Source: Candidatus Latescibacterota bacterium
GTDB taxonomy: Bacteria > Latescibacterota > UBA2968 > UBA8231
Reading direction: 5' to 3'
NCBI GenBank assembly: GCA_965243025.1
Contig: CBDETY010000003.1
Coordinates: 5,472,001-5,536,000 of the forward strand
Length of the DNA stretch: 64,000 nt
How positions within the stretch are numbered: position 1 is the first letter of the stretch; every line of letters starts with the position of its first letter. This document shows, in pieces, positions 1-64,000 of the stretch. The notes under the pieces are model-generated. The model saw nothing but the letters and a program-made list of their open reading frames with translations, was not told the DNA's origin and made no database searches. Made by a program: the position numbers and the translations under genes.

Positions 1-70
1 GAACGAGCCATGCCACCGCGATATATTCCGGAACGTGGATGCGTTTTGCGGGAAATCGGGGGTCGGTTAG

Positions 71-232
71 CACGAGCCCGAGAACGGCCCGCCGCACGAG
101 TTCGTCGAGATGATCCTGGGGTTAGCCGATCACAACAGCGCGCCCATCGAAATTGGCGTTAAGGCCGTCGAACTGGTCGCCGGTGCCTACGAATCCGCGC
201 GCGCTAACGCGCCGGTCAAAGTCGCCCCATGA
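71..232 (+). pseudogene. C-terminal fragment of a Gfo/Idh/MocA-type oxidoreductase
   Basis: Manual translation HEPENGPPHEFVEMILGLADHNSAPIEIGVKAVELVAGAYESARANAPVKVAP* resembles the family C-terminus; an in-frame TAG at 68-70 cuts it off from upstream sequence. Confidence 0.55.
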
Positions 233-305
233 GTATATAGCTCCACACTCAAGGCGGTCGTAGACGCGGCCCGCCGCGTCCCATCACATACATGCGGATA
301 TATCT

Positions 306-1115
306 ATGGCCCACGGCAGTAGCATACAAGCGCGCCTCAAAGACCGCGCCTACATCGTGACCGGCGCGGCCAGCGGCATCGGGCAAGGCGTGGCCATCCG
401 CGTCGCGGCCGAAGGCGGCGATGTCGTGCTGGCCGACCTGAACGAAGACGGGTTACGGGAAACCGCCGCCACCATCGAGAAGGACGGTGGCCGGTGCACC
501 GTGCTGGCCGGCGACGTCACGGAAACGGAATTCTCCGAGCGCGCCGTAGCATTTGCGCAGTCGGAATTCGGACGCATCGACGGCTGCGTGCCTTGTGCCG
601 GCATCATCAAGATCCGGTCGATTGCCGAGGTAACCCGTGAGGAATGGGAGGCCGTGCTGGGGTTGAACCTCACCGCCGTGTTTTTCCTGGACCAGGCCGT
701 TGCCGAAGCCGCGAAAGCCGCCGGTCAAGGCGGCGCCATCGTCAACCTGTCCTCCACCTCGGCTCACGGCGCGCGGCCGAATAACGTCGATTACGGCGTC
801 AGCAAGATTGGCATCGACCATATGACGCGAACCCTGGCGCTGGAGTACGGGCCGTCTAATATCCGGGTCAATGCCGTGAGCCCCGGGGTAATCGACACAC
901 CCATGTGGCGCGCCGTGGACCGCGACCGCGGGGCCCATCTCGGCCTCAAATCCGGCGAACTGACAAAAAAAATGATTGATGCGGTGCCCATGCACCGCGT
1001 CGCCCAGGCGTCTGAAATCGCGGCCCTCGTAGCCTTCCTGCTCTCCGATGAGGCCGAATACATAACGGGTCAGATCATCGAAATGGATGGAGGGTTCAAA
1101 CTCGCCAACCCGTAG
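306..1115 (+). CDS. Short-chain dehydrogenase/reductase (SDR)
   Basis: TGAASGIG NAD-binding motif, YGVSK (YxxxK), IRVNAVSPG, and a ITGQIIEMDGG C-terminus. Confidence 0.95.
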   Translation: MAHGSSIQARLKDRAYIVTGAASGIGQGVAIRVAAEGGDVVLADLNEDGLRETAATIEKDGGRCTVLAGDVTETEFSERAVAFAQSEFGRIDGCVPCAGIIKIRSIAEVTREEWEAVLGLNLTAVFFLDQAVAEAAKAAGQGGAIVNLSSTSAHGARPNNVDYGVSKIGIDHMTRTLALEYGPSNIRVNAVSPGVIDTPMWRAVDRDRGAHLGLKSGELTKKMIDAVPMHRVAQASEIAALVAFLLSDEAEYITGQIIEMDGGFKLANP

Positions 1116-1194
1116 AACCGGCAACTCGCCGTTTTGATCCGGCAGGGTGCCGGATCTACAGGGATCACGAAGACAAGACAGCGTGGATCGCGGG

Positions 1195-2058
1195 ATGGAA
1201 AACGTGACAGAGCTTGCGATAAGTCCCGACGCTCGCAGCTTGAGCGAAGAGGAAGTCGATCAATACAAAGAGCTAGGCTACGTCAAGAACCTGCCCGTGT
1301 TTTCCCCGGAGAGTGTCCCGGAACTGCAGTCCCGGTTCATGGACCTGATCGATGGAATTCCCGACAACGTGGACATCTACAGGGTCAACAACTGGCACAA
1401 GGCCAATCGCTGGATCTACGAACTGTCCCGGACGCCGGCCATCCTGGATTGCGTGGAGGCTGTGCTGGGACCCGATTTCCACCTGTGGGCGGGCGCCATG
1501 TTCATCAAGCGTCCGCATGACGGCAAGGTTGTTCCCTTCCACCAGGACGCCGGCTACTGGCCGCTGGAGCCCAGGGTCAACGCAACGGCCTGGCTGGCAG
1601 TCTTCGATACGGATTCTGAAAATGGCTGCATGCGCTTCGTACCGGGCAGTCATCGACAGGGCCCCATCGCCCATGAGGAACTCCCCGATTCGCCCGACTG
1701 GTCAAAAACGTCCGCCGAGGAGCAGGCCAACAGCAAGTACGTGCTCTGGCAACAGGTGGACCCGAACAGTTTCACGGAAGACCAGGTCATGGACATGGAC
1801 CTGAAGGCCGGAGAGATGTCACTGCATGATGACGACCTGATCCACGGATCCAAGGCCAACGAATCTGACCGCATGCGCGCCGGTATCGTGTTTCGCTACA
1901 TACCCGCCGAAGTGAAATGCGATTTGAGTGTCTGGCCCACCTTTGAAGTCTACCCGTGTCGGGGAACAGACCGCTTCGATCACAACCCGGTGGGCAAGGT
2001 CCCGGTGGGATACAGCTACCCGACAACGTTTAATCAACATTCAAGAGAATTTGAATGA
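1195..2058 (+). CDS. Phytanoyl-CoA dioxygenase (PhyH) family Fe(II)/2OG oxygenase
   Basis: FHQDAGYW (HxD), NGCMRFVPGSH, LIHGSKAN; ATG at 1195 preferred over GTG 1147. Confidence 0.92.
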   Translation: MENVTELAISPDARSLSEEEVDQYKELGYVKNLPVFSPESVPELQSRFMDLIDGIPDNVDIYRVNNWHKANRWIYELSRTPAILDCVEAVLGPDFHLWAGAMFIKRPHDGKVVPFHQDAGYWPLEPRVNATAWLAVFDTDSENGCMRFVPGSHRQGPIAHEELPDSPDWSKTSAEEQANSKYVLWQQVDPNSFTEDQVMDMDLKAGEMSLHDDDLIHGSKANESDRMRAGIVFRYIPAEVKCDLSVWPTFEVYPCRGTDRFDHNPVGKVPVGYSYPTTFNQHSREFE

Positions 2059-2182
2059 AGAGGAGTGCTGGCGTATTGTCGTTTCAGATTACCAATGCTC
2101 CATCACTCCAGTAATGCAACGACAGCGCGGCAAGTATTCGAATCATTTACGGCAGTCTCAGAATTCAAACAGGAACAGACAT

Positions 2183-3037
2183 ATGAAGAACCCGAAACTC
2201 GCCTGTGCCGACTTCACCTTCCCGCTCGTGTCGCATGATGAGGCGCTCGACATCATCGCCCTGCTCGGAATAAAGGGTGTGGACATCGGGCTCTTTGCCG
2301 GACGGTCGCACGTTCAACCGAGAGACATCTTTCCAAATATCCCCGCGGCCGCGCGGCGCATGAAGAAGAAACTGTCTGACCGGGGACTCAAGTTCGCCGA
2401 CATCTTCCTGATCCCGGCGCCGTCCGTGGCCGACATCGCACCGAACGACCCCAACCCCAGGGTCCGCCGCCGCTTCCGCGATATGTTCCAGCGCACACTG
2501 GAGTTTGTCGCCCGTTGCGATGCGCCGCATATGACAGGAGTGCCCGGCGTGACCTTCGATTCGGAGTCGCAGGGTGATTCCCTCAAGCGTGCCGCCGAAG
2601 AACTGACGTGGTGTGTCGAGCGGGCCAAGGAAGCCAAGGTGACCTTCTCCGTCGAGGCCCACATGTGGTCGGTCGCCCCCAACCCCAGGCTGGCCGCGAA
2701 GCTCGTCGCGATGACGCCGGGGCTGACGCTCACGCTGGATTACGGCCACTACACGACACAGGGCATGCCCGACCGCAGGATCGAGCCGCTCATGGAACAC
2801 GCGAGCCATTTCCACGCGCGCGCCACGTGCAAGGGGCTGTTGCAGACGACACTGAAGCAGAACACGGTCGATTACCGCCGGGTCGTTCGAACCATGAAGA
2901 AATGCAACTATCGCGGCTACATCGGGCTGGAATACGTCCGCATGGATGCCGATATAGTCCCGGACGTGGACAACCTGGCCGAGACCGTTCTCCTGCGCGA
3001 CCTGATAACCGGGGCGTGGAAGGGGCGGCAACGTTGA
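2183..3037 (+). CDS. Sugar phosphate isomerase/epimerase (xylose-isomerase-like TIM barrel)
   Basis: VEAH, LDYGH, HFHAR and YRGYIGLEY metal-binding motifs; ATG 2183 follows AGGAA. Confidence 0.85.
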   Translation: MKNPKLACADFTFPLVSHDEALDIIALLGIKGVDIGLFAGRSHVQPRDIFPNIPAAARRMKKKLSDRGLKFADIFLIPAPSVADIAPNDPNPRVRRRFRDMFQRTLEFVARCDAPHMTGVPGVTFDSESQGDSLKRAAEELTWCVERAKEAKVTFSVEAHMWSVAPNPRLAAKLVAMTPGLTLTLDYGHYTTQGMPDRRIEPLMEHASHFHARATCKGLLQTTLKQNTVDYRRVVRTMKKCNYRGYIGLEYVRMDADIVPDVDNLAETVLLRDLITGAWKGRQR

Positions 3038-3139
3038 ACACGGCAGGCACCGCGGCGGTTGCGAATCCCGGCGCAACGGCTGAATGCTGCACGCAGGACA
3101 AACGCCACGAAATATCATGAATGCGGCGGCTCCATGCGC

Positions 3140-3410
3140 ATCGTCGCCTGTGATGGTCGCCTCCCCGGTCGTTTCGCTACCACGCGAGAGTACAGAGAAC
3201 GGGATTCACCCCGGAGTCCATGCGGGAGGAGGTCGCGGCGGCGGTTGATGACTTTCCGGGCCTGCGGCGAACGCAATGTCCACTACGTCGATGGCTGCGA
3301 CTTCCCGGCCGGGAGCACGCTCATCTTCTTCCCGACGAGCACCACCCGACGGTTACAAGGTTATGGTCCGTAACTTCCTCCGCGAGGTGGCCGGCAGAAT
3401 ACTCGTCGGC
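3140..3410 (+). pseudogene. Frameshifted C-terminal remnant of an SGNH/GDSL hydrolase
   Basis: Joining frames gives SPVMVASPVVSLPRESTEN-GFTPESMREEVAAAVDDF-RACGERNVHYVDGCDF-GREHAHLLPDEHHP-DGYKVMVRNFLREVA, with the DxxHP block V motif and at least 3 frameshifts. Confidence 0.7.
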
Positions 3411-3459
3411 GGACCGGTCGCAACGGAGCAGCGGACTTTGCAGGAGGTCTCCAGATGGC

Positions 3460-3704
3460 TGTTTTCGAAGGCGCTGGCCCTGAGACCTGACTACGTCGAG
3501 GCCCAGATCGGGATCGGCGTAACCCACTTCAAGCTCGGCCGCTTCGAGGAGGCCGCGGCGGCATACGAACGAGCACTCGAGCTGGATCCGCGCAACCATC
3601 GCGTCCATCTCTACCTGGGGGATGTGTACGGAAAACTCGGCAGGGCCGATGACAGCAGGAGGCATTTCGATCGGGCGCGCAAGCTCGGGCAAGAGCAGCT
3701 GTAA
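3460..3704 (+). pseudogene. TPR-repeat protein C-terminal fragment
   Basis: KALALRPDYVEAQIGIG...AAAAYERALELDPRNHRVHLYLGDVYGKLGR: two to three TPRs, with no plausible start of their own. Confidence 0.6.
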
Positions 3705-3793
3705 TCAATCACCGAGGCGGTCGCCGCGTCGGGCCTGACGATGGCGCATTTCCTCGTTTGCGGCGGCAGGGTACTACATCGAGGAGCACCCGA

Positions 3794-4972
3794 ATGAGAA
3801 TCACAAACGTCGAAATCGTTCAAGTCAGCGGCGTCTGGAGGGAGGAGGACTACAAGCCGAAATGGCGTCAGGTGCAGCCAATCGACATCTATCCCGATCT
3901 CGATCAGTTCGAACTGCGCACCTTCACGAGTGATCCTCATGAGATTCGCGCCTTGTATGTCGAAGTGCAGAGTGACGATGGTGTTTCCGGACTCTTCGGA
4001 CCTGTCCAGCGCAGCCAGGCCTTCATCGTCGCCCACGAGCTGCGTCCCTTTCTGATCGGGCGTGATCCTCTGGCGACGGAGCTGTTGCTCGACCAGATGA
4101 TGCGCCTGAACCGGCACGGTCGCTCGGGGATGTTCATGACCGGCGTCAGCGCTGTCGATTGCGCCCTGTGGGATCTCAAGGGGAAGGCCTGGGACAAGCC
4201 CGTTTACCGCCTGCTCGGAGGCCCGACTCGTCCGGCCGTTCCGGCTTACGCAAGCATGCTGGGCTATTCCTCTGAGCCCGAAGATGCGGCGAAGACCGCG
4301 CAGACGCTCAAAGAGAATGGCTATCAGGCCCAGAAGTGGTTCTTCGCCTGCGGGCCGGGCAGGGGAATGGAAGGGTTGGAAAAGAACATCGCCATGGCTC
4401 AGGCTGTACGAACGGCGGTTGGGCCGCACTACATGTTGATGTTTGACGCGTTCATGAGCTGGACTGTCCAGTACGCCGTGAAAATGGTGCAGGCTCTGGA
4501 GCCCATGAACCCGACGTGGGTGGAGGAACCAGTCCCTCCGGAGCGGGTTGGCGAACTCCGAAAGCTGCGGCAGGCGTCCCGGGTGCCGATTGCAACCGGC
4601 GAGCACGTTTTCACCCGCTGGCAGACCAAGGAGCTGCTGGTCAATGAAGCTGTGGATTGGCTGCAGAATGATCCGGATTGGACCGGCGGCGTGACAGAGT
4701 TGATGAAAATTTGCAGCCTGGCTTCGTCGTTTGACGTCCCGTTGGTTTCCCACGGGCACTCTCTGCTGCCCGCGTTACACATCGCGGGGGCGCAGTCGCC
4801 CACTGCTGTACCAATGGTGGAGTACCTACTCGCCTATCAGCCCATCAAGCAGTTTTTTCACAGGCCTTGCTACGAACCCGAACACGGATCGGTCGCCCTG
4901 CCCGATTTACCCGGGCTGGGCCTGGTGCTAGACGACGACAAGGTCGTGAGCCGGGAAGCTGTCCGTTTTTGA
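3794..4972 (+). CDS. Mandelate racemase/enolase-superfamily acid-sugar dehydratase (L-rhamnonate dehydratase-like)
   Basis: SAVDCALWDLKGK, LMFDA, WVEEP, ATGEH, SHGH; RBS GAGGAG upstream of ATG 3794. Confidence 0.9.
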   Translation: MRITNVEIVQVSGVWREEDYKPKWRQVQPIDIYPDLDQFELRTFTSDPHEIRALYVEVQSDDGVSGLFGPVQRSQAFIVAHELRPFLIGRDPLATELLLDQMMRLNRHGRSGMFMTGVSAVDCALWDLKGKAWDKPVYRLLGGPTRPAVPAYASMLGYSSEPEDAAKTAQTLKENGYQAQKWFFACGPGRGMEGLEKNIAMAQAVRTAVGPHYMLMFDAFMSWTVQYAVKMVQALEPMNPTWVEEPVPPERVGELRKLRQASRVPIATGEHVFTRWQTKELLVNEAVDWLQNDPDWTGGVTELMKICSLASSFDVPLVSHGHSLLPALHIAGAQSPTAVPMVEYLLAYQPIKQFFHRPCYEPEHGSVALPDLPGLGLVLDDDKVVSREAVRF

Positions 4973-5148
4973 AGTTCACCGCGATGGCCACCCGATGCTG
5001 GCCAGATCCATGGGGTTCACTCCTCCCGGCCGGCGCGTCGCTCGGAGATGTCATCGTATACCATGCGCATTCGCGCACCTCCTCGCGCGCGCCATGTTTT
5101 CGTCGGGCCTGGCGCATCGCGGCGGTAATCGGAGGAGGATTGTCGTAA

Positions 5149-6054
5149 ATGACGGGCTTGAGCAAGAACCGGATCGACCAGTTCCTCGAAGATGGGTACC
5201 TGCAGCTCGATGGCCTGCTGCAGATGGATGACCTCAACCCGGTCATCTGGGAATTCGAAGGTGTGATCGACCGGGAAGCCCGGGGGCTGAAAGCCCGGGG
5301 CGACCTGACGAACCTCCACGAGTGCGAACCGTTCGACCGGCGCATCGCACTGCTCGCGGCCCAGGTTCCCGGCATCGCCCACTACCTGAGCCCCCACCGG
5401 GTCCTGGGGCCGGCCATGTTCAACCTGATGCGCAACGGGAAGCTGCTCGATGCGCTCGAGTCGCTGCTCGGCCCCGAGATCCTCTGCCATCCCACCCACG
5501 TGGTGCGGCCGCGGATGCGGGACCGGCCCAGGGGCGAGGAACGCTGGCGCCCCACCGACATCGTGCCCTGGCACCAGGACGCCGGGGTGCTGCGGCCGGA
5601 AGTTGACGATACCCTGTTGATAACGGCCTGGATTCCCCTGACCCGGGCGGATCGCGAGAACGGGTGCCTGATGGTGATTCCCGGCAGCCACCGCTACGGC
5701 GTGCGCCTGCACGAGGCGGCCACCAACTACGGCATCCCGGAACCGGAGGTGCCGCCGGGCGAGCCCATGGCCCTGCCCATCGGGCCGGGGGGCGTGATCC
5801 TGTTCAGCAGCCTGGTCTGCCACAGCGGCCTTCCGAGCGCTTCGGACCGCGTTCGCTGGAGCATCGACCTGCGCTACCAGGACCTCGCCCAGCCGACCGG
5901 CCATCCGTATTTCAGCGGCCACGTCGTCCGCAGCCGCCGGAACCCGGACAGTCCGCTGACCTACCCGGAATGGGTCACCATGTGGGAGAAGCAGCTCGTT
6001 CACGACGAGCCCTGGCCGCCGATTCCCCGCTGGCCGGGGTCACACTCCGTCTGA
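5149..6054 (+). CDS. PhyH family Fe(II)/2OG dioxygenase
   Basis: PWHQDAG, NGCLMVIPGSH, VCHSG, RWSIDLRYQ; RBS GGAGGA. Confidence 0.92.
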   Translation: MTGLSKNRIDQFLEDGYLQLDGLLQMDDLNPVIWEFEGVIDREARGLKARGDLTNLHECEPFDRRIALLAAQVPGIAHYLSPHRVLGPAMFNLMRNGKLLDALESLLGPEILCHPTHVVRPRMRDRPRGEERWRPTDIVPWHQDAGVLRPEVDDTLLITAWIPLTRADRENGCLMVIPGSHRYGVRLHEAATNYGIPEPEVPPGEPMALPIGPGGVILFSSLVCHSGLPSASDRVRWSIDLRYQDLAQPTGHPYFSGHVVRSRRNPDSPLTYPEWVTMWEKQLVHDEPWPPIPRWPGSHSV

Positions 6055-6097
6055 TACGGAAACTGTCTGTCTACCAGGCCGGACCTCGAGAAGCAAA

Positions 6098-7771
6098 ATG
6101 GAATCGGTTCCCATGAGTCCGTTCGAGCTTTCGCCGGAGCACACGGCGGCAGCGGCGCGCAAGCGGCGCATCGTGGTAAACCACCAGGTCGACGGGCTGC
6201 TCAAGGCGGTCGACGCAGGCATGAGCATACCCGAGATCATGGAGTACGAGTTCGCCTTCGCCGACGAGGCGGGCACCCACATCGACGCCGAGTGGTGGTC
6301 GTGGGACAACGTGTTTCCGCTGGACGGGCACAAGCTGATCGACGCCGACAGCCTCGCCGTGCCGAAGTACCTGTCGGAGGAGAAGGTCGAGACGTTCCGG
6401 CGCTGGGCGGACGACGGCGTCAACATCGCCGAGGCCTACATCGAGGAGACCCGGCGCCGCGGGCTCGAGTGCTTCAATTCGTACCGCCTCAACGAAAGCC
6501 TGGTCAAGAACGGCGAAGAGGCCGGCGCCCGTCCCGACTGGATCATCCGGGGGGAATGGGACCAGCCGCTGGTCAACTTCGCGGTGCCGCAGGTCCGCGC
6601 CCGCAAGGTCGCCTACTTCCGCGAGCTGGTGGAGCGGTACGACTTCGACGGCCTCGAAGTGGACTTCGCGCGCGGCACGATCCTGACGCCTCCGGGCCGT
6701 CAGTGGGAGATGCGCCATCACGTCACGCGGTTTCTGCACGAGGTCAGGCAGGCCACCCTGGAGGTCGAGGCGCGGCGCGGCCGTCCCGTCCTGCTGGCGG
6801 TGCGCGTCCCGGACTGTCTGGCGGGATGCCACTTCGACGGACTGGACGTGGCGGCGTGGTTCGAGCTCAACCTGATGGACATGGTAGTCCTCGGCGTGCG
6901 CACGCTGGAGCTGGACGTCGCCGCGTTCCGTCACCTCGCGGGCGACAGGCCGGTCCAGATCCTGGCAACACTCGACGACCACCACTGTTCGGACGGGTAC
7001 TCGTGGCCGCCGATCGAGGTCTGGCGGGGGGTGGTCTGCAACTGGTGGATGCAGGGGATCGACGCCCTGCAAACCTTCAACTGGGGCGTCGCCCCGCCCC
7101 CGCTGGCGGAGCGGTTCGGGCTGAAGTTCCGCGGCGCCTACGACGAAGGGGGACGGCAGATCCCGGTGTACCGGCAGGCATACCGCGAACTGGGCGACCC
7201 CTCAGAGCTGCGCTTCAGGGACAAGCAGTTCGTCGTTCAGCGGCGCGGCGGGGGCGGCTCGGGGGGAGCGGAGGTCGACGAGTGGACGACCCCGCGCCAC
7301 AACTACCAGAACACCAACATGCTCGCCCAGCTGCCGGCGGCCATCGACCCGGGCGGCCGCGTCGATGCGATGGTCCGCCTCCGGGTCGGACAGGATCTCC
7401 GCGCCGACGCCAACCGCCTTTCCCACCTGTCGCTGAGACTGCTGCTGTCGGATGGAGCGCCAACGAGGGAACGCCGGGAGGCAACCCCTGACGACGGCCG
7501 CGTCGACCCGGTCTCGATCAATCCCTTCTGGGACATCGATCAGCTGTTCACAAGGCCGCCGCAAGCCGGCGTCGCCGACCGGCTCCGGGTGCGGATCAAC
7601 AACATTCCCCTGAGCCAGTGCCGCGCCGAGACGGGGTGGTTCGTCTTCGAGGTGGACCCGGCGGCGCTGGCGGTTGGGGAGAACCTGGTCGGCGTATCGA
7701 TCGAGTACGGACCGGAAACGGACCCGGTCAGTCTCGAGAAGCTCGAACTGCACGCGAGGTTCGCCGCATGA
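6098..7771 (+). CDS. Putative glycoside hydrolase, GHL10/DUF187-like TIM barrel plus beta-sandwich
   Basis: RRIVVN, SYRLNE, YDFDGLEVDFAR and LAVRVP motifs shared with three paralogs in the window. Confidence 0.7.
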   Translation: MESVPMSPFELSPEHTAAAARKRRIVVNHQVDGLLKAVDAGMSIPEIMEYEFAFADEAGTHIDAEWWSWDNVFPLDGHKLIDADSLAVPKYLSEEKVETFRRWADDGVNIAEAYIEETRRRGLECFNSYRLNESLVKNGEEAGARPDWIIRGEWDQPLVNFAVPQVRARKVAYFRELVERYDFDGLEVDFARGTILTPPGRQWEMRHHVTRFLHEVRQATLEVEARRGRPVLLAVRVPDCLAGCHFDGLDVAAWFELNLMDMVVLGVRTLELDVAAFRHLAGDRPVQILATLDDHHCSDGYSWPPIEVWRGVVCNWWMQGIDALQTFNWGVAPPPLAERFGLKFRGAYDEGGRQIPVYRQAYRELGDPSELRFRDKQFVVQRRGGGGSGGAEVDEWTTPRHNYQNTNMLAQLPAAIDPGGRVDAMVRLRVGQDLRADANRLSHLSLRLLLSDGAPTRERREATPDDGRVDPVSINPFWDIDQLFTRPPQAGVADRLRVRINNIPLSQCRAETGWFVFEVDPAALAVGENLVGVSIEYGPETDPVSLEKLELHARFAA

Positions 7772-7819
7772 AACTCGAGGAACAACCGGACGTGATTGAC
7801 GGCGGAGCAGGAGGCTGAG

Positions 7820-8596
7820 ATGGTGGTTACCGTCGGAGCGGCCTGCGTGGAAAACCGGGTGGGCGACCTCGACCACAACCTGGAGGCGGCGGTTTCGCTC
7901 GTACACCGCCTGGCCGAACGCGGGGCGCAGATCGCAGTTCTGCCCGAGGGCTGTCTTCAGGGATACCCTGTCGAGGGCGGTTTCAACGCGGAGCAGGCGC
8001 GGGAACTGGCCGAGCCCTTCGACGGCCCCTACGCCCGGGCTTTCCGCGACGCGGCGAAAGCCGCCGGCATCTACCTGGTTTCGGCCTACGACCGCCGCCA
8101 CGGCGACAGGATATTCAACACCGCGGAGCTGATCTCCCCCGACGGGGAGACCGTCGGCATCTACGACAAGACCCACACCGTAAACCGGGCAACCGGCGAT
8201 TACTACACCCCCGGCGCCGGGCTGCCGGTGTTCGACACCCGGTTCGGGAAGGTCGGCATTCTGATCTGCGTCGACCGCACCTACGCGGAGAACTGGCGCG
8301 TGCTCATGCTGCGGGGAGCCCGCCTCGTTCTCATCCCCTCCAACGGCGGCTGCAGCGAAAGGAACACCCACCGCCTGCAGGCCATGTGCTTCGATCAATG
8401 CCTCTGCTGCGCCTTCGCGCATCCCCGGCGGGGCCTGGTGATCGACGTGCAGGGGGACCTGCTCGACCGCGACGGGGACGAGGAAAAGCCCTTCGCACTG
8501 GGCGAGGTCGACCTGCGGGCGGCAGGCGACCGGCAGCTCGATCTGCGCCGCCGCCGCCGCCCCGAGCTCTACGGACCGGTGGTTCAGCCGCGGTAG
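7820..8596 (+). CDS. Carbon-nitrogen hydrolase (nitrilase superfamily)
   Basis: E-K-C triad motifs LPEG, YDKTH, ILICVD; RRRPELY tail; GGAGG before ATG 7820. Confidence 0.9.
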   Translation: MVVTVGAACVENRVGDLDHNLEAAVSLVHRLAERGAQIAVLPEGCLQGYPVEGGFNAEQARELAEPFDGPYARAFRDAAKAAGIYLVSAYDRRHGDRIFNTAELISPDGETVGIYDKTHTVNRATGDYYTPGAGLPVFDTRFGKVGILICVDRTYAENWRVLMLRGARLVLIPSNGGCSERNTHRLQAMCFDQCLCCAFAHPRRGLVIDVQGDLLDRDGDEEKPFALGEVDLRAAGDRQLDLRRRRRPELYGPVVQPR

Positions 8597-8614
8597 AAGA
8601 GACAAGGGAGAAAA

Positions 8615-9805
8615 ATGGCGATGGTAAAGTTTCCGGAGATGGGCACCGGCGTGCTGGGGGGCGTCGATCCACCGGGCGAAGAGGAGCTCTCCCGGATGCA
8701 GGCCGGCTCCTACGTCCTTCACGCCCGCGACGGGGAGATCGGGCGCGTACCGGCCGAACGCATCAGGTTGCCCCACGATCCCGGAGGCCACCCCCAGGGG
8801 GCTAACGTTGCAATGGCCGCCGACGGCACCGTCTACGTGGCCATGTCGGACAAGATCTGCAAGTCCACCGACGGCGGGCGCAGCTGGCAGGCCGTCGAGC
8901 ACCGGGAGCCGCGTCTCGGCCATTTCAACACCCACTGCGGCTCGGCCCCGGCGGTCCTGGAAAACGGCGCCCTTCTGGCCGTATCCGAAAAGGGGGAGGC
9001 GGCCGACCCGCTGATCGTCCTCCGGTCCGAGGACGAGGGGCGGAGCTGGGATGAAGCATCGAGGATCGAGATCGGATTCAACCAGACCAGCAGGTCGGTC
9101 TACAAGCTGTTCCATCTCGGCGGCGACGCCGTCCTCTGTCCGGTCCAGTGCAGCGACGTCACCTACGCCGACGACCGGAACAGTGTGTACGCCGCCGGCA
9201 AGGCCAGGCTTCTGGTCTACCGCTCGGAAGACGGCGGCAGCACGTGGCAGGAGCCGGCGCAGGTCTGTCTGTGGAGCGGGGAACCCGGCCTCGGCCGCAT
9301 GGCTTCCGGAAGGATTCTGGCCGTGGTCCGGCACCAGCGGGCCAGGCTGCCGGAGGACCCGGAGGGCCTCGAAGACATCACGGGAGCGACCCGCATCGAT
9401 CCCACCCGGCCTTACAAGCACATCTTCCTGGCCGACTCCGACGACGACGGGCACACCTGGAAACGGTTCCGGCAGCTGACAACCGGGTTCGGGCAGTGTT
9501 ACGGCTTCCCTGCCGGCCTCAGCGACGGACGGGTCGCCGTCATGCACGACACCCGCTACGGCCCCGGGCCCCAGGGCGGCAGGGCGATGATCAGTCTGGA
9601 CGAAGGAGCCAGCTGGGAGAACGAGACCTACTACGTGTGGCGCGGAGCGGCGGCCAGCGGCTACAGCCAGAGCGTCGTCTTCGACGACGACACGATCCTG
9701 ACGGTGGCCGGCTCCAGCGACCGCCGGGATGCGGACAGGAGAAACTGGAACACTTGGTCGGGGCACAGCTGCGTCACGGCCATCCGCTGGCGGCTGGAAG
9801 ACTGA
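8615..9805 (+). CDS. BNR/Asp-box beta-propeller, sialidase-like protein
   Basis: Five Asp-boxes: STDGGRSW, SEDEGRSW, SEDGGSTW, SDDDGHTW, SLDEGASW. Confidence 0.85.
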   Translation: MAMVKFPEMGTGVLGGVDPPGEEELSRMQAGSYVLHARDGEIGRVPAERIRLPHDPGGHPQGANVAMAADGTVYVAMSDKICKSTDGGRSWQAVEHREPRLGHFNTHCGSAPAVLENGALLAVSEKGEAADPLIVLRSEDEGRSWDEASRIEIGFNQTSRSVYKLFHLGGDAVLCPVQCSDVTYADDRNSVYAAGKARLLVYRSEDGGSTWQEPAQVCLWSGEPGLGRMASGRILAVVRHQRARLPEDPEGLEDITGATRIDPTRPYKHIFLADSDDDGHTWKRFRQLTTGFGQCYGFPAGLSDGRVAVMHDTRYGPGPQGGRAMISLDEGASWENETYYVWRGAAASGYSQSVVFDDDTILTVAGSSDRRDADRRNWNTWSGHSCVTAIRWRLED

Positions 9806-9834
9806 CGACTCACGGCGCGGAGGCGACTGGATAA

Positions 9835-11442
9835 ATGAGCTATCAGGCGAAAGACCCGGAGCAGTACCGCATCATCTTCCACCAGGATGCCGTCGGTCCC
9901 CTGCGTTGCGCCGACGGGGCGGAGATTACGCCCGAACTGTTGCGCGAGTTTTCGGTCGCGCAGTTCGAACATCTTCCCGTCGACGTGTACGCCTGTTGCG
10001 CCAATCACGCCAGCGGCGTCGACTACCGCAGCAAGGTGGCCCCCTGGAAGCTGAGCACACCCGGCCATTTCCGGGGTCAGGTCGACGTGCGCGTCATGGA
10101 CCGGCTGAAGGCTCTCTCCGCCGCCGGCACCGATCCGCAGGAGATCTACTGCGAGGCCGCCCACGAAGCCGGGATCGACTACATGGCCCGGCTGCGCATG
10201 AACGACCTGCACGATGCGGTGGGCATGGCGCTGGGCGTGGACAAACCCAACCACCGCCCCACCGACAGCACGGGGCACGTGGTATTCTACACCAACCAGT
10301 GGAAGCTCGATCACCCGGAATACCTCATCGGCGATCCGGGCGACGACACCCCGGTCAACAGTTTCAACTTCTATCAGCGCTGCGCCATGAACTACGCCCT
10401 GGGGCCGGTCCGCGAGCACATCTTCGACATGGCCGCGGAGCTGGCGACAGGGTACGACCTGGACATTCTCGAGCTGGACTTCATCCGCTTCACCTTCTGC
10501 TTTCACCAGTCGGAAGCCTGGGCCCAGCGCCACGTCCTGACCGGACTGATTCGCCGGATCCGCGAGCTCTGCGACAGCCAGGGGCAGTCCCGGGGCCGCC
10601 CGCTGCGGCTTTCGGCCCGGGTGCCCGATACGCTGGAGCTGGGATTGCGCGCCGGAATCGACACGGAGACCTGGCTGGCCGAGGGACTGCTGGACATGAT
10701 CTCCATCGGCGGCGGGTACTCCGAGTTCGGCACGCCGTGGGAAGAGATCACCGACCTGGCGCGGGCATCCGGAGTACCGGCCTTCGCCTGCCTCAACAGG
10801 GTCGGCGCCGCCAGCAGGCGGAACATCCCGAGAATCAGGGCGGCGGCCCATCGCGCCCACGCAGCAGGGGTGACGGGTCTGAAGCTGTGGAACTTCTTCT
10901 ACCACCTGCCGTACTACAACCCGCCCGATGCGGCGGATGCGAACGTCGATTTCTTCGCGGACCTCGCCGACCCGGCGACCCTTCCGCAGAAGGAGTTGAC
11001 CTACTCGGCGGATCCCTGCTTGGACCCCGACTCGCTGGTGGGACCAGCCCATTTTCACAACGCCTGGAGCGGTCAGCTGCCGATGACGATCGGCCTCTCG
11101 AGGGACGGAATCGGCCAGACCGTCACTTTCGACATCCCGGACGAGGGCGCGGGACGCCGGCCCGACGACCGGGCGAAGTTGACGCTGCTGGTCTCGAACT
11201 TCTGGGTCCACGACGACCGGCTCGAGCTGCGCTGGAACGGGCAACCCATCGACGGCGTCGAGTACGAACTCAGGCGCACCTCCGAAGCGGAGATGTACCG
11301 GCTGACCTGCACCGTCGACTGCGGGTCCATAAGGGCCGGCGAAAACGCGTTGGAAATCCGTCTGGTGGAACGCGATTCCCGCCTCGACCCGTTCATCGCT
11401 CTTCGCGAGGCTGACCTGACGATACCAGAAGCCGGGGCATAG
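9835..11442 (+). CDS. Putative glycoside hydrolase, GHL10-like
   Basis: RIIFHQD, RLRMNDLH, HPEYLIG, YDLDILELDFIR, LSARVP. Confidence 0.72.
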   Translation: MSYQAKDPEQYRIIFHQDAVGPLRCADGAEITPELLREFSVAQFEHLPVDVYACCANHASGVDYRSKVAPWKLSTPGHFRGQVDVRVMDRLKALSAAGTDPQEIYCEAAHEAGIDYMARLRMNDLHDAVGMALGVDKPNHRPTDSTGHVVFYTNQWKLDHPEYLIGDPGDDTPVNSFNFYQRCAMNYALGPVREHIFDMAAELATGYDLDILELDFIRFTFCFHQSEAWAQRHVLTGLIRRIRELCDSQGQSRGRPLRLSARVPDTLELGLRAGIDTETWLAEGLLDMISIGGGYSEFGTPWEEITDLARASGVPAFACLNRVGAASRRNIPRIRAAAHRAHAAGVTGLKLWNFFYHLPYYNPPDAADANVDFFADLADPATLPQKELTYSADPCLDPDSLVGPAHFHNAWSGQLPMTIGLSRDGIGQTVTFDIPDEGAGRRPDDRAKLTLLVSNFWVHDDRLELRWNGQPIDGVEYELRRTSEAEMYRLTCTVDCGSIRAGENALEIRLVERDSRLDPFIALREADLTIPEAGA

Positions 11443-11640
11443 GCTCAGCCGACCCTGGTCCGCACCGGGGCTGAGGCCGCGGCCGCCACCCCGAGTAGAG
11501 CCTGAGCGGTAAAGCGAGCGTACGAACCAGGGCGTCGATTCCCCCGTCTCGCAAGGCGCCTGAGTGAGTCGTACCGGGGGTGCAGCGGCGATTCGACTCG
11601 CGCGGATTGCGCGCGCAGGCACCCGCAGCGTCAAGTCGCC

Positions 11641-13188
11641 TCAGCGCTGTGCGTCGGCGTGGGAGACGGTGATCTCCACGTTCCTGAGTCGGGGGATGCT
11701 GCCGTCAGAAGGGTCGCCGGAGCGGTGGCGGATCTCCAGTTCGTTGCGGCCGCTTTTCAGAGGCGGCGCCTCGAGGTCGTGCTGCAGTCCGACGTCCGCA
11801 TGCATCGTCGGCCACTTCGGTCCGCCCCCTGTCGTGAAGGTTCGTCCGCTCGACCAGGAAAGCACCGTGCCGTTCAGAACGACGTCGATCTCGTCGTTCG
11901 GGCCGTTCCCCTCGATCGTCAGCGAGAAAACGCACTTTCCCAGAGTCCCGGCCGCAGCTGCGGTCTCGACCTTGTCCGGGACGTCGATGAAGACGGCGGG
12001 CCAGGACTGTCCCGGGGTCTGACGGAGGGCAACCGGAAGTTGCGCCGGCGGCACGGCGTTGCGGAAGGCCCCGCCGTGCCCCGGGTACGCAATGCGGTCG
12101 GCGTGGTCGGCTTCGTACCGTTTCGTCGCGGTCGCCAGCCCCTCCCTGTCGGCAAGCTGCGGCAGCATCCGCCTGATCCACTGCGGCGGCATGGTGTAGT
12201 AGTTGTAGAGGTATATCCCGTCGACGCCGGCCTGCCAGTGCCTGTAGGCCGCTCCCTTCAGCGGTTCGTCCTCGAAGAGCGGCCGCAGCGCCTCCAGGCA
12301 GCCGTAGACCTGGCACCCGGTTCCTTGAGCAGCGACGACGAACTCGCGAATCGGAATCTCGAAGGGTATCCATCCGACTCCTGCCACGACCGTATCGACG
12401 AGCCCCTCCGACATCCAGCAGCGCACGTCGAGCCCGAGGTTCTCGCTTCTGCTCAGCGTCGGGGGAACGCGTACGGCGAGCTGCAGGCGACGCCCTCGCT
12501 CGGCGCCGATTTCGTCCAGCCGCCCCCGCACGCGGCGGACGAGGTCGGTCATGAGATGCCGGTTCTCGCAGGCCTCCTCCCGCCGGAACACCCCGGGGTG
12601 GCGGTTGAAGTCCATCTCCACGCCGTCCACGTCGAAGCGCTCGAAGGTCTCGGCAATTATCGAGTACATGTACTCCCGGACTTCCGGGTGGGCGAAGTCC
12701 TTGCCGGTCCTGATGTCCCATTCGATCGTGCCTTCCGGAATCTCCTCGCCGGGCCGCCCGATCAGGAGATGGGGGTTGTCCTGCCGGTAGCGCCCGTACT
12801 CGGGCGCATAGTGGTCGATGTCCGGCGGCCCGAGGTAGGCGTAATGGCTGTTCATGCGGACCCGCGGCAGAAACTCGATACCCGCTTCCCTGCAAAGACT
12901 CGAGAGCACCGTCAGCGGGCCCCCGTGATTCGCGGTCAGGTAGCGGAGGTTTTCCGCCTTCCGGCGGGAGCCCTCCAGGAGCTCGGACGGGTCGTAGCCG
13001 TCACCCATGCGCTCGCCGATTGCGGTCTCGTGGTGATAGACCTCGTGGTCGCCGACAGACCACCAGAGCGCGGCGGACATGCCCTTCAGCGGCTCGATCA
13101 TCCTTTCCCGGATGATCTCCGGGGTGACCGGCGGCTCGACGCCCATGATCCACGCATCGTCGGTGAAGATGATCGGACGGTCGGTCAT
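11641..13188 (-). CDS. Putative glycoside hydrolase, GHL10-like
   Basis: IIFTDD, RVRMNSH, DFAHPEVRE, FDVDGVEMDFNR, LAVRVP, GVDGIYLYNY. Confidence 0.72.
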   Translation of the reverse strand: MTDRPIIFTDDAWIMGVEPPVTPEIIRERMIEPLKGMSAALWWSVGDHEVYHHETAIGERMGDGYDPSELLEGSRRKAENLRYLTANHGGPLTVLSSLCREAGIEFLPRVRMNSHYAYLGPPDIDHYAPEYGRYRQDNPHLLIGRPGEEIPEGTIEWDIRTGKDFAHPEVREYMYSIIAETFERFDVDGVEMDFNRHPGVFRREEACENRHLMTDLVRRVRGRLDEIGAERGRRLQLAVRVPPTLSRSENLGLDVRCWMSEGLVDTVVAGVGWIPFEIPIREFVVAAQGTGCQVYGCLEALRPLFEDEPLKGAAYRHWQAGVDGIYLYNYYTMPPQWIRRMLPQLADREGLATATKRYEADHADRIAYPGHGGAFRNAVPPAQLPVALRQTPGQSWPAVFIDVPDKVETAAAAGTLGKCVFSLTIEGNGPNDEIDVVLNGTVLSWSSGRTFTTGGGPKWPTMHADVGLQHDLEAPPLKSGRNELEIRHRSGDPSDGSIPRLRNVEITVSHADAQR

Positions 13189-13472
13189 TCCCGGCTCCCC
13201 GGGTCGGCTCGGTGCTGTTCCGGAGAGATTCCTGCAGAACAGCGGATGTCTGCGAAAACAGGCTCCACATCTGCGGCCATTTCAAACCTCCCTCAAGGAC
13301 TCTGGTTCACTGTTTGTTCTTTTACCTATTGTCTGGGCATGCAGTCAAGGAGCGACTCCGGTCCGCTTGATGGTTCAGGGTTTTGACTCGCCATCCACCT
13401 GCTCGTCTTCGTCGGCAAGTATCTCCGGGGTCGAACCCTGGCGTTGATTGTCCGTGAACTGATGCTCGCTCG

Positions 13473-14972
13473 ATGGCCCGGCTCGCCAACGTAAATACCA
13501 CCGACATCGCCTCCGCGGTCACCCTGGCCTGTCGCCGCATGCACCGGGCGGAGGTGACCGACCTCCACAACGGCGGCCGCTACCTCAACGCCCTGCTTCA
13601 CGCCGAGGATCTGCTCGGCGTGGAGGTCGACGAGGAATACGTCGACCGGCTCGCGGTGGTGATGTTCGATGCCTACAGCGCTTCCCTGCCGCTGCCGGCC
13701 AGCCGTCCGCGCGGCGATACCTCGCCGACGCCGTCGCTGTTCGATCCTCACAACACGCGGGAGGGGTTGCACGGACTGTACGCCCTGGTCCGCTACCGCG
13801 GCAGCGCCCGCGCCCTGGAGCTGGCCGAGGCCTCGATCGCCGCGGTGTTCGAGTACTGGGACGCGGACTCGGGATGGGACGGCGAACGAATGCTGCGCGA
13901 ACACGGGATGGAGCTGGGATTTGCCGACACCTGCATCCGCGGCGCCGCCCGCGCCATCGGGCCGCTGGTAAAACTGTATCGGGCTTCGGGCAGCGCCCCC
14001 GCTCTCGATCTGGCGATCGCCCTGAAGGAGAAGGCGGTTGCACAGTTCTACACGGAAGATGGGGAATTCGACGGCGCCCTGTTCGGCCATCACGTCCATT
14101 CGACGACGTCGACGCTGTCGGGGTTGGCCCTGCTCGCGGACCTGACCGGCGACTCCACCCTGATGAGCCGGGTGAAAGCTTTCTACGACCATGGCCTGTG
14201 GGCGCTCCGGGACGAAGTCGGATGGGCGATCGAGACCGTGATGCCGGAAGACAACCCGGACAGCGGCGAAACCAACAGCTCGGGCGACATCCTCGAAACC
14301 GCCCTGATCCTGGCGAAACGTGGTCACTCCGAATACTACCACGACGCCGAACGGATCCTGCGCTGCCACCTGTTGCCGTCGCAGCTCAGGGACGCGCGCT
14401 TTCTCGTCGAACGCGCCGCGCCGGACAAGGTCGAGGAGACCCGCCGGTGGGCGGACTCGCTGCTCGGCGCTTACGGCTTCCCGGCGCCGTACGGACACGA
14501 TCCGGTGGGCAACAGACTGGGCATCCGCTTCAACCTCGACGTGGTGGGGGGCACCGCCGATTCCCTCTGTTTCGCCTGTTCCCACCTGTCGACACCGGGT
14601 GATTCCGGATGCCGGGTCAACCTGCTGTTCGATTGCGAAACCGACTTCGTGCGCGTCGAATCCGCTTATTCCGGAAAGGGGCTGAAGGTCACCCCAAAGC
14701 GGCCGGGCCCGCTTTCCGTCCGCCTGCCGCCTTGGGCCAACGCCGGGGAGATCGGGTTCGACGGACCGGATGACGTGGAATGGAACGATGGATACCTGGT
14801 CTTCGCGAAGCCGGCCGTCGACCGCCCCATCCCGATCGGCTACACCCTGGTCCGCAGCGAGATCGCCATGCGCCACCGCACGCGTACGATCCGCGTCCGT
14901 CTGCGCGGCGATGCGGTGGAGGCCATGGACAACTTTGGCCAGGACCTCACTTACTTCGAGCCGATCGCATGA
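13473..14972 (+). CDS. Six-hairpin glycosidase-like protein, distant GH127/GH146 (beta-L-arabinofuranosidase) fold
   Basis: Helical N-terminal part, GETN...YYHDAERILRCHL, VNLLFD, LSVRLPPWA resemble the GH127 layout. Confidence 0.5.
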   Translation: MARLANVNTTDIASAVTLACRRMHRAEVTDLHNGGRYLNALLHAEDLLGVEVDEEYVDRLAVVMFDAYSASLPLPASRPRGDTSPTPSLFDPHNTREGLHGLYALVRYRGSARALELAEASIAAVFEYWDADSGWDGERMLREHGMELGFADTCIRGAARAIGPLVKLYRASGSAPALDLAIALKEKAVAQFYTEDGEFDGALFGHHVHSTTSTLSGLALLADLTGDSTLMSRVKAFYDHGLWALRDEVGWAIETVMPEDNPDSGETNSSGDILETALILAKRGHSEYYHDAERILRCHLLPSQLRDARFLVERAAPDKVEETRRWADSLLGAYGFPAPYGHDPVGNRLGIRFNLDVVGGTADSLCFACSHLSTPGDSGCRVNLLFDCETDFVRVESAYSGKGLKVTPKRPGPLSVRLPPWANAGEIGFDGPDDVEWNDGYLVFAKPAVDRPIPIGYTLVRSEIAMRHRTRTIRVRLRGDAVEAMDNFGQDLTYFEPIA

Positions 14973-15020
14973 CGATGCGGTCGCCCCTCCGTCGAACCCG
15001 GCATCGGCTTTGCGATCCTC

Positions 15021-15239
15021 GTGGGCGAAAGCGATGACGAATACAGCTGGGGCACCCTGACGCCTGAAGCAGTCCAGACTGAAGACCCGGAACTGGACAT
15101 ACTGTCCCATTACCGGGCGGATGTCTACCTGGACGGGCTGCTGCTGCCGGCCACCGCGGCCGAACCGATAGAAGATACTGCGGTCGAGTCGGTTTCCTGG
15201 GGGCGGATCAAGGCCGCCCTGGAGATGGAGCAGCCGTAA
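15021..15239 (+). pseudogene. C-terminal remnant of a secreted protein with the TAVESVSWGRIK tail
   Basis: Only the last ~70 aa are present, ending DTAVESVSWGRIKAALEMEQP; no signal peptide or strong start. Confidence 0.6.
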
Positions 15240-15244
15240 CCGCC

Positions 15245-15378
15245 ATTCTCCATTCGTCCAGAACTCCGGGTATCGTCAACCAACCCTTGACGTCGAGAGG
15301 TTTTTCTGCTCCGGGGTCAGCAGGATCACCGGATCCCCGTCGGCATTGGTGTGCGGCGCAGGTCGCCTGGATCGTCAT
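15245..15378 (-). pseudogene. 5' remnant of a PhyH-family dioxygenase
   Basis: Frame-joined HTNADGDPVILLTPEQKNL(F)DVKGWLTIPGVLDE matches the PhyH N-terminus (compare TTEERFQFDLQGYLVVRGVL at 60561); truncated after ~45 codons. Confidence 0.6.
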
Positions 15379-15401
15379 CCGTCGGCGGTCCGGTTCAGGT
15401 C

Positions 15402-16139
15402 TCAACCTTGCGGGCTCAGGTACTTGAACCCGTACACGCGACTGAAGCCCAGCCGCTCGTACAGTCTTCTGGCGCCCGGGTTCGACTCGGCGACCGGAAT
15501 GAAAGGGGTGCGAGCCCCTGCGCGCCTGCCCAGAGCAAGCAGCCCCTGGATCAGCCGCGTCCCGAGGCCCCGGCTCCGGAGTTCCGGCGTCGTCCACAGT
15601 TCCGCAAGCTGATAGAGATCTCCCTGCTGGACCGCCCGGCCGTAGCTGGACGGCGCGCCTTGGTGTTCGACATAGCCGTACCAGGCCGGCAGCGCAATGC
15701 GTGAAAGGGGTCCGCGCTTCATCGCGATCGCCTCGTCATCCTGGTCGGGATCGACATCGTGGATCGCCGCCAGCCACCCTTCGAGGTCGACCTCCGTAAT
15801 CCTTGTCTCGACGTCCGAAAACGTGTCCATCGCCAGGAGATGGTTCGGGTTGTCGACGGCGTAGCCGCGGTGCAACAGCGCGTCTTCGATCGCGGCGCAC
15901 GACTCCCCGTCGGTGAGCCTGAAATGGCACACGAGCCCTCGATCGGCATACTGCTTCTCACAGAACGCAACCTTGGCTTCTACGGGATCGGTGCCGGGAT
16001 AAAGCGGCCAGACGGCGTTGGGATTCCTGCTCTTGCCGGGGTTGAAGCGGAGCAGCCACCCGTCGTAAAGCATACTGTCTTCCGGGGGAAGCATGTTGGC
16101 CATGGCCTCCTCCAGCTTCAGGGGGTTTGGCTCTGACAT
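15402..16139 (-). CDS. GNAT family N-acetyltransferase
   Basis: DGWLLRF N-domain; acetyl-CoA motif A (RSRGLGTRL) and motif B (NPGARRLYERLGF). Confidence 0.9.
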   Translation of the reverse strand: MSEPNPLKLEEAMANMLPPEDSMLYDGWLLRFNPGKSRNPNAVWPLYPGTDPVEAKVAFCEKQYADRGLVCHFRLTDGESCAAIEDALLHRGYAVDNPNHLLAMDTFSDVETRITEVDLEGWLAAIHDVDPDQDDEAIAMKRGPLSRIALPAWYGYVEHQGAPSSYGRAVQQGDLYQLAELWTTPELRSRGLGTRLIQGLLALGRRAGARTPFIPVAESNPGARRLYERLGFSRVYGFKYLSPQG

Positions 16140-16344
16140 TCTCGCACTCGCGGGAGTCGGGCTGAAGGTCGGAGCGGCGTTTCACCATGACGGAATTCGT
16201 CGCGACGATGAAGTCGGAGTCCAATTCCCAACACGCTGCTCAACCCTTCCGGTACTGCGGCGCCGTTGCCCGCCGCGCCGGCAACCTCCCCGTAAATGTC
16301 CCGGCGGCGGCCCGGGCTGATCCGGTCCGGGCATCGGGCCGGCA

Positions 16345-17091
16345 TCAGGGGTTGTCCGAGGTGGCGTTGGCGGCGTTTGCGTGGGAATTCCAGCCGCGCA
16401 GCACGAGGTTTTCGAAGGGCTGGTTGTGGTTCTCGCGGCGGTCCCGGCCCGAGAACATCCTGACGTGGACGATCTTCCTGGGCTCGTCAACCTCGTTGGA
16501 CTTCGAGCCGTGGACGAGGCGGTAGTGGAAGAAGAGGACGTCGCCGGCCTCTCCTTCGATCACCAGCCCGTCTTCGAGGGGGAATCTCCGGTTGAAGTCT
16601 TCGTCCGAGGTGCGGGCGTTCTCGATCCGCGTGCGATGACTGCCCGGGTAGATGCGCAGGGCGCCCATAGAGGCGGTGACCCTGGCGACGTGGATCATCC
16701 CGGCGACCATGGTGTCCTTCTCCATCGGCCCGTAGATCCAGTCCTGGTGCATTCGGAAGGGGCCGACGACGTCGGCCTTTCTCTTTTCGTACAGGCTCGT
16801 GCGCTGCAGGACGATATCAGGCCCGATGAACTGTTCGGCGAGATCGAGGAACGGCTTGTGCAGCAATCCGTGGGTAAGCCAGAAGGCCGAGTATTTCTGG
16901 ACGTTGTATGTCGAGACGATGCCGTTGTCCTCTGCCGCATTGGGTCCCGCGCCGGGCCCGCCGCTCCCGGCGACCTGATGGACAATGCGGTCGAACTCCT
17001 CCCGGAGCGGGCCGATTTCCCGTTGTGAATAGACGCCGCGCGCCAGGTAGTATCCGTTTTCCTCGAAGAAGCCGCGGGCATCGGTTTCCAT
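16345..17091 (-). CDS. PhyH family Fe(II)/2OG dioxygenase
   Basis: FFEENGY, MHQDWIY, GALRIYPGSH, LVHGSKSN. Confidence 0.92.
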   Translation of the reverse strand: METDARGFFEENGYYLARGVYSQREIGPLREEFDRIVHQVAGSGGPGAGPNAAEDNGIVSTYNVQKYSAFWLTHGLLHKPFLDLAEQFIGPDIVLQRTSLYEKRKADVVGPFRMHQDWIYGPMEKDTMVAGMIHVARVTASMGALRIYPGSHRTRIENARTSDEDFNRRFPLEDGLVIEGEAGDVLFFHYRLVHGSKSNEVDEPRKIVHVRMFSGRDRRENHNQPFENLVLRGWNSHANAANATSDNP

Positions 17092-17109
17092 TTCAAGGTG
17101 CTCCCGTTG

Positions 17110-18603
17110 TCATCGGTTTGAAGGAACCCGGTCGTAGCGAATGCTCAGCATGAGGTCGTGAATCGTAACAGATGCGGCCATCCCCGCTGCCAGGGTCATC
17201 GCAACCTTGTTCATCCCCCGGCGTATCAGCTGGCAGGGAACCTCGATTTGCAGTCCCTCGCGCAAAATGCCGCCGCTCAGGGGCGTGCCATTGAGAGCCA
17301 CATGGACGTCCCCAACGTCCGAGAGGTTCTCCACAAGGAGTTGCAGTCGGGCATGCGGGCGACTGCCGGGAGCGGTTCCACCCTGGAAGTTTTCTCCGGC
17401 GGCAAAGGGGATTTCAAGTGTCTGCCCGGTTCCGAGCACTTCCGGCCGGTCCGGGGAGAGCGTCGGCAGACGCAGAAAGCGCTCCCCGTCCTTCAGCGAC
17501 AGGCGCGGCCGGGAGACGCCCCAGAATCCCAATACGTTGGCGTAGAAGTCCTTGTCGAGACCTTCCAGGGTTTCCCGGTCCCCGACTTCCCTCCAGAGCG
17601 AAAGATGGGGATCGAAAAAGTTGAACATATAGACGCCGTCTACGCCGGAATTCCAGGCAACGACCGCACGGCCCCGGTAGGACTCGATGCTGTTGCGGTC
17701 CTTCGCCTCGTGCCTTCCCTCGCCGTTACTCTGTATCGCCCCCAGCCCGTTGGTCCACGAGTTGTTCAGGCAGGCGTGGACGGGCACGTCGTACTCGTGG
17801 CCGAGTTCTGCCATGTGCTCCCAGGGCGCCAGGGGAAAATCGCCCCCGGCCACCAGCAGGTCGACAAGATCCTCGGACAACCACCTCTCCAGGTCCACAC
17901 CGATCGCCCGGCAATACCCGAGGGACTCGGGCACGCGGACCGCCAGGAGCATGGGTCGGGCACGGTCCGTGCCTGTCATGTCGGCCATCGCGCGAATCCG
18001 CCGGAGCAGTCCGGTCATCGCATCCAGCTGCGCCTGCTCCAGGGGTTGGCCCCAGGCATGCCGCCTGAAGAACACCGGGTGCCGGAAGAAGTCCAGCTCG
18101 ATGCCGTCCAGGTCATAGCGCTGGCAGATCTCCCGGACTTCACCGAAGGCTCGTTCCGGCGCCACCGGCTGACTGTAATCGACTCCGAACCAGGCGCCGT
18201 ACGGAGGCTCGTTCTCCCGGGTGCCGAACAGGCATTCGGGATGGTCCCGATGGAACCTCGACGGGTTGTGGATGTCGTTCATCCGGAACGAGCAGAAAAT
18301 CTCGATCCCGGCGCCGCGACAGAACTCCACCATCGTTTCCAGGGGATCGATTCGAAACCCGCGTCCGGCCCATCGCACTCCGTGGAACAGTTTCACTGCG
18401 TTGTAGAAGACCGCATCCACCTGCGACCCGGCAAGCGCCGACGTACGCAAATCGAGCAAGGCCTCTCGCGTCTGCGCTGCGGCCCGGTCGATATCTCCGC
18501 CGTCATTGTTGAAAATGATGCGCCGCTTCCGGTGCCTGGCCTGCTTTCGCTGTTGTCGGATATGCGCTGCCCCGGGCATTTCAGGTCTCCACAACGCGGG
18601 CAC
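17110..18603 (-). CDS. Putative glycoside hydrolase, GHL10-like (5' end possibly damaged)
   Basis: RRIIFNNDGGD, SFRMNDIH, YDLDGIELDFFRH, LAVRVP, GVDGVYMFNF; a coupled ATG at 18654 is followed by an in-frame TGA at 18606-18604. Confidence 0.7.
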   Translation of the reverse strand: MPALWRPEMPGAAHIRQQRKQARHRKRRIIFNNDGGDIDRAAAQTREALLDLRTSALAGSQVDAVFYNAVKLFHGVRWAGRGFRIDPLETMVEFCRGAGIEIFCSFRMNDIHNPSRFHRDHPECLFGTRENEPPYGAWFGVDYSQPVAPERAFGEVREICQRYDLDGIELDFFRHPVFFRRHAWGQPLEQAQLDAMTGLLRRIRAMADMTGTDRARPMLLAVRVPESLGYCRAIGVDLERWLSEDLVDLLVAGGDFPLAPWEHMAELGHEYDVPVHACLNNSWTNGLGAIQSNGEGRHEAKDRNSIESYRGRAVVAWNSGVDGVYMFNFFDPHLSLWREVGDRETLEGLDKDFYANVLGFWGVSRPRLSLKDGERFLRLPTLSPDRPEVLGTGQTLEIPFAAGENFQGGTAPGSRPHARLQLLVENLSDVGDVHVALNGTPLSGGILREGLQIEVPCQLIRRGMNKVAMTLAAGMAASVTIHDLMLSIRYDRVPSNR

Positions 18604-18650
18604 TCAGTGGCAGTCGAAGGTGAACACTGGTGCGAGCAATTGGACTATCC

Positions 18651-19553
18651 TCATGATCGACAGGCGTCCCGCTTGCGTTCGAGTCGCTCGAGGAATTCCT
18701 CCAGCCACTCCTCCTCGCCGTGATGCCGGGCGAGCCTGGTCTGCAGATCGCGCTCGTCGTGGGCGTCCGATCCCCCCGTGGAAAAGAGGCCGTGCCCGAT
18801 GCAGTACTGCCGGTAGCGCGGGGTAAGCTCGGGCGGGACGGAACCGTGGGCGCATTCCATGCCGTCGGCCTGACAGGTGTCGACATAGGCATCGATCTTC
18901 GCTTCGTCATCTCCGACGTACCGGTAGGGATGTGCCAGGGTGACAAGGGCTCCGGATTGTTTCAGGGGAGGGACGACGCTGTCCACGCCGGGAAAGGGAG
19001 GAACGCTCACTTCCTCCTCCATTCTTTCCATCAGGGGACGCAGTTCGTCCGGACTGGAAATCAGGCCGCGGCCCCTGAGGTATCCCAGCCAGACGTCGAT
19101 CTGGCAGTCGGTGACGCCCTGAACGTCGACGACGGTCGCGGGACGGTACGAGCGAAGGAGCTGCAGGTAGTCCTCCCCGGTGACCTCGAGACCCAGGGCA
19201 TTGAGCCCCTTCCATCTTGCCTCGCCGGTTTCACGCTGAAAGTCCCGGTAGGTCTCGAGGACACCTGCCAGAAGCCCGGAATCGTCCCGTTGAAGCCCGA
19301 AGCAGAGGAGATCGACGCGGCTGCGGTGAGGTGTGGATACGGTGAACTCGGCGGCTGGGATGGCTCGCACATCCGGATAGCCGCGGCCCGCTTCTTCGAT
19401 CCGGTCTGCCCCGTCCAGGACCATGTGGTCGGTAATGGCGATGCAGCGCACGCCCCTCGACCGGGCGTGCTGAAAGCAGCTTTCCAGGGAGTTGAAGGCG
19501 TCGTAGCTCCAGTGCGTGTGCAGATGAAGGTCGTATGAGAGGTTCCGGAGCAT
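18651..19553 (-). CDS. PHP-domain metal-dependent phosphoesterase
   Basis: DLHLHTHWSYD, AITDH, LAHP, TGGSDAH. Confidence 0.9.
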   Translation of the reverse strand: MLRNLSYDLHLHTHWSYDAFNSLESCFQHARSRGVRCIAITDHMVLDGADRIEEAGRGYPDVRAIPAAEFTVSTPHRSRVDLLCFGLQRDDSGLLAGVLETYRDFQRETGEARWKGLNALGLEVTGEDYLQLLRSYRPATVVDVQGVTDCQIDVWLGYLRGRGLISSPDELRPLMERMEEEVSVPPFPGVDSVVPPLKQSGALVTLAHPYRYVGDDEAKIDAYVDTCQADGMECAHGSVPPELTPRYRQYCIGHGLFSTGGSDAHDERDLQTRLARHHGEEEWLEEFLERLERKRDACRS

Positions 19554-19789
19554 CCGGCGCGCTTATTTTGTCCGACTACGGGAATTACAGGAAACTCGAA
19601 ATCCTCAGTTGTCCGGTCCGCCAGGGCTCTGCCGCGCGGGAAACACCCCTCCGCCCGCGGCTGCCCGGTTTCCCCGGGCGCGACCGTGGAAGTTCAAACC
19701 CCGGCGGCTTGTTCCCGGCCTGATGAGCAGCTAAGATAGCTCCTCCTCGCCAATCACTTCGCAACTCTACAACAGCAAGGGAAAGTTCC

Positions 19790-21421
19790 ATGGCCATATC
19801 CAAGCACGGACTCAGGCATCGACCCACCGTAATGGGCAGGCGCGGCATGGTCGCCGCCGCCAACCCCCTCGGCTCGCTGGCCGGGCTGCGCATCCTCATG
19901 CAGGGCGGCAACGCCGTCGACGCCGCAGTGGCGACCGCCGCCGCCCTCAACGTTGCCGAGCCCTACATGTCGGGGATCGGGGGGGTCGGGTACATGCACA
20001 TTTACAGCGCCCGGGACCGGGAGCACAAGGTGCTCGACTACATCGGGCTGACTCCCGCCGCCGCGGACCTTTCCCTGTTCGACGCGGAGAAGCAGGGGAG
20101 CGGTCCCCTGTCCCCCGTCGTTCCCGGCGCCTGCGGAGGCTGGCTCGAGGCCCTGCGCAAGTACGGGACCATGGATCCCGAGACGGTGTTCGCCCCGGCG
20201 ATCGAGCACGCCGAGCAGGGGATCGCCCTGACGGTCAGCAACAACTTCTTCTTCGAAGCCTGCGAACCGGCCCTGTCGCAGTACCCCTCCTCGGCTTCCA
20301 ACTACCTGGTGAACGGGCGCCCCCCCCTGCCGGGAGACGTGCTCGTGCAGAGGGATCTCGCCGAGACCTTCCGCGCCGTCTGCCGGTCGGGGCCCGAGGT
20401 GTTCTACAAGGGGGAGATCGGCGAGATGACCGCCGCCTTCCTCGCCGAGGTCGGGGGGGTGATCACCAGGGAGGACCTCGCCGGCTTCGAGCCGGTCTGG
20501 GTCGACCCGGTATGCATCGACTACCGCGGCTACAGGGTCTGGGCGCCCCCGCCCCCCTGCCAGGCGGTGCAGTACCTCGAGACCCTCAACATCATGGAGG
20601 GGTACGACGTCGCCGCCATGGGGCACAACACCCCCGAAACCCTACACACCTTCCTCGAAGCGGTGAAGCTGGCGATCGCCGACCGGGCCGAGTACACGGC
20701 CATCGAAAACCCGCCGACCTCGGGCCTGTTGTCCAAGGAGTTCGCGGCGAAGCGCAGGGAGCTGATCGGCGACCGGGCGCAGCCCTGCGGGGGCGATCTC
20801 TACACTGCGGAGAAGATGGAGAACGAGGTTGTCGCAGGGGATCCCTACCCCTATGTGCTCAACGAGTGCACGACCCACTTCGACACCGTCGACGCCGACG
20901 GCAACGCCGTCGCCTGCACGCAGAGTCTGGGCAGCGGGTTCGGCTCGTCGATGGTGGTGCCGGGCACCGGGGTGACGCTCAACAACTTCATGAACTGGTT
21001 CGACCTCGAGCCGAAGAGCCCGAACGCCATCGGTCCGTTGAAGAAGAACGAGATGTGCATGTCCCCGGTTCAGGTCTGGGACGACGGCGGCCTGCGCCTG
21101 CTGATCGGTACTCCGGGAAGCCACGGGATCCTGCAGACGACGCCGCAGATGATCATGAACGTCCTCGACCACGACATGAACGTGCAGGCGGCGATCGAGG
21201 CGCCGCGCGCCAAGACCCAGAGTGGCTACCAGATCGGCGCCGAGGACCGCATCGGCGAGGAGGTCTTCGCCCGGCTCGAGGAGCGGGGGCACGAGATCGA
21301 ACGCCTGGGAGACTGGACCGTCGGCGTGGGAGGGGGGCAGGGGATCATGATCGACCCCGACAGCGGCTCCTTCACGGGCGGGGCCGACCCCAGGCGGGAC
21401 GGCTATGCGCTGGGGTGGTGA
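19790..21421 (+). CDS. ggt: Gamma-glutamyltransferase
   Basis: GGNAVDAAVA, SGIGG, TTHF (nucleophilic Thr), GTPGS, GGADPRRDG. Confidence 0.95.
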   Translation: MAISKHGLRHRPTVMGRRGMVAAANPLGSLAGLRILMQGGNAVDAAVATAAALNVAEPYMSGIGGVGYMHIYSARDREHKVLDYIGLTPAAADLSLFDAEKQGSGPLSPVVPGACGGWLEALRKYGTMDPETVFAPAIEHAEQGIALTVSNNFFFEACEPALSQYPSSASNYLVNGRPPLPGDVLVQRDLAETFRAVCRSGPEVFYKGEIGEMTAAFLAEVGGVITREDLAGFEPVWVDPVCIDYRGYRVWAPPPPCQAVQYLETLNIMEGYDVAAMGHNTPETLHTFLEAVKLAIADRAEYTAIENPPTSGLLSKEFAAKRRELIGDRAQPCGGDLYTAEKMENEVVAGDPYPYVLNECTTHFDTVDADGNAVACTQSLGSGFGSSMVVPGTGVTLNNFMNWFDLEPKSPNAIGPLKKNEMCMSPVQVWDDGGLRLLIGTPGSHGILQTTPQMIMNVLDHDMNVQAAIEAPRAKTQSGYQIGAEDRIGEEVFARLEERGHEIERLGDWTVGVGGGQGIMIDPDSGSFTGGADPRRDGYALGW

Positions 21422-21426
21422 GCCGC

Positions 21427-22149
21427 TCACCCGCGCCGTTGCCCCGGGGCCCCGCAGGCGGCGGCGAACTCGGCGGAGGTGCTGGTGTAGCCGATGATGT
21501 GCTCGAAGTTGCGGAACACGATCCTGCGCAGCCATCCCCCCTCCTCGAGGCGGTCGTCCGCGGTGTCGGCGTACTCTCCCGAGTGCGTGCAGTCCCGCAG
21601 CACGATCACCCGGTAGTTGTGCTCGACCGCTCCGGCGGCGGTCTGGTAGAGGCAGGCCCGCTGGCTGAACCCTACGGCGATCAGGGTCGCGATGCCGCGG
21701 CAGCGCAGGTGGTAGTCGGTGTGGGTCTCGTGGAACCCCGACCACTCCCGCTTGGGGAAATCCGGTTCGTGCGGCAGCGGCCGGATCGAAGGTGAGTAAT
21801 CCGGCTTGACGGGGGTGCGGACCGGGGCCGGCCGCTCCGCAGCCCCGGGAATGCCCCAGCGCGTTCCGTGCAGCTCGCGCTTGATGCTGCCAGGCTCGTC
21901 GACGAGCGAGAAGTCGTTGTGGATGAAGAAGACGTGCATTCCGGCCCTGCGCGCCGCTGCCAGGGCCGGGGCGATCCCCTCCTCCACGTGCGGGTTCCCC
22001 GAGCCGCAGTCGCTGTCGACGATCATGAAAGCCGTGCGCTCCAGCTCGAGATCGAGGGCGGCGAAGCGGTGCCCTTCCTCCTCGTACCGCTGTCCGTTGT
22101 AGTTGCCCGGCGGGCCGAACCAGCGCACCGGCAGTTTCAGGGTCGTCAT
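21427..22149 (-). CDS. Isochorismatase-family cysteine hydrolase
   Basis: TAFMIVD, FPKREWSGF, AVGFSQRACLYQT (D-K-C triad), YRVIVLRDCT. Confidence 0.85.
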   Translation of the reverse strand: MTTLKLPVRWFGPPGNYNGQRYEEEGHRFAALDLELERTAFMIVDSDCGSGNPHVEEGIAPALAAARRAGMHVFFIHNDFSLVDEPGSIKRELHGTRWGIPGAAERPAPVRTPVKPDYSPSIRPLPHEPDFPKREWSGFHETHTDYHLRCRGIATLIAVGFSQRACLYQTAAGAVEHNYRVIVLRDCTHSGEYADTADDRLEEGGWLRRIVFRNFEHIIGYTSTSAEFAAACGAPGQRRG

Positions 22150-22159
22150 GGGGCTGTTC

Positions 22160-23506
22160 CTATCGGAACCATGAGGGTTTGGGTGTCGCCGGCGGCCAGT
22201 AGCCGCCTGGGTTTTCGTCCCACTCACGGCCGCACATTCGCGAGATGACCACCCATTCCGCGGCGGTCAGGTGGCCGTGGTTGTGGAAGAGGAAGCGCTT
22301 CAGCCCGGCTTCCTCGGAGGCGGCGAGAATGCGCTGCAGGTCGCCGGCGGTCATCGGATCTCCGGCGTGCGGCATGCGCCCGGTGTCCACCCAGGGCATG
22401 ATTTTTGCGGGGTCCTCGACCGCGGCGAGGGCGCGCCGGGTTTCCCGCTGCACCACATCGTCGAAGAAGGCCTGGGGAAACCCGAGCTCGAGGTCGGCGA
22501 GGCTCTCCACCTCGGGCAGCTCGATCCCCATCCAGGCGCGCAGGACGGTCCAGCAGTCCTCCTCGGCCAGCTCCGGATTCCATTCGGCGATCTGCCTGAT
22601 CCAGCGCGCGACGGTTCCGTACATGCCGTCGAAGCCGCGGTGCCAGAAGTAGTGCTTCACCAGCAGGATGTCGACGATCCCGTCCCAGGCGTGGAAGTCG
22701 AGGGCGGTCATCCCCGAGAACATCGCCGAGCGCGGACCGTTTCCGAGCAACAGCTTGCGCGGCATGCCGTCGAGCTCCTCGCGGAACGCCCGGCCCTCGC
22801 GAAGGCCGTCCTCGCGGCGCCAGCGCAGCCAGTAGAGGGCGTCCTCGTCGATGTCGAACAGGTTCATCCCCGACAGGACCCCGCCGTCGGCGCAGTAGCG
22901 GACCTGGGACCGGGTGAAGCTGCCGAAGCGCCGGTGCAGGTGCCCGCGGCCGCGCTCGAGACGCGCTGAATCGTAGCCCCGCACCTCGGCCGCTTCCTTC
23001 TGCGACTCGTTCATCTCGCGGAACACGGCGTTGCCGTGGTGGTAGACGAGCTCGTACGCCGATTCCGTCCAGCCGTCCATGATGCCGCCGTCCGCTTCCG
23101 GAAAGGCGGCGAACACGTCCTCCCAGACCGCCCCGTGCATGCGGGCGCGGTAGGGGTCTTCGGCCGGGGGCAGGGCGGCCGCCTCGGCGGTTCCGAAGCC
23201 CGGGCAGAAGATCATCACCCCCCAGCCGCGGCGCCTTGCATCCTCGAGCATCGCGTGCAGGAGGCGTTCCTTTCCCGGGTCGCATGCGACGTCGCGGCGG
23301 GAGACATCGAGCCCGCGCGCGCGGTACGGCTCGAGGCTGCTCTCGAATGCGGGGACCGTGAAGTTCCCGTCGTCGTCGGCGAACAGCAGGCGCCCGAAGA
23401 CCAGGCCGCGGATGCCGCCCGCTTCCCAGGCGTCGAAGACGCGCTGGTAATCCTCCATCACCGCTTCCAGCGGCTGGCCGATCCGGATCCAGGGTATCAG
23501 TGCCAT
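22160..23506 (-). CDS. Uncharacterised protein, probable TIM-barrel enzyme
   Basis: 448-aa ORF with coding-like composition, upstream AGGAGG, tightly linked to the downstream hydrolase; no motif recognised. Confidence 0.7.
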   Translation of the reverse strand: MALIPWIRIGQPLEAVMEDYQRVFDAWEAGGIRGLVFGRLLFADDDGNFTVPAFESSLEPYRARGLDVSRRDVACDPGKERLLHAMLEDARRRGWGVMIFCPGFGTAEAAALPPAEDPYRARMHGAVWEDVFAAFPEADGGIMDGWTESAYELVYHHGNAVFREMNESQKEAAEVRGYDSARLERGRGHLHRRFGSFTRSQVRYCADGGVLSGMNLFDIDEDALYWLRWRREDGLREGRAFREELDGMPRKLLLGNGPRSAMFSGMTALDFHAWDGIVDILLVKHYFWHRGFDGMYGTVARWIRQIAEWNPELAEEDCWTVLRAWMGIELPEVESLADLELGFPQAFFDDVVQRETRRALAAVEDPAKIMPWVDTGRMPHAGDPMTAGDLQRILAASEEAGLKRFLFHNHGHLTAAEWVVISRMCGREWDENPGGYWPPATPKPSWFR

Positions 23507-23543
23507 GAGGGGGCCTCCTGTCGTCCCATGTCCCGCGGCAAAT

Positions 23544-23576
23544 GAAAAAGCCGCTCCATGAGAAGAAGCGGCTTCC
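23544..23576 (-). terminator. Probable intrinsic terminator after the Spy/CpxP-like gene
   Basis: Minus strand GAAGCCGCTTC-TTCTCAT-GGAGCGGCTTTTTC: stem followed by a T run. Confidence 0.55.
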
Positions 23577-23596
23577 GGTGCCGGCCCGGGGAGGCG

Positions 23597-24319
23597 TCAG
23601 TCGCCGCCCCGGTCTCCGGCCGTCTCGTATTCTTCGTCCCAGCTCTCCTCATCGCCGGCAATGGGGGGATCGTCGACCTCCACCGTGTCGACCGCGGTGG
23701 TATCGGCCGCATCCGCCTCGCCGTGCCAGCCGGCGCGAATCCTTTCAAGCTCCAGCCGCTGCTCGACCGTCAGCATGGCTTCGAAGGCCCTCCGGTGTTC
23801 CTCGAGCAGGCCGATGGCGTCTGCGAAACCGGATTCCTCCTCCTCGGCGGCGTAGCGGGCCCGCTGCCGCTGCAGGAGGTCGAGCCAGCGGCGCTGCTGC
23901 TCTTCCGTGAGCTCCAGGGCGTCGATCAGGTAACCCGGCTTCATCCCCCCCGGGGGAGCGGGGATCATGCGCTCCTCGATGAACTCCCGGGCCCGCTCCA
24001 GGAACAGGCGCTGGTCCTCCGACAGAATGCGGTCCCGTTCGGCGGTATGCGCCCCAAGCGCCCGGCGAAACCGCTCCCGCCCCTGTTCAGGGGAAAGCAC
24101 TCCTGCGTCGACCAGCCGTCTCACCGCCTCCACCTCACGCTCGAGGGCGGAGCGCAGATTCCGCAGGCCGGTTTCCTGGGTCTCCGTCAGGTTGAGAGCG
24201 TGCCGCACCCGCTGGCGGAAGCGCTCCGGGTCGAAGCCCTCACCCCCGTCCTCTCCAGGCTGCGGACGGGCCGGGGAGAAACCGGCGAGCAGCAGCAGCG
24301 GGATCAGTATGCGTGTCAT
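23597..24319 (-). CDS. Secreted Spy/CpxP-like LTXXQ-motif protein
   Basis: Signal peptide MTRILIPLLLLAG; four LTxxQ-like motifs (LNLTETQ, ILSEDQR, LELTEEQ, MLTVEQR); acidic tail. Confidence 0.75.
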   Translation of the reverse strand: MTRILIPLLLLAGFSPARPQPGEDGGEGFDPERFRQRVRHALNLTETQETGLRNLRSALEREVEAVRRLVDAGVLSPEQGRERFRRALGAHTAERDRILSEDQRLFLERAREFIEERMIPAPPGGMKPGYLIDALELTEEQQRRWLDLLQRQRARYAAEEEESGFADAIGLLEEHRRAFEAMLTVEQRLELERIRAGWHGEADAADTTAVDTVEVDDPPIAGDEESWDEEYETAGDRGGD

Positions 24320-24485
24320 TTTTCGCGAGTCAAAATCGCCGCGAAAGCAGCGGGAGGCGCGCCGCCCGGATTCGGGCTGTGCGTCGTTTTGGACCGTTGC
24401 CCGGGCGACGTCGATGAATATACGCAGGGGGGTGAAACTTGAACGAGTCCCATGCAGCACTGACATTCTGGCCCAGGGTTTTTCG

Positions 24486-26153
24486 ATGAATGAACACCTC
24501 CCGGCGCTGGGGCGCCTCTGTTTTCGCCTTCCCCCGGAGCGCATGTCCGAGTTCGAGAGCGCCTTCGAGAGCAGGCTGCTGCCGCGGTTGAAAGACCGCG
24601 GTCTCACCCCCGCAGCGGATCTCGGCCGCCCCACCGTTTCCGGGATCTTTCACCGGCTTTTCTCTCTCGGTGGGACCCGTGAGGTAGCGCGGGTCCGCCG
24701 CGATCTTGAAGGAGACGCGGACTGGACCGCGGCGCTCGACGACATCGGGGGGGATCTCGGGGCGGCGATTTCCTGCACTTTCCACAGCTACCGGGCCGTC
24801 GGGGTGGAGGGGCGCCCCGTCGATGTCGACGAATCGACCGAGGGCCGCTGGACGACCTACACCACCGCCAACCTCGTTTCCGGCGACCTCGTCACCTGTA
24901 TCCTGCGCGACAGCCGGCAGCGGTTCTGGTTTACGACCGCCCACGCCGGCACCACCCTGTTCGACGGCAACCAGTGGCAGGACTTCGAACCGGAGACCGG
25001 GCTGCCGATCGACCGCTGCTGGGCCCTGTTCGAGGACAGCGAGGGAGGGATCTGGTTCGGATCTCACCGCAGCGGGGTTACCCGGTTCCACGGCGACAGC
25101 TGGATGTCGTTCACGCAGGAGGACGGGTTGCCCAGCAACAGCGTGATTTCGGGGTACCAGGACAGGCAGGGCAGGCTCTGGTTCGGATCGGACGTGTCGG
25201 AAACCGGGGAGGGGATCGCCTGCCTGGACGGCACGGACTGGACCCATATCACGGTCGCCGACGGTCTCGCCGACAACCGCGTCAAGTGGATCACGCAGGA
25301 CCGCGACAACCGCCACTGGATCGGCACCGCCGGAGGGGTCTCGACCTGTGACGGATCCCGGTGGCAGACCTACGATACCGGGGACGGGCTGCCCGGGAAC
25401 TGGGTCGAGTCGATTCTGCAGGATCGCGAAGGAGACATGTGGGTCGCCACCGACCGCGGCCTGGCCCATTTCGACGGCGTCGGGTGGACGGGGTACACCG
25501 CCCAGGACGGACTCCCCGGAAGCTGGGTGACGGCGGCCTTCCAGGACAGCCGCGACATCCTCTGGTTCGGGACCCTGAACGCCGGCGTCTGCTGCTTCGA
25601 CGGGGAGACCTTCCAGACCCTCGATCACGAGGACGGTCTTTCCGGCGACGCCGTCTGGTGGATCTACGAGGACGAACTCGGGGATCTCTGGTTCGCCACC
25701 GACGGCGGGGTGTCGCGCTACCGTCCGCCGGAGCCGGATCCCCCGGCGGTGAAGCTGATCGCGGTCACCGCCGACCGGCGCTACGAGCAGTTCGACAACC
25801 TCGTGCTGCCGACGTCGGCCGACCTCGTTGCCTTCGAGTTCGACGGGGAGAGCGCGCACACCCGTCACAGCGGCCTGGTGTACCGCCACCGACTCATCGG
25901 CCGCGACGAGGCCTGGCGCACCACGTACCGGCGCCGGGCCGAGTACACCTACCTCGAGCCGGGCACCTACAAGTTCCAGGTTCAGGTCGTGGACCAGCTC
26001 CTCGACTACTCTCCCATACTCGAGACCGGGTTCACCGTGCAGGATCCCCAGGAGGACCGCATCGGCGAGCTCGAGGCCAGCGTGACCGAGCTGTCGCGCC
26101 GGCTCGATGAGGCGAACCGCCGCCTGGGAGAGGCCGGTCTGCCCCAGGTCTGA
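24486..26153 (+). CDS. Two-component-regulator propeller (Reg_prop) plus Y_Y_Y domain protein with no output domain
   Basis: Repeated DGLPxNxV..I.QD..G.(L/M)W motifs; YRHRLIG...AEYTYLEPGTYKFQVQVVD; short C-terminal coiled coil; no signal peptide or TM helix. Confidence 0.85.
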   Translation: MNEHLPALGRLCFRLPPERMSEFESAFESRLLPRLKDRGLTPAADLGRPTVSGIFHRLFSLGGTREVARVRRDLEGDADWTAALDDIGGDLGAAISCTFHSYRAVGVEGRPVDVDESTEGRWTTYTTANLVSGDLVTCILRDSRQRFWFTTAHAGTTLFDGNQWQDFEPETGLPIDRCWALFEDSEGGIWFGSHRSGVTRFHGDSWMSFTQEDGLPSNSVISGYQDRQGRLWFGSDVSETGEGIACLDGTDWTHITVADGLADNRVKWITQDRDNRHWIGTAGGVSTCDGSRWQTYDTGDGLPGNWVESILQDREGDMWVATDRGLAHFDGVGWTGYTAQDGLPGSWVTAAFQDSRDILWFGTLNAGVCCFDGETFQTLDHEDGLSGDAVWWIYEDELGDLWFATDGGVSRYRPPEPDPPAVKLIAVTADRRYEQFDNLVLPTSADLVAFEFDGESAHTRHSGLVYRHRLIGRDEAWRTTYRRRAEYTYLEPGTYKFQVQVVDQLLDYSPILETGFTVQDPQEDRIGELEASVTELSRRLDEANRRLGEAGLPQV

Positions 26154-26168
26154 CAACCCGCAGCAAAC

Positions 26169-26204
26169 AAAAAAAAACCGGACGCGCCGCTGCGACGCGC
26201 CCGG
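26169..26204 (-). terminator. Intrinsic terminator
   Basis: Minus strand CCGGGCGCGTCG-CAG-CGGCGCGTCCGG followed by 9 T; the two G-U pairs form only on the minus strand. Confidence 0.85.
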
Positions 26205-26271
26205 GATACCTCGGGAACCGGCGGGTAAGGCCGGTTCCGTCCAGGTGGTCGACCACCTGGTGAATCGAAGG

Positions 26272-26310
26272 TCAGGTGGTCGACCTCCTTAAGGGTATAC
26301 TACTACTCAC
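26272..26310 (-). CDS. 12-aa micro-ORF MSSSIPLRRSTT
   Basis: GTG start 6 nt after the GGAGG of AGAAAGGAGGTGGTCT; TGA stop; translation unproven. Confidence 0.45.
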   Translation of the reverse strand: MSSSIPLRRSTT

Positions 26311-26471
26311 AGACCACCTCCTTTCTTCTCGGCTCCGGGCCTTTGGCGGTTTACGGTGCCTCGAACCCGTGCTCGTTCAGGTCGGCCGGCGCAGCGTCAC
26401 GAGTTGAAAGACCGGCCTTTCGGCGGGATGCCAGAACGGAAACGGCCCTCGTTCCCGTTTGTGTATTCCCC

Positions 26472-26501
26472 AATATACACAGGGCGGAAAAACAGAGTCA
26501 A
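26472..26501 (-). promoter_or_regulatory. Sigma70-type promoter
   Basis: TTGACT-18 nt-TATATT on the minus strand, near-consensus in a GC-rich background. Confidence 0.7.
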
Positions 26502-26565
26502 CCGCTTTTAACCAGCCCCTGACCACATCGCTGCAAATCCTCGCAACTCAAAGTCCCGCAATTCG

Positions 26566-27456
26566 TTACCGGTTCCACGCCTCGACGTTGGCCGAGAGCC
26601 CGAGCGCGAACTGGCGGCCGGCGGGAAAGTTTCTCCCCCCGAGGCTCTGGCGGACCGCCAGCTCGAGGACTGAGTTTCCGGGCAGCGACAGGGACAGCGC
26701 CGGCGCCAGGTAGGTGATCCGCTTCACCTGTGTCCTGCTGGGAAAGCCGAAGTCCGTACCGGTGAGGCCGCGCAGCACCTGCAGCTTGAGCGCCAGGCCG
26801 ATCCGGCTCCCGGCCTTTCCCCCGGCTTCGAGGTCGATCATCCACTCGTCCCCGGGATCGCGCAGGATCTCCTCGTTTTCGGTACGCACCCGGTAGCCCA
26901 CGCCGGCGTTCGCGTACAGCGGCAGCGGCCAGAAGGAACGGCCCGCCTGCAGGATGAAGTCGAAGTCCCACTGGCCTTCGCCGACCGGTATCAGTCCGTC
27001 CTCGTTGCGGAACTCCCCTGTCGGCATTTTGACGGCGGCCTTCACAGTTACGACAGCCGGGGCCTGAAGCGCCCGCCACTTCGCCAGCAGCCGCAGGTCG
27101 CTGAAACCGCTGTCTCCCACCGGATCGAGGTGCGTGTCGTCGTCGAACTGCTGGTCGAACCAGGGCACCTGCAGGCCGAGGTCGAGACGGTCGCTGGCGC
27201 CGAGAAATCCCTCGACGAACACCGCCCTCGAGTCGTACTCGCCGTTGAAGCGGTACGGCCGCCGGCTCCCGGCATCGTGCATTGTTCCCGTGAATTCCGG
27301 GGCGTTGATGTACCACTCCCGGGCGTGCTGCCGGAACCAGGTGATCTTGCCCCAGGCGCTGCCGGCGGGGAGGGTCCAGGCGCCGGCAGCGGCCGCGTCG
27401 GGAACGAGAATCCCCGCCGCGGCAGCCAACATTACCGCCCACTGCTTCCCATGCAT
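26566..27456 (-). CDS. Putative outer-membrane beta-barrel (MetA/Phenol_MetA_deg transporter-like)
   Basis: Signal peptide ending AAA-GAWTLPAG; SGFSDLRLLAKW, AAVKMPTG, VGEGQWD; alternating beta-strand pattern. Confidence 0.7.
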   Translation of the reverse strand: MHGKQWAVMLAAAAGILVPDAAAAGAWTLPAGSAWGKITWFRQHAREWYINAPEFTGTMHDAGSRRPYRFNGEYDSRAVFVEGFLGASDRLDLGLQVPWFDQQFDDDTHLDPVGDSGFSDLRLLAKWRALQAPAVVTVKAAVKMPTGEFRNEDGLIPVGEGQWDFDFILQAGRSFWPLPLYANAGVGYRVRTENEEILRDPGDEWMIDLEAGGKAGSRIGLALKLQVLRGLTGTDFGFPSRTQVKRITYLAPALSLSLPGNSVLELAVRQSLGGRNFPAGRQFALGLSANVEAWNR

Positions 27457-27635
27457 CGATCCGCGACCTCTCGAGCGTTCGTTTCCAGGACCGAAGAGCC
27501 GGCCTGAAAGAACTCCGGCCCTTCGTTCCGTTTCGCCGCCCGGCCGGGGAACGGGTAAATTGCCCGACCCCGCCGGCACGGCGACTTTCTTGTTACCGCA
27601 GGCAACCTCCCCGGAAACAACATACCTCCTTTCCC

Positions 27636-28934
27636 ATGCACCTGCTGACCCTCGGACTCAACCACGCCACCGCCCCTGTGGAGACGCGCGAACAGCTCGC
27701 TTTTTCCCCCGAGGCCCAGACCGAGGTGATGAAGCGGCTCGTCAGCGGGTACGGCGTCGAGGAGGCGGCGGTGCTGTGCACCTGCAACCGCTCCGAGATC
27801 TACGCGGTCAGCGGCGACCTCCACGGCCTCGACGGGGTGCGCCGCTATCTGTCGAGCGAGCAGGACGTCGACCTGGCGGCGCTTTCACCCTGCCTCTACG
27901 AGTTCGCCGACGCCGACGCCGCCATGCACCTGTTCCGGGTCGCCTGCGGCATCGACTCCCTGGTCACCGGGGAGTCGCAGATTCTCGGGCAGGTGCGCGA
28001 GGCCCTGGAGCGGGCGCAGCGGACGCGGACGGCGCGGCGCTTCATCAACGAGGTGTTTCAGCGCGCCCTCAGGGCGGGGAAGCGGGCGCGCAGCGAGACC
28101 GACATCGGCCGCGGCCGCCTGTCGGTCAGCAGCGCCGCGGTCGAGCTGGCGGGGCAGATCTTCGACCGCCTCGAAGGCCGCTCGGCGCTGCTCCTCGGAG
28201 CGGGAGAGATGATCGAGCTCACCGTCCGCTACCTCGTCGCCAGCGGCATCGAGCGTTTCCTGGTCGCCAACAGGACCTTCGAGCGGGCAAGGGAGCTCTC
28301 GGGCCGCTTCGGCGGCGAGGCGGTTCCGTTCGCCGAAGTCGGCGCCCGCCTCGAGCAGGTCGACATCGTCATCTCCTCGACCGCCGCTCCCGGTTTCGTC
28401 ATCACCCCGGAGATGATCCACGAGGCGATGCACCGCCGCCGCGGGCGGCCGCTGTTCCTGATCGACATCGCCGTGCCGCGCGACGTCGACCCGGCCGTGC
28501 GCGACGTCGACAACCTGTTCCTGTTCGACATCGACGACCTCGAGGGGGTCGTAGAGGCCAACCGCAGCGAGCGCGAGCGGGAGATCTGCCAGGTGCAGGA
28601 AGTCATCGACAGCGAGCACCGCGAATTCGTGCACTGGCTCAACGCCCTCGAAACCGGCCCCCTGGTCAAGTCGCTGCGGCGCCACGCCGACGACCTGCGC
28701 CGCCAGGAGCTCGACCGCTGGATGGCCAGGCTCTCCCACCTGTCCGACGAGGACCGCGAAACCATGGAAGCGGCGCTGCGAGGGTACGCCAACAAGCTGC
28801 TTCACCACCCCCTCGTGGAGATCCGCAACCTCGCCGGGGAGGAAGACGGGCACGTCCGTCTGGAAACGGTGCGGCGGCTGTTCGGGCTCGACCGCCTCGA
28901 AGGGGACGACGCCGGCGGAGAGAAAGACCGGTGA
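27636..28934 (+). CDS. hemA: Glutamyl-tRNA reductase
   Basis: GLNHATAPVETRE, TCNRSEIY, GESQILGQV, GAGEM, IDIAVPRD, NKLLH. Confidence 0.97.
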   Translation: MHLLTLGLNHATAPVETREQLAFSPEAQTEVMKRLVSGYGVEEAAVLCTCNRSEIYAVSGDLHGLDGVRRYLSSEQDVDLAALSPCLYEFADADAAMHLFRVACGIDSLVTGESQILGQVREALERAQRTRTARRFINEVFQRALRAGKRARSETDIGRGRLSVSSAAVELAGQIFDRLEGRSALLLGAGEMIELTVRYLVASGIERFLVANRTFERARELSGRFGGEAVPFAEVGARLEQVDIVISSTAAPGFVITPEMIHEAMHRRRGRPLFLIDIAVPRDVDPAVRDVDNLFLFDIDDLEGVVEANRSEREREICQVQEVIDSEHREFVHWLNALETGPLVKSLRRHADDLRRQELDRWMARLSHLSDEDRETMEAALRGYANKLLHHPLVEIRNLAGEEDGHVRLETVRRLFGLDRLEGDDAGGEKDR

Positions 28935-29749
28935 CCGCCGCCTGTCTCGTTTTTCTCGGGGTGTCGCTGTGCTGCTACCTGGCGGCGGCCTTCCTGTATC
29001 ACGTGCGGCTGTTCTTCAACAAGCCGCAGCTCGACCGCTGGGGGCGAAATGTCCTGCTGGCGGGGGTGGCCGTCCACGCCGGGGGGGTGATTCTGCACCT
29101 GCTGCTTTCGGGCCAGCCCCCCTTCTCCAGCATGCTGCTGGTGATTTCCCTGCTGATCGTTCCCTTCGTGGGAGCCGGAATGGCGGTCGAGCAGTTCACG
29201 GGCGTTCGCCACCTCGGCCTGCTGCTGGCGCCGCTGGCGTTTCTCGGGCTGCTCTACCCGCTGCTGATGCCGGTGCAGTTCGACGGCGCCGAGTCGATGC
29301 TCCTGCGCTTTCCCTGGCTCGGTGTGCACGTCCTCGTCACCCTGCTGGGGGACGCCGGCTTCGCCCTGGCATTCTGCACCGCGGCGATCTACCTCGTCCA
29401 GTCCCGGCAGCTGAAAAGGGGCCGTCTCAATCGCTACCTGCCGGCCCTGGACACCGCCGGCAGGATCACGGACTACGCGGTTGGGTACGGCTTCTTCCTG
29501 TTTTCGGCGGGGCTTGCCATGGGCCTTGTCTGGCTGCTGGGAGCTCCGGGGGAGTTCCTCGGGCGGGGAGACCCCAAGATACTGATGGCGGTGCCGACGT
29601 GGCTTTCGTATGCCGCCTACCTGTACCTGCGCGGTGTTCGCCACCAGTACGGGAGCCGCCTGAAGTGGCTGGTGATCGCCGGCTTCCTGTTCGTGGTCGC
29701 CAATCTTCTCGGCGTGCGCCACGACTTCGCGGAGTCCCCGGACCTGTAA
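28931..29749 (+). CDS. ccsA: Cytochrome c assembly (CcsA/HemX-like) membrane protein
   Basis: About 8 TM helices; WLGVHV, LPALD and DPKI motifs; GTGA overlap with the hemA stop. Confidence 0.85.
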   Translation: MTAACLVFLGVSLCCYLAAAFLYHVRLFFNKPQLDRWGRNVLLAGVAVHAGGVILHLLLSGQPPFSSMLLVISLLIVPFVGAGMAVEQFTGVRHLGLLLAPLAFLGLLYPLLMPVQFDGAESMLLRFPWLGVHVLVTLLGDAGFALAFCTAAIYLVQSRQLKRGRLNRYLPALDTAGRITDYAVGYGFFLFSAGLAMGLVWLLGAPGEFLGRGDPKILMAVPTWLSYAAYLYLRGVRHQYGSRLKWLVIAGFLFVVANLLGVRHDFAESPDL

Positions 29750-29790
29750 GCGGGCCAACGGCACCCGGAAGGCCGGGTGACGACTTCCAT

Positions 29791-29847
29791 GCCCACGAAA
29801 TAGCGGACGGGCGTCCGAAATGCCGTGGATCTCCGATATTTCGTAGT
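29791..29847 (+). promoter_or_regulatory. Upstream activator sequence for a sigma54 bEBP (copy 1)
   Basis: Three quasi-palindromes CGAAATAGCG, CGAAATGCCG, CGATATTTCG; closely similar to 36488-36545. Confidence 0.7.
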
Positions 29848-29923
29848 CCTGCCTTCAAGACCCGGCTTTCTCTGAAAATTGCAACCTGTTGTTAATTAGT
29901 GGTTTTTATGATTTTTCATCGAT

Positions 29924-29939
29924 GGGCACGGAAGTTGCG
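29924..29939 (+). promoter_or_regulatory. Sigma54 -24/-12 promoter upstream of the kinase operon
   Basis: GGGCACGGAAGTTGCG versus consensus TGGCACGNNNNTTGCW; AT-rich IHF-like box at 29882-29910. Confidence 0.75.
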
Positions 29940-30093
29940 TTCCCCCGAGGAAGGGCTGTCGCCGCACCGCTGCGTAAATCGAAACTTCGACGCTCGATGG
30001 CAAGCGTTCGGACAATGAACGACTACCGCGATCTCTCCGAGTAGAGGAGATGGAACCACGAGAGAAGCAGGGCCCGGCCCTGGGGAGTCATCC

Positions 30094-33000
30094 GTGAATC
30101 AGAAGATCCGCAGGGACCTTGCCCTCCTGGCAACCGCCTTCGCCCTGGCCGGGGCGGCCGGCGCCAGCCCCCACCACGTCCTCGAGGTCGAGCGCTTCGC
30201 GGCCCCGCCCGTGCTTGACGGGGAGTTCACGGACTGGAGCGGCGCCCACTGGACCCGGTTCTATCCCGGCGCCCCGCAGATGTCGGGGTTCAACGAGCTG
30301 AAGGACGACGGCGTGCCGGAACCGCCCGGCACCGCCGCAACCGCGGCCGACCTGTCGGGCCGCTTCTCGATCCGCTGGGACGAAGACTGGATCTATCTCG
30401 CCGCCGACGTGACCGACAACGTCCACGACGTCTCCGGCGGCACCAGCCTGACCTGGTACCTGAAGGACGGGATAGCCCTGTACCTCGACGTCCCGGACGA
30501 CGGCGACGGCGGCGAGTGGATACCGGGAGACCATGCCTTCGCCTTCGTCGCCGATCCCTCCGGTCCTCAGGACGGGCGCTGGTGGCGGCGCGGGGAAGCG
30601 CGAGGAAGCGAGGAGTCCCCTGCTCCTCCGGAGACGCGCCTGGCGGTCGCCCTCAGCGAGACGGGATACCGCATCGAGGCGGCGGTTCCGATGGGGCCGC
30701 TGACGGAACGCACCCCGGAGTGGAGGCCCCCGTTCGCCGGGCGCTCGGCCGGTTTCTTCCTGCTCGCCGCCGACCCGGACGGAGGTGCGGAGAGGGTCAG
30801 CCAGATCCTGTACGGCGGGGACGACGACAACGACGCCAACTGGGCGACCCTGCGGTTCGTCGAGGAGCGCCGCCCTTCCCCGGAAAGCACCGGTCCGGGA
30901 CCCGTGCTCGGTCGCCTTGCCGTTCCCCTGTCGCCGGAACGCGCCGGGGAGTTCCCCGGGGAGTTCGACGCCGCCCTGCTTCCGCTCCTCGAGCGGCGCG
31001 GTTTTCAGGCGGTGGAGGGCCCGGCCGCCACCGGCGCGGATTCATGGTTCACCTGTTTCTTCACGGCTCCCGGCACCACCCAACTGCGGCAATGGTGGGC
31101 GGACCTCGAGACCGATCCGGCATGGATCGCCGCGAAGGTCGCCCTGGCACGGTACGGCGCCCGCGGAAACGGGCAGGATTCCTCTGCCGCCCCGCGGGCG
31201 CTGACCGCCTGGATGCACCTCTACTCCTCCCCCGCCGGCGAGGGGACCCTCAGGGAGCTGGGGCCGGGCAACCCCCGGAACATCGAGCCGGTCACCGTGC
31301 GCGCCGGCGCCGGCGTCCGCAGCGGAAACTGGTGGAACCTCTCAGTGCCGGACGGAGTTTCGCAGACCGGGGAGATCCTTCAGGACGAGGAGGGGGCCCT
31401 GTGGCTGGCGACGGATCTCGGGGTCAGCCGCTTCGACGGCGTCCACGTCACCGGATACGAGGTCTCGGAAATGCTGCACGACGGATTCGTCAACGGGATC
31501 CACCGCGACCGGAGGGGGAACCTCTGGGTGGCGCGCGGCATGCGGACCTCCGATGGAAAGGGGGGCGGGCTGAGCCGCTTCGACGGCGTCAGCTGGCGCG
31601 ACTTCCACGTCGAGGACGGGCTGCCGTACAACTACCACAGCGCCGTCGCCGAGGACGCGGCCGGCCGCCTGTGGTTCGCGGCCGGGCGGGGCGTGAGCAG
31701 CCTCGCGGGGAACCGCCTGACCAGCTATACCCCGGAACATGGGTTGCCCGCCCCGTTTGTGCTCGACCTGCTGTGCACCAGGGACGGGGCGGTGTGGTTG
31801 GCGACCGCCGGCGGGGTGTCCCGTTTCGACGGCTCCACCTTCACCAACTACACCGGGGCGGACGGCCTGCCCGGCGGCGTCCAGGCCATCGCCGAGGACA
31901 GCTCCGGCAGGTTGTGGGTGGCCGGGGACGGGGGGGTCGCATACCGGGACGGGGATGGGTTCCGCCGCTTCGAAACAGGCGGCCTCGAATGGGTCACCGC
32001 GGTCGAGGAGGACCGCTTCGGCAACCTGTGGTTCGCATCGAAGGCCGGTCTGCATCGATACGACGGGGAGGTGGTGCGGTCCATGGGAAAGGAAGACGGC
32101 CTGCTGAACCCCTTCCTCTACTCCGTCATGGAAGACAGGGAGGGCAACCTGTGGGTGGGAACCCACGAAGGCCTTAGCCGGTATGACGGGGAACTGGTGA
32201 AAACCTTTTCCGCGGCCGACGGACTTCCCTCCGACCTCGTGATCAGGATGGAGGAGGATCCGCAGGGGCGGATCTGTCTGGCGACCCTGGGAGACGGACT
32301 GGTGCGCTTCGACGGCCGCAGGTTCGAGACCTTCACCACCGCCGACGGCCTGCCGAGCGACACGCTTCTCGCCCTGATGACGGACCGGTCCGGGACCCTC
32401 TGGGTCGGCACCATGGCCGGCCTCGCCGCCTTCGACGGCGCCTCGTTCCGCGCCTTCACGACCGCCGACGGGCTCTCGGACAACGAGATCTGGCGCATCG
32501 CCGAGGACCCCGGCGGGAAGATCTGGGTCAACACCCGCTGGGGCGTGAACTACAGCGACGGCGAGCGCTTCAGGCCCCTCGAAGGGAGGTCGCTGCCCGG
32601 CAAGCTGCAGCTGATTGAGGGAGGTTTCGCCGACGCCGGGGGAAACCTCTGGTTCACCGGGCAACAGCAGGGCCAGGGCGGGCTGTTCCGCTTCGACGGG
32701 AAGGTATTCCGCAAGTTTCCCCTCGCCGGCAGCTTCGCCGACTCGCCGCTGGCCATGCTGGCCGACGAAGGGGGCCTGTGGCTGGGCACGGGGAACGGCC
32801 TCGTGCGCTTCGACGGCGAGAGCTTCGAGACCTGGACGACCCGCGACGGCCTGACCGGCAAAAGCATCCACGCCATGACCCGGGACGGGGCCGGCCATCT
32901 CTGGCTGGCCTCGTTCGGAGGGGGGATCGACCGCTTCGACGGCGAGGTCTTTCAGAACCTCCACCGTCCCGACGGCCTGCCGAGGGACTCGGCGAACGGC

Positions 33001-34890
33001 ATCCTCGTGGCCGGGGACGGCTCGGTCTGGATCGCGACGCTGAACGGCATCACCCGCTACCGCCCGGGGCGCCTGCCTCCGCCGGTCCGCATCACCGAGG
33101 TCGTCGCCGACCGGTCCTACCGGCCGGAAGAGGAGATATCCGTGCCCTCGTCGCAGGAGCTGATCGCGTTCGAATTCCGGGGCACGAGCCTCAGGGGACG
33201 GCCCGACCGCATCCTCTACCTGTACCGCCTGCTCGGCCGCGAGCAGGAGTGGCGGCAGACGCGGGAGACCCGGGTCGAGTACGCCGGCCTGCCCCGGGGG
33301 GACTACACCTTCGAGGTGGTGGCCGTCGACGCCGACCTCAACCGCTCCCGGAACCCGGCGGCGGCCGCCCTCGAGGTGCGGTTTCCCTACGACCAGCTGG
33401 CGTGGATCCTGTCGATCGGCGCCGGACTTCTCCTGGTTGCGGGGTTCACCCTTGTCCATTTCCGCAACTATCACCGCCTCGAGGAGGCGCGCACCGCGGC
33501 CGAGGCCGCCAACGAGGCCAAGAGCGCCTTCCTCGCCAACATGAGCCACGAGCTGCGGACCCCCCTCAACGGCATCCTCGGCTACGCGCAGATCCTCGGC
33601 CGGGACCGCGGGCTTTCGCGCCCACAGCGGGAGGGGGTCGACACCATCCGGCGCTCCGGAGAGCACCTGCTGACCCTGATCGACGACATCCTCGACCTGT
33701 CGAGGATCGAGGCCCACAAGCTCGAGCTGGAAACCGGGGAGTTCGACCTGGGGGAATTCGTCGAGACCCTGGCGGACCCGGTGCGCATGCGCGCCGGGCA
33801 GAAAGGGCTGGAGTTCACGTGCCGGCTCGACCCCGGCCTGCCGGCGGGGGTCAGGGGGGACGAGCGCAGGCTCAGGCAGATCCTTCTCAACCTGCTGGGC
33901 AACGCCGTGAAGTTCACGGACGAGGGATCGGTGCGACTCGCGGTGGAGCGCGGCGCCGCCGGCGACGGGCGCGTCCGCTTCAGCATCGAGGATACCGGGG
34001 TGGGGATACCGGAGAGCGCGCGGGAGAAGATCTTCCAGCCGTTCGAGCAGCTGACCGAGCCGGGAGCCGTGGTCGAGGGCACGGGGTTGGGGCTGGCGAT
34101 TACCAGGGAGCTGGTCGAGCTGATGGGGGGCGGGCTCGAGGTGGAGAGCCGGGCGGGGAAGGGAAGCACCTTCAGGGTGGACCTGCCCCTGGCCGCGGTC
34201 CCGGGGTGGGAGCCGGCGGAGAGGGGACCCGAGGCGGCTCCCACCGGGTACAACGGGAAACGCCTGAAGATCCTGGTCGCCGATGACCGTTCGGAGAACC
34301 GGGTCCTGCTGGCGAACATGCTGCAGCCGCTGGGATTCGAGGTGGTCGAGGCAGCGGACGGCGAAGAGTGCCTCGCCAGGCTCGGGGATAACCGCATCGA
34401 CCTGCTGCTGGTCGACCTCGTCATGCCCGGAGTCGACGGCTTCGAGGTCGCGCGGCGGGTGCGAGCTTCGGAGGAATGGCGCCACCTGCCGGTCATCGCC
34501 GTCTCGGCCAGCGTCTACGAGGAGCACCAGCAGCAGAGCGTGGAGGCCGGGTGCAGCGACTTTCTCGCCAAGCCCGTCGACGAGCGGCTGTTGTGGAAAA
34601 AGCTCGGGGAGCACCTCGGTCTCGAATGGACCGGCGCCAGGGAGAAGGAAGTGGAGGGCGCATCCGAAGGGGTGGTCGCCCCGCCCGGGGAGGAGGCGGC
34701 CGCGCTCCGCGAGGCGGCCCGCAGGGGAGACATCGTCACCGTGCGCGCCGAAATCGACCGGATCGCCGCACTGGGAGGCGAGTACGCCGCTTTTGCGCAA
34801 AGGGCGGGTGAAATGGCGCGGAACTTCGACCTCAGCGGAATCGTCGAGATGGTCGATTGCGCAAACCCGAAACAGGACTCGGTCTCGTGA
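30094..34890 (+). CDS. Hybrid sensor histidine kinase: CBM9/DOMON-like domain, Reg_prop propellers, Y_Y_Y, TM, HisKA, HATPase, REC
   Basis: Signal peptide; [11 protein letters not shown]...[15 protein letters not shown]; [14 protein letters not shown]; [10 protein letters not shown]; GTGLGL; LVDLVMP. Confidence 0.95.
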
Positions 34891-36500
34891 CGGATACAGG
34901 CAGCCCCGGTTCTGCGGCGACGGTCCTGGTGGTCGACGACACCCCGGCCAACCTCGAGGTCCTGGTGAGCGCCCTGTCGCATGCGGGCTTCGGGATCCTC
35001 GTCGCCACCAACGGCGGCGAAGCCCTGGAGCGGGCCCGAGGGGAGGAGGTCGACCTCATCCTGCTCGACGTGATGATGCCGGGGATCGACGGCTTCGAGA
35101 CCTGCGCGAGACTGAAACAGGAACCCCGCACCCGCGACATCCCCGTGATTTTCATGACCGCCCTGACAGATACCGCCGACAAGGTGAAGGGATTTTCCGC
35201 CGGCGCCGTCGATTACGTCACCAAGCCGATCCGGCACGAGGAGGTGCTCGCCCGCGTCGAGACCCACCTCGCCCTGCGCCGGCTGCAGCGGGAGCTCGAG
35301 GAGGGGAACCGGCGCCTGAGCGCCGAGGTGGAGGAACGGCGCAAGGCGCAGGCCGCCCTCCGGGAGCTCAACGAGTCGCTGGAGCGGCGGGTCGCCGAGC
35401 GCACCGCCGAGCTCGAGTCCGCCCTCGCCGAGGTGGAGCGGCTCAGGAGCCGGCTCGAAGTCGAGAACAAATACCTGCAGGAAGAGATCGGCCTCGCCCA
35501 CGATTTCCAGGGGATCATCAGCAACAGCGAGAGCTTCCGCGGGGTGCTGTCCGAGGTGGAGCAGGTCGCCGACACAGGGGCCACCGTCCTGATCCTCGGC
35601 GAGACCGGCACCGGCAAGGAGCTGCTGGCCCGCGCCGTCCACGACATCAGCCGCCGGCGCGAGCGCCCGCTCGTCAAGGTGAACTGCGCGGCGCTGGCGG
35701 AGAACCTGATCGAGAGCGAGCTCTTCGGGCACGAGAAGGGGGCCTTCACCGGGGCGGCCGCGCGCAAGGTCGGGCGCTTCGAGCTCGCCGACGGCGGCAC
35801 CCTCTTCCTAGACGAGGTGGGGGAGCTGCCGCACGACCTGCAGGCCAAGATGCTGCGGGTGCTGCAGGAAGGGGAGTTCGAGCGCCTCGGCGGCACCGAG
35901 ACGCTCAGGGTCGACGTGCGCGTGATCGCCGCCACCAACCGCGACCTCGAGGGCGATGTCGAGGAGGGCCGGTTCCGACGGGACCTGTTCTACCGGCTCA
36001 ACGTATTCCCGATCCGCAGCCTGCCGCTGCGCGAGCGCAGGGAGGACATCCCCCTGCTGGTCCGGCACTTCGTCGGGAAGTTCTCGGCGGAGACCGGCAG
36101 GGAGGTGCACTCGGTCCCCGGGGAGGTGATGGAGCGGCTGATCGCCTACGACTGGCCCGGCAACGTGCGCGAGCTGGAGAACGTCGTCGAGAGGGCCCTC
36201 ATCGTCAGCCGCGGCGGCCAGCTGCGGCTGGGGGACTGGTTCGCGGCCGGCAAGGCGGAGCCGCTGCCCGGCTCGGCAGCGCAACCGGCGCCGGGCGGGA
36301 GCGCCCCGGGGGCTGCGGGGGAGGTCGCGACCCTGGAGGAGAACGAGCGCCGCCACATCCTCGAGGTGCTCGAGCTGACGGGCTGGCGCATCCGCGGAGC
36401 CGGCGGGGCCGCCGAGAGACTCGACGTCAAGCCGACGACCCTCGAGTCCCGCATGAAGAGGCTGAACATCGAGCGCAGCCCCCCCCGGCCCACGGAATAG
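34887..36500 (+). CDS. Sigma54-dependent response regulator (REC-AAA+-HTH, FhlA/NtrC-like)
   Basis: LVVDD/LLDVMMP receiver, [58 protein letters not shown]; GTGA overlap with the kinase stop. Confidence 0.96.
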
Positions 36501-36545
36501 CGGACCCGGGGTCCGAAATATCGGGGGCCTCCGGTATTTCGCAGT
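36488..36545 (+). promoter_or_regulatory. Upstream activator sequence for a sigma54 bEBP (copy 2)
   Basis: CGGAATAGCG, CGAAATATCG, CGGTATTTCG at nearly the same spacing as copy 1; overlaps the regulator stop codon. Confidence 0.72.
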
Positions 36546-36719
36546 TTACCCCCCGAACCGCCAGATTCGGTTCTAACTCCTGAATTGACAGCAGGTTAAG
36601 AAGAATAATCCCGAAGGGGCGAGCCGAATCGCCGCCCTGCGAAGCCAGGGGTCAATTTTCTATAACCTGCTGTTTTTTAAATAACATGTGTCAATTCAAC
36701 GACAGCGTTGGAAGGGCGG

Positions 36720-36735
36720 TGGCACACCGGTTGCA
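36720..36735 (+). promoter_or_regulatory. Sigma54 -24/-12 promoter
   Basis: TGGCACACCGGTTGCA, near-perfect consensus. Confidence 0.85.
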
Positions 36736-36799
36736 ATACCTGGGGCAGTCACCTTAAACCCCGCGATCCGGAAGGATCGCAAACCAAAGGAGACGCACC

Positions 36800-36898
36800 A
36801 TGAAAGCCCGTTACTTCGCATCCGGAATCGCCCTCTTCGTCGTCAGCATCACCTGGGTCTTCGGCGCGTTTCACTACGTCGCCAGCATTACCGCCTAG
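36800..36898 (+). CDS. 32-aa single-pass membrane peptide MKARYFASGIALFVVSITWVFGAFHYVASITA
   Basis: AAGGAG RBS 7 nt upstream, ATG..TAG, GC-ending codons, located between a sigma54 promoter and a terminator; below the ORF-track cut-off. Confidence 0.75.
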   Translation: MKARYFASGIALFVVSITWVFGAFHYVASITA

Positions 36899-36925
36899 CA
36901 GCAGCGTCCAAAGAGGGAAGCGGCC

Positions 36926-36980
36926 AGGCGCCCGGTGTCTGCGAGACCGATGTCTCCGGCACCGGGCGCCTTTTGTTTTT
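36926..36980 (+). terminator. Intrinsic terminator
   Basis: AGGCGCCCGGTGTC...GGCACCGGGCGCCT followed by TTTGTTTT. Confidence 0.8.
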
Positions 36981-37037
36981 GGGGCAAGTCCACCAGAACG
37001 GTCCCGGCCGGTCTCGCCAAGCGCGTTTCTGTCCTGG

Positions 37038-37904
37038 TCAGGGCCCTTTCTCTTCCACGATTTGCAGTTCGGCAGTGTCCACTTCGCTGGCTCCGAAATA
37101 TCCCAACGCGTATCTCTGGGGATTGGTCAGATTCTCCACGTTGCCCCTGATCAACGACGCAGGCGTGGGGAAGAGGGGATTTTGCCCTGTTTCCTCGAAG
37201 AGCAGGAAGTAGTATTGGAAGGCCTCTTTCGATAAGGAGAGCTGTCTCACGAGGATCACCTGATCCGATTTTACCGTGGCTTCCTGGTTGGGTTCAAAAC
37301 CGATGACCTTCTCTCCGTCAAAAAGCTCATCCGATCCCACGAAGTTGAGCGAATTGCCAGCATCGGGCTCTGCCTGCCGTACGCCGTCCGCGAACTGCTC
37401 CCACAAATAGTAATCTTCGCGGCCCGGGACGTCCTGATAGTCGATCTTTACCCGGATGCCTCCGTCCTCGAAGGGATTGGCCTTCTCGAATTGCTGGTAG
37501 ATGGAGTCGATGGGCGCGACGGGAAGCAGTGTTTCGACGGCTCGATAGGATTCGCCGTCAAGGTCGATCTCAAGGGTGTAGGTCCTGCCGACTTCCGGCC
37601 GCATGTCCCTGTTTTCGTAGATGCCGGGTTGGCGCGAGGACTCGGCGAAGAGGTAGGCGGCGCCCTCGTCGTCGTGCACGACCACCTCTGCTCCGCTGAC
37701 CGCAGGTGTGGCTTCATTGCTGAAATAGGGGGCCGTGGTAGACAACCTGATCGACTGCGCGGCTTCGGGATCATCCTGGTGGCGCTCGATGCGGCCTTCG
37801 ACGACGAGTCGTTCCGGTCCTTCTTCAACATCGATATCGACCACTCTCTCACATCCCATGAGCATGGGGACTGACAGCCAGACGGCGATTGGTATGGTTT
37901 TCAT
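37038..37904 (-). CDS. DUF4249-family lipoprotein
   Basis: Lipobox LMGC-ERVVDIDV, RLVVEG, LSLSKEAFQYY, IRGNVEN, ALGYF; follows a TonB receptor as is typical. Confidence 0.88.
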   Translation of the reverse strand: MKTIPIAVWLSVPMLMGCERVVDIDVEEGPERLVVEGRIERHQDDPEAAQSIRLSTTAPYFSNEATPAVSGAEVVVHDDEGAAYLFAESSRQPGIYENRDMRPEVGRTYTLEIDLDGESYRAVETLLPVAPIDSIYQQFEKANPFEDGGIRVKIDYQDVPGREDYYLWEQFADGVRQAEPDAGNSLNFVGSDELFDGEKVIGFEPNQEATVKSDQVILVRQLSLSKEAFQYYFLLFEETGQNPLFPTPASLIRGNVENLTNPQRYALGYFGASEVDTAELQIVEEKGP

Positions 37905-37908
37905 TTTT

Positions 37909-40272
37909 TTAGAAACCTCGGTTGTAGGTTATGCTGGGCAGGATTCCGAAAAGGGATGTTTGTACGGCTTCGGTGATAAATTTGTCCTTCTGGTTTTGCC
38001 GCACGTGAACTGAAGCGGAGTTGCGGCGGTTGTAGACGTTGTAGATGGTAAAGGCCCAACTGTTTCCATTGGCGGTCGTGCAGGTCAGCCCCAGATCCAA
38101 GCGGTGATAGGCCGGCAGGCGAGCCCCATGGCGGCTCTCGTACTGAGGAACGATAAAATTTGCGAATTCGTAGCGGCTGGCCGGGAAGGTGGAGGGCGTA
38201 CCTGTGGCAAGGACCAGATTCGTCGACAGCGACCAGCGGGGTTTGAATGCGTATACCGTTGTCAGGGTGAGGTCGTGCGTCTTGTCGTTGGCGGCTGGAT
38301 AGTACTTCCCGTTGTTGATGCCCGGATCGCCGATACCCAGTCCAGGGACTTGCCGCTCGGTGCGCGACAACGTGTACCCCAGCCAACCGGTCAATTTTCC
38401 GGCGCGCTTGCGCACCATCAGCTCTACGCCGCAGGAACGGCCCTCGCCCTTGAGCAGTTCGGTTTCCAGGTTGTTGTTGACAGTCAGGTCGGCCCCGTCG
38501 ACGTAGTCGATCTGGTCTTTCATTCGTTTGTAGTAGGCTTCGACCGAGGCTTCGTACGTGTTGTCCTGGAGATTCCGGAAGTAGCCGGCGGCGACCTGGT
38601 CCGCTGTCTGCGGCTCGACAAAAGGTCCGCTGGGCCTCCAGATGTCCAATGGCTGGGACGCGGTAGTGTTGGAGATGAGGTGGATATACTGCCGGGTGCG
38701 ATTGTAGCTCACCTTGACCGAGCTGGACTCGGTCAGGGACCATCGTGCCGACGCCCGGGGCTCCAGGCCGGCAAAGCTCTTCATGTTTTCCCTCTCCCCG
38801 AACGAGATGACGCTGTCGACCACGCCCGCTTCGTACCGGCCCAGGGGCTCGTTGTAGACGATGGGTCGATTGTCGCGATAAACAGGAAGGTCCTGGGCTC
38901 CCTGACGCCTGAACGCCGAAAGACGCAACCCGTACTGGAGGGAGATGGAGTTGGTGAGTTGGTGGTCCAGGCTGAGGTAGGCGCTCGGCTCAACGGCGTT
39001 CTGTCGATCCAGTTCCGTCGGCACGACGGAGGACGCTTTTCCGATCGGTTCGATGGTGCCGGGGGCAAAGCGGTAATGGATGGTATTGGCCCCGAAGTTG
39101 AGCGCATTTCCTTCGCTCAGTGAGTAGGAGAGGTCCGCTTTGAGCTTGTAGTTGTTTATGTGTGACAACCAGTTGTGTTCCGCGCCTGCCGTGAATGCAT
39201 CGCTGTCGTAGCTGTACCTGCTGAACACCCCCGTGAAATTCGCGAAGAGCCGCCGGCTGAAGAGGTTCCAGCGGACGGTGGCCGTGGTATTCCCCCACGC
39301 GCTGCCGAAGATGTCCGCTACTTTGAACGCGTCCCTGCCGCGATAGCCCGAGACAAAGAGCCGGTTGTTGTCGTTGATATTGTAGTTGCCTTTGAAGTTG
39401 ACGTCGTAGAAGTGGGCGGTGCTCGTGTCACTGCTCAACGCGTTGTAGAAGATGTCCCCGTATGAACGGCGGGCGGCGATCACGTAGGATCCGCGGCCGT
39501 TGGCGACCGGTCCTTCAAGGAGCAGCCGCCCCGAAAGGATGCCTATACCCACTTTGCCGCGGAACCCTTTGGCATTCCCCTCCTTTTGCCGCACGTCGAG
39601 AACCGAAGACAGGCGTCCTCCATACCGCGCCGGGATGCCGCCTTTGTAGATCTTGATGTCTTTGGTGATGTCGGCATTGAAAACCGAGAAGAAGCCGAAA
39701 AGGTGAGCGGCGTTGTAGACGATGGCTTCGTCGAGCAGGACGAGGTTCTGATCTGCCGCGCCGCCGCGCACGTTGAAGCCCGCCGCCCCTTCGCGTACGG
39801 CGGTCACTCCCGGCAACAGTTGTATCGTTTGCACCACGTCTGTTTCGCCCAGGACAGCCGGCGTGCGCTGTACGGTCTGTATGTCCAACTCGGCTGCGCT
39901 CATTTCGTTCGACTCGACGTTCTCATCGGCTCTGTGTGCACTCACGGCGACCTGCCCCAGTTCGATGACGGCTTCGCTCATTTCGACGTCGAGCACTTGA
40001 TCCCGATGCGGATCTGTGGTGCGGGCGATCGATTCGTAGCCGATGAAGCTGAAGCTGATTTCATGAGCTCCCGCCGGCAGTCGCAGCGAGTAATGCCCGT
40101 AGGCGTTCGTGGTTGTACCCACCTGAAGGGTCGTTACAACGACGTTGACTCCCGGCAGGGCTTCGCCGTCGGCCGCATCTTTGACCTTGCCGCTGACGGT
40201 GATTGCCTCCCGGGCTGTGCTGTTTGCGATTGTCGTGAGCAGCAGAAAAGCTGTCAGGAAGGATTTTTGCAT
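37909..40272 (-). CDS. TonB-dependent receptor with CarboxypepD_reg-like N-domain (Bacteroidota type)
   Basis: SGKVKDAADGEALPGVNV, GETDVVQTIQLLPGV, FNVRGG..DQNL, YGGRLSSVLD, RLPAYHRLD; C-terminal F. Confidence 0.93.
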   Translation of the reverse strand: MQKSFLTAFLLLTTIANSTAREAITVSGKVKDAADGEALPGVNVVVTTLQVGTTTNAYGHYSLRLPAGAHEISFSFIGYESIARTTDPHRDQVLDVEMSEAVIELGQVAVSAHRADENVESNEMSAAELDIQTVQRTPAVLGETDVVQTIQLLPGVTAVREGAAGFNVRGGAADQNLVLLDEAIVYNAAHLFGFFSVFNADITKDIKIYKGGIPARYGGRLSSVLDVRQKEGNAKGFRGKVGIGILSGRLLLEGPVANGRGSYVIAARRSYGDIFYNALSSDTSTAHFYDVNFKGNYNINDNNRLFVSGYRGRDAFKVADIFGSAWGNTTATVRWNLFSRRLFANFTGVFSRYSYDSDAFTAGAEHNWLSHINNYKLKADLSYSLSEGNALNFGANTIHYRFAPGTIEPIGKASSVVPTELDRQNAVEPSAYLSLDHQLTNSISLQYGLRLSAFRRQGAQDLPVYRDNRPIVYNEPLGRYEAGVVDSVISFGERENMKSFAGLEPRASARWSLTESSSVKVSYNRTRQYIHLISNTTASQPLDIWRPSGPFVEPQTADQVAAGYFRNLQDNTYEASVEAYYKRMKDQIDYVDGADLTVNNNLETELLKGEGRSCGVELMVRKRAGKLTGWLGYTLSRTERQVPGLGIGDPGINNGKYYPAANDKTHDLTLTTVYAFKPRWSLSTNLVLATGTPSTFPASRYEFANFIVPQYESRHGARLPAYHRLDLGLTCTTANGNSWAFTIYNVYNRRNSASVHVRQNQKDKFITEAVQTSLFGILPSITYNRGF

Positions 40273-40657
40273 GGGTTCTCTCCTGGTGGGTAGCTGCGTG
40301 CAGGTTCGCCAAGGTTTTCTCGGTGACCTTCACAAGGGTTGTGTATTGCGCGCTGCAGTGGTCATCTGAGAAGCGGCACAACTGATACTACGATCCCGCT
40401 GTTAACTGGTGATTGCTGCTGTGTACCGAATTGTAACAGGATGTGAATGCCCGAGCTTTGGGGGCGCACGAGTATTTCGCACCCAGGCAATCTCAGTCCT
40501 GCCTCGAGCGAGGATGGTGGGGACGCTGTTATTGAGAAGCTATTCGGGGGCGAGTGGATGCGCCCTGTTACTACTGCCAGTCAGTCGACAACCTAGGCAC
40601 CGACAAAGAGATGGTGTGGTAACCGATTCAGGGAAATGTGAGAAGGACGCATGTTCC
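40209..40657. repeat. ~450-bp diverged direct repeat, copy A
   Basis: Aligns by eye with 42387-42834; contains a degenerate kinase 3' end, the promoter region and the real TonB receptor start. Confidence 0.9.
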
Positions 40658-42171
40658 TTAGTGCAAAACCGACTCCTCGAGAACAGGGCGACGATCCTCA
40701 TGCGAGAGGAGTTCGGCATACCGCCCAAGTCGGCGTTCAAGCAAGTGGTGATAAAATCCGGGTAGTTCATCCGAGCGACCTTCGTGGAAGGATCTGAATC
40801 TAGCATCTGAGGCGAGCATCCCATGGATGCGGTGGAGTCTCGCATACATGGTTTTGTGTCCTATATGCCGCAGGGCGTGTATGAGGCGTATCACGGGGCG
40901 TATTGGCGTACGAAGCCGCTGCCATAGCATATTTTTTGCTATAACCATCTTATGGATCTCTATAAGATGGCTGTAATAAGTCAGTGGATCGTAATTATTG
41001 AGCGTAATGGTCAGATATGGATTGTAGTAATAGCAAAATGGCAGAGCGCGCAGTATGCGACCTTCTTGGTAGAGCTGGTCATAGAGAGGGGTGCCGCCGA
41101 ACGGGCAAGGGATATTGATGGTCGGCCAGGCCTCGGGGACTCGCCTGATTAATTCCTTGGTCAGTTCCACTGGACCGGCACCAACATCAGAGTCGCTGCC
41201 AAACAGCATATTGACCTGCAGTCCCGGGACATAGTGTGTCAGGGTCTTCAGATGATCGGAGACCTGATCGAGCTTGTCCTGTCCCTGCTTGCGGCCGACC
41301 CCCGACTTATTGGAGTAATCGACCCAGGACTCAATACCGGGTGCCACATAGAGGCAGCTGGTTTTCTTCAATCTTACTAGCCGATCCTCTTTCAGGATTG
41401 ATAGCGAACTCTCCATAACGTAGGGATTTCGCCGTCCTTCCGGTAAGGCCTCAATGACGTCCATTGTTTCATCGAACCGCACCGCGAAGTTGGGATCGTG
41501 ATATCCTATGGTCAATTGCGGCCAGTTCTGCGATAAGTAGTGGAGGTCGCGCCACAGATCTTCCTTTGATCGGAGAGAATAGTTGCTGTTCCAATCAACA
41601 CAGAAATTGCAGGTGTACGGACAGCCGATACTTGAGAGCATGGGAACGATGCTGGTGAGCGATGGCCTCCCGTTGTAAAACGATGCAATTTTGATCTCCG
41701 GCATCCGTTCCTCTACCGAAGGGAAATCCATGAGCGGACGACCACTGGTGATTACCGCCGGTGGATCATAATGGCCACGCAGAATGTCGTCTACCAGCTC
41801 CTTGTTGCAGTCGCGCACCACCAGATCGAAAAACGCAGGCAATCCGTTGGAAAGGAACGCGCGTGTGCGCCGCCAATTACGGTTAGTGTTCCCCTATCGC
41901 GAAATACTTTCGCAAGCGCGTAAGCCATGGCACTCGCTTGCGTGTACGATGCCACAAATAGCACGTCGAGGTCGTCGGGCAGAAGGTGTAGTGGGTCCTT
42001 TTGGCCGTAGAAGGTACAGTAGTGTACTTTATGACCAAGTTGTCGGCACCAGACAGCAATCGTTTGAGGCATGATACTCATGTACTGCCTCTGAAAAAAG
42101 AACCGATAGAACTTTGTTCCCCAAGTGCTCGAAAGTTCATCAGACAGAATATCAATAATGCCGACTTTCAT
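40658..42171 (-). CDS. B12-binding radical SAM enzyme, frameshifted (real lesion or sequencing error)
   Basis: Cobalamin-binding N-part ending VIGGAHARSFPTDCLRF; C-part with GCPYTCNFC and DPNF; one missing base in the A5 run at 41829-41833 restores CLRFFDLVV. Confidence 0.85.
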
Positions 42172-42295
42172 ATTGATAGATCCTCCTTTTTGATTGTGGC
42201 CTCGCGATTTATGTGATCCCGCAAACTCGTGAATTGCGGATTGCGCGAATTCCTTATTAATGTTACAACTCCGCAATTAACCGAAAATTTCGGCT

Positions 42296-42312
42296 TTGTA
42301 ACGAATTGTAAC
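42296..42312. promoter_or_regulatory. OmpR/CpxR-type direct-repeat operator
   Basis: TTGTAACgaaTTGTAAC upstream of the radical SAM gene. Confidence 0.65.
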
Positions 42313-42386
42313 GAGACGCGGATTCAACTGGTAAGTGGAATTTCCCCATGTTCAGGTTGCCCTTAATCAGCTAACGCAGAGTCCAC

Positions 42387-42834
42387 CCCGGGCTGTGCTG
42401 TTTGCGATTGCCGTGAGCAGCAGACAAGCTGTCAGGAGGGGATTTGTGCATGGGTTCTCTCCTGGTTAATAGCTGCGTGTAGGTTCGCCAAGGCCTCGAT
42501 AACCATCACAAGGATTGTGTATCGCGCCGTGGATTGGTCATCTGACGAGCAGCACAACCGATACTACCGCCCGGGTGTTAACTGAGGATTGCTGTTGTGT
42601 AAAGAATTGTAACAGGATGTGAACGGTGTGAACGGGGACGCACAAGTACTGCGGGCCCCAGGCGGACCTCTGCCTTGCCTCGGGCGAGGATGGCAGGGGA
42701 AGGCTGTTATCGAGAAGCTGTTGGGGGCGCGCGGATACGCCCCGTTATCTCTACTGCCGGTCAGCCGACAACTCGAACACCGGCAAAGAGGGTGTGGTCA
42801 CGGATTCAGGGAATGTGAGCAGGACGCACGTTCC
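42387..42834. repeat. ~450-bp diverged direct repeat, copy B
   Basis: Contains the real kinase 3' end, the promoter region and a frameshifted stub of the TonB receptor signal peptide (ATG at 42451). Confidence 0.9.
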
Positions 42835-44103
42835 CTTGTTCGGCTGGCTGGTAATCTCGATCTGCCCTCCGTGTGCCTCCATGATTTTCTTGCATACGCT
42901 CATGCCCAGGCCATAGCCGCCAGTCTGTTTGGAGCGGGATTTGTCCACCCGGTAGAAGGGTTCGAAGATGTGGGGGAGGTCGTCTTTCGGGATGCCTGAT
43001 CCGTAGTCCTGCACCTTGACGAGAACCTTCCCTTGCTCCCGGGAACAGGTGACTTCGATGGGATCTTTCGCGTTGGAGTGTCTGGTGGCATTCGAGAGAA
43101 GATTGTTGAGGACCGTTGTTACCCTTGCCGGGTCGAGGCTCACCATGAGGTCTTCAGGTGAGCATTGGAGCACGACGCCGGGTTTCTGGTCCTGGTAATT
43201 CTTGCACGTGTCCATCAGGAGATCAAGGATGTTGACGGGTTCGGGCTCGAGTCCTCCATGGGAGCTGTTCAGGCGCTCGGTTTCGAGGACTTCCGTCACC
43301 ATTGCTTCCATATGCTTGATGTTTCTGTGAAGGGTCTGCCTTGTCTTGTCGTCCTCGAGAAACTCCAGGGCTACCAGCATGCGCGTCAGCGGTGAGCGCA
43401 ACTCGTGACTCACGTCGAGCAGCAACTGGTCGCGTGCCTGGAGAGACTCGCGGATTCGCCGGGTCATGTGGTTGAACGAGAGTGCGAGCTGGCCAAGCTC
43501 GTCGACGCTGTTGGTCTTGATCTCGAAGTCGAGGTTGCCTTCCCCGATTTCCCTTACGCCCTCATGCAGCGCTTTTATGGGTTTGAGTTGGTTGCGAAGT
43601 ATGAGGTAGATGGCGAAGAAGGAGAATATGACGAGTCCAAGTGAGATGAGATCGTAGAGTTCATCTTGAGGTAGATGGCCGGCTTTGAGGAGATTGAGCT
43701 GATAGTGGCCATGGTCTGATTGCAGATCTACGAATATGCCTCCGGTTTCCTCGCTGATCATGATCCTGAATCGATCATCCTCCTCATAGGGGATCATGGC
43801 CTCTCTCTGCTTCACCTGCATGTCGGGGTCGCTTTGCCAGATGACGCCGTTGCTTTCATACCTGATGTCTACTTGCAGGCTGTCTGCTGTTCGTTGCAGT
43901 CGATGCGGATCGGGGTGTGGTCCCAGGTCGGCTACAATGCCTTGCGCGTGCCTCACCATGATGCCTGACAGAGCCGGTAGAATGCTGCTTCGCAGTTCAC
44001 GGTCTTCAAGCCAGAGCTGGAGGGTTGTCGTGATCGTGACGGCGAGGAAGAACAGCAGGGAGATCCTCAGAAAGAGCGACCGCTTGATATTGAAGAGTCT
44101 CAT
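42751..44103 (-). CDS. Sensor histidine kinase with HAMP domain (CpxA-like)
   Basis: Two TM helices, DELGQLALSFNHM, DVSHELRSPLTR, NLLSNA, FYRVDKSRSKQTGGYGLG; ATGA overlap with the regulator. Confidence 0.95.
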   Translation of the reverse strand: MRLFNIKRSLFLRISLLFFLAVTITTTLQLWLEDRELRSSILPALSGIMVRHAQGIVADLGPHPDPHRLQRTADSLQVDIRYESNGVIWQSDPDMQVKQREAMIPYEEDDRFRIMISEETGGIFVDLQSDHGHYQLNLLKAGHLPQDELYDLISLGLVIFSFFAIYLILRNQLKPIKALHEGVREIGEGNLDFEIKTNSVDELGQLALSFNHMTRRIRESLQARDQLLLDVSHELRSPLTRMLVALEFLEDDKTRQTLHRNIKHMEAMVTEVLETERLNSSHGGLEPEPVNILDLLMDTCKNYQDQKPGVVLQCSPEDLMVSLDPARVTTVLNNLLSNATRHSNAKDPIEVTCSREQGKVLVKVQDYGSGIPKDDLPHIFEPFYRVDKSRSKQTGGYGLGMSVCKKIMEAHGGQIEITSQPNKGTCVLLTFPESVTTPSLPVFELSADRQ

Positions 44104-44789
44104 GCTGCCTCCGTGGCGCCGAGGAACATGTACCCTGCACCGCGAACCGTTCGTATGTAGCGGGGGTTTTTCGGATCGTCTTGCAGCTTGTTTCGTATTC
44201 TGGATATGAGGACATCGACGGAGCGGTCGAAGGCCTCCCAGTCTACTCCTCGAATATTCTGCATGATATAGTCTCGACTGAGGACTCTTCCCCGGCTTTT
44301 TACGAGGAGAGCCAGCATTTCGAATTCCGTTGTGGTGAGATTCAAGGCGGCGCCATCGAGTGTGGCGGTGTATTTCTCCAGGCTGATTTTCAGACTGCCG
44401 GCGTGAAGAAGGTCTTGCCTGGCCGGCTTGTGCCCTCGTCTGAGGACTGCCTGGATCCTCGCGACCAACTCTCTCGCTTCGAATGGCTTGGGCAGGTAGT
44501 CGTCTGCTCCCAGTTCGAGTCCGACGACCCGATCCGTGATCTCCCCGCGGGCCGTGAGCATGATAATGGGCAGCGTATTTGTTTCCCGGATGGTCTTGCA
44601 CACCTTGAATCCATCCAGTTCAGGTAGCATGACATCGAGAATGACCAGGTCGAAGTCGCTTGTTCCAAGAAGCTCGAGACCCCGGGACGGGCGGTGCACA
44701 GCGGTTGTCCGGTAGCCGAAGTCTGCCAGGTAGGTCTCCAGGAGATCGGTGAGTTCCTGGTCGTCATCGATGATCAGTATGGAAGCCAT
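44100..44789 (-). CDS. OmpR-family response regulator (CpxR-like)
   Basis: ILIIDDD, ILDVMLP, GADDYLPKPF, RSVDVLISRIRNKL, IRTVRGAGY. Confidence 0.96.
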   Translation of the reverse strand: MASILIIDDDQELTDLLETYLADFGYRTTAVHRPSRGLELLGTSDFDLVILDVMLPELDGFKVCKTIRETNTLPIIMLTARGEITDRVVGLELGADDYLPKPFEARELVARIQAVLRRGHKPARQDLLHAGSLKISLEKYTATLDGAALNLTTTEFEMLALLVKSRGRVLSRDYIMQNIRGVDWEAFDRSVDVLISRIRNKLQDDPKNPRYIRTVRGAGYMFLGATEAA

Positions 44790-44861
44790 ACCATGAGTCC
44801 CATGAGTTATTGCTTCTGTAAGGGGAAGGAAACCTTGCAGTGTAAATGGGTCTTTTCTGCT

Positions 44862-44878
44862 TTGTAACAGATTGTAAC
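44862..44878. promoter_or_regulatory. OmpR/CpxR-type direct-repeat operator (autoregulatory)
   Basis: TTGTAACagaTTGTAAC about 75 bp upstream of the regulator start. Confidence 0.7.
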
Positions 44879-44930
44879 GGTGGAGGGGTGTGTTACGGCA
44901 GGGTGGGGTTGGTCCAGGTACGTCCCCCGG

Positions 44931-46928
44931 TTACAGACTCTTCCCCATAGCCGCCACCATCTCGTCGGTCTCGCTTACCCGGGGGCAATCCGCGATCACC
45001 CCCCGCGAATCCACCAGGAAATACGAAGGTATTCCGTTGATGTTGTAGGACTTGGCAGGATCCGAGTAGAAGCCGTGGGCGCGCACGTGAACGCCTTCGA
45101 TCCCGTGCTTTTCAATCGCCTTTCGCCAGGCGGCCTCATCCGTGTCGAGCGACAGGTTGAGGAAGACGACCGGCTGGCCGGCCGTTCTTTCCTTGATCTG
45201 GCGGAGATGGGGAAGGTCGCCGATACAGGGCCCGCACCAGCTCGCCCAGAAATCGAGCAGGACCACCTTGCCCCTGAACTGGCTGAGCGACACCGGCTGC
45301 CCGTCGAGGTCGTCGAGAGTGAATTCGGGGGCAGGCTGTCCAGGTTGCAGTTTGAGGGCGTCGTTCAGAGCGGCCTGAACCGCCTCGTTGTATTCCGGGT
45401 AGGGGTTGATTTCCCGGTACTCCTCCCACTTTTGGCGAGCGAGGGCGAAGGCTTCGCTGTCCAGCCTGAATCCGCCGATCAGCTCTCCGGCGAGAAACCA
45501 GTAGAGCACCCGCCCCTCCAGTTTTTGCCTGGCGAGATCGTACCTCTCAGAAAAACTCCATGTCCGGACTACCTTCCCCGAAGAATAGATCGAGTCGAAT
45601 CTGGCCTGCACTTCATCGGGCAAACCCAGGATAGACAGATCGATCGTTTCAGACAGCAGGAGCGGCTGCCTGTACTCGTACATCGAGTCGAGCTGGTCAC
45701 GAGCCGGTTCCGACAGCCACGACAGATCGAGTTTTCCGGAAAGCCTGGGCTCTCTGGCCAGGGAGTCCATCGTCATTTCGAGTGGGGTAAAGAATGCCAG
45801 GTTTCCGCCAGTCGTATCCACCCTGGGTTCTTCAATCCCGCTTGAAGTGGTGAAACTCCAGGATCTGGACTTTTCGTAGAGGGAATCGAGTTGGTCCTCG
45901 GTGGTCTCCGAAAGACCGAACACGGATAAATCGAACTGCTGGGAGAGCTTTGGATGCCTTTTCTTTTCATACATCGAGTCGAGCCGGGCATGGGCAGATT
46001 GCAACAACCCAACAGCTGACAGATCGACCATTTTCGACAGCCTTGGCCGTCGACCGTCCTTCTCGTAGAGGGAGTCGAGCTGGCGGCCGATGGCTCCGTT
46101 CGTCCCCCCGGCGGGTCTATGCAGCTCTTCCCGCTCCCAGTCCAGGGTGCGCACCAGAAAGGTGTGGTAAACCCCAACGCCCATCCCCTTTTCCGCTACC
46201 AGCGGGACCTCCTCCAGGAAGCGGTAGTACTCAGGAGTGATGTCACTGTTCCTGCGGCCGTTGGCGAAGCGGTAGTTCGTCGGATAGGAAATCATGGAGT
46301 TGGCCCACTCATAGCTGAAGTAGGCGGTGGCAAAGTCGATGAACCCCGGAGAGAGCGAGTATTCATCGCGCCGCTCGGCCAGGAAATCGAGCTGCTCCCG
46401 ACGCCGCTGGTGGGCCTGTCGCTTGAAGTCCTCGAGCTCCAGACCCTGGTATTCGCGGTGAAAGTGAAGGAAGGGCGGAATCCACTCGGCGATGAAGCGG
46501 CTGTTGTCGGCGGCGGGACCGCTGAACGAGCAGGAGGGGCTGAAATAGCCGGCGTCGATCGTTATATGCAGACTGTCTCCGGGTTCTGCGAAGAACACCA
46601 GGGGATGGTGGTCGAAGAGGAAGGAGCCTACCCAGCGCGCCCACTCCCATCCGGGTTGGCCGCTGTCGAAATACCCCCTGACAAGGATTCCCCGGCTGAC
46701 GGGCAGCTCGACCCTGAAGCGGTTCAGGCTGTCGAGTGCGACGCTCTCGTCGGAGCTGCCCAGACCGGAGGGGGGCGTGAAGGTGAAGGCGATTTCCCGC
46801 GAAGCCGGGTTGCGGACTTCCCCGGTGATGATCGCGACGGACGGCTGGCTTTGTGCGCTTTCCGCTGAAAGGCAGGTGCTCGAAGCGGTCAGGGCGGCAA
46901 CCAAAAAGCTGAAGAACCGGTGGGCCAT
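44931..46928 (-). CDS. Secreted TlpA-family thiol:disulfide oxidoreductase with a long N-domain and internal repeats
   Basis: Signal peptide; GKVVLLDFWASWCGPC; YNINGIPSYFLVD. Confidence 0.9.
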   Translation of the reverse strand: MAHRFFSFLVAALTASSTCLSAESAQSQPSVAIITGEVRNPASREIAFTFTPPSGLGSSDESVALDSLNRFRVELPVSRGILVRGYFDSGQPGWEWARWVGSFLFDHHPLVFFAEPGDSLHITIDAGYFSPSCSFSGPAADNSRFIAEWIPPFLHFHREYQGLELEDFKRQAHQRRREQLDFLAERRDEYSLSPGFIDFATAYFSYEWANSMISYPTNYRFANGRRNSDITPEYYRFLEEVPLVAEKGMGVGVYHTFLVRTLDWEREELHRPAGGTNGAIGRQLDSLYEKDGRRPRLSKMVDLSAVGLLQSAHARLDSMYEKKRHPKLSQQFDLSVFGLSETTEDQLDSLYEKSRSWSFTTSSGIEEPRVDTTGGNLAFFTPLEMTMDSLAREPRLSGKLDLSWLSEPARDQLDSMYEYRQPLLLSETIDLSILGLPDEVQARFDSIYSSGKVVRTWSFSERYDLARQKLEGRVLYWFLAGELIGGFRLDSEAFALARQKWEEYREINPYPEYNEAVQAALNDALKLQPGQPAPEFTLDDLDGQPVSLSQFRGKVVLLDFWASWCGPCIGDLPHLRQIKERTAGQPVVFLNLSLDTDEAAWRKAIEKHGIEGVHVRAHGFYSDPAKSYNINGIPSYFLVDSRGVIADCPRVSETDEMVAAMGKSL

Positions 46929-47187
46929 GGGGAGTTCTCCGGATCAGGTCAGGAGAAGGGGTGAGAAGCAGGTTTTGCCGCGGGGACCAGGAAGGAGCCG
47001 ATGCCTCATACTGCGGGTTTATTCTGGGTCTCCTTCCGCACGGGTCGGATCGAAAGCAACTGAAGACAGAACAATATTCGCGTGCAGCGGGCAGGTGGTG
47101 AAGCTCGCTTTGCAAGGGAGGCCGGGCAACTTGCTGGCGTATGTGGTCCGCCCATTCAGGATCCGGAATCTGCAGCGTAGCAGATTC

Positions 47188-48103
47188 TCAGGCTTCATTG
47201 TCCGCCAGTAACGATTGAACAGCTTTACCGATCTCTGTTGGAATTTGGGATCCTGCCCCACGTCGATCGAAGGCAACGATCCCGTTTCCGTCCACCACAA
47301 CATGGCGTGGAAAGGTCTCCCCGAAGATCTCCGTGTGATCGGAAGATCCCAGGGCGTGATCGTAGTCGAACTCATGCCGTTTCAGAAACCGGACGAGGGT
47401 CTCAGGTTCATCCAGTGCGACCGCGAGGAACTCAACCTGTCCGGAGGGTTTGAATCTTTCTACCAGCTCATTCAAACCGGGCATTTCCGCAATGCAAGGA
47501 AGGCATGTCGTCGCCCACCAGTTGACAACCAGAATTTTCCCGACCGAGTCCCTTGTCGAGATCGAGTCACCTTGAACGGTACTGAAAGTCAATTCGGGGA
47601 TCGGTGCACCCAGTTTCAGCGGCGAATCCTTGACGGTTGGTTGGCCGCCTGTTGCCGGTGAGGGCGAACCTGCCCATCGGTAGAGAAGCAATCGGTATTC
47701 GGGAAGGAGTCGGAAAGCAATGGGAATCAGGTCCTCGGAATCGGCTTCGGAATTGAATTCAACTGTGCCGCTGAGAGTTCCATCTTCCGATGCGTCCAGA
47801 ACAAACCCCCCGGACACTCCTTTTACCGTCCGGGTAGACGAGGTACAGGAAAAACCTGTGCTCCTTGCCGTCCTTTCCCCATGTGAAGTGTACCGAGGGG
47901 CCAAGCTCACCGTCAGGGATGCGGGCGGAAAAAGCCTCCGCAGGCATCATCATTTTCAGTGGCTCGAAATCCGGCAGTCCCTCGGAAAGATTAATGGCAG
48001 CATAAATTGGCTGCTCTTCCTCTTTGTCCGCCGTGGTTCCAGTCAAAGGCACGGGTACCATGAGAAGCCCGACAGACAGAACCGCTTTATTCGATAGATG
48101 CAT
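47188..48103 (-). CDS. TlpA-family redoxin, frameshifted
   Basis: Signal-peptide part (MHLSNKAVLSVGLLMV) and WWATTCLPC domain lie in different frames; removing one base from the C6 run at 47806-47811 joins them (KRSVRGFVLDASEDG). Confidence 0.7.
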
Positions 48104-48355
48104 GACAGCTCTCCATTTTCGATAGACCTCTGTGGACGGGCGAAGCGGACTTTCGAAGGTGGACACCGCAGAGGGAAGGTCCAGCACCTGTTGTGTTGTT
48201 GCCGCGGCGCGGTTTGCTCTTTGGGATATTTCAAAAAGCAACTGACCCCACTGACCAAAATAACATTAAGCCCCAACCAAAGTGCAGGGGTGGTCCTGTA
48301 CGTCTGGGTCGCCAAATGTCAGCAGGCGACCGCATTTTCAAAGAGCGATCTCTGT

Positions 48356-50452
48356 TCAGTCGTTCTGCGGGGTCTCAAAGATGACCAGGTGGTTTTTCAT
48401 GACCGCGCAGATGTGATCGCCCGCCAGAATGAGGCTGTGACGTCCCCGGTAATTATAGGGGAAGAGGTGGGCCCCGAAGGTCATGCGCATCTGGCCGGGG
48501 CCCACGAAGGAGTGGGACCTGATCACATTAGGGAGGTTAGCGGGTTCCTGAAAGCCCAGTCTTTCCCGGCGCTGCTGGGCGCCGTACCGGGTCATTGCAT
48601 AAGACCATATCTCGTCCCAGGCCCTGCCGAAGGCGAAATCGCCGTCAATGGTAAGTCGAGGAAACCGCCCGAGGATGTATTCGATCTCCACCGGGTGCCG
48701 TGGATCGGATATGTCGAGCACGGCCAGCTCCTGAGGCCGATGCCGCTGGACGTAAGCCCTGTTTCCGTCCACGGATATGGGACCCAATCCCAGCGGCCGG
48801 GCGATCCGGAAAAAATCATGCTCTCCTTCAGGGGTCCACTCCCGCATCTCCAGGGTTTCCAAATTGTGGCCTGCCTCTTCCAGCTTCTGTACTACGGATT
48901 CCGGAAGTACTCCGGGAGACAGTTGGTGATGAAGCTGTTCGATGGACTCCTCATACTGCTTGGAGCGTCCGAAGCGGCGCAGGGGGGTCCTGCTCAGCTC
49001 TGCAGGCCGCCCGGGATCCGTCAGATCGAGTACGACGAAGTCGTGGCCCAGGGTCAGAAAGGCGTATGAGCCGACAAACTGCAATTCTCCGTCGTAACTC
49101 CAGGCATGTCTGATTCTCTCTTCGACGGGCAGAACGTGGACGGGCTGGGGAAGTCCTCCTTCGCGGACGTCGAAGCTGTGCAGTTCGAGCAGCTCGCTGC
49201 CGAGCAGGCCGGCGTACAGGTACCCATCCCGAACCGCCCAACCCGTCAGCAGGGGAGTTCCCTTCAACCAGGGGGTGGGACCTGGCTCGATGGGATGGAG
49301 AAGGCGCTGGACTTGCAGTTGGGGGCGCTCGGGCAGGCTGAGGTCGAATACGGCCACCCCCACGCTGTCCTTGGCCGATCCCCATGCGTAGACGGTGGTA
49401 CCGGACAGGGCAAGCCGCCAGAGCCGCCAGCCGTCGATTTCCGCTCGCCCTGTCTCCTTCGGCACTCGCCAGTCCGCCACGTCCACCACGCTCACCCCAT
49501 TCTCCAGCAGCACAACCGCGGATCTGTCGTTCAGGTCCAGATCCGCAACCTGTGCTTCGTAGGGAAGGCGGCCCACCGGTTCGACGGGGGCATCCGTGCG
49601 GTGGGGCTGTGTCGCATCCATCGCGAGGACGATGGCCGCCGAGATCAGGGCGAGCGTGGTCACACCCCACTGGAACCGCCTGCTTGCCTCCGCTCTCAAC
49701 GCCAGGGTGGACCACAGAAGCACGCCGCCTGCTATCAGGGCGGCAGTCCCAAACCTGACCAGCAGGAGAGATGGATCGAAGGCCAGACGCAGGATCTTGT
49801 CTGTCAGATCGTTGAACAGGATCCGCTGGAAGGAATAAGAGACAGCGGGGGACAGTTGGGAAACTGACCCCAGGCAGAACAAAGCGATCCACCCCGACAT
49901 AAGGGCGATCGCTACTGCCTTCAGGGGACGGTCGGAAAAAGCAGAGGAGAGAAACACCGGGGTGTACAGAATCAAGAACGGGAGAAACCACAGCAGCAGG
50001 ATGCGCGCGAACCCCACATCCTGCAGGATTTCCTGCAGCCCTCGATTCAGGAAAAAATCTTGAGATGAACCCTGGTAAAACCACCACAGGAAGTTCGGTT
50101 TTCCCCATTCCGGCAACCCGAGGTACACCCCCGCCCAGAACGAGGCCAGAACCACCAGCACCCCCGCAGCCCCGACTGCGAACTTCACTCCCAGCAGCCG
50201 GGCGGGAGCCAGCGGCCGGCTCAGCAGGAAAGGCAGTGTCCCCCGGCTGCGTTCCCCGGACACCTGGTCGATGCCCATAAGCACCGAGGCCAGCAGGCCT
50301 ACCAGAAAGCTCACAGCTTCCAGTGGATACTCCCTGTTGAAGACCGGGTGCAGATAGGCCAACCCGAGAAGCAGAGCCACGCAGGAGCCGCCGGCCACCT
50401 TGTAGACCGCTTCCCGTCCTTCCTTCCACAGCAGAGCTCGTACCGGATTCAT
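48356..50452 (-). CDS. ABC-2 type permease fused to a C-terminal LVIVD-like beta-propeller
   Basis: RALLWKE start, ERSRGTLPFLLSRP, several TM helices, then VVDVADWRVP / VFDLSLPERP / VLDLTDPGRP / VLDISDPRHP repeats. Confidence 0.8.
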   Translation of the reverse strand: MNPVRALLWKEGREAVYKVAGGSCVALLLGLAYLHPVFNREYPLEAVSFLVGLLASVLMGIDQVSGERSRGTLPFLLSRPLAPARLLGVKFAVGAAGVLVVLASFWAGVYLGLPEWGKPNFLWWFYQGSSQDFFLNRGLQEILQDVGFARILLLWFLPFLILYTPVFLSSAFSDRPLKAVAIALMSGWIALFCLGSVSQLSPAVSYSFQRILFNDLTDKILRLAFDPSLLLVRFGTAALIAGGVLLWSTLALRAEASRRFQWGVTTLALISAAIVLAMDATQPHRTDAPVEPVGRLPYEAQVADLDLNDRSAVVLLENGVSVVDVADWRVPKETGRAEIDGWRLWRLALSGTTVYAWGSAKDSVGVAVFDLSLPERPQLQVQRLLHPIEPGPTPWLKGTPLLTGWAVRDGYLYAGLLGSELLELHSFDVREGGLPQPVHVLPVEERIRHAWSYDGELQFVGSYAFLTLGHDFVVLDLTDPGRPAELSRTPLRRFGRSKQYEESIEQLHHQLSPGVLPESVVQKLEEAGHNLETLEMREWTPEGEHDFFRIARPLGLGPISVDGNRAYVQRHRPQELAVLDISDPRHPVEIEYILGRFPRLTIDGDFAFGRAWDEIWSYAMTRYGAQQRRERLGFQEPANLPNVIRSHSFVGPGQMRMTFGAHLFPYNYRGRHSLILAGDHICAVMKNHLVIFETPQND

Positions 50453-51348
50453 ACCCCCCCTCCTCCGGCGGCGTGGACGTATGCCACGAAAGCATCCTCG
50501 AGCCCCAGGTCCTCCACCCTCGTGATGGCCCCGCCCTGAGCCTCGATCCGGGCGGCCTGTTCCCCGCCATACCCCACCACCGTCAGCAGCCGCTGCGTCC
50601 CCGTTCCCTGCACCTCCCGCAATCCGGGGATTCTGGTCAGCGGACCGGCGCCCTCCGGCATGCGCACCGCCACCCGCTTGACCGACTGCTTCACGTCGTC
50701 CACCGGCCCTTCCGCCACCAGGCGGCCCTGCTCGATGACGGCGACCCGGTCGGCGACCCGCTCCACCTCGTGCACGAGGTGCGACGACAGGAAGACGGTG
50801 CGCCCCTCCTCCTGGATGAGCCCGATGATGCTCTCGAGGAAACCGCGCCGGACCACCACGTCCAGCCCGGAAGCAGGCTCGTCGAGGATCAGCAGGCGCG
50901 GCTCGTGCCCCAGGGCGAGGGCGAGCGCAAGCTGGGCGTTCATGCCGCGGGACAGGTGCTTGACCTTCTGCTCGCGGTCGAGGCCGAAACGGTCGATCAG
51001 CCCCTCGACTTTGTCCGGGTTCCAGGTCTCGTAAAACCGGCCGGTGAACCAGGCCAGCTCCCGCACCTTCATCCATCCATACATGACCGGATTCTCCGCC
51101 ACGTAACCCACCTGCCGCCGCAGCGCCAGCGCGTCCCGCCCCGGGTCGAGCCCCAGCACTTCCACCTGTCCGGCTGTGGGCTTGAGCAGGTTCATCAGGA
51201 TCCGGATGGTCGTGGTCTTGCCGGCCCCGTTGCGTCCGAGGAAGCCGCACACCGATCCGGTTGAAACTTTCAGGTGGAGGTCCTCCACGGCGGCGGGCTT
51301 GCCGAAGCGGTGGGTCAGGCCTGCGATGGCGATCGCCGTGTCAGTCAT
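50449..51348 (-). CDS. ABC transporter ATP-binding protein (YtrB-like)
   Basis: GRNGAGKTT, LSRGM, LILDEP, SSH. Confidence 0.96.
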   Translation of the reverse strand: MTDTAIAIAGLTHRFGKPAAVEDLHLKVSTGSVCGFLGRNGAGKTTTIRILMNLLKPTAGQVEVLGLDPGRDALALRRQVGYVAENPVMYGWMKVRELAWFTGRFYETWNPDKVEGLIDRFGLDREQKVKHLSRGMNAQLALALALGHEPRLLILDEPASGLDVVVRRGFLESIIGLIQEEGRTVFLSSHLVHEVERVADRVAVIEQGRLVAEGPVDDVKQSVKRVAVRMPEGAGPLTRIPGLREVQGTGTQRLLTVVGYGGEQAARIEAQGGAITRVEDLGLEDAFVAYVHAAGGGGV

Positions 51349-51757
51349 CGGCAGGCTTCCTCCCTGTCGATCCTTTTTTGCCGAACCGGCTGAGGCGCTC
51401 CCGGAATACCTCGTGCATTTCAGCCGCGCTCAGCCCCAGCTCGATCGCCTCGACCAGGGCCTTGTCGAGCAGTTTCCGCACGATCTCGAGTTTTTCCTGC
51501 TGACTCATGGTCACAGCCTTTTCGCCCACGTAGGTGCCCATGCCCCGCTTCTTGTAGATCAGCCCGCCGCGCTCCAGTTCGAGATACGCCCGCACCACGG
51601 TGTTTGGGTTGATCAGGTACTGCCTAGACAGGGCGCGCACCGAGGGGAGCTCGTCGTGCGGCCGGAGCACCCCGGCGGCGATCTGGTACTTGACCTGCTC
51701 GATGATCTGCAGATAGATGGGGACCCCGCTGGCCGGGTCTATGCGCAGCTGTAGAAT
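51341..51757 (-). CDS. YtrA-subfamily GntR repressor, probable ATT start
   Basis: LQLRIDPASGVPIYLQIIEQVK...LPSVRALS..INPNTVVRAYLELE..GMGTYV; the conserved N-terminus extends to ATT at 51757, with AGGAG 7 nt upstream and an in-frame TGA further up. Confidence 0.88.
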   Translation of the reverse strand: MLQLRIDPASGVPIYLQIIEQVKYQIAAGVLRPHDELPSVRALSRQYLINPNTVVRAYLELERGGLIYKKRGMGTYVGEKAVTMSQQEKLEIVRKLLDKALVEAIELGLSAAEMHEVFRERLSRFGKKGSTGRKPADD

Positions 51758-51879
51758 GCGGAGACTCCTGTTCGGTCACGCATGCATCGGCGGGAGATCG
51801 TTCCCGCCATTGCCGCGGTGAAAGAACGGCCGAGTCGATGCCGGGGGATGGCGCTTCCTCCATCCAGGAAAATCTGGTC

Positions 51880-51911
51880 TATCACTGTATCGTAATACCG
51901 ATACAGTGATA
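51880..51911. promoter_or_regulatory. GntR/YtrA operator palindrome
   Basis: Perfect 13-6-13 inverted repeat TATCACTGTATCG-taatac-CGATACAGTGATA directly downstream of the -10 box. Confidence 0.8.
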
Positions 51912-51940
51912 TTGTACGGGTCTTCCTGGCGTCCGCGCAA
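51911..51940 (-). promoter_or_regulatory. Sigma70-type promoter of the GntR-ABC operon
   Basis: TTGCGC-18 nt-TACAAT on the minus strand. Confidence 0.6.
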
Positions 51941-52016
51941 GCACTATTTGAGAGAAATCAGGAGAGAGGATGTCCGGATATCAGGCACCCCGGCCGGCGG
52001 GCTTTTTACAGCGGCC

Positions 52017-52052
52017 AAAAAAAAAGCGGGCCGGATTCAGGATCCGGCCCGC
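52017..52052 (-). terminator. Intrinsic terminator after the TonB receptor
   Basis: GCGGGCCGGAT / ATCCGGCCCGC 11-bp stem followed by 9 T on the minus strand. Confidence 0.9.
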
Positions 52053-52084
52053 CGATATCAACCTCTATTGTATAACCAGAACTG

Positions 52085-54715
<2,631 letters not shown>

Positions 54716-55319
54716 CGGATCAAATCCTCCCGTTTTGTGGTGGGGGTGATGGGTTTCTTGTTTTACCGAAGACCAATTCAAGCAGAACCCGGCCTCATCC
54801 GGGGTCCCACTTTTCAGAATCTGCCCCTCGAGGCTTGGCGTTTGGCGAGCGCATATGCGGTTTCCCGGAGAATCCCGGGACATTCTTGCCGAGCCGTACC
54901 AGCGAGCCGTGCGAGGATGCCCAATCCGCAACCGTTCTCCACATTGGTCGAACTATCCAGGCTGTCGATGGGAAGAATGGAGGTATAGCAGGCCGGGTTG
55001 TCAGGTCAGGTCCGGACCTTCACAGCAAGCTGATGGGATCACCTTCTCGCCCGGGTGACCTTCTGGAGCATTTCGGACCTGGCTCCCGGGATTGAGGCAG
55101 GCTGTTCCTGTCAATATAGAGAAGGTCCGTACGAGAAGGGAATTTTTTTCTTGCAGATTCGGCCCGGCCCGCAAGCGGCTGCGGCTCTCCGGTGGTGGAG
55201 GGCGGAAGTTCCGCAGTTTTCGCTGAATCGAGGGAAGCACCCGCGGGCGCCCGATGCCGGAGGAATGGTGTCTGCCGGCATCGGGCGCTTTTTCGGGCTC
55301 ACGGGAAATCGCCGGGGGT

Positions 55320-57617
55320 TCAGCGCAGCAGCATCATGCGCCGGTGCACGGCCCAGCCGCCGGTCTGCAGGCTGTACACGTACACCCCGCTGGCCACCGG
55401 CCGTCCGTACTGATCGCGGCCGTCCCAGGTGATGCGGTGCTCGCCGGCCCCGGGGACGTCGGCGTGCAGCACGCGCACGACCTGGCCGGAGAGGTTGTAG
55501 ATGCGCAGGCGGATCTCCTCGCCCGCCAGCGAAGCCGGCACTTGGAAGGGGATCACAGTGGAGGCGTTGAACGGGTTCGGCGCGTTCTGCTGCAGGACAG
55601 GACGGCCGGGTTGCCCGGCCGAGCGGACTTCCCAGGCCCGCTCTTCCACCACCACCAGCATGTCCTCGCCCAGCAGGGCGAAGTCCTCCAGCTCCTCCGG
55701 CTGTCCCGGAAGGCCTTCGTACAGCTCCCTCGGCATGCCGGGCTGGTAGGCGACGTCGACCCAGACCTCGTCCTCGAGGACGAAGTCGCGGCCCAGCCAG
55801 TAGGCTTTCGGGCGGGTGTCGTTGGCCGCGGTGGCAAACACTTCGTCACCATCCTCCCCGCGGTCCCCCGGTTGCGGGTTGACCTCCACCCCCTCGTCCG
55901 GGGCGAACAGCGAGGTTCGCCGGGTCACCAGCCGGTAGTCCAGGCCCAGCGCCAGGATGTCGTCGAGCAGCTCCTGCTGGGACCCGAAACGGGCGATCTG
56001 CTCCTCGAGAGCCTGCACCTTCTGGTGGGCCCAGAGCCGCGGAATCAGATCTCCCGAAACGTCGGTCCGGGTGAACTCCAGCGGAAAGTCCAGGGAAACG
56101 GTTTCCTCTCCCATCTGGCCGGTGACGCTCAAGGTGAACTGGCCCCCGTCCCGGTAGCGGCCCACCTGAAACAGCTCCCGGCCGGCTGCCAGGGCTTCCA
56201 CCCCGCGCGGGTGCACGTCGTGGATCTCCACGTCGCCGAAGGACAGCTCCTCGAGCAGCAGCACGGGGAAGGTGAAGGACTCGAAAAGGTCGCGGAGCGC
56301 CGTCTCGATATCCCCTTCGTCCGACAGGAAAAACGCCTCGCCCCGGTGGTCTTCGGCGAGGCCGGCCAGAAACCCCTGGTCGACGTCGTTGCCGACGCCG
56401 ATGGTGAACAGGCGGGCCCGGCCGTCGGACCACCGGCCCACCAGGTCGCTCAGGGGCTCCAGTTCGACCTCGCCGAGGTTGGGCAGGCCATCGGTAAGGA
56501 AGATGACGTGGTTGACCCGCCCGGACGGGAAGGCCTGCTGCATGGCGCGGCCGAGTCCCGCCTCGAAATTGCTCACACCCAGGGCGTCCTGGCGGTTAAT
56601 GAAAGCGGTGGCAGCCTCCTTGTTGTTCCGGTTGGCAGGCACCGGGGCGGCTGCATAGGAGTCGGCCCGGTGGCTGAAGACGACGATGTTGAACAGGTCC
56701 GCTTCTTCCAGTCCCGCGATCGCCGCGGCAAGAGCCCCTTTCACCGCCTGCAGCTTGCCCCGCTGCATGCTCGAGGAGATGTCGATGACGAAGGTCAGGC
56801 TGCGCGGCAGGGGATCGTCCAGGGTCAGTTCCGGAAGGGGCGGCAGCCACAGGGCGTAGTACCCGAGGGCTTCGTCTCCCTCCGGGGCGAAGCTGAGAAC
56901 CGTCGGCTCGAGCAGGTCCCCGGTCTGTCGGATGGTCAGAGTGAAGTCCTCACGGGGAGAGATCTCCTCGTCTCCGAAAAAGACGTTGGCGCGGTAGTCA
57001 TCCGGGCGGTCGATGTCGGTGAGGCGCGGAAGCCCCGAGGTCGTCACCTGAAAGGGGTGCTGGCTTCTCACACTTGCCCGCAGCACGAACAGCTCCATCA
57101 GCAGGGCCTGTCCGGTCTCCGGCGCCAGCGGAAAGGTGTAGTCGAGACGGCCGTTTCGGGCTTCGAGCAGCTGCATGTACTCGAACTCGACGCGGCGGCT
57201 GCCGTTGGCCGGAAAGGGAAAGATGCTCAGGCGGAACTGGTTCGGGGTCACCTGCTCGATCAGGGCCGGGTCGACGCGCTGGCGCACGATGTCGTCGTAG
57301 ATCTGGCGCGCCTCTTCCTTCTCGAGAATGAGCCCCTGGATCCGCTTGTCTCCGATCCACAGCACCAGGTCGGTGATGATGGCGCCGTCCGGAAGGGTGA
57401 ACTCGTAGATCCCCTCGACCTCCCAGTCGGCGTGGTTGGTGAAGATCTGGTCGGTGCGGGTGCGGGCGATGCGCTCGTCGATCCTGACGTCGACCGTGGC
57501 CGAGGTCAGCTCGAGGTGCTGACGGCCGTCGTCACCGACGCCGGTGTACACGTAGCCGATGCCGAGGGCTGGAAGCGGGGACAGCAGGGCCAGGAGGAGC
57601 ATGAGTGGGGGTTTCAT
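55320..57617 (-). CDS. Secreted VIT + vWA domain protein with FlgD-Ig/T9SS-like C-terminal domain
   Basis: EGIYEFTLPDGA (VIT), FVIDISSSM (MIDAS), IFLTDG, RLWA, VLQQNAPNPFN...WDGRD..G..VASGVY. Confidence 0.9.
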   Translation of the reverse strand: MKPPLMLLLALLSPLPALGIGYVYTGVGDDGRQHLELTSATVDVRIDERIARTRTDQIFTNHADWEVEGIYEFTLPDGAIITDLVLWIGDKRIQGLILEKEEARQIYDDIVRQRVDPALIEQVTPNQFRLSIFPFPANGSRRVEFEYMQLLEARNGRLDYTFPLAPETGQALLMELFVLRASVRSQHPFQVTTSGLPRLTDIDRPDDYRANVFFGDEEISPREDFTLTIRQTGDLLEPTVLSFAPEGDEALGYYALWLPPLPELTLDDPLPRSLTFVIDISSSMQRGKLQAVKGALAAAIAGLEEADLFNIVVFSHRADSYAAAPVPANRNNKEAATAFINRQDALGVSNFEAGLGRAMQQAFPSGRVNHVIFLTDGLPNLGEVELEPLSDLVGRWSDGRARLFTIGVGNDVDQGFLAGLAEDHRGEAFFLSDEGDIETALRDLFESFTFPVLLLEELSFGDVEIHDVHPRGVEALAAGRELFQVGRYRDGGQFTLSVTGQMGEETVSLDFPLEFTRTDVSGDLIPRLWAHQKVQALEEQIARFGSQQELLDDILALGLDYRLVTRRTSLFAPDEGVEVNPQPGDRGEDGDEVFATAANDTRPKAYWLGRDFVLEDEVWVDVAYQPGMPRELYEGLPGQPEELEDFALLGEDMLVVVEERAWEVRSAGQPGRPVLQQNAPNPFNASTVIPFQVPASLAGEEIRLRIYNLSGQVVRVLHADVPGAGEHRITWDGRDQYGRPVASGVYVYSLQTGGWAVHRRMMLLR

Positions 57618-57680
57618 GTCGGGCTCCTTTCGCAGAGGGCGGAGAGAAAGAAGAGAGAAAGAGGAGAGAAAAGAAATGGT

Positions 57681-59408
57681 TTAGTAGTAGGTGACCTTGA
57701 CGCCTCGGGCCTTGAGGGCGGGGATTTGTTTGGTGGTGGCCTGATGGCTGAGGGGGTTCTTTTTCAATTCCACTTCATCGCCTTCGCCGAGACCGGGATT
57801 TGCGACCAGGGAAGCCACGTCTTCAATCCTGTTGTTTTCCAAATTAAGCCGGTTCAGACTGGTCAGGAAGACCAGCGGGCCCACATTGGCGATTTGGTTG
57901 TGGTCAAGCCTCAGCTCTCTCAGGTTTGCCAGGGAGGTCAACGAGCTCACATCCACGATCTGGTTGTGGTCCAGTCTCATATCTTCAAGGTTTGTCAAGG
58001 GAGCCAACGGGGTTACATCGGAAATTTGATTGGAGTGAAGATAGAGGTGGTTCAGGCTGGTCAGTGAGGCAAGGGAACTCAAATCGGTTATGGCGTTCTC
58101 ATCAATGGTCAGGTCAGTCAGGTTCGTTAGGGAAGCCAGGGGGCTTACATCGGCAATATGGTTGTGGCCCAGATTCAGCTTTTCCAGGTTGGTCAAGGAG
58201 GTCAGCGGATCCAGATCGATTTTCTCGATCCAGCGCAGATTCAGCCAACGCAGGTTGCTCAAGGAGGCTAGCGACCTTACATCGGCAATCGGGTTGAAAT
58301 CCAGGGTCAGGTCTGTCAAGTGGGTCAAGGAAGCCAGCGGGTTCACATCCGAAATTCCGTTGTGGGCAAGATACAGCTTTTCCAGATTGGTCAGGGAAGC
58401 AAGTGGGCTCACATCCGTTACCTGATTTACGCCCAGAACCAAAGTTTTCAAGTTGGTCAAGGAGGAAAGTGGGCTAACATCAACTATCGAGTTGGACGAC
58501 AGATCCAGCCGTTCCAGGGCCGCAAATTGTTCAAGGCCTGCAATACTGTGAATGCCATGCCTGCGGGCGCGGAGCTCGGACAGGGAAGTGACCTCCTCTT
58601 GAGTTATGAGGTTTAGAGGTCGCCCCAAAGCTTTCTGCACCACCATTTCCAGATTCGAGTCCTCGAAAAAACAGGTATAGAGGATCACATCTTTCAGTAG
58701 AGCAAGATTTCCGCCAAAATCAATTACTTGCACCTCAACGTCTACTTTCTTCTCCAGTGCAGTTGTTTCCTCATGGGGGTCATTCGTCGGGTAATGTAAC
58801 TGTTGCACGTAAGCCATCAGAGATTTCATGGCTTCCGGATGATCAATTTCTACCGCGAAAGAGATTCCTGTATCAAGTTGGACGGCGACTCGTCCGGGCT
58901 GCCCCTGCCAGCGGTCCTGGAGGAAGGCCACCACCGCCTTCCGGCCGATCAACCGGGTCGCCTTCACGGACTCCAACAGTACTTCGGCGGCCTGGTCAAT
59001 GTGCCAGTCGATGGGGATGAATCCCGCCACCTGGTGGCCTGATTTCCTGGGTTTAAGCACAAGCCGCAATGGGCTCCCCTCAGGCCTGGTCCAGAACAGT
59101 GACTCCCGGAGAAGGCCGTCCGGATCGACGCCCCGCAGTTCCACAAGGCTGTCCGGCCGGGCCTGGTATTCGATCTGCAGGCCGGACAGCGCCTGTCCCG
59201 ATTCATCCTCAAAATTCAACCACAGCCCCCGCGGATATTCCGGCGACTCGATCAGCACCCGGCCTTCTGCATTGCTCTGGGCCTGCGCCCACCCCGTGCT
59301 GTCGGTGCCCGCGGCATGCGGGAATTCTGTCTGCCCCGTTGCTGGTGGAACCCCGAGTGCAGGGAGCCCGATAAGAACTGCGGATCGAAGGATTGGCAGG
59401 TGCATCAT
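57681..59408 (-). CDS. Secreted internalin-like leucine-rich-repeat protein
   Basis: About 12 22-aa repeats of the type LASLTNLxxLxLxxNxIxDVSP, cap LVANPGLGEGDEVELKKNPLS; signal-like N-terminus. Confidence 0.9.
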   Translation of the reverse strand: MMHLPILRSAVLIGLPALGVPPATGQTEFPHAAGTDSTGWAQAQSNAEGRVLIESPEYPRGLWLNFEDESGQALSGLQIEYQARPDSLVELRGVDPDGLLRESLFWTRPEGSPLRLVLKPRKSGHQVAGFIPIDWHIDQAAEVLLESVKATRLIGRKAVVAFLQDRWQGQPGRVAVQLDTGISFAVEIDHPEAMKSLMAYVQQLHYPTNDPHEETTALEKKVDVEVQVIDFGGNLALLKDVILYTCFFEDSNLEMVVQKALGRPLNLITQEEVTSLSELRARRHGIHSIAGLEQFAALERLDLSSNSIVDVSPLSSLTNLKTLVLGVNQVTDVSPLASLTNLEKLYLAHNGISDVNPLASLTHLTDLTLDFNPIADVRSLASLSNLRWLNLRWIEKIDLDPLTSLTNLEKLNLGHNHIADVSPLASLTNLTDLTIDENAITDLSSLASLTSLNHLYLHSNQISDVTPLAPLTNLEDMRLDHNQIVDVSSLTSLANLRELRLDHNQIANVGPLVFLTSLNRLNLENNRIEDVASLVANPGLGEGDEVELKKNPLSHQATTKQIPALKARGVKVTYY

Positions 59409-59520
59409 GGGATGGCTATTCAACTGGGGAGCAGCCTGGGTTCGCTGCAGCGTTCCCGGATTTTAAAAAACAGGATTGCTCTCCAAACTTCCCGATCCTG
59501 GTTTCTTGAGAAGAAGCCGG

Positions 59521-60291
59521 TTATTCCCCGATCACCCTGGGGTGGTACTGGTTTCCACCCAGCAACTGCGTCTCCAGCTCCGAGGGGTTGTCGATTCTCG
59601 CGAGCTGGCTCCGCATGTCCTCCTGCGGAATGAACCACGGCATCAGGTACATCCCGAGAAGGCAGGACCTGGCCCTGCCGGTGCGGTTGGGCCGCGACGT
59701 GTGCCACCAGGCCCCGTGCGCCACCACCGCGGTGCCGCGGGTTCCGATCAGCATCTCCCCGTCCTCGCGCCAGCGGTCGGTCGGCGGTTCGGGCGGATGC
59801 CCCTTGCGGTGCGACCCGGGCACGACGCCGGTGGCCCCGTTCTCTTCGGTGAAGTCGTCGAGGAGCAACACCGTCTGGCCGGCGAAGTTGCCCGCGGGCC
59901 AGGGCGGCTGCAGCGACCAGTACGGATAGTCGGCGTGCCACCCGATCCCCTCGTGCCCGGGGTAGATGGTGTTCGCCGTCCAGGAGGAGCAGATGATGTC
60001 GTCGCCGAGGTAGCGCTTCCAGATCGACACGATCAGCGGGTGGCACATCAGCTCGAGGAAGACGGGATGCTTGTGGGCGATGCCGCCGACCCGCTGGTGC
60101 CTGGCCGCGCGCGCCCCGTCGTCGATCTCCGCTTCGAGGAACCCCTCGAGAACGGCGCGCGCCGCGTCCGCTTCTTCAGGCGAGATGACGTCCGCGAGAA
60201 TGCAGTAGCCGCGTTCGTCCATCTCGGCGATGACGGCATCGATGTCGACTGCGCTTGCTTCCCGCGGCGGCGCCGCAGTTTCGACTGTCAT
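59521..60291 (-). CDS. PhyH family Fe(II)/2OG dioxygenase
   Basis: GWHADYPY, DDFTEENGATGVVPGSH, WWHTS. Confidence 0.92.
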   Translation of the reverse strand: MTVETAAPPREASAVDIDAVIAEMDERGYCILADVISPEEADAARAVLEGFLEAEIDDGARAARHQRVGGIAHKHPVFLELMCHPLIVSIWKRYLGDDIICSSWTANTIYPGHEGIGWHADYPYWSLQPPWPAGNFAGQTVLLLDDFTEENGATGVVPGSHRKGHPPEPPTDRWREDGEMLIGTRGTAVVAHGAWWHTSRPNRTGRARSCLLGMYLMPWFIPQEDMRSQLARIDNPSELETQLLGGNQYHPRVIGE

Positions 60292-60560
60292 GGGGTCTGC
60301 TCCTCTCCGTGTGTCGCTGGTTTTGCCAATATAGTCAGATGAAGGGAGTCGGCCACTGCCGGTCCCGCTTTCTGCAGGGTCTTCCGGGGGCTGGATTCGG
60401 GCATCGGGGAAGGCCGAACTCTCCGAAGCCCCGGGCATTCGGCACATCGAATCCGTCCTCCATACGGCAACGCTGTTTGCCCTTGTGTACCAACTGTGGA
60501 CCGGTCTCGCGCGGGGGCGCCGTCGATCCTATCCTTGCGGTGACTCAAAGGAGCGGATCG

Positions 60561-61325
60561 ATGGCCGGCATGACGACAGAAGAGAGGTTCCAGTTCGACC
60601 TGCAGGGATACCTGGTAGTCCGGGGGGTGCTGACCCCCGGGGAAGTCGCCGGGCTCAACGAGCTGGCCGACGAGGCCTGGCCCGGGGAACACGACGAGAC
60701 CGGCCTGCGCCGCGCCTCCCATGTCTCGCGGTGGGGCCCGCAGTTCCGCGACCTGATCGACCACCCCGGCATCGTTCCCTACCTGGTCGAGCTGATGGGG
60801 CCGAAGTTCCGCATCGACCACGACTACTGCATGTTCATGCGCCGCGGCACCTCGCGCAGCCGGCTGCACGGGGGGCCGTCGCCGCAGTGCTACGAGGGCG
60901 ACCACTGGTACCGCTTCTATCCCGACGGCACGATCCGCAACGGCCTGACGGTCTTCACCTGGAACCTGGCCGACTGCAACCCCGGGGACGGCGGTTTCGC
61001 CTGCGTTCCGGGCAGCCACAAGACCAACCTGCGGGCGGCCATGCCGGAAGAGGTGCTCGGCTTCGAGCGCCCCGCCCATTACGTCAGGCAGCCGGAGGTC
61101 AGGGCGGGGGACGTCGTAATCTTCACCGAGGCGCTGGTGCACGGCACCCTTCCCTGGGACGCCGACCACGAGCGCCGGGCCCTGCTCTACAAGTACAGCC
61201 CCGGGCATTCCTCCTGGAGCGGCACCTACTACGACCCCGCTGATTATCCGGGCGCCACCGAGCAGCAGATCCGCATCATGGCGCCCCCTTCGGTCGGCCA
61301 GCGGCCCGACTCGGTGCAGGCGTAG
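60561..61325 (+). CDS. PhyH family oxygenase with HxG in place of HxD
   Basis: FDLQGY, RLHGG, GGFACVPGSHK, LVHGT; AAGGAG RBS. Confidence 0.9.
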   Translation: MAGMTTEERFQFDLQGYLVVRGVLTPGEVAGLNELADEAWPGEHDETGLRRASHVSRWGPQFRDLIDHPGIVPYLVELMGPKFRIDHDYCMFMRRGTSRSRLHGGPSPQCYEGDHWYRFYPDGTIRNGLTVFTWNLADCNPGDGGFACVPGSHKTNLRAAMPEEVLGFERPAHYVRQPEVRAGDVVIFTEALVHGTLPWDADHERRALLYKYSPGHSSWSGTYYDPADYPGATEQQIRIMAPPSVGQRPDSVQA

Positions 61326-61341
61326 CGGCTCCCCAACTCCT

Positions 61342-62496
61342 TCAGGGCTCGATGGTGTAGCGGGCCACCGCGTCCTCGTCCAGATCGATACCCAACCCCG
61401 GACCCTCCGGGACCGCGGCGAACCCCCCTTCAACCGCCACCTGCGAGCTGGCCAGCTCCGTCATCATCGGGCTCGGCCTGTCGACGCGGACACCCCCCCA
61501 TTCCCGGCGGGTGATCGGGTACTCGCACAGGAACCCCTGCGGCATCGCCGCCACGAGGTGAATGCTGGCGGCGAAGTTGACCGCCGTGCCCCAGTTGTGC
61601 GGCACCACCGGGATGTTCGCCAGCCTCGCCATCTCGGCGATCCGCCGTCCCTCGGTCAGCCCACCCACCCAGGACAGGTCGGGCTGCAGCAGGTCGACAA
61701 CGCGCCGCTCGATCAGGTCCCGGAAGGCGAACGCCGTCAGGTCGGACTCCCCGGCGGCGATGCGGACGCTGGTGCGGGCGGTGAGGGCGGCCATGTTCTC
61801 CGCGTCGTCGGCGCTCGACAGCGGCTCCTCCCACCAGTAGATGCCGGCCCCCGAGTCCTCGATCATGCGCGCCGTCTGCACCGCCTCTGCGAGGCTCTCG
61901 GGACGGCCGAGGTCGAGCATGAGATCGACCTCCTCGCCGGCGATGGCGCGCAGCTCCCGCAGGATGGCGGCGTCGCGCGCCGGCTTGCGGCCGAAGTCCG
62001 GCCAGCCGTGGAACTTGAGCGCGCCGTACCCCTGGCTGACGTACTCCCTGGTATCGGAAAAAGCCTGGTCCGGGGCGTCGGGCTCGACCCAGATGCTGCT
62101 GACGTACACCTTGACCCGCTCCCGGAACCGGCCCCCCAGCAGGTCGCACAGGGGGATGTCCAGCGTGCGCGCCGCGGCGTCGTGGACGGCCATGTCGATG
62201 CCGCTGACCGCGTGGATCATCATCCCGCGGCGGTCGTAGAGGCGGCGGCAGGCGTCGTACATCCGCTCCCAGACGACGCTGGTCGCCAGCACTTCCTGAC
62301 CGACGGCCTCCTGCGCCAGCCGGCGGTCGATCAGCTCGCCCGCGGCGAAAACGCCGCCCCCGAAGCGGTCGGAGACGAAGCACTCCCCGAGGCCTTCGAT
62401 CCCCTCCTCGGTGCGCACCCGCACCAGCACCCAGCCTCCGTGAGGATACTCGTACGACTTCAGAACTCGAGCGGTGACTTCCGCAATCCTGGGCAT
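61342..62496 (-). CDS. Mandelate racemase/muconate lactonising enzyme family protein
   Basis: SGIDMAVHD, LMLD, WWEEP, AAGES, QPD, VVPHNW. Confidence 0.92.
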   Translation of the reverse strand: MPRIAEVTARVLKSYEYPHGGWVLVRVRTEEGIEGLGECFVSDRFGGGVFAAGELIDRRLAQEAVGQEVLATSVVWERMYDACRRLYDRRGMMIHAVSGIDMAVHDAAARTLDIPLCDLLGGRFRERVKVYVSSIWVEPDAPDQAFSDTREYVSQGYGALKFHGWPDFGRKPARDAAILRELRAIAGEEVDLMLDLGRPESLAEAVQTARMIEDSGAGIYWWEEPLSSADDAENMAALTARTSVRIAAGESDLTAFAFRDLIERRVVDLLQPDLSWVGGLTEGRRIAEMARLANIPVVPHNWGTAVNFAASIHLVAAMPQGFLCEYPITRREWGGVRVDRPSPMMTELASSQVAVEGGFAAVPEGPGLGIDLDEDAVARYTIEP

Positions 62497-62743
62497 GCGA
62501 TCCTCCGGTTTCTTTCGATTGACAGCGATCTGGCCTCCCGTCACCTTCACCGCTCCCCGGTCGTAGATACCCCGGCGAGGCGGTGACCGCGGTTCGGAAA
62601 GGCGGCCGGCCGGGGCGGGGAACCCTGCAGGAAGCGCGACGTTGAATCCTGAACGCTGTTCGCGCCTCCCAACAGATACCCAACGGGTCCGCGGACGCAA
62701 GGAAACGGGCCCGGACCAATAAAAACCGGCGTTTCAAGCAAAA

Positions 62744-63052
62744 ATGGAGGTTCAAGTGCCGGACAGAACCGTCAGTGATGAAGTCGGGTCGAAGCTGCTG
62801 TTCGAAAACGACCGCGTGCGGGTATGGGACCTGCGCATCGATCCGGGCGAGAGCACCGGCCTGCACCGCCACACCAGGGATTACCTGTATGTCGTGATCG
62901 GGGGCGGCAGCCTGAAAGGGCCCGGAGGCGACCCGAGGGAGATGGCCGACGGCGAGGTGGTCTTCCGGGAAATCCCCGGCGAGGAGATCCACGAGGCGTT
63001 CAACGCCGGCGACAGGCCCTGGCGGAACATCATCGTCGAGTTGAAGGACTGA
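62744..63052 (+). CDS. Small cupin-domain protein
   Basis: LLFENDRVRVWDLRIDPGESTGLHRH...HEAFNAGD. Confidence 0.88.
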   Translation: MEVQVPDRTVSDEVGSKLLFENDRVRVWDLRIDPGESTGLHRHTRDYLYVVIGGGSLKGPGGDPREMADGEVVFREIPGEEIHEAFNAGDRPWRNIIVELKD

Positions 63053-63253
63053 CCCCTTCGCGGGGCTTCCCCCCTCGCGCCGCACCGTTCCCCATATTCG
63101 CGATTCTCCCCGTCAATCCGGGGCGGGCCCCGGTGCGTTCCGGTCCGGCTCCCGGCTTCGAAAAACACCCCTTGGTCTCACTTGCAGTCCGGGTGGTCGA
63201 GGCAGTTTCCGGCATTCCCAGTCCATCATCCTCCCTAACCGGGAAAATTGAAA

Positions 63254-64000
63254 ATGTCCGTCGCAACCTGTCCCGGACGCCATCTGATGCCCTGCCTCCT
63301 CGCCGCCGCGATTTCCGCCGGTGCGCAGGAGATCGAGCGCGGCCACGCCCTCGGCATCCACTCCGAGGTCAAGTACGCCCCCGGCTTCCAGCACTTCGAC
63401 TACGTAAACCCGGAAGCCCCCAAAGGGGGTGAGCTGCGCCTCGCGGTCGTCGGCACCTTCGACAACCTCAACCCCTTCATCCTCAAGGGGATAGCCGCCC
63501 AGGGCACGCGCATGATCTACAGCCGCTTGTGCACCAAGTCGCTCGACGAGCCGCTCAGCGAGTACGGGCAGCTCGCCGAGATCGTCGAGTTCCCCGCCGA
63601 CCGCTCCTGGGTCACCTTTCACCTGCGGCCGGAGGCGCGCTGGCACGACGGGGTCCCGATCACCCCGGCGGACGTCATCTTCACTTTCCAGACGCTGATA
63701 ACCAAAGGCACGCCGTTCTACCGCAGCTTCTATGCCGACGTCGACGCGGTGGAACAGCTCGGCGACCGCGCGGTGCGGTTCCGCTTCAAACCGGGCACCG
63801 TCAACCGGGAGCTGCCCCTGATCCTCGGGCAGCTGCGCATCCTTCCGAAGCATTTCTGGCAGGAGAGGGATTTCGCCGGGACGACCCTCGAGCCGCCGCT
63901 CGGCAGCGGTCCGTACCGCATCGCCGCGGTCGACCCGGGCCGCTCGATCACCTACGAGCGCGTCGCTGGCAACTGGGACGAGGATCTCCCGGTTCAGCGC
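63254..64000 (+). CDS. ABC transporter extracellular solute-binding protein, YejA-like (runs off the window)
   Basis: Manual translation: GHALGIHSEVKYAPGFQHFDYVNPEAPKGGELRL..GTFDNLNPFILKG...ARWHDGVPITPADVIFTF...PPLGSGPYRI. Confidence 0.92.
   Translation, partial: MSVATCPGRHLMPCLLAAAISAGAQEIERGHALGIHSEVKYAPGFQHFDYVNPEAPKGGELRLAVVGTFDNLNPFILKGIAAQGTRMIYSRLCTKSLDEPLSEYGQLAEIVEFPADRSWVTFHLRPEARWHDGVPITPADVIFTFQTLITKGTPFYRSFYADVDAVEQLGDRAVRFRFKPGTVNRELPLILGQLRILPKHFWQERDFAGTTLEPPLGSGPYRIAAVDPGRSITYERVAGNWDEDLPVQR

Follow-up and report, generated by a model that had tools for sequence, protein, structure and literature searches.

A stand-alone small RNA gene in a Latescibacterota bacterium, with a complement of the 16S rRNA 3′ tail and a micro-ORF, as a probable divergent relative of Ms_IGR-5

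Positions 26169–26501 of the window (the whole stretch of 64,000 nucleotides of Candidatus Latescibacterota DNA that was analysed) hold a real, single-copy small RNA gene that is conserved in relatives. In the reading that we favour, and in which our confidence is about evenly balanced, this is a stand-alone gene for an RNA of ~300 nt, a remodelled relative of the Ms_IGR-5 RNA (Rfam RF02471), whose conserved role would be engagement of the ribosome and not the production of a useful peptide. The features on which this reading draws are collected in Table 1.

Table 1. Features of the RNA gene, in window coordinates and in the order of transcription.
Feature	Position	Strand	Details
Sigma-70-type promoter	26472–26501	−	TTGACT 26501–26496, 18-nt spacer, TATATT 26477–26472
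5′ domain, ~140 nt, structured, poorly conserved	26327–26465	−	Presumed start near 26465
SD1, AGAAAGGAGGUGGUCU (DNA AGAAAGGAGGTGGTCT), complement of the 16S 3′ tail	26311–26326	−	Conserved core GAAAGGAGGUGGUC at 26325–26312
Micro-ORF GTG...TGA, 12 codons, MSSSIPLRRSTT	26272–26310	−	GTG at 26310, end at 26272
SD2, AAGGAGGU, inside the ORF	26283–26290	−	TAAGGAGGT at 26291–26283; GGAGG ends 9 nt before the stop
Hairpin H_a, GGUCGACCACCUG (26285–26273) with CAGGUGGUCGACC (26259–26247)	26247–26285	−	5′ arm holds the 16S-tail mimic GACCACCU and the stop
Alternative hairpin H_c, CCAGGUGG-UCGA-CCACCUGG	26241–26260	−	Second 16S-tail mimic GACCACCU at 26250–26243
Variable hairpin, GGAACCGG...CCGGUUCC	26214–26238	−	Length and sequence differ; missing from some relatives
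Intrinsic terminator	26169–26204	−	12-bp stem 26204–26178 (10 G-C pairs), then T9/U9 at 26177–26169

A preliminary description of this DNA had enclosed the segment between a TTGACT-18-TATATT promoter and a strand-specific terminator and had taken it for a stand-alone transcription unit. Both signals lie where that description put them, so that the element has a promoter and a terminator of its own, and the downstream gene is convergent. The promoter agrees with the consensus at 10 of 12 positions and is the sole promoter-like site across 25500–27200 (1.7 kb; mean of 0.1 in 50 shuffles); a TATATT, TACATT or TATCTT box is likewise found 82–185 nt 5′ of the SD1 motif at 18 of 19 related loci. The 5′ domain contains hairpins, yet its column identity is just 44–47% (alignments A2 and A3). 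The terminator stem carries compensatory changes across 46 sequences, such as those at pair 172:189, which is AU in 26 and GC in 16. For the 306-nt transcript as a whole the predicted fold has an energy of −135.2 kcal/mol against a shuffle mean of −116.95 (z −3.22), a value matched by 0 of 100 shuffles; in this fold the terminator stem is independent, and no alternative pairing was found that competes with the terminator. Expression was surveyed in four RNA-library runs in the form of assembled contigs, which give neither strand nor ends, by comparison with 25900–26900. Two contigs from sponge metatranscriptomes of two different studies, 95–99% alike, lie inside the element (214 nt, depth 26.2, 26228–26425; 216 nt, depth 6.7, 26212–26409), and two further RNA-library contigs reach its flanks (X16, 25900–26435; X17, 26428–26771). 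The contigs inside the element hint weakly at an RNA that is discrete and relatively abundant.

The gene has a well-delimited distribution. By BLASTN, its 3′ 160 nt recur in 18 of the 24 other genomes of family f1 and in 0 of 16 genomes of three other families, with conservation setting in precisely at GAAAGGAGG. When one genome per species was scanned for the exact pattern, 41 loci emerged, 12 of which duplicated loci already collected, on contigs titled Candidatus Latescibacterota or Gemmatimonadota. Two pattern matches devoid of the ORF and SD2 architecture (L055 and L056) were excluded as chance before all counts, and locus L010 (genome G016), which has kept the motif and the ORF and is missing the downstream CCRGGTG...CCTGG part, was left out of alignment A5. 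A covariance model, R1, made from 40 sequences and hairpin H_a and run on 151 genomes of the phylum, found exactly one match in 58 of 63 f1 genomes. Both f3 genomes were likewise matched by R1. Among 30 f2 genomes it gave weak matches in 15, each belonging to genus g19 (E about 5e-4), and neither the 19 f4 genomes nor the 36 genomes from ten further families gave any. When the pattern was relaxed to motif, start codon and SD2, it was present in 114 of 168 genomes of the phylum, its reversed control in none; by family, it occurred in 58/75 genomes of f1, 31/31 of f2, 21/22 of f4, 2/5 of f8 and 1/6 of f9, and nowhere else, the count of 0/3 for f3 being due to an f3 ORF shorter than the permitted gap. 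In two f4 genomes there is an additional copy, resembling that of f3.

The preliminary description had recognised no Rfam family in this RNA, which is correct for the window copy and incorrect for its homologues. An Rfam scan of the window returned no family at the gathering score, and a scan of the region at E≤10 returned junk only; homologues in sister families, by contrast, match RF02471, Ms_IGR-5. Among the copies from f2 and f4, here called type A, 5 of 7 loci match that model, with 46.6, 39.7, 32.4, 26.3 and 23.1 bits against a cut-off of 45. Across the class, at E≤0.01, matches occur in 51 of 132 genomes (f2 30/31, f4 21/22, f3 0/3; controls 0/14), one genome scoring above 45 bits; at the same threshold there were none in the 75 other f1 genomes, nor in G000. 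In type A, the motif lies ~6 nt from the inferred +1 (ACACA), the 5′ domain is missing and the ORF is an 11-codon ATG frame ending in TAG. A metagenome scan with a pattern derived from the Rfam consensus yielded at least 118 loci and 77 unique sequences, of which 76 have the ORF, 63 of them with 12 codons and TAG, with a constant spacing between SD2 and the stop; 8 of 11 metagenome loci tested scored 60–195 bits with RF02471. Since these RF02471-type loci show the motif, the ORF and the SD2 spacing, the architecture is a property of the whole superfamily. That the ~12-codon ORF and the second SD are RF02471 traits is our own description of the family and not that of Rfam.

The window RNA and RF02471 share a stand-alone sRNA gene with a 5′ G[GA]AAGGAGGUGGUC motif, which in the window reads GAAAGGAGGTGGTC at 26325–26312 (Rfam consensus GGAAGGAgGugGuC), an ORF of ~12 codons, a (G)GAGGUG 9–10 nt before the stop, and a stop codon held in a hairpin. 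They differ in that the window RNA has ~140 nt before the motif, whereas in RF02471, whose model starts ACACA, and in type A the motif adjoins the +1; in that the 3′ domain of RF02471 (AAUxCxxGCAGxCACC...) is absent from the window, where the sequence after H_a has no alignment to model positions 110–184; and in that f1 has two GAYCACCU tail mimics and a palindromic hairpin, unlike RF02471. Moreover, RF02471 is actinobacterial, and the window host is not an actinobacterium. The window copy is best regarded as a divergent, remodelled variant of the Ms_IGR-5 superfamily, beyond the reach of the Rfam model; what ties f1 to RF02471 is the architecture they have in common, the occurrence of one copy per genome and the weak score of R1 on g19 (E about 5e-4). 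The RF02471 match names the relatives of the RNA and does not settle its mechanism. Of these relatives, M. smegmatis IGR-5 is presented in passages of a preprint as a validated but uncharacterised sRNA, NAD-capped and with A at +1 (bioRxiv 10.1101/2021.12.14.472595), and passages of other papers record its renewed detection in cold-stress transcriptomes (PMC10454040), RNA-seq validation of RF02471 in Streptomyces lividans (PMC8079986), an sRNA transcription unit in S. avermitilis (PMC8780764) and significant ribosome-protected reads on the MS_IGR-5 homologues of M. abscessus and M. smegmatis (PMC4974804). The main-text passages surveyed in the Ms_IGR-5/RF02471 literature contain no functional study and no mention of the match to the 16S tail.

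Upstream, on the same strand as the RNA, lies a gene for a Phenol_MetA_deg-type outer-membrane protein, and the convergent downstream gene encodes a Reg_prop/Y_Y_Y protein; a scan of 56 flanking ORFs in f1 found no common downstream gene, and the flanks differ between genera. With a convergent downstream gene and differing flanks among relatives, the RNA is not cis-regulatory. Leader-peptide attenuators (erm, cat, trp, his) consist of an SD and a short ORF whose translation remodels hairpins, among them one with a second SD, and the window RNA resembles them in its short ORF with its own SD and in alternative hairpins that include a second SD. A short rare-codon ORF preceded by an SD and accompanied by alternative hairpins and a terminator resembles erm- or trp-type leaders and might accordingly mark a cis-acting leader-peptide attenuator that has been orphaned or separated from the gene it controlled. 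The setting of the f2 and f4 copies is in keeping with this: rplM follows 324–439 nt downstream of them, on the same strand, and Pfam L13 was found in 29 of 30 downstream ORFs tested (of the loci surveyed, one did not extend far enough for the test, and at one a different gene follows). At RF02471-type loci, whose flanks varied, a same-strand SBP_bac_3 gene follows in 3 of 14 cases, and Aminotran_4 lies upstream in 5 of 14. However, in f2 and f4 the terminator is followed by a further conserved promoter, CTTGACA...TATATCTT, before rplM begins, most f1 flanks are, as in the window, convergent or unrelated, and the terminator stem has no rival pairing. A link to rplM in the window genome was rejected, since its rplM is 3.6 Mb away and has no such RNA upstream. 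Furthermore, the window RNA, unlike an attenuator, controls no gene, and its SD2 lies in the ORF and is followed by no start codon. We give such an attenuator hardly any credence. As a separate observation, rplM of the window genome is preceded by a promoter and an ORF.

The most constrained part of the RNA is SD1. Its position directly before the GTG was confirmed on the minus strand, and the proposal that it pairs with the 16S tail over 16 contiguous nt (14 Watson-Crick and 2 G-U pairs) could be compared with the host's own rRNA: the single 16S gene of the genome ends in GGATCACCTCCTTTCT, so that in this host the 16-nt pairing is real. At −26.1 kcal/mol, the predicted duplex is far more stable than those of SDs of 5–9 nt (−8.7 to −14.0 kcal/mol). 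The pattern GAAAGGAGGTG[AG]TC has three sites in the 6.8-Mb genome, namely the element, the end of the 16S gene (as its complement) and what was judged by eye to be coding sequence. A second copy of the element in the genome was rejected on that basis. The host is an ordinary SD user, with GGAG/GAGG peaking at −13 to −9 before first ATGs, and a host without SDs, as in Bacteroidia, was thereby rejected as well. The element is an outlier within this SD-using genome.

In alignments A1, A4 and A5 the 14-mer, GAAAGGAGGUGGUY, varies only at a single G/A position and at its final base, C or U. It is essentially unchanged in four families of the class and differs by one G-U-compatible change in actinobacterial RF02471. 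In E. coli numbering, with h45 presumed to end at G1529, the 14-mer complements 16S from G1530 to the penultimate C, which would be the whole single-stranded tail; its 5′ GAAAG part falls outside what ordinary SDs use. Within the RNA nothing pairs with the GAAAGGAG half, which is nevertheless invariant. These properties make the 16S tail, by predicted complementarity, the best partner of the 14-mer, and the long complementarity is under strong selection. The tail itself reads GGAUCACCUCCUUUCU (...CCUCCUUUCU) in each of the 17 genomes compared, which belong to f1, f2 and f3 and of which one (G003) is cut after CCTCCTTT; with an identical tail in all 17, covariation with the 14-mer is impossible to observe, and since SD1 never varies the same applies to its pairing with 16S or with the internal mimics. 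Predicted openness, calculated for 55 f1 and 32 type-A sequences, is 0.4–0.74 for the 5′ GAAAGGAG as against 0.06–0.28 for the 3′ UGGUC. In this model, an open 5′ GAAAGGAG would fit a toehold for the 16S 3′ end.

The ORF that follows SD1 is conserved as a frame and not as a peptide. The 12-codon ORF and the second SD within it are at the positions first described, and the frame is kept in all relatives examined: 55/55 unique f1/f3/g19 sequences have an ORF of 9–13 codons, in five length classes, with TGA, TAA and TAG all serving as stops and the start codon 1–6 nt 3′ of the 14-mer. The ORF is also present in 26/26 type-A and 76/77 RF02471-type metagenome sequences. Between the second GGAGG and the stop lie 9 or 10 nt in 55/55, 52/52 and, for type A, 26/26 sequences. 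The last sense codon is thus 6–7 nt from SD2, a distance equal to that between SD1 and the start codon (6–7 nt), and with the stop in the A site the spacing of SD2 to the P-site codon would match that of SD1 to the start codon.

Such conservation might suggest an mRNA for a 12-residue peptide with a function of its own, in support of which can be cited an ORF kept everywhere with three kinds of stop codon and the recurrent ...T(C/R)EVAA(S/R) with which RF02471 peptides end. Yet the recurrent EVAA is encoded by a conserved GAGGUGGCUGC RNA motif, and the peptides, hydrophilic and of 9–13 residues with no signal, are unrelated in sequence between lineages (MSSSIPLRRSTT, MSSCIPAGGATT, MSSTSTAGRLIT, MIDLWTCEVAAS, MESTGRSTT, MIATTRRWVV, MSEMTSGGGCR). 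GGAGGU is kept as nucleotides in two reading frames, as Arg-Arg (RR) or Gly-Gly (GG), and aligned Ser codons 2–3 of f1 are AGU, occasionally AGC and once UCU (L012). Codons 2–7 of the window ORF (AGT three times, ATA, TTA, AGG) are among the rarest of the genome, and may reflect nothing beyond maintenance of an A/U-rich start region. Since conservation attaches to the nucleotides and not to the peptide sequence, there is unlikely to be a functional micro-peptide, and a dedicated peptide mRNA strikes us as highly improbable.

The reading centred on the ribosome has to accommodate the hairpins that surround the ORF. H_a, in which GAYCACCUG pairs with CAGGUGRUC, buries the ORF end and the stop. 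It is paired in 95.1% of alignment cells, against 22–53% in slid controls, with compensatory changes at 4 of 13 pairs (37 such cells), a score reached by 0 of 500 shuffles, and the helix is also predicted by RNAalifold. In f3 its counterpart pairs GAGGUGGG with CCCACCUC. H_c, a rival of H_a for 26259–26247, is paired in 93.8% of cells with almost no variation, and the pairing of SD1 with the mimic inside the ORF in 97.8%; both are compatible with the data and not proven by them. Three mutually exclusive arrangements can be drawn for f1: H_a; SD1 paired with the in-ORF mimic together with the palindromic H_c; and SD1 paired with the second mimic. For the window RNA these states are predicted at −41.9, −39.4 and −38.2 kcal/mol, that is, within 3.7 kcal/mol. 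The additions that distinguish f1 are a 5′ domain of ~80–185 nt, two copies of GAYCACCU, which corresponds to the eight bases with which the free 16S tail begins, and one copy of CCAGGUGRUC, which corresponds to the 3′ part of SD1. GAYCACCU and H_c are found only in f1 and are missing from f3, type A and RF02471; the detailed switch is therefore lineage-specific, and the 14-mer, the ORF and SD2 are general.

Two further explanations take these segments as a starting point. The RNA may be a base-pairing sRNA, its CACCU-type anti-SD-like stretches or its 14-mer pairing with mRNA SD regions or CU-rich RNAs and its micro-ORF doing no more than gating or stabilising it, as in a dual-function sRNA. 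The stand-alone gene with promoter and terminator is what such an RNA would have, CACCUG(G/A) segments are present in f1, type A and f3, Rfam classes the related RF02471 as 'Gene; sRNA', and M. smegmatis IGR-5 is, in the passages of the preprint concerned, a validated sRNA (bioRxiv 10.1101/2021.12.14.472595). However, the anti-SD-like segments are lineage-dependent and lie mostly inside H_a, the sole invariant stretch is the SD itself, and the perfect partner of that stretch in every genome is the 16S tail. We consider a base-pairing sRNA unlikely. Alternatively, H_a could act as a decoy, mimicking either the SD/anti-SD helix or the GAUCACCU tail, and hold a protein that normally recognises this part of the 30S subunit, with bS21 or a 16S 3′-end maturation factor as candidates. 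That H_a is the best-supported helix and has its counterpart hairpin in f3 speaks for a decoy, and there is a precedent: stem P6 of OLE RNA, in the passages of the paper describing it, is an SD-ASD mimic bound by bS21 (PMC12054373). Both are intramolecular helices imitating an SD/anti-SD duplex in a non-coding RNA; unlike the window RNA, OLE RNA as those passages present it is ~600 nt long, occurs in Bacillota, has protein partners, and has no micro-ORF and no 14-nt complement of the 16S tail (PMC12054373). A decoy would leave the conserved start, stop, ORF length and SD2-to-stop spacing unexplained, and the tail mimic is not conserved beyond f1. CsrA, which also binds GGA motifs, is not found in the 96%-complete genome. 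A protein decoy is, in our judgement, quite improbable. Two other identities were tried and rejected. ARAGORN found no tRNA or tmRNA gene in the window, which disposes of a tmRNA or tRNA-like RNA. For a CsrA sponge of the CsrB/RsmZ type, PF02599 had 0 matches in the host genome (positive controls were obtained in 3 of 14 genomes), and the element has only two conserved SD-type GGA sites as against the many GGA loops of CsrB/RsmZ RNAs.

Returning to the ribosome, a mechanism can be proposed. The 16S tail would nucleate at the exposed GAAAGGAG and displace the weak internal pairing of GGUGGUC. The ribosome would then read the ~12 codons and in doing so melt H_a, upon which the freed CCAGGUGGUC could fold on the downstream GACCACCUGG (H_c), and the in-ORF mimic GACCACCU could close on SD1. 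At termination SD2 would re-pair with the anti-SD. The RNA would in this manner toggle between SD-open and SD-closed forms according to the passage of ribosomes, in f1 by way of the tail mimics. Against this mechanism, the 3′ half of SD1 is paired in every predicted state, and an SD duplex of 14 bp might impede translation instead of aiding it. As to use, our guess would be the titration or reporting of free 30S subunits or of free anti-SD capacity. A ribosome-binding role had already been put forward in the preliminary description; it has gained strength from the conservation of the 16S complementarity and of the ORF, and the view that the RNA stands without Rfam kin has had to be given up.

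6S RNA and Ms1 are decoys of RNA polymerase, and the release of 6S RNA is driven by templated synthesis of a short product. The RNA described here could be their counterpart directed at the ribosome: an mRNA mimic, present in at least two phyla, that captures the 30S subunit through the entire 16S 3′ tail, whereupon translation of a product peptide of fixed length, ~12 codons, would free the ribosome, SD2 would catch the anti-SD at the stop, and the passage would flip a switch that closes the RNA. The likeness is one of analogy only, a stable small RNA imitating the normal substrate of a core machine; unlike in 6S RNA and Ms1, the machine targeted would be the ribosome, with a peptide as the product, and there is no relation in sequence or structure. 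In this full form the proposal is speculative and, as we see it, unlikely to be correct. If it were, the RNA would serve as a buffer or a reporter for the pool of 30S subunits that are mature and free.

Relatives of RF02471 are now seen in a second phylum, most of which is uncultured, and there almost all genomes of one class carry them. Throughout, the superfamily keeps the complement of the entire free 16S tail, a micro-ORF of fixed length, and an SD2 in register with the stop. This architecture indicates the ribosome as the probable partner, and the role of the Ms_IGR-5 sRNA is therefore directly testable in those of its carriers that can be cultured.

The 16S rRNA 3' ends (loci L001 and L062-L077) were also read beyond the mature terminus in the 16 genomes whose sequence extends past it. 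A trailer of AAGGAG, AAGGGG or AGGGAG lies immediately 3' of the mature end ...CCUCCUUUCU, and therefore the precursor trailer could, judging from its sequence, fold back and pair with the anti-SD. Outside the window, the genome that holds it also contains a 14-nt site fully complementary to the 16S tail. This site, GAAAGGAGGTGATC, has A in place of G, lies on the minus strand within an apparent coding region and is taken as a chance occurrence.

A perfect 16-nt palindrome, AGGUGGUCGACCACCU, which includes GGUCGACC, is present in the small RNA of the window and in the copies most closely related to it. It is predicted to form the alternative hairpin H_c and could additionally allow pairing between two RNA molecules.

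More distant relatives with the same motif are found in family f8 (L116 and L117), where the motif is followed by a Cys-rich 15-codon ORF (MDNSGCAGDCWGCDA in L116), with UGGGGGUG 9 nt ahead of the stop. In families f2 and f4 (L118-L148), the stretch between the terminator of the RNA and rplM, about 290-440 nt 3' of the motif, holds a promoter, CTTGACA...TATATCTT, that is conserved, together with a leader. This leader has GAGAGGAGGUGA about 50 nt 5' of the point where rplM begins, with a hairpin after GAGAGGAGGUGA, and may be a regulatory leader of the L13 operon. A c-di-AMP riboswitch (RF00379, 61.7 bits) was found on a metagenome contig about 2 kb from a copy of RF02471, the Rfam family to which the type-A copies of f2 and f4 are related.

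Locations of the features discussed
Feature	Location	Context
16-nt palindrome	26247-26262	window
16-nt palindrome	26273-26288	window
14-nt 16S-tail complement	G000:C3, near 1379064-1379077	genome holding the window
c-di-AMP riboswitch	L166:790-963	metagenome contig
f3-like second copy	G154:C1:6904617-6904657	f4 genome
f3-like second copy	G156:C704:2139-2180	f4 genome

Two f4 genomes carry a second copy, resembling the form seen in family f3 (GGTGGTTGTTATG...AAGGAGG), alongside the type-A copy, and thus at least two paralogous lineages of the superfamily are present in one class.
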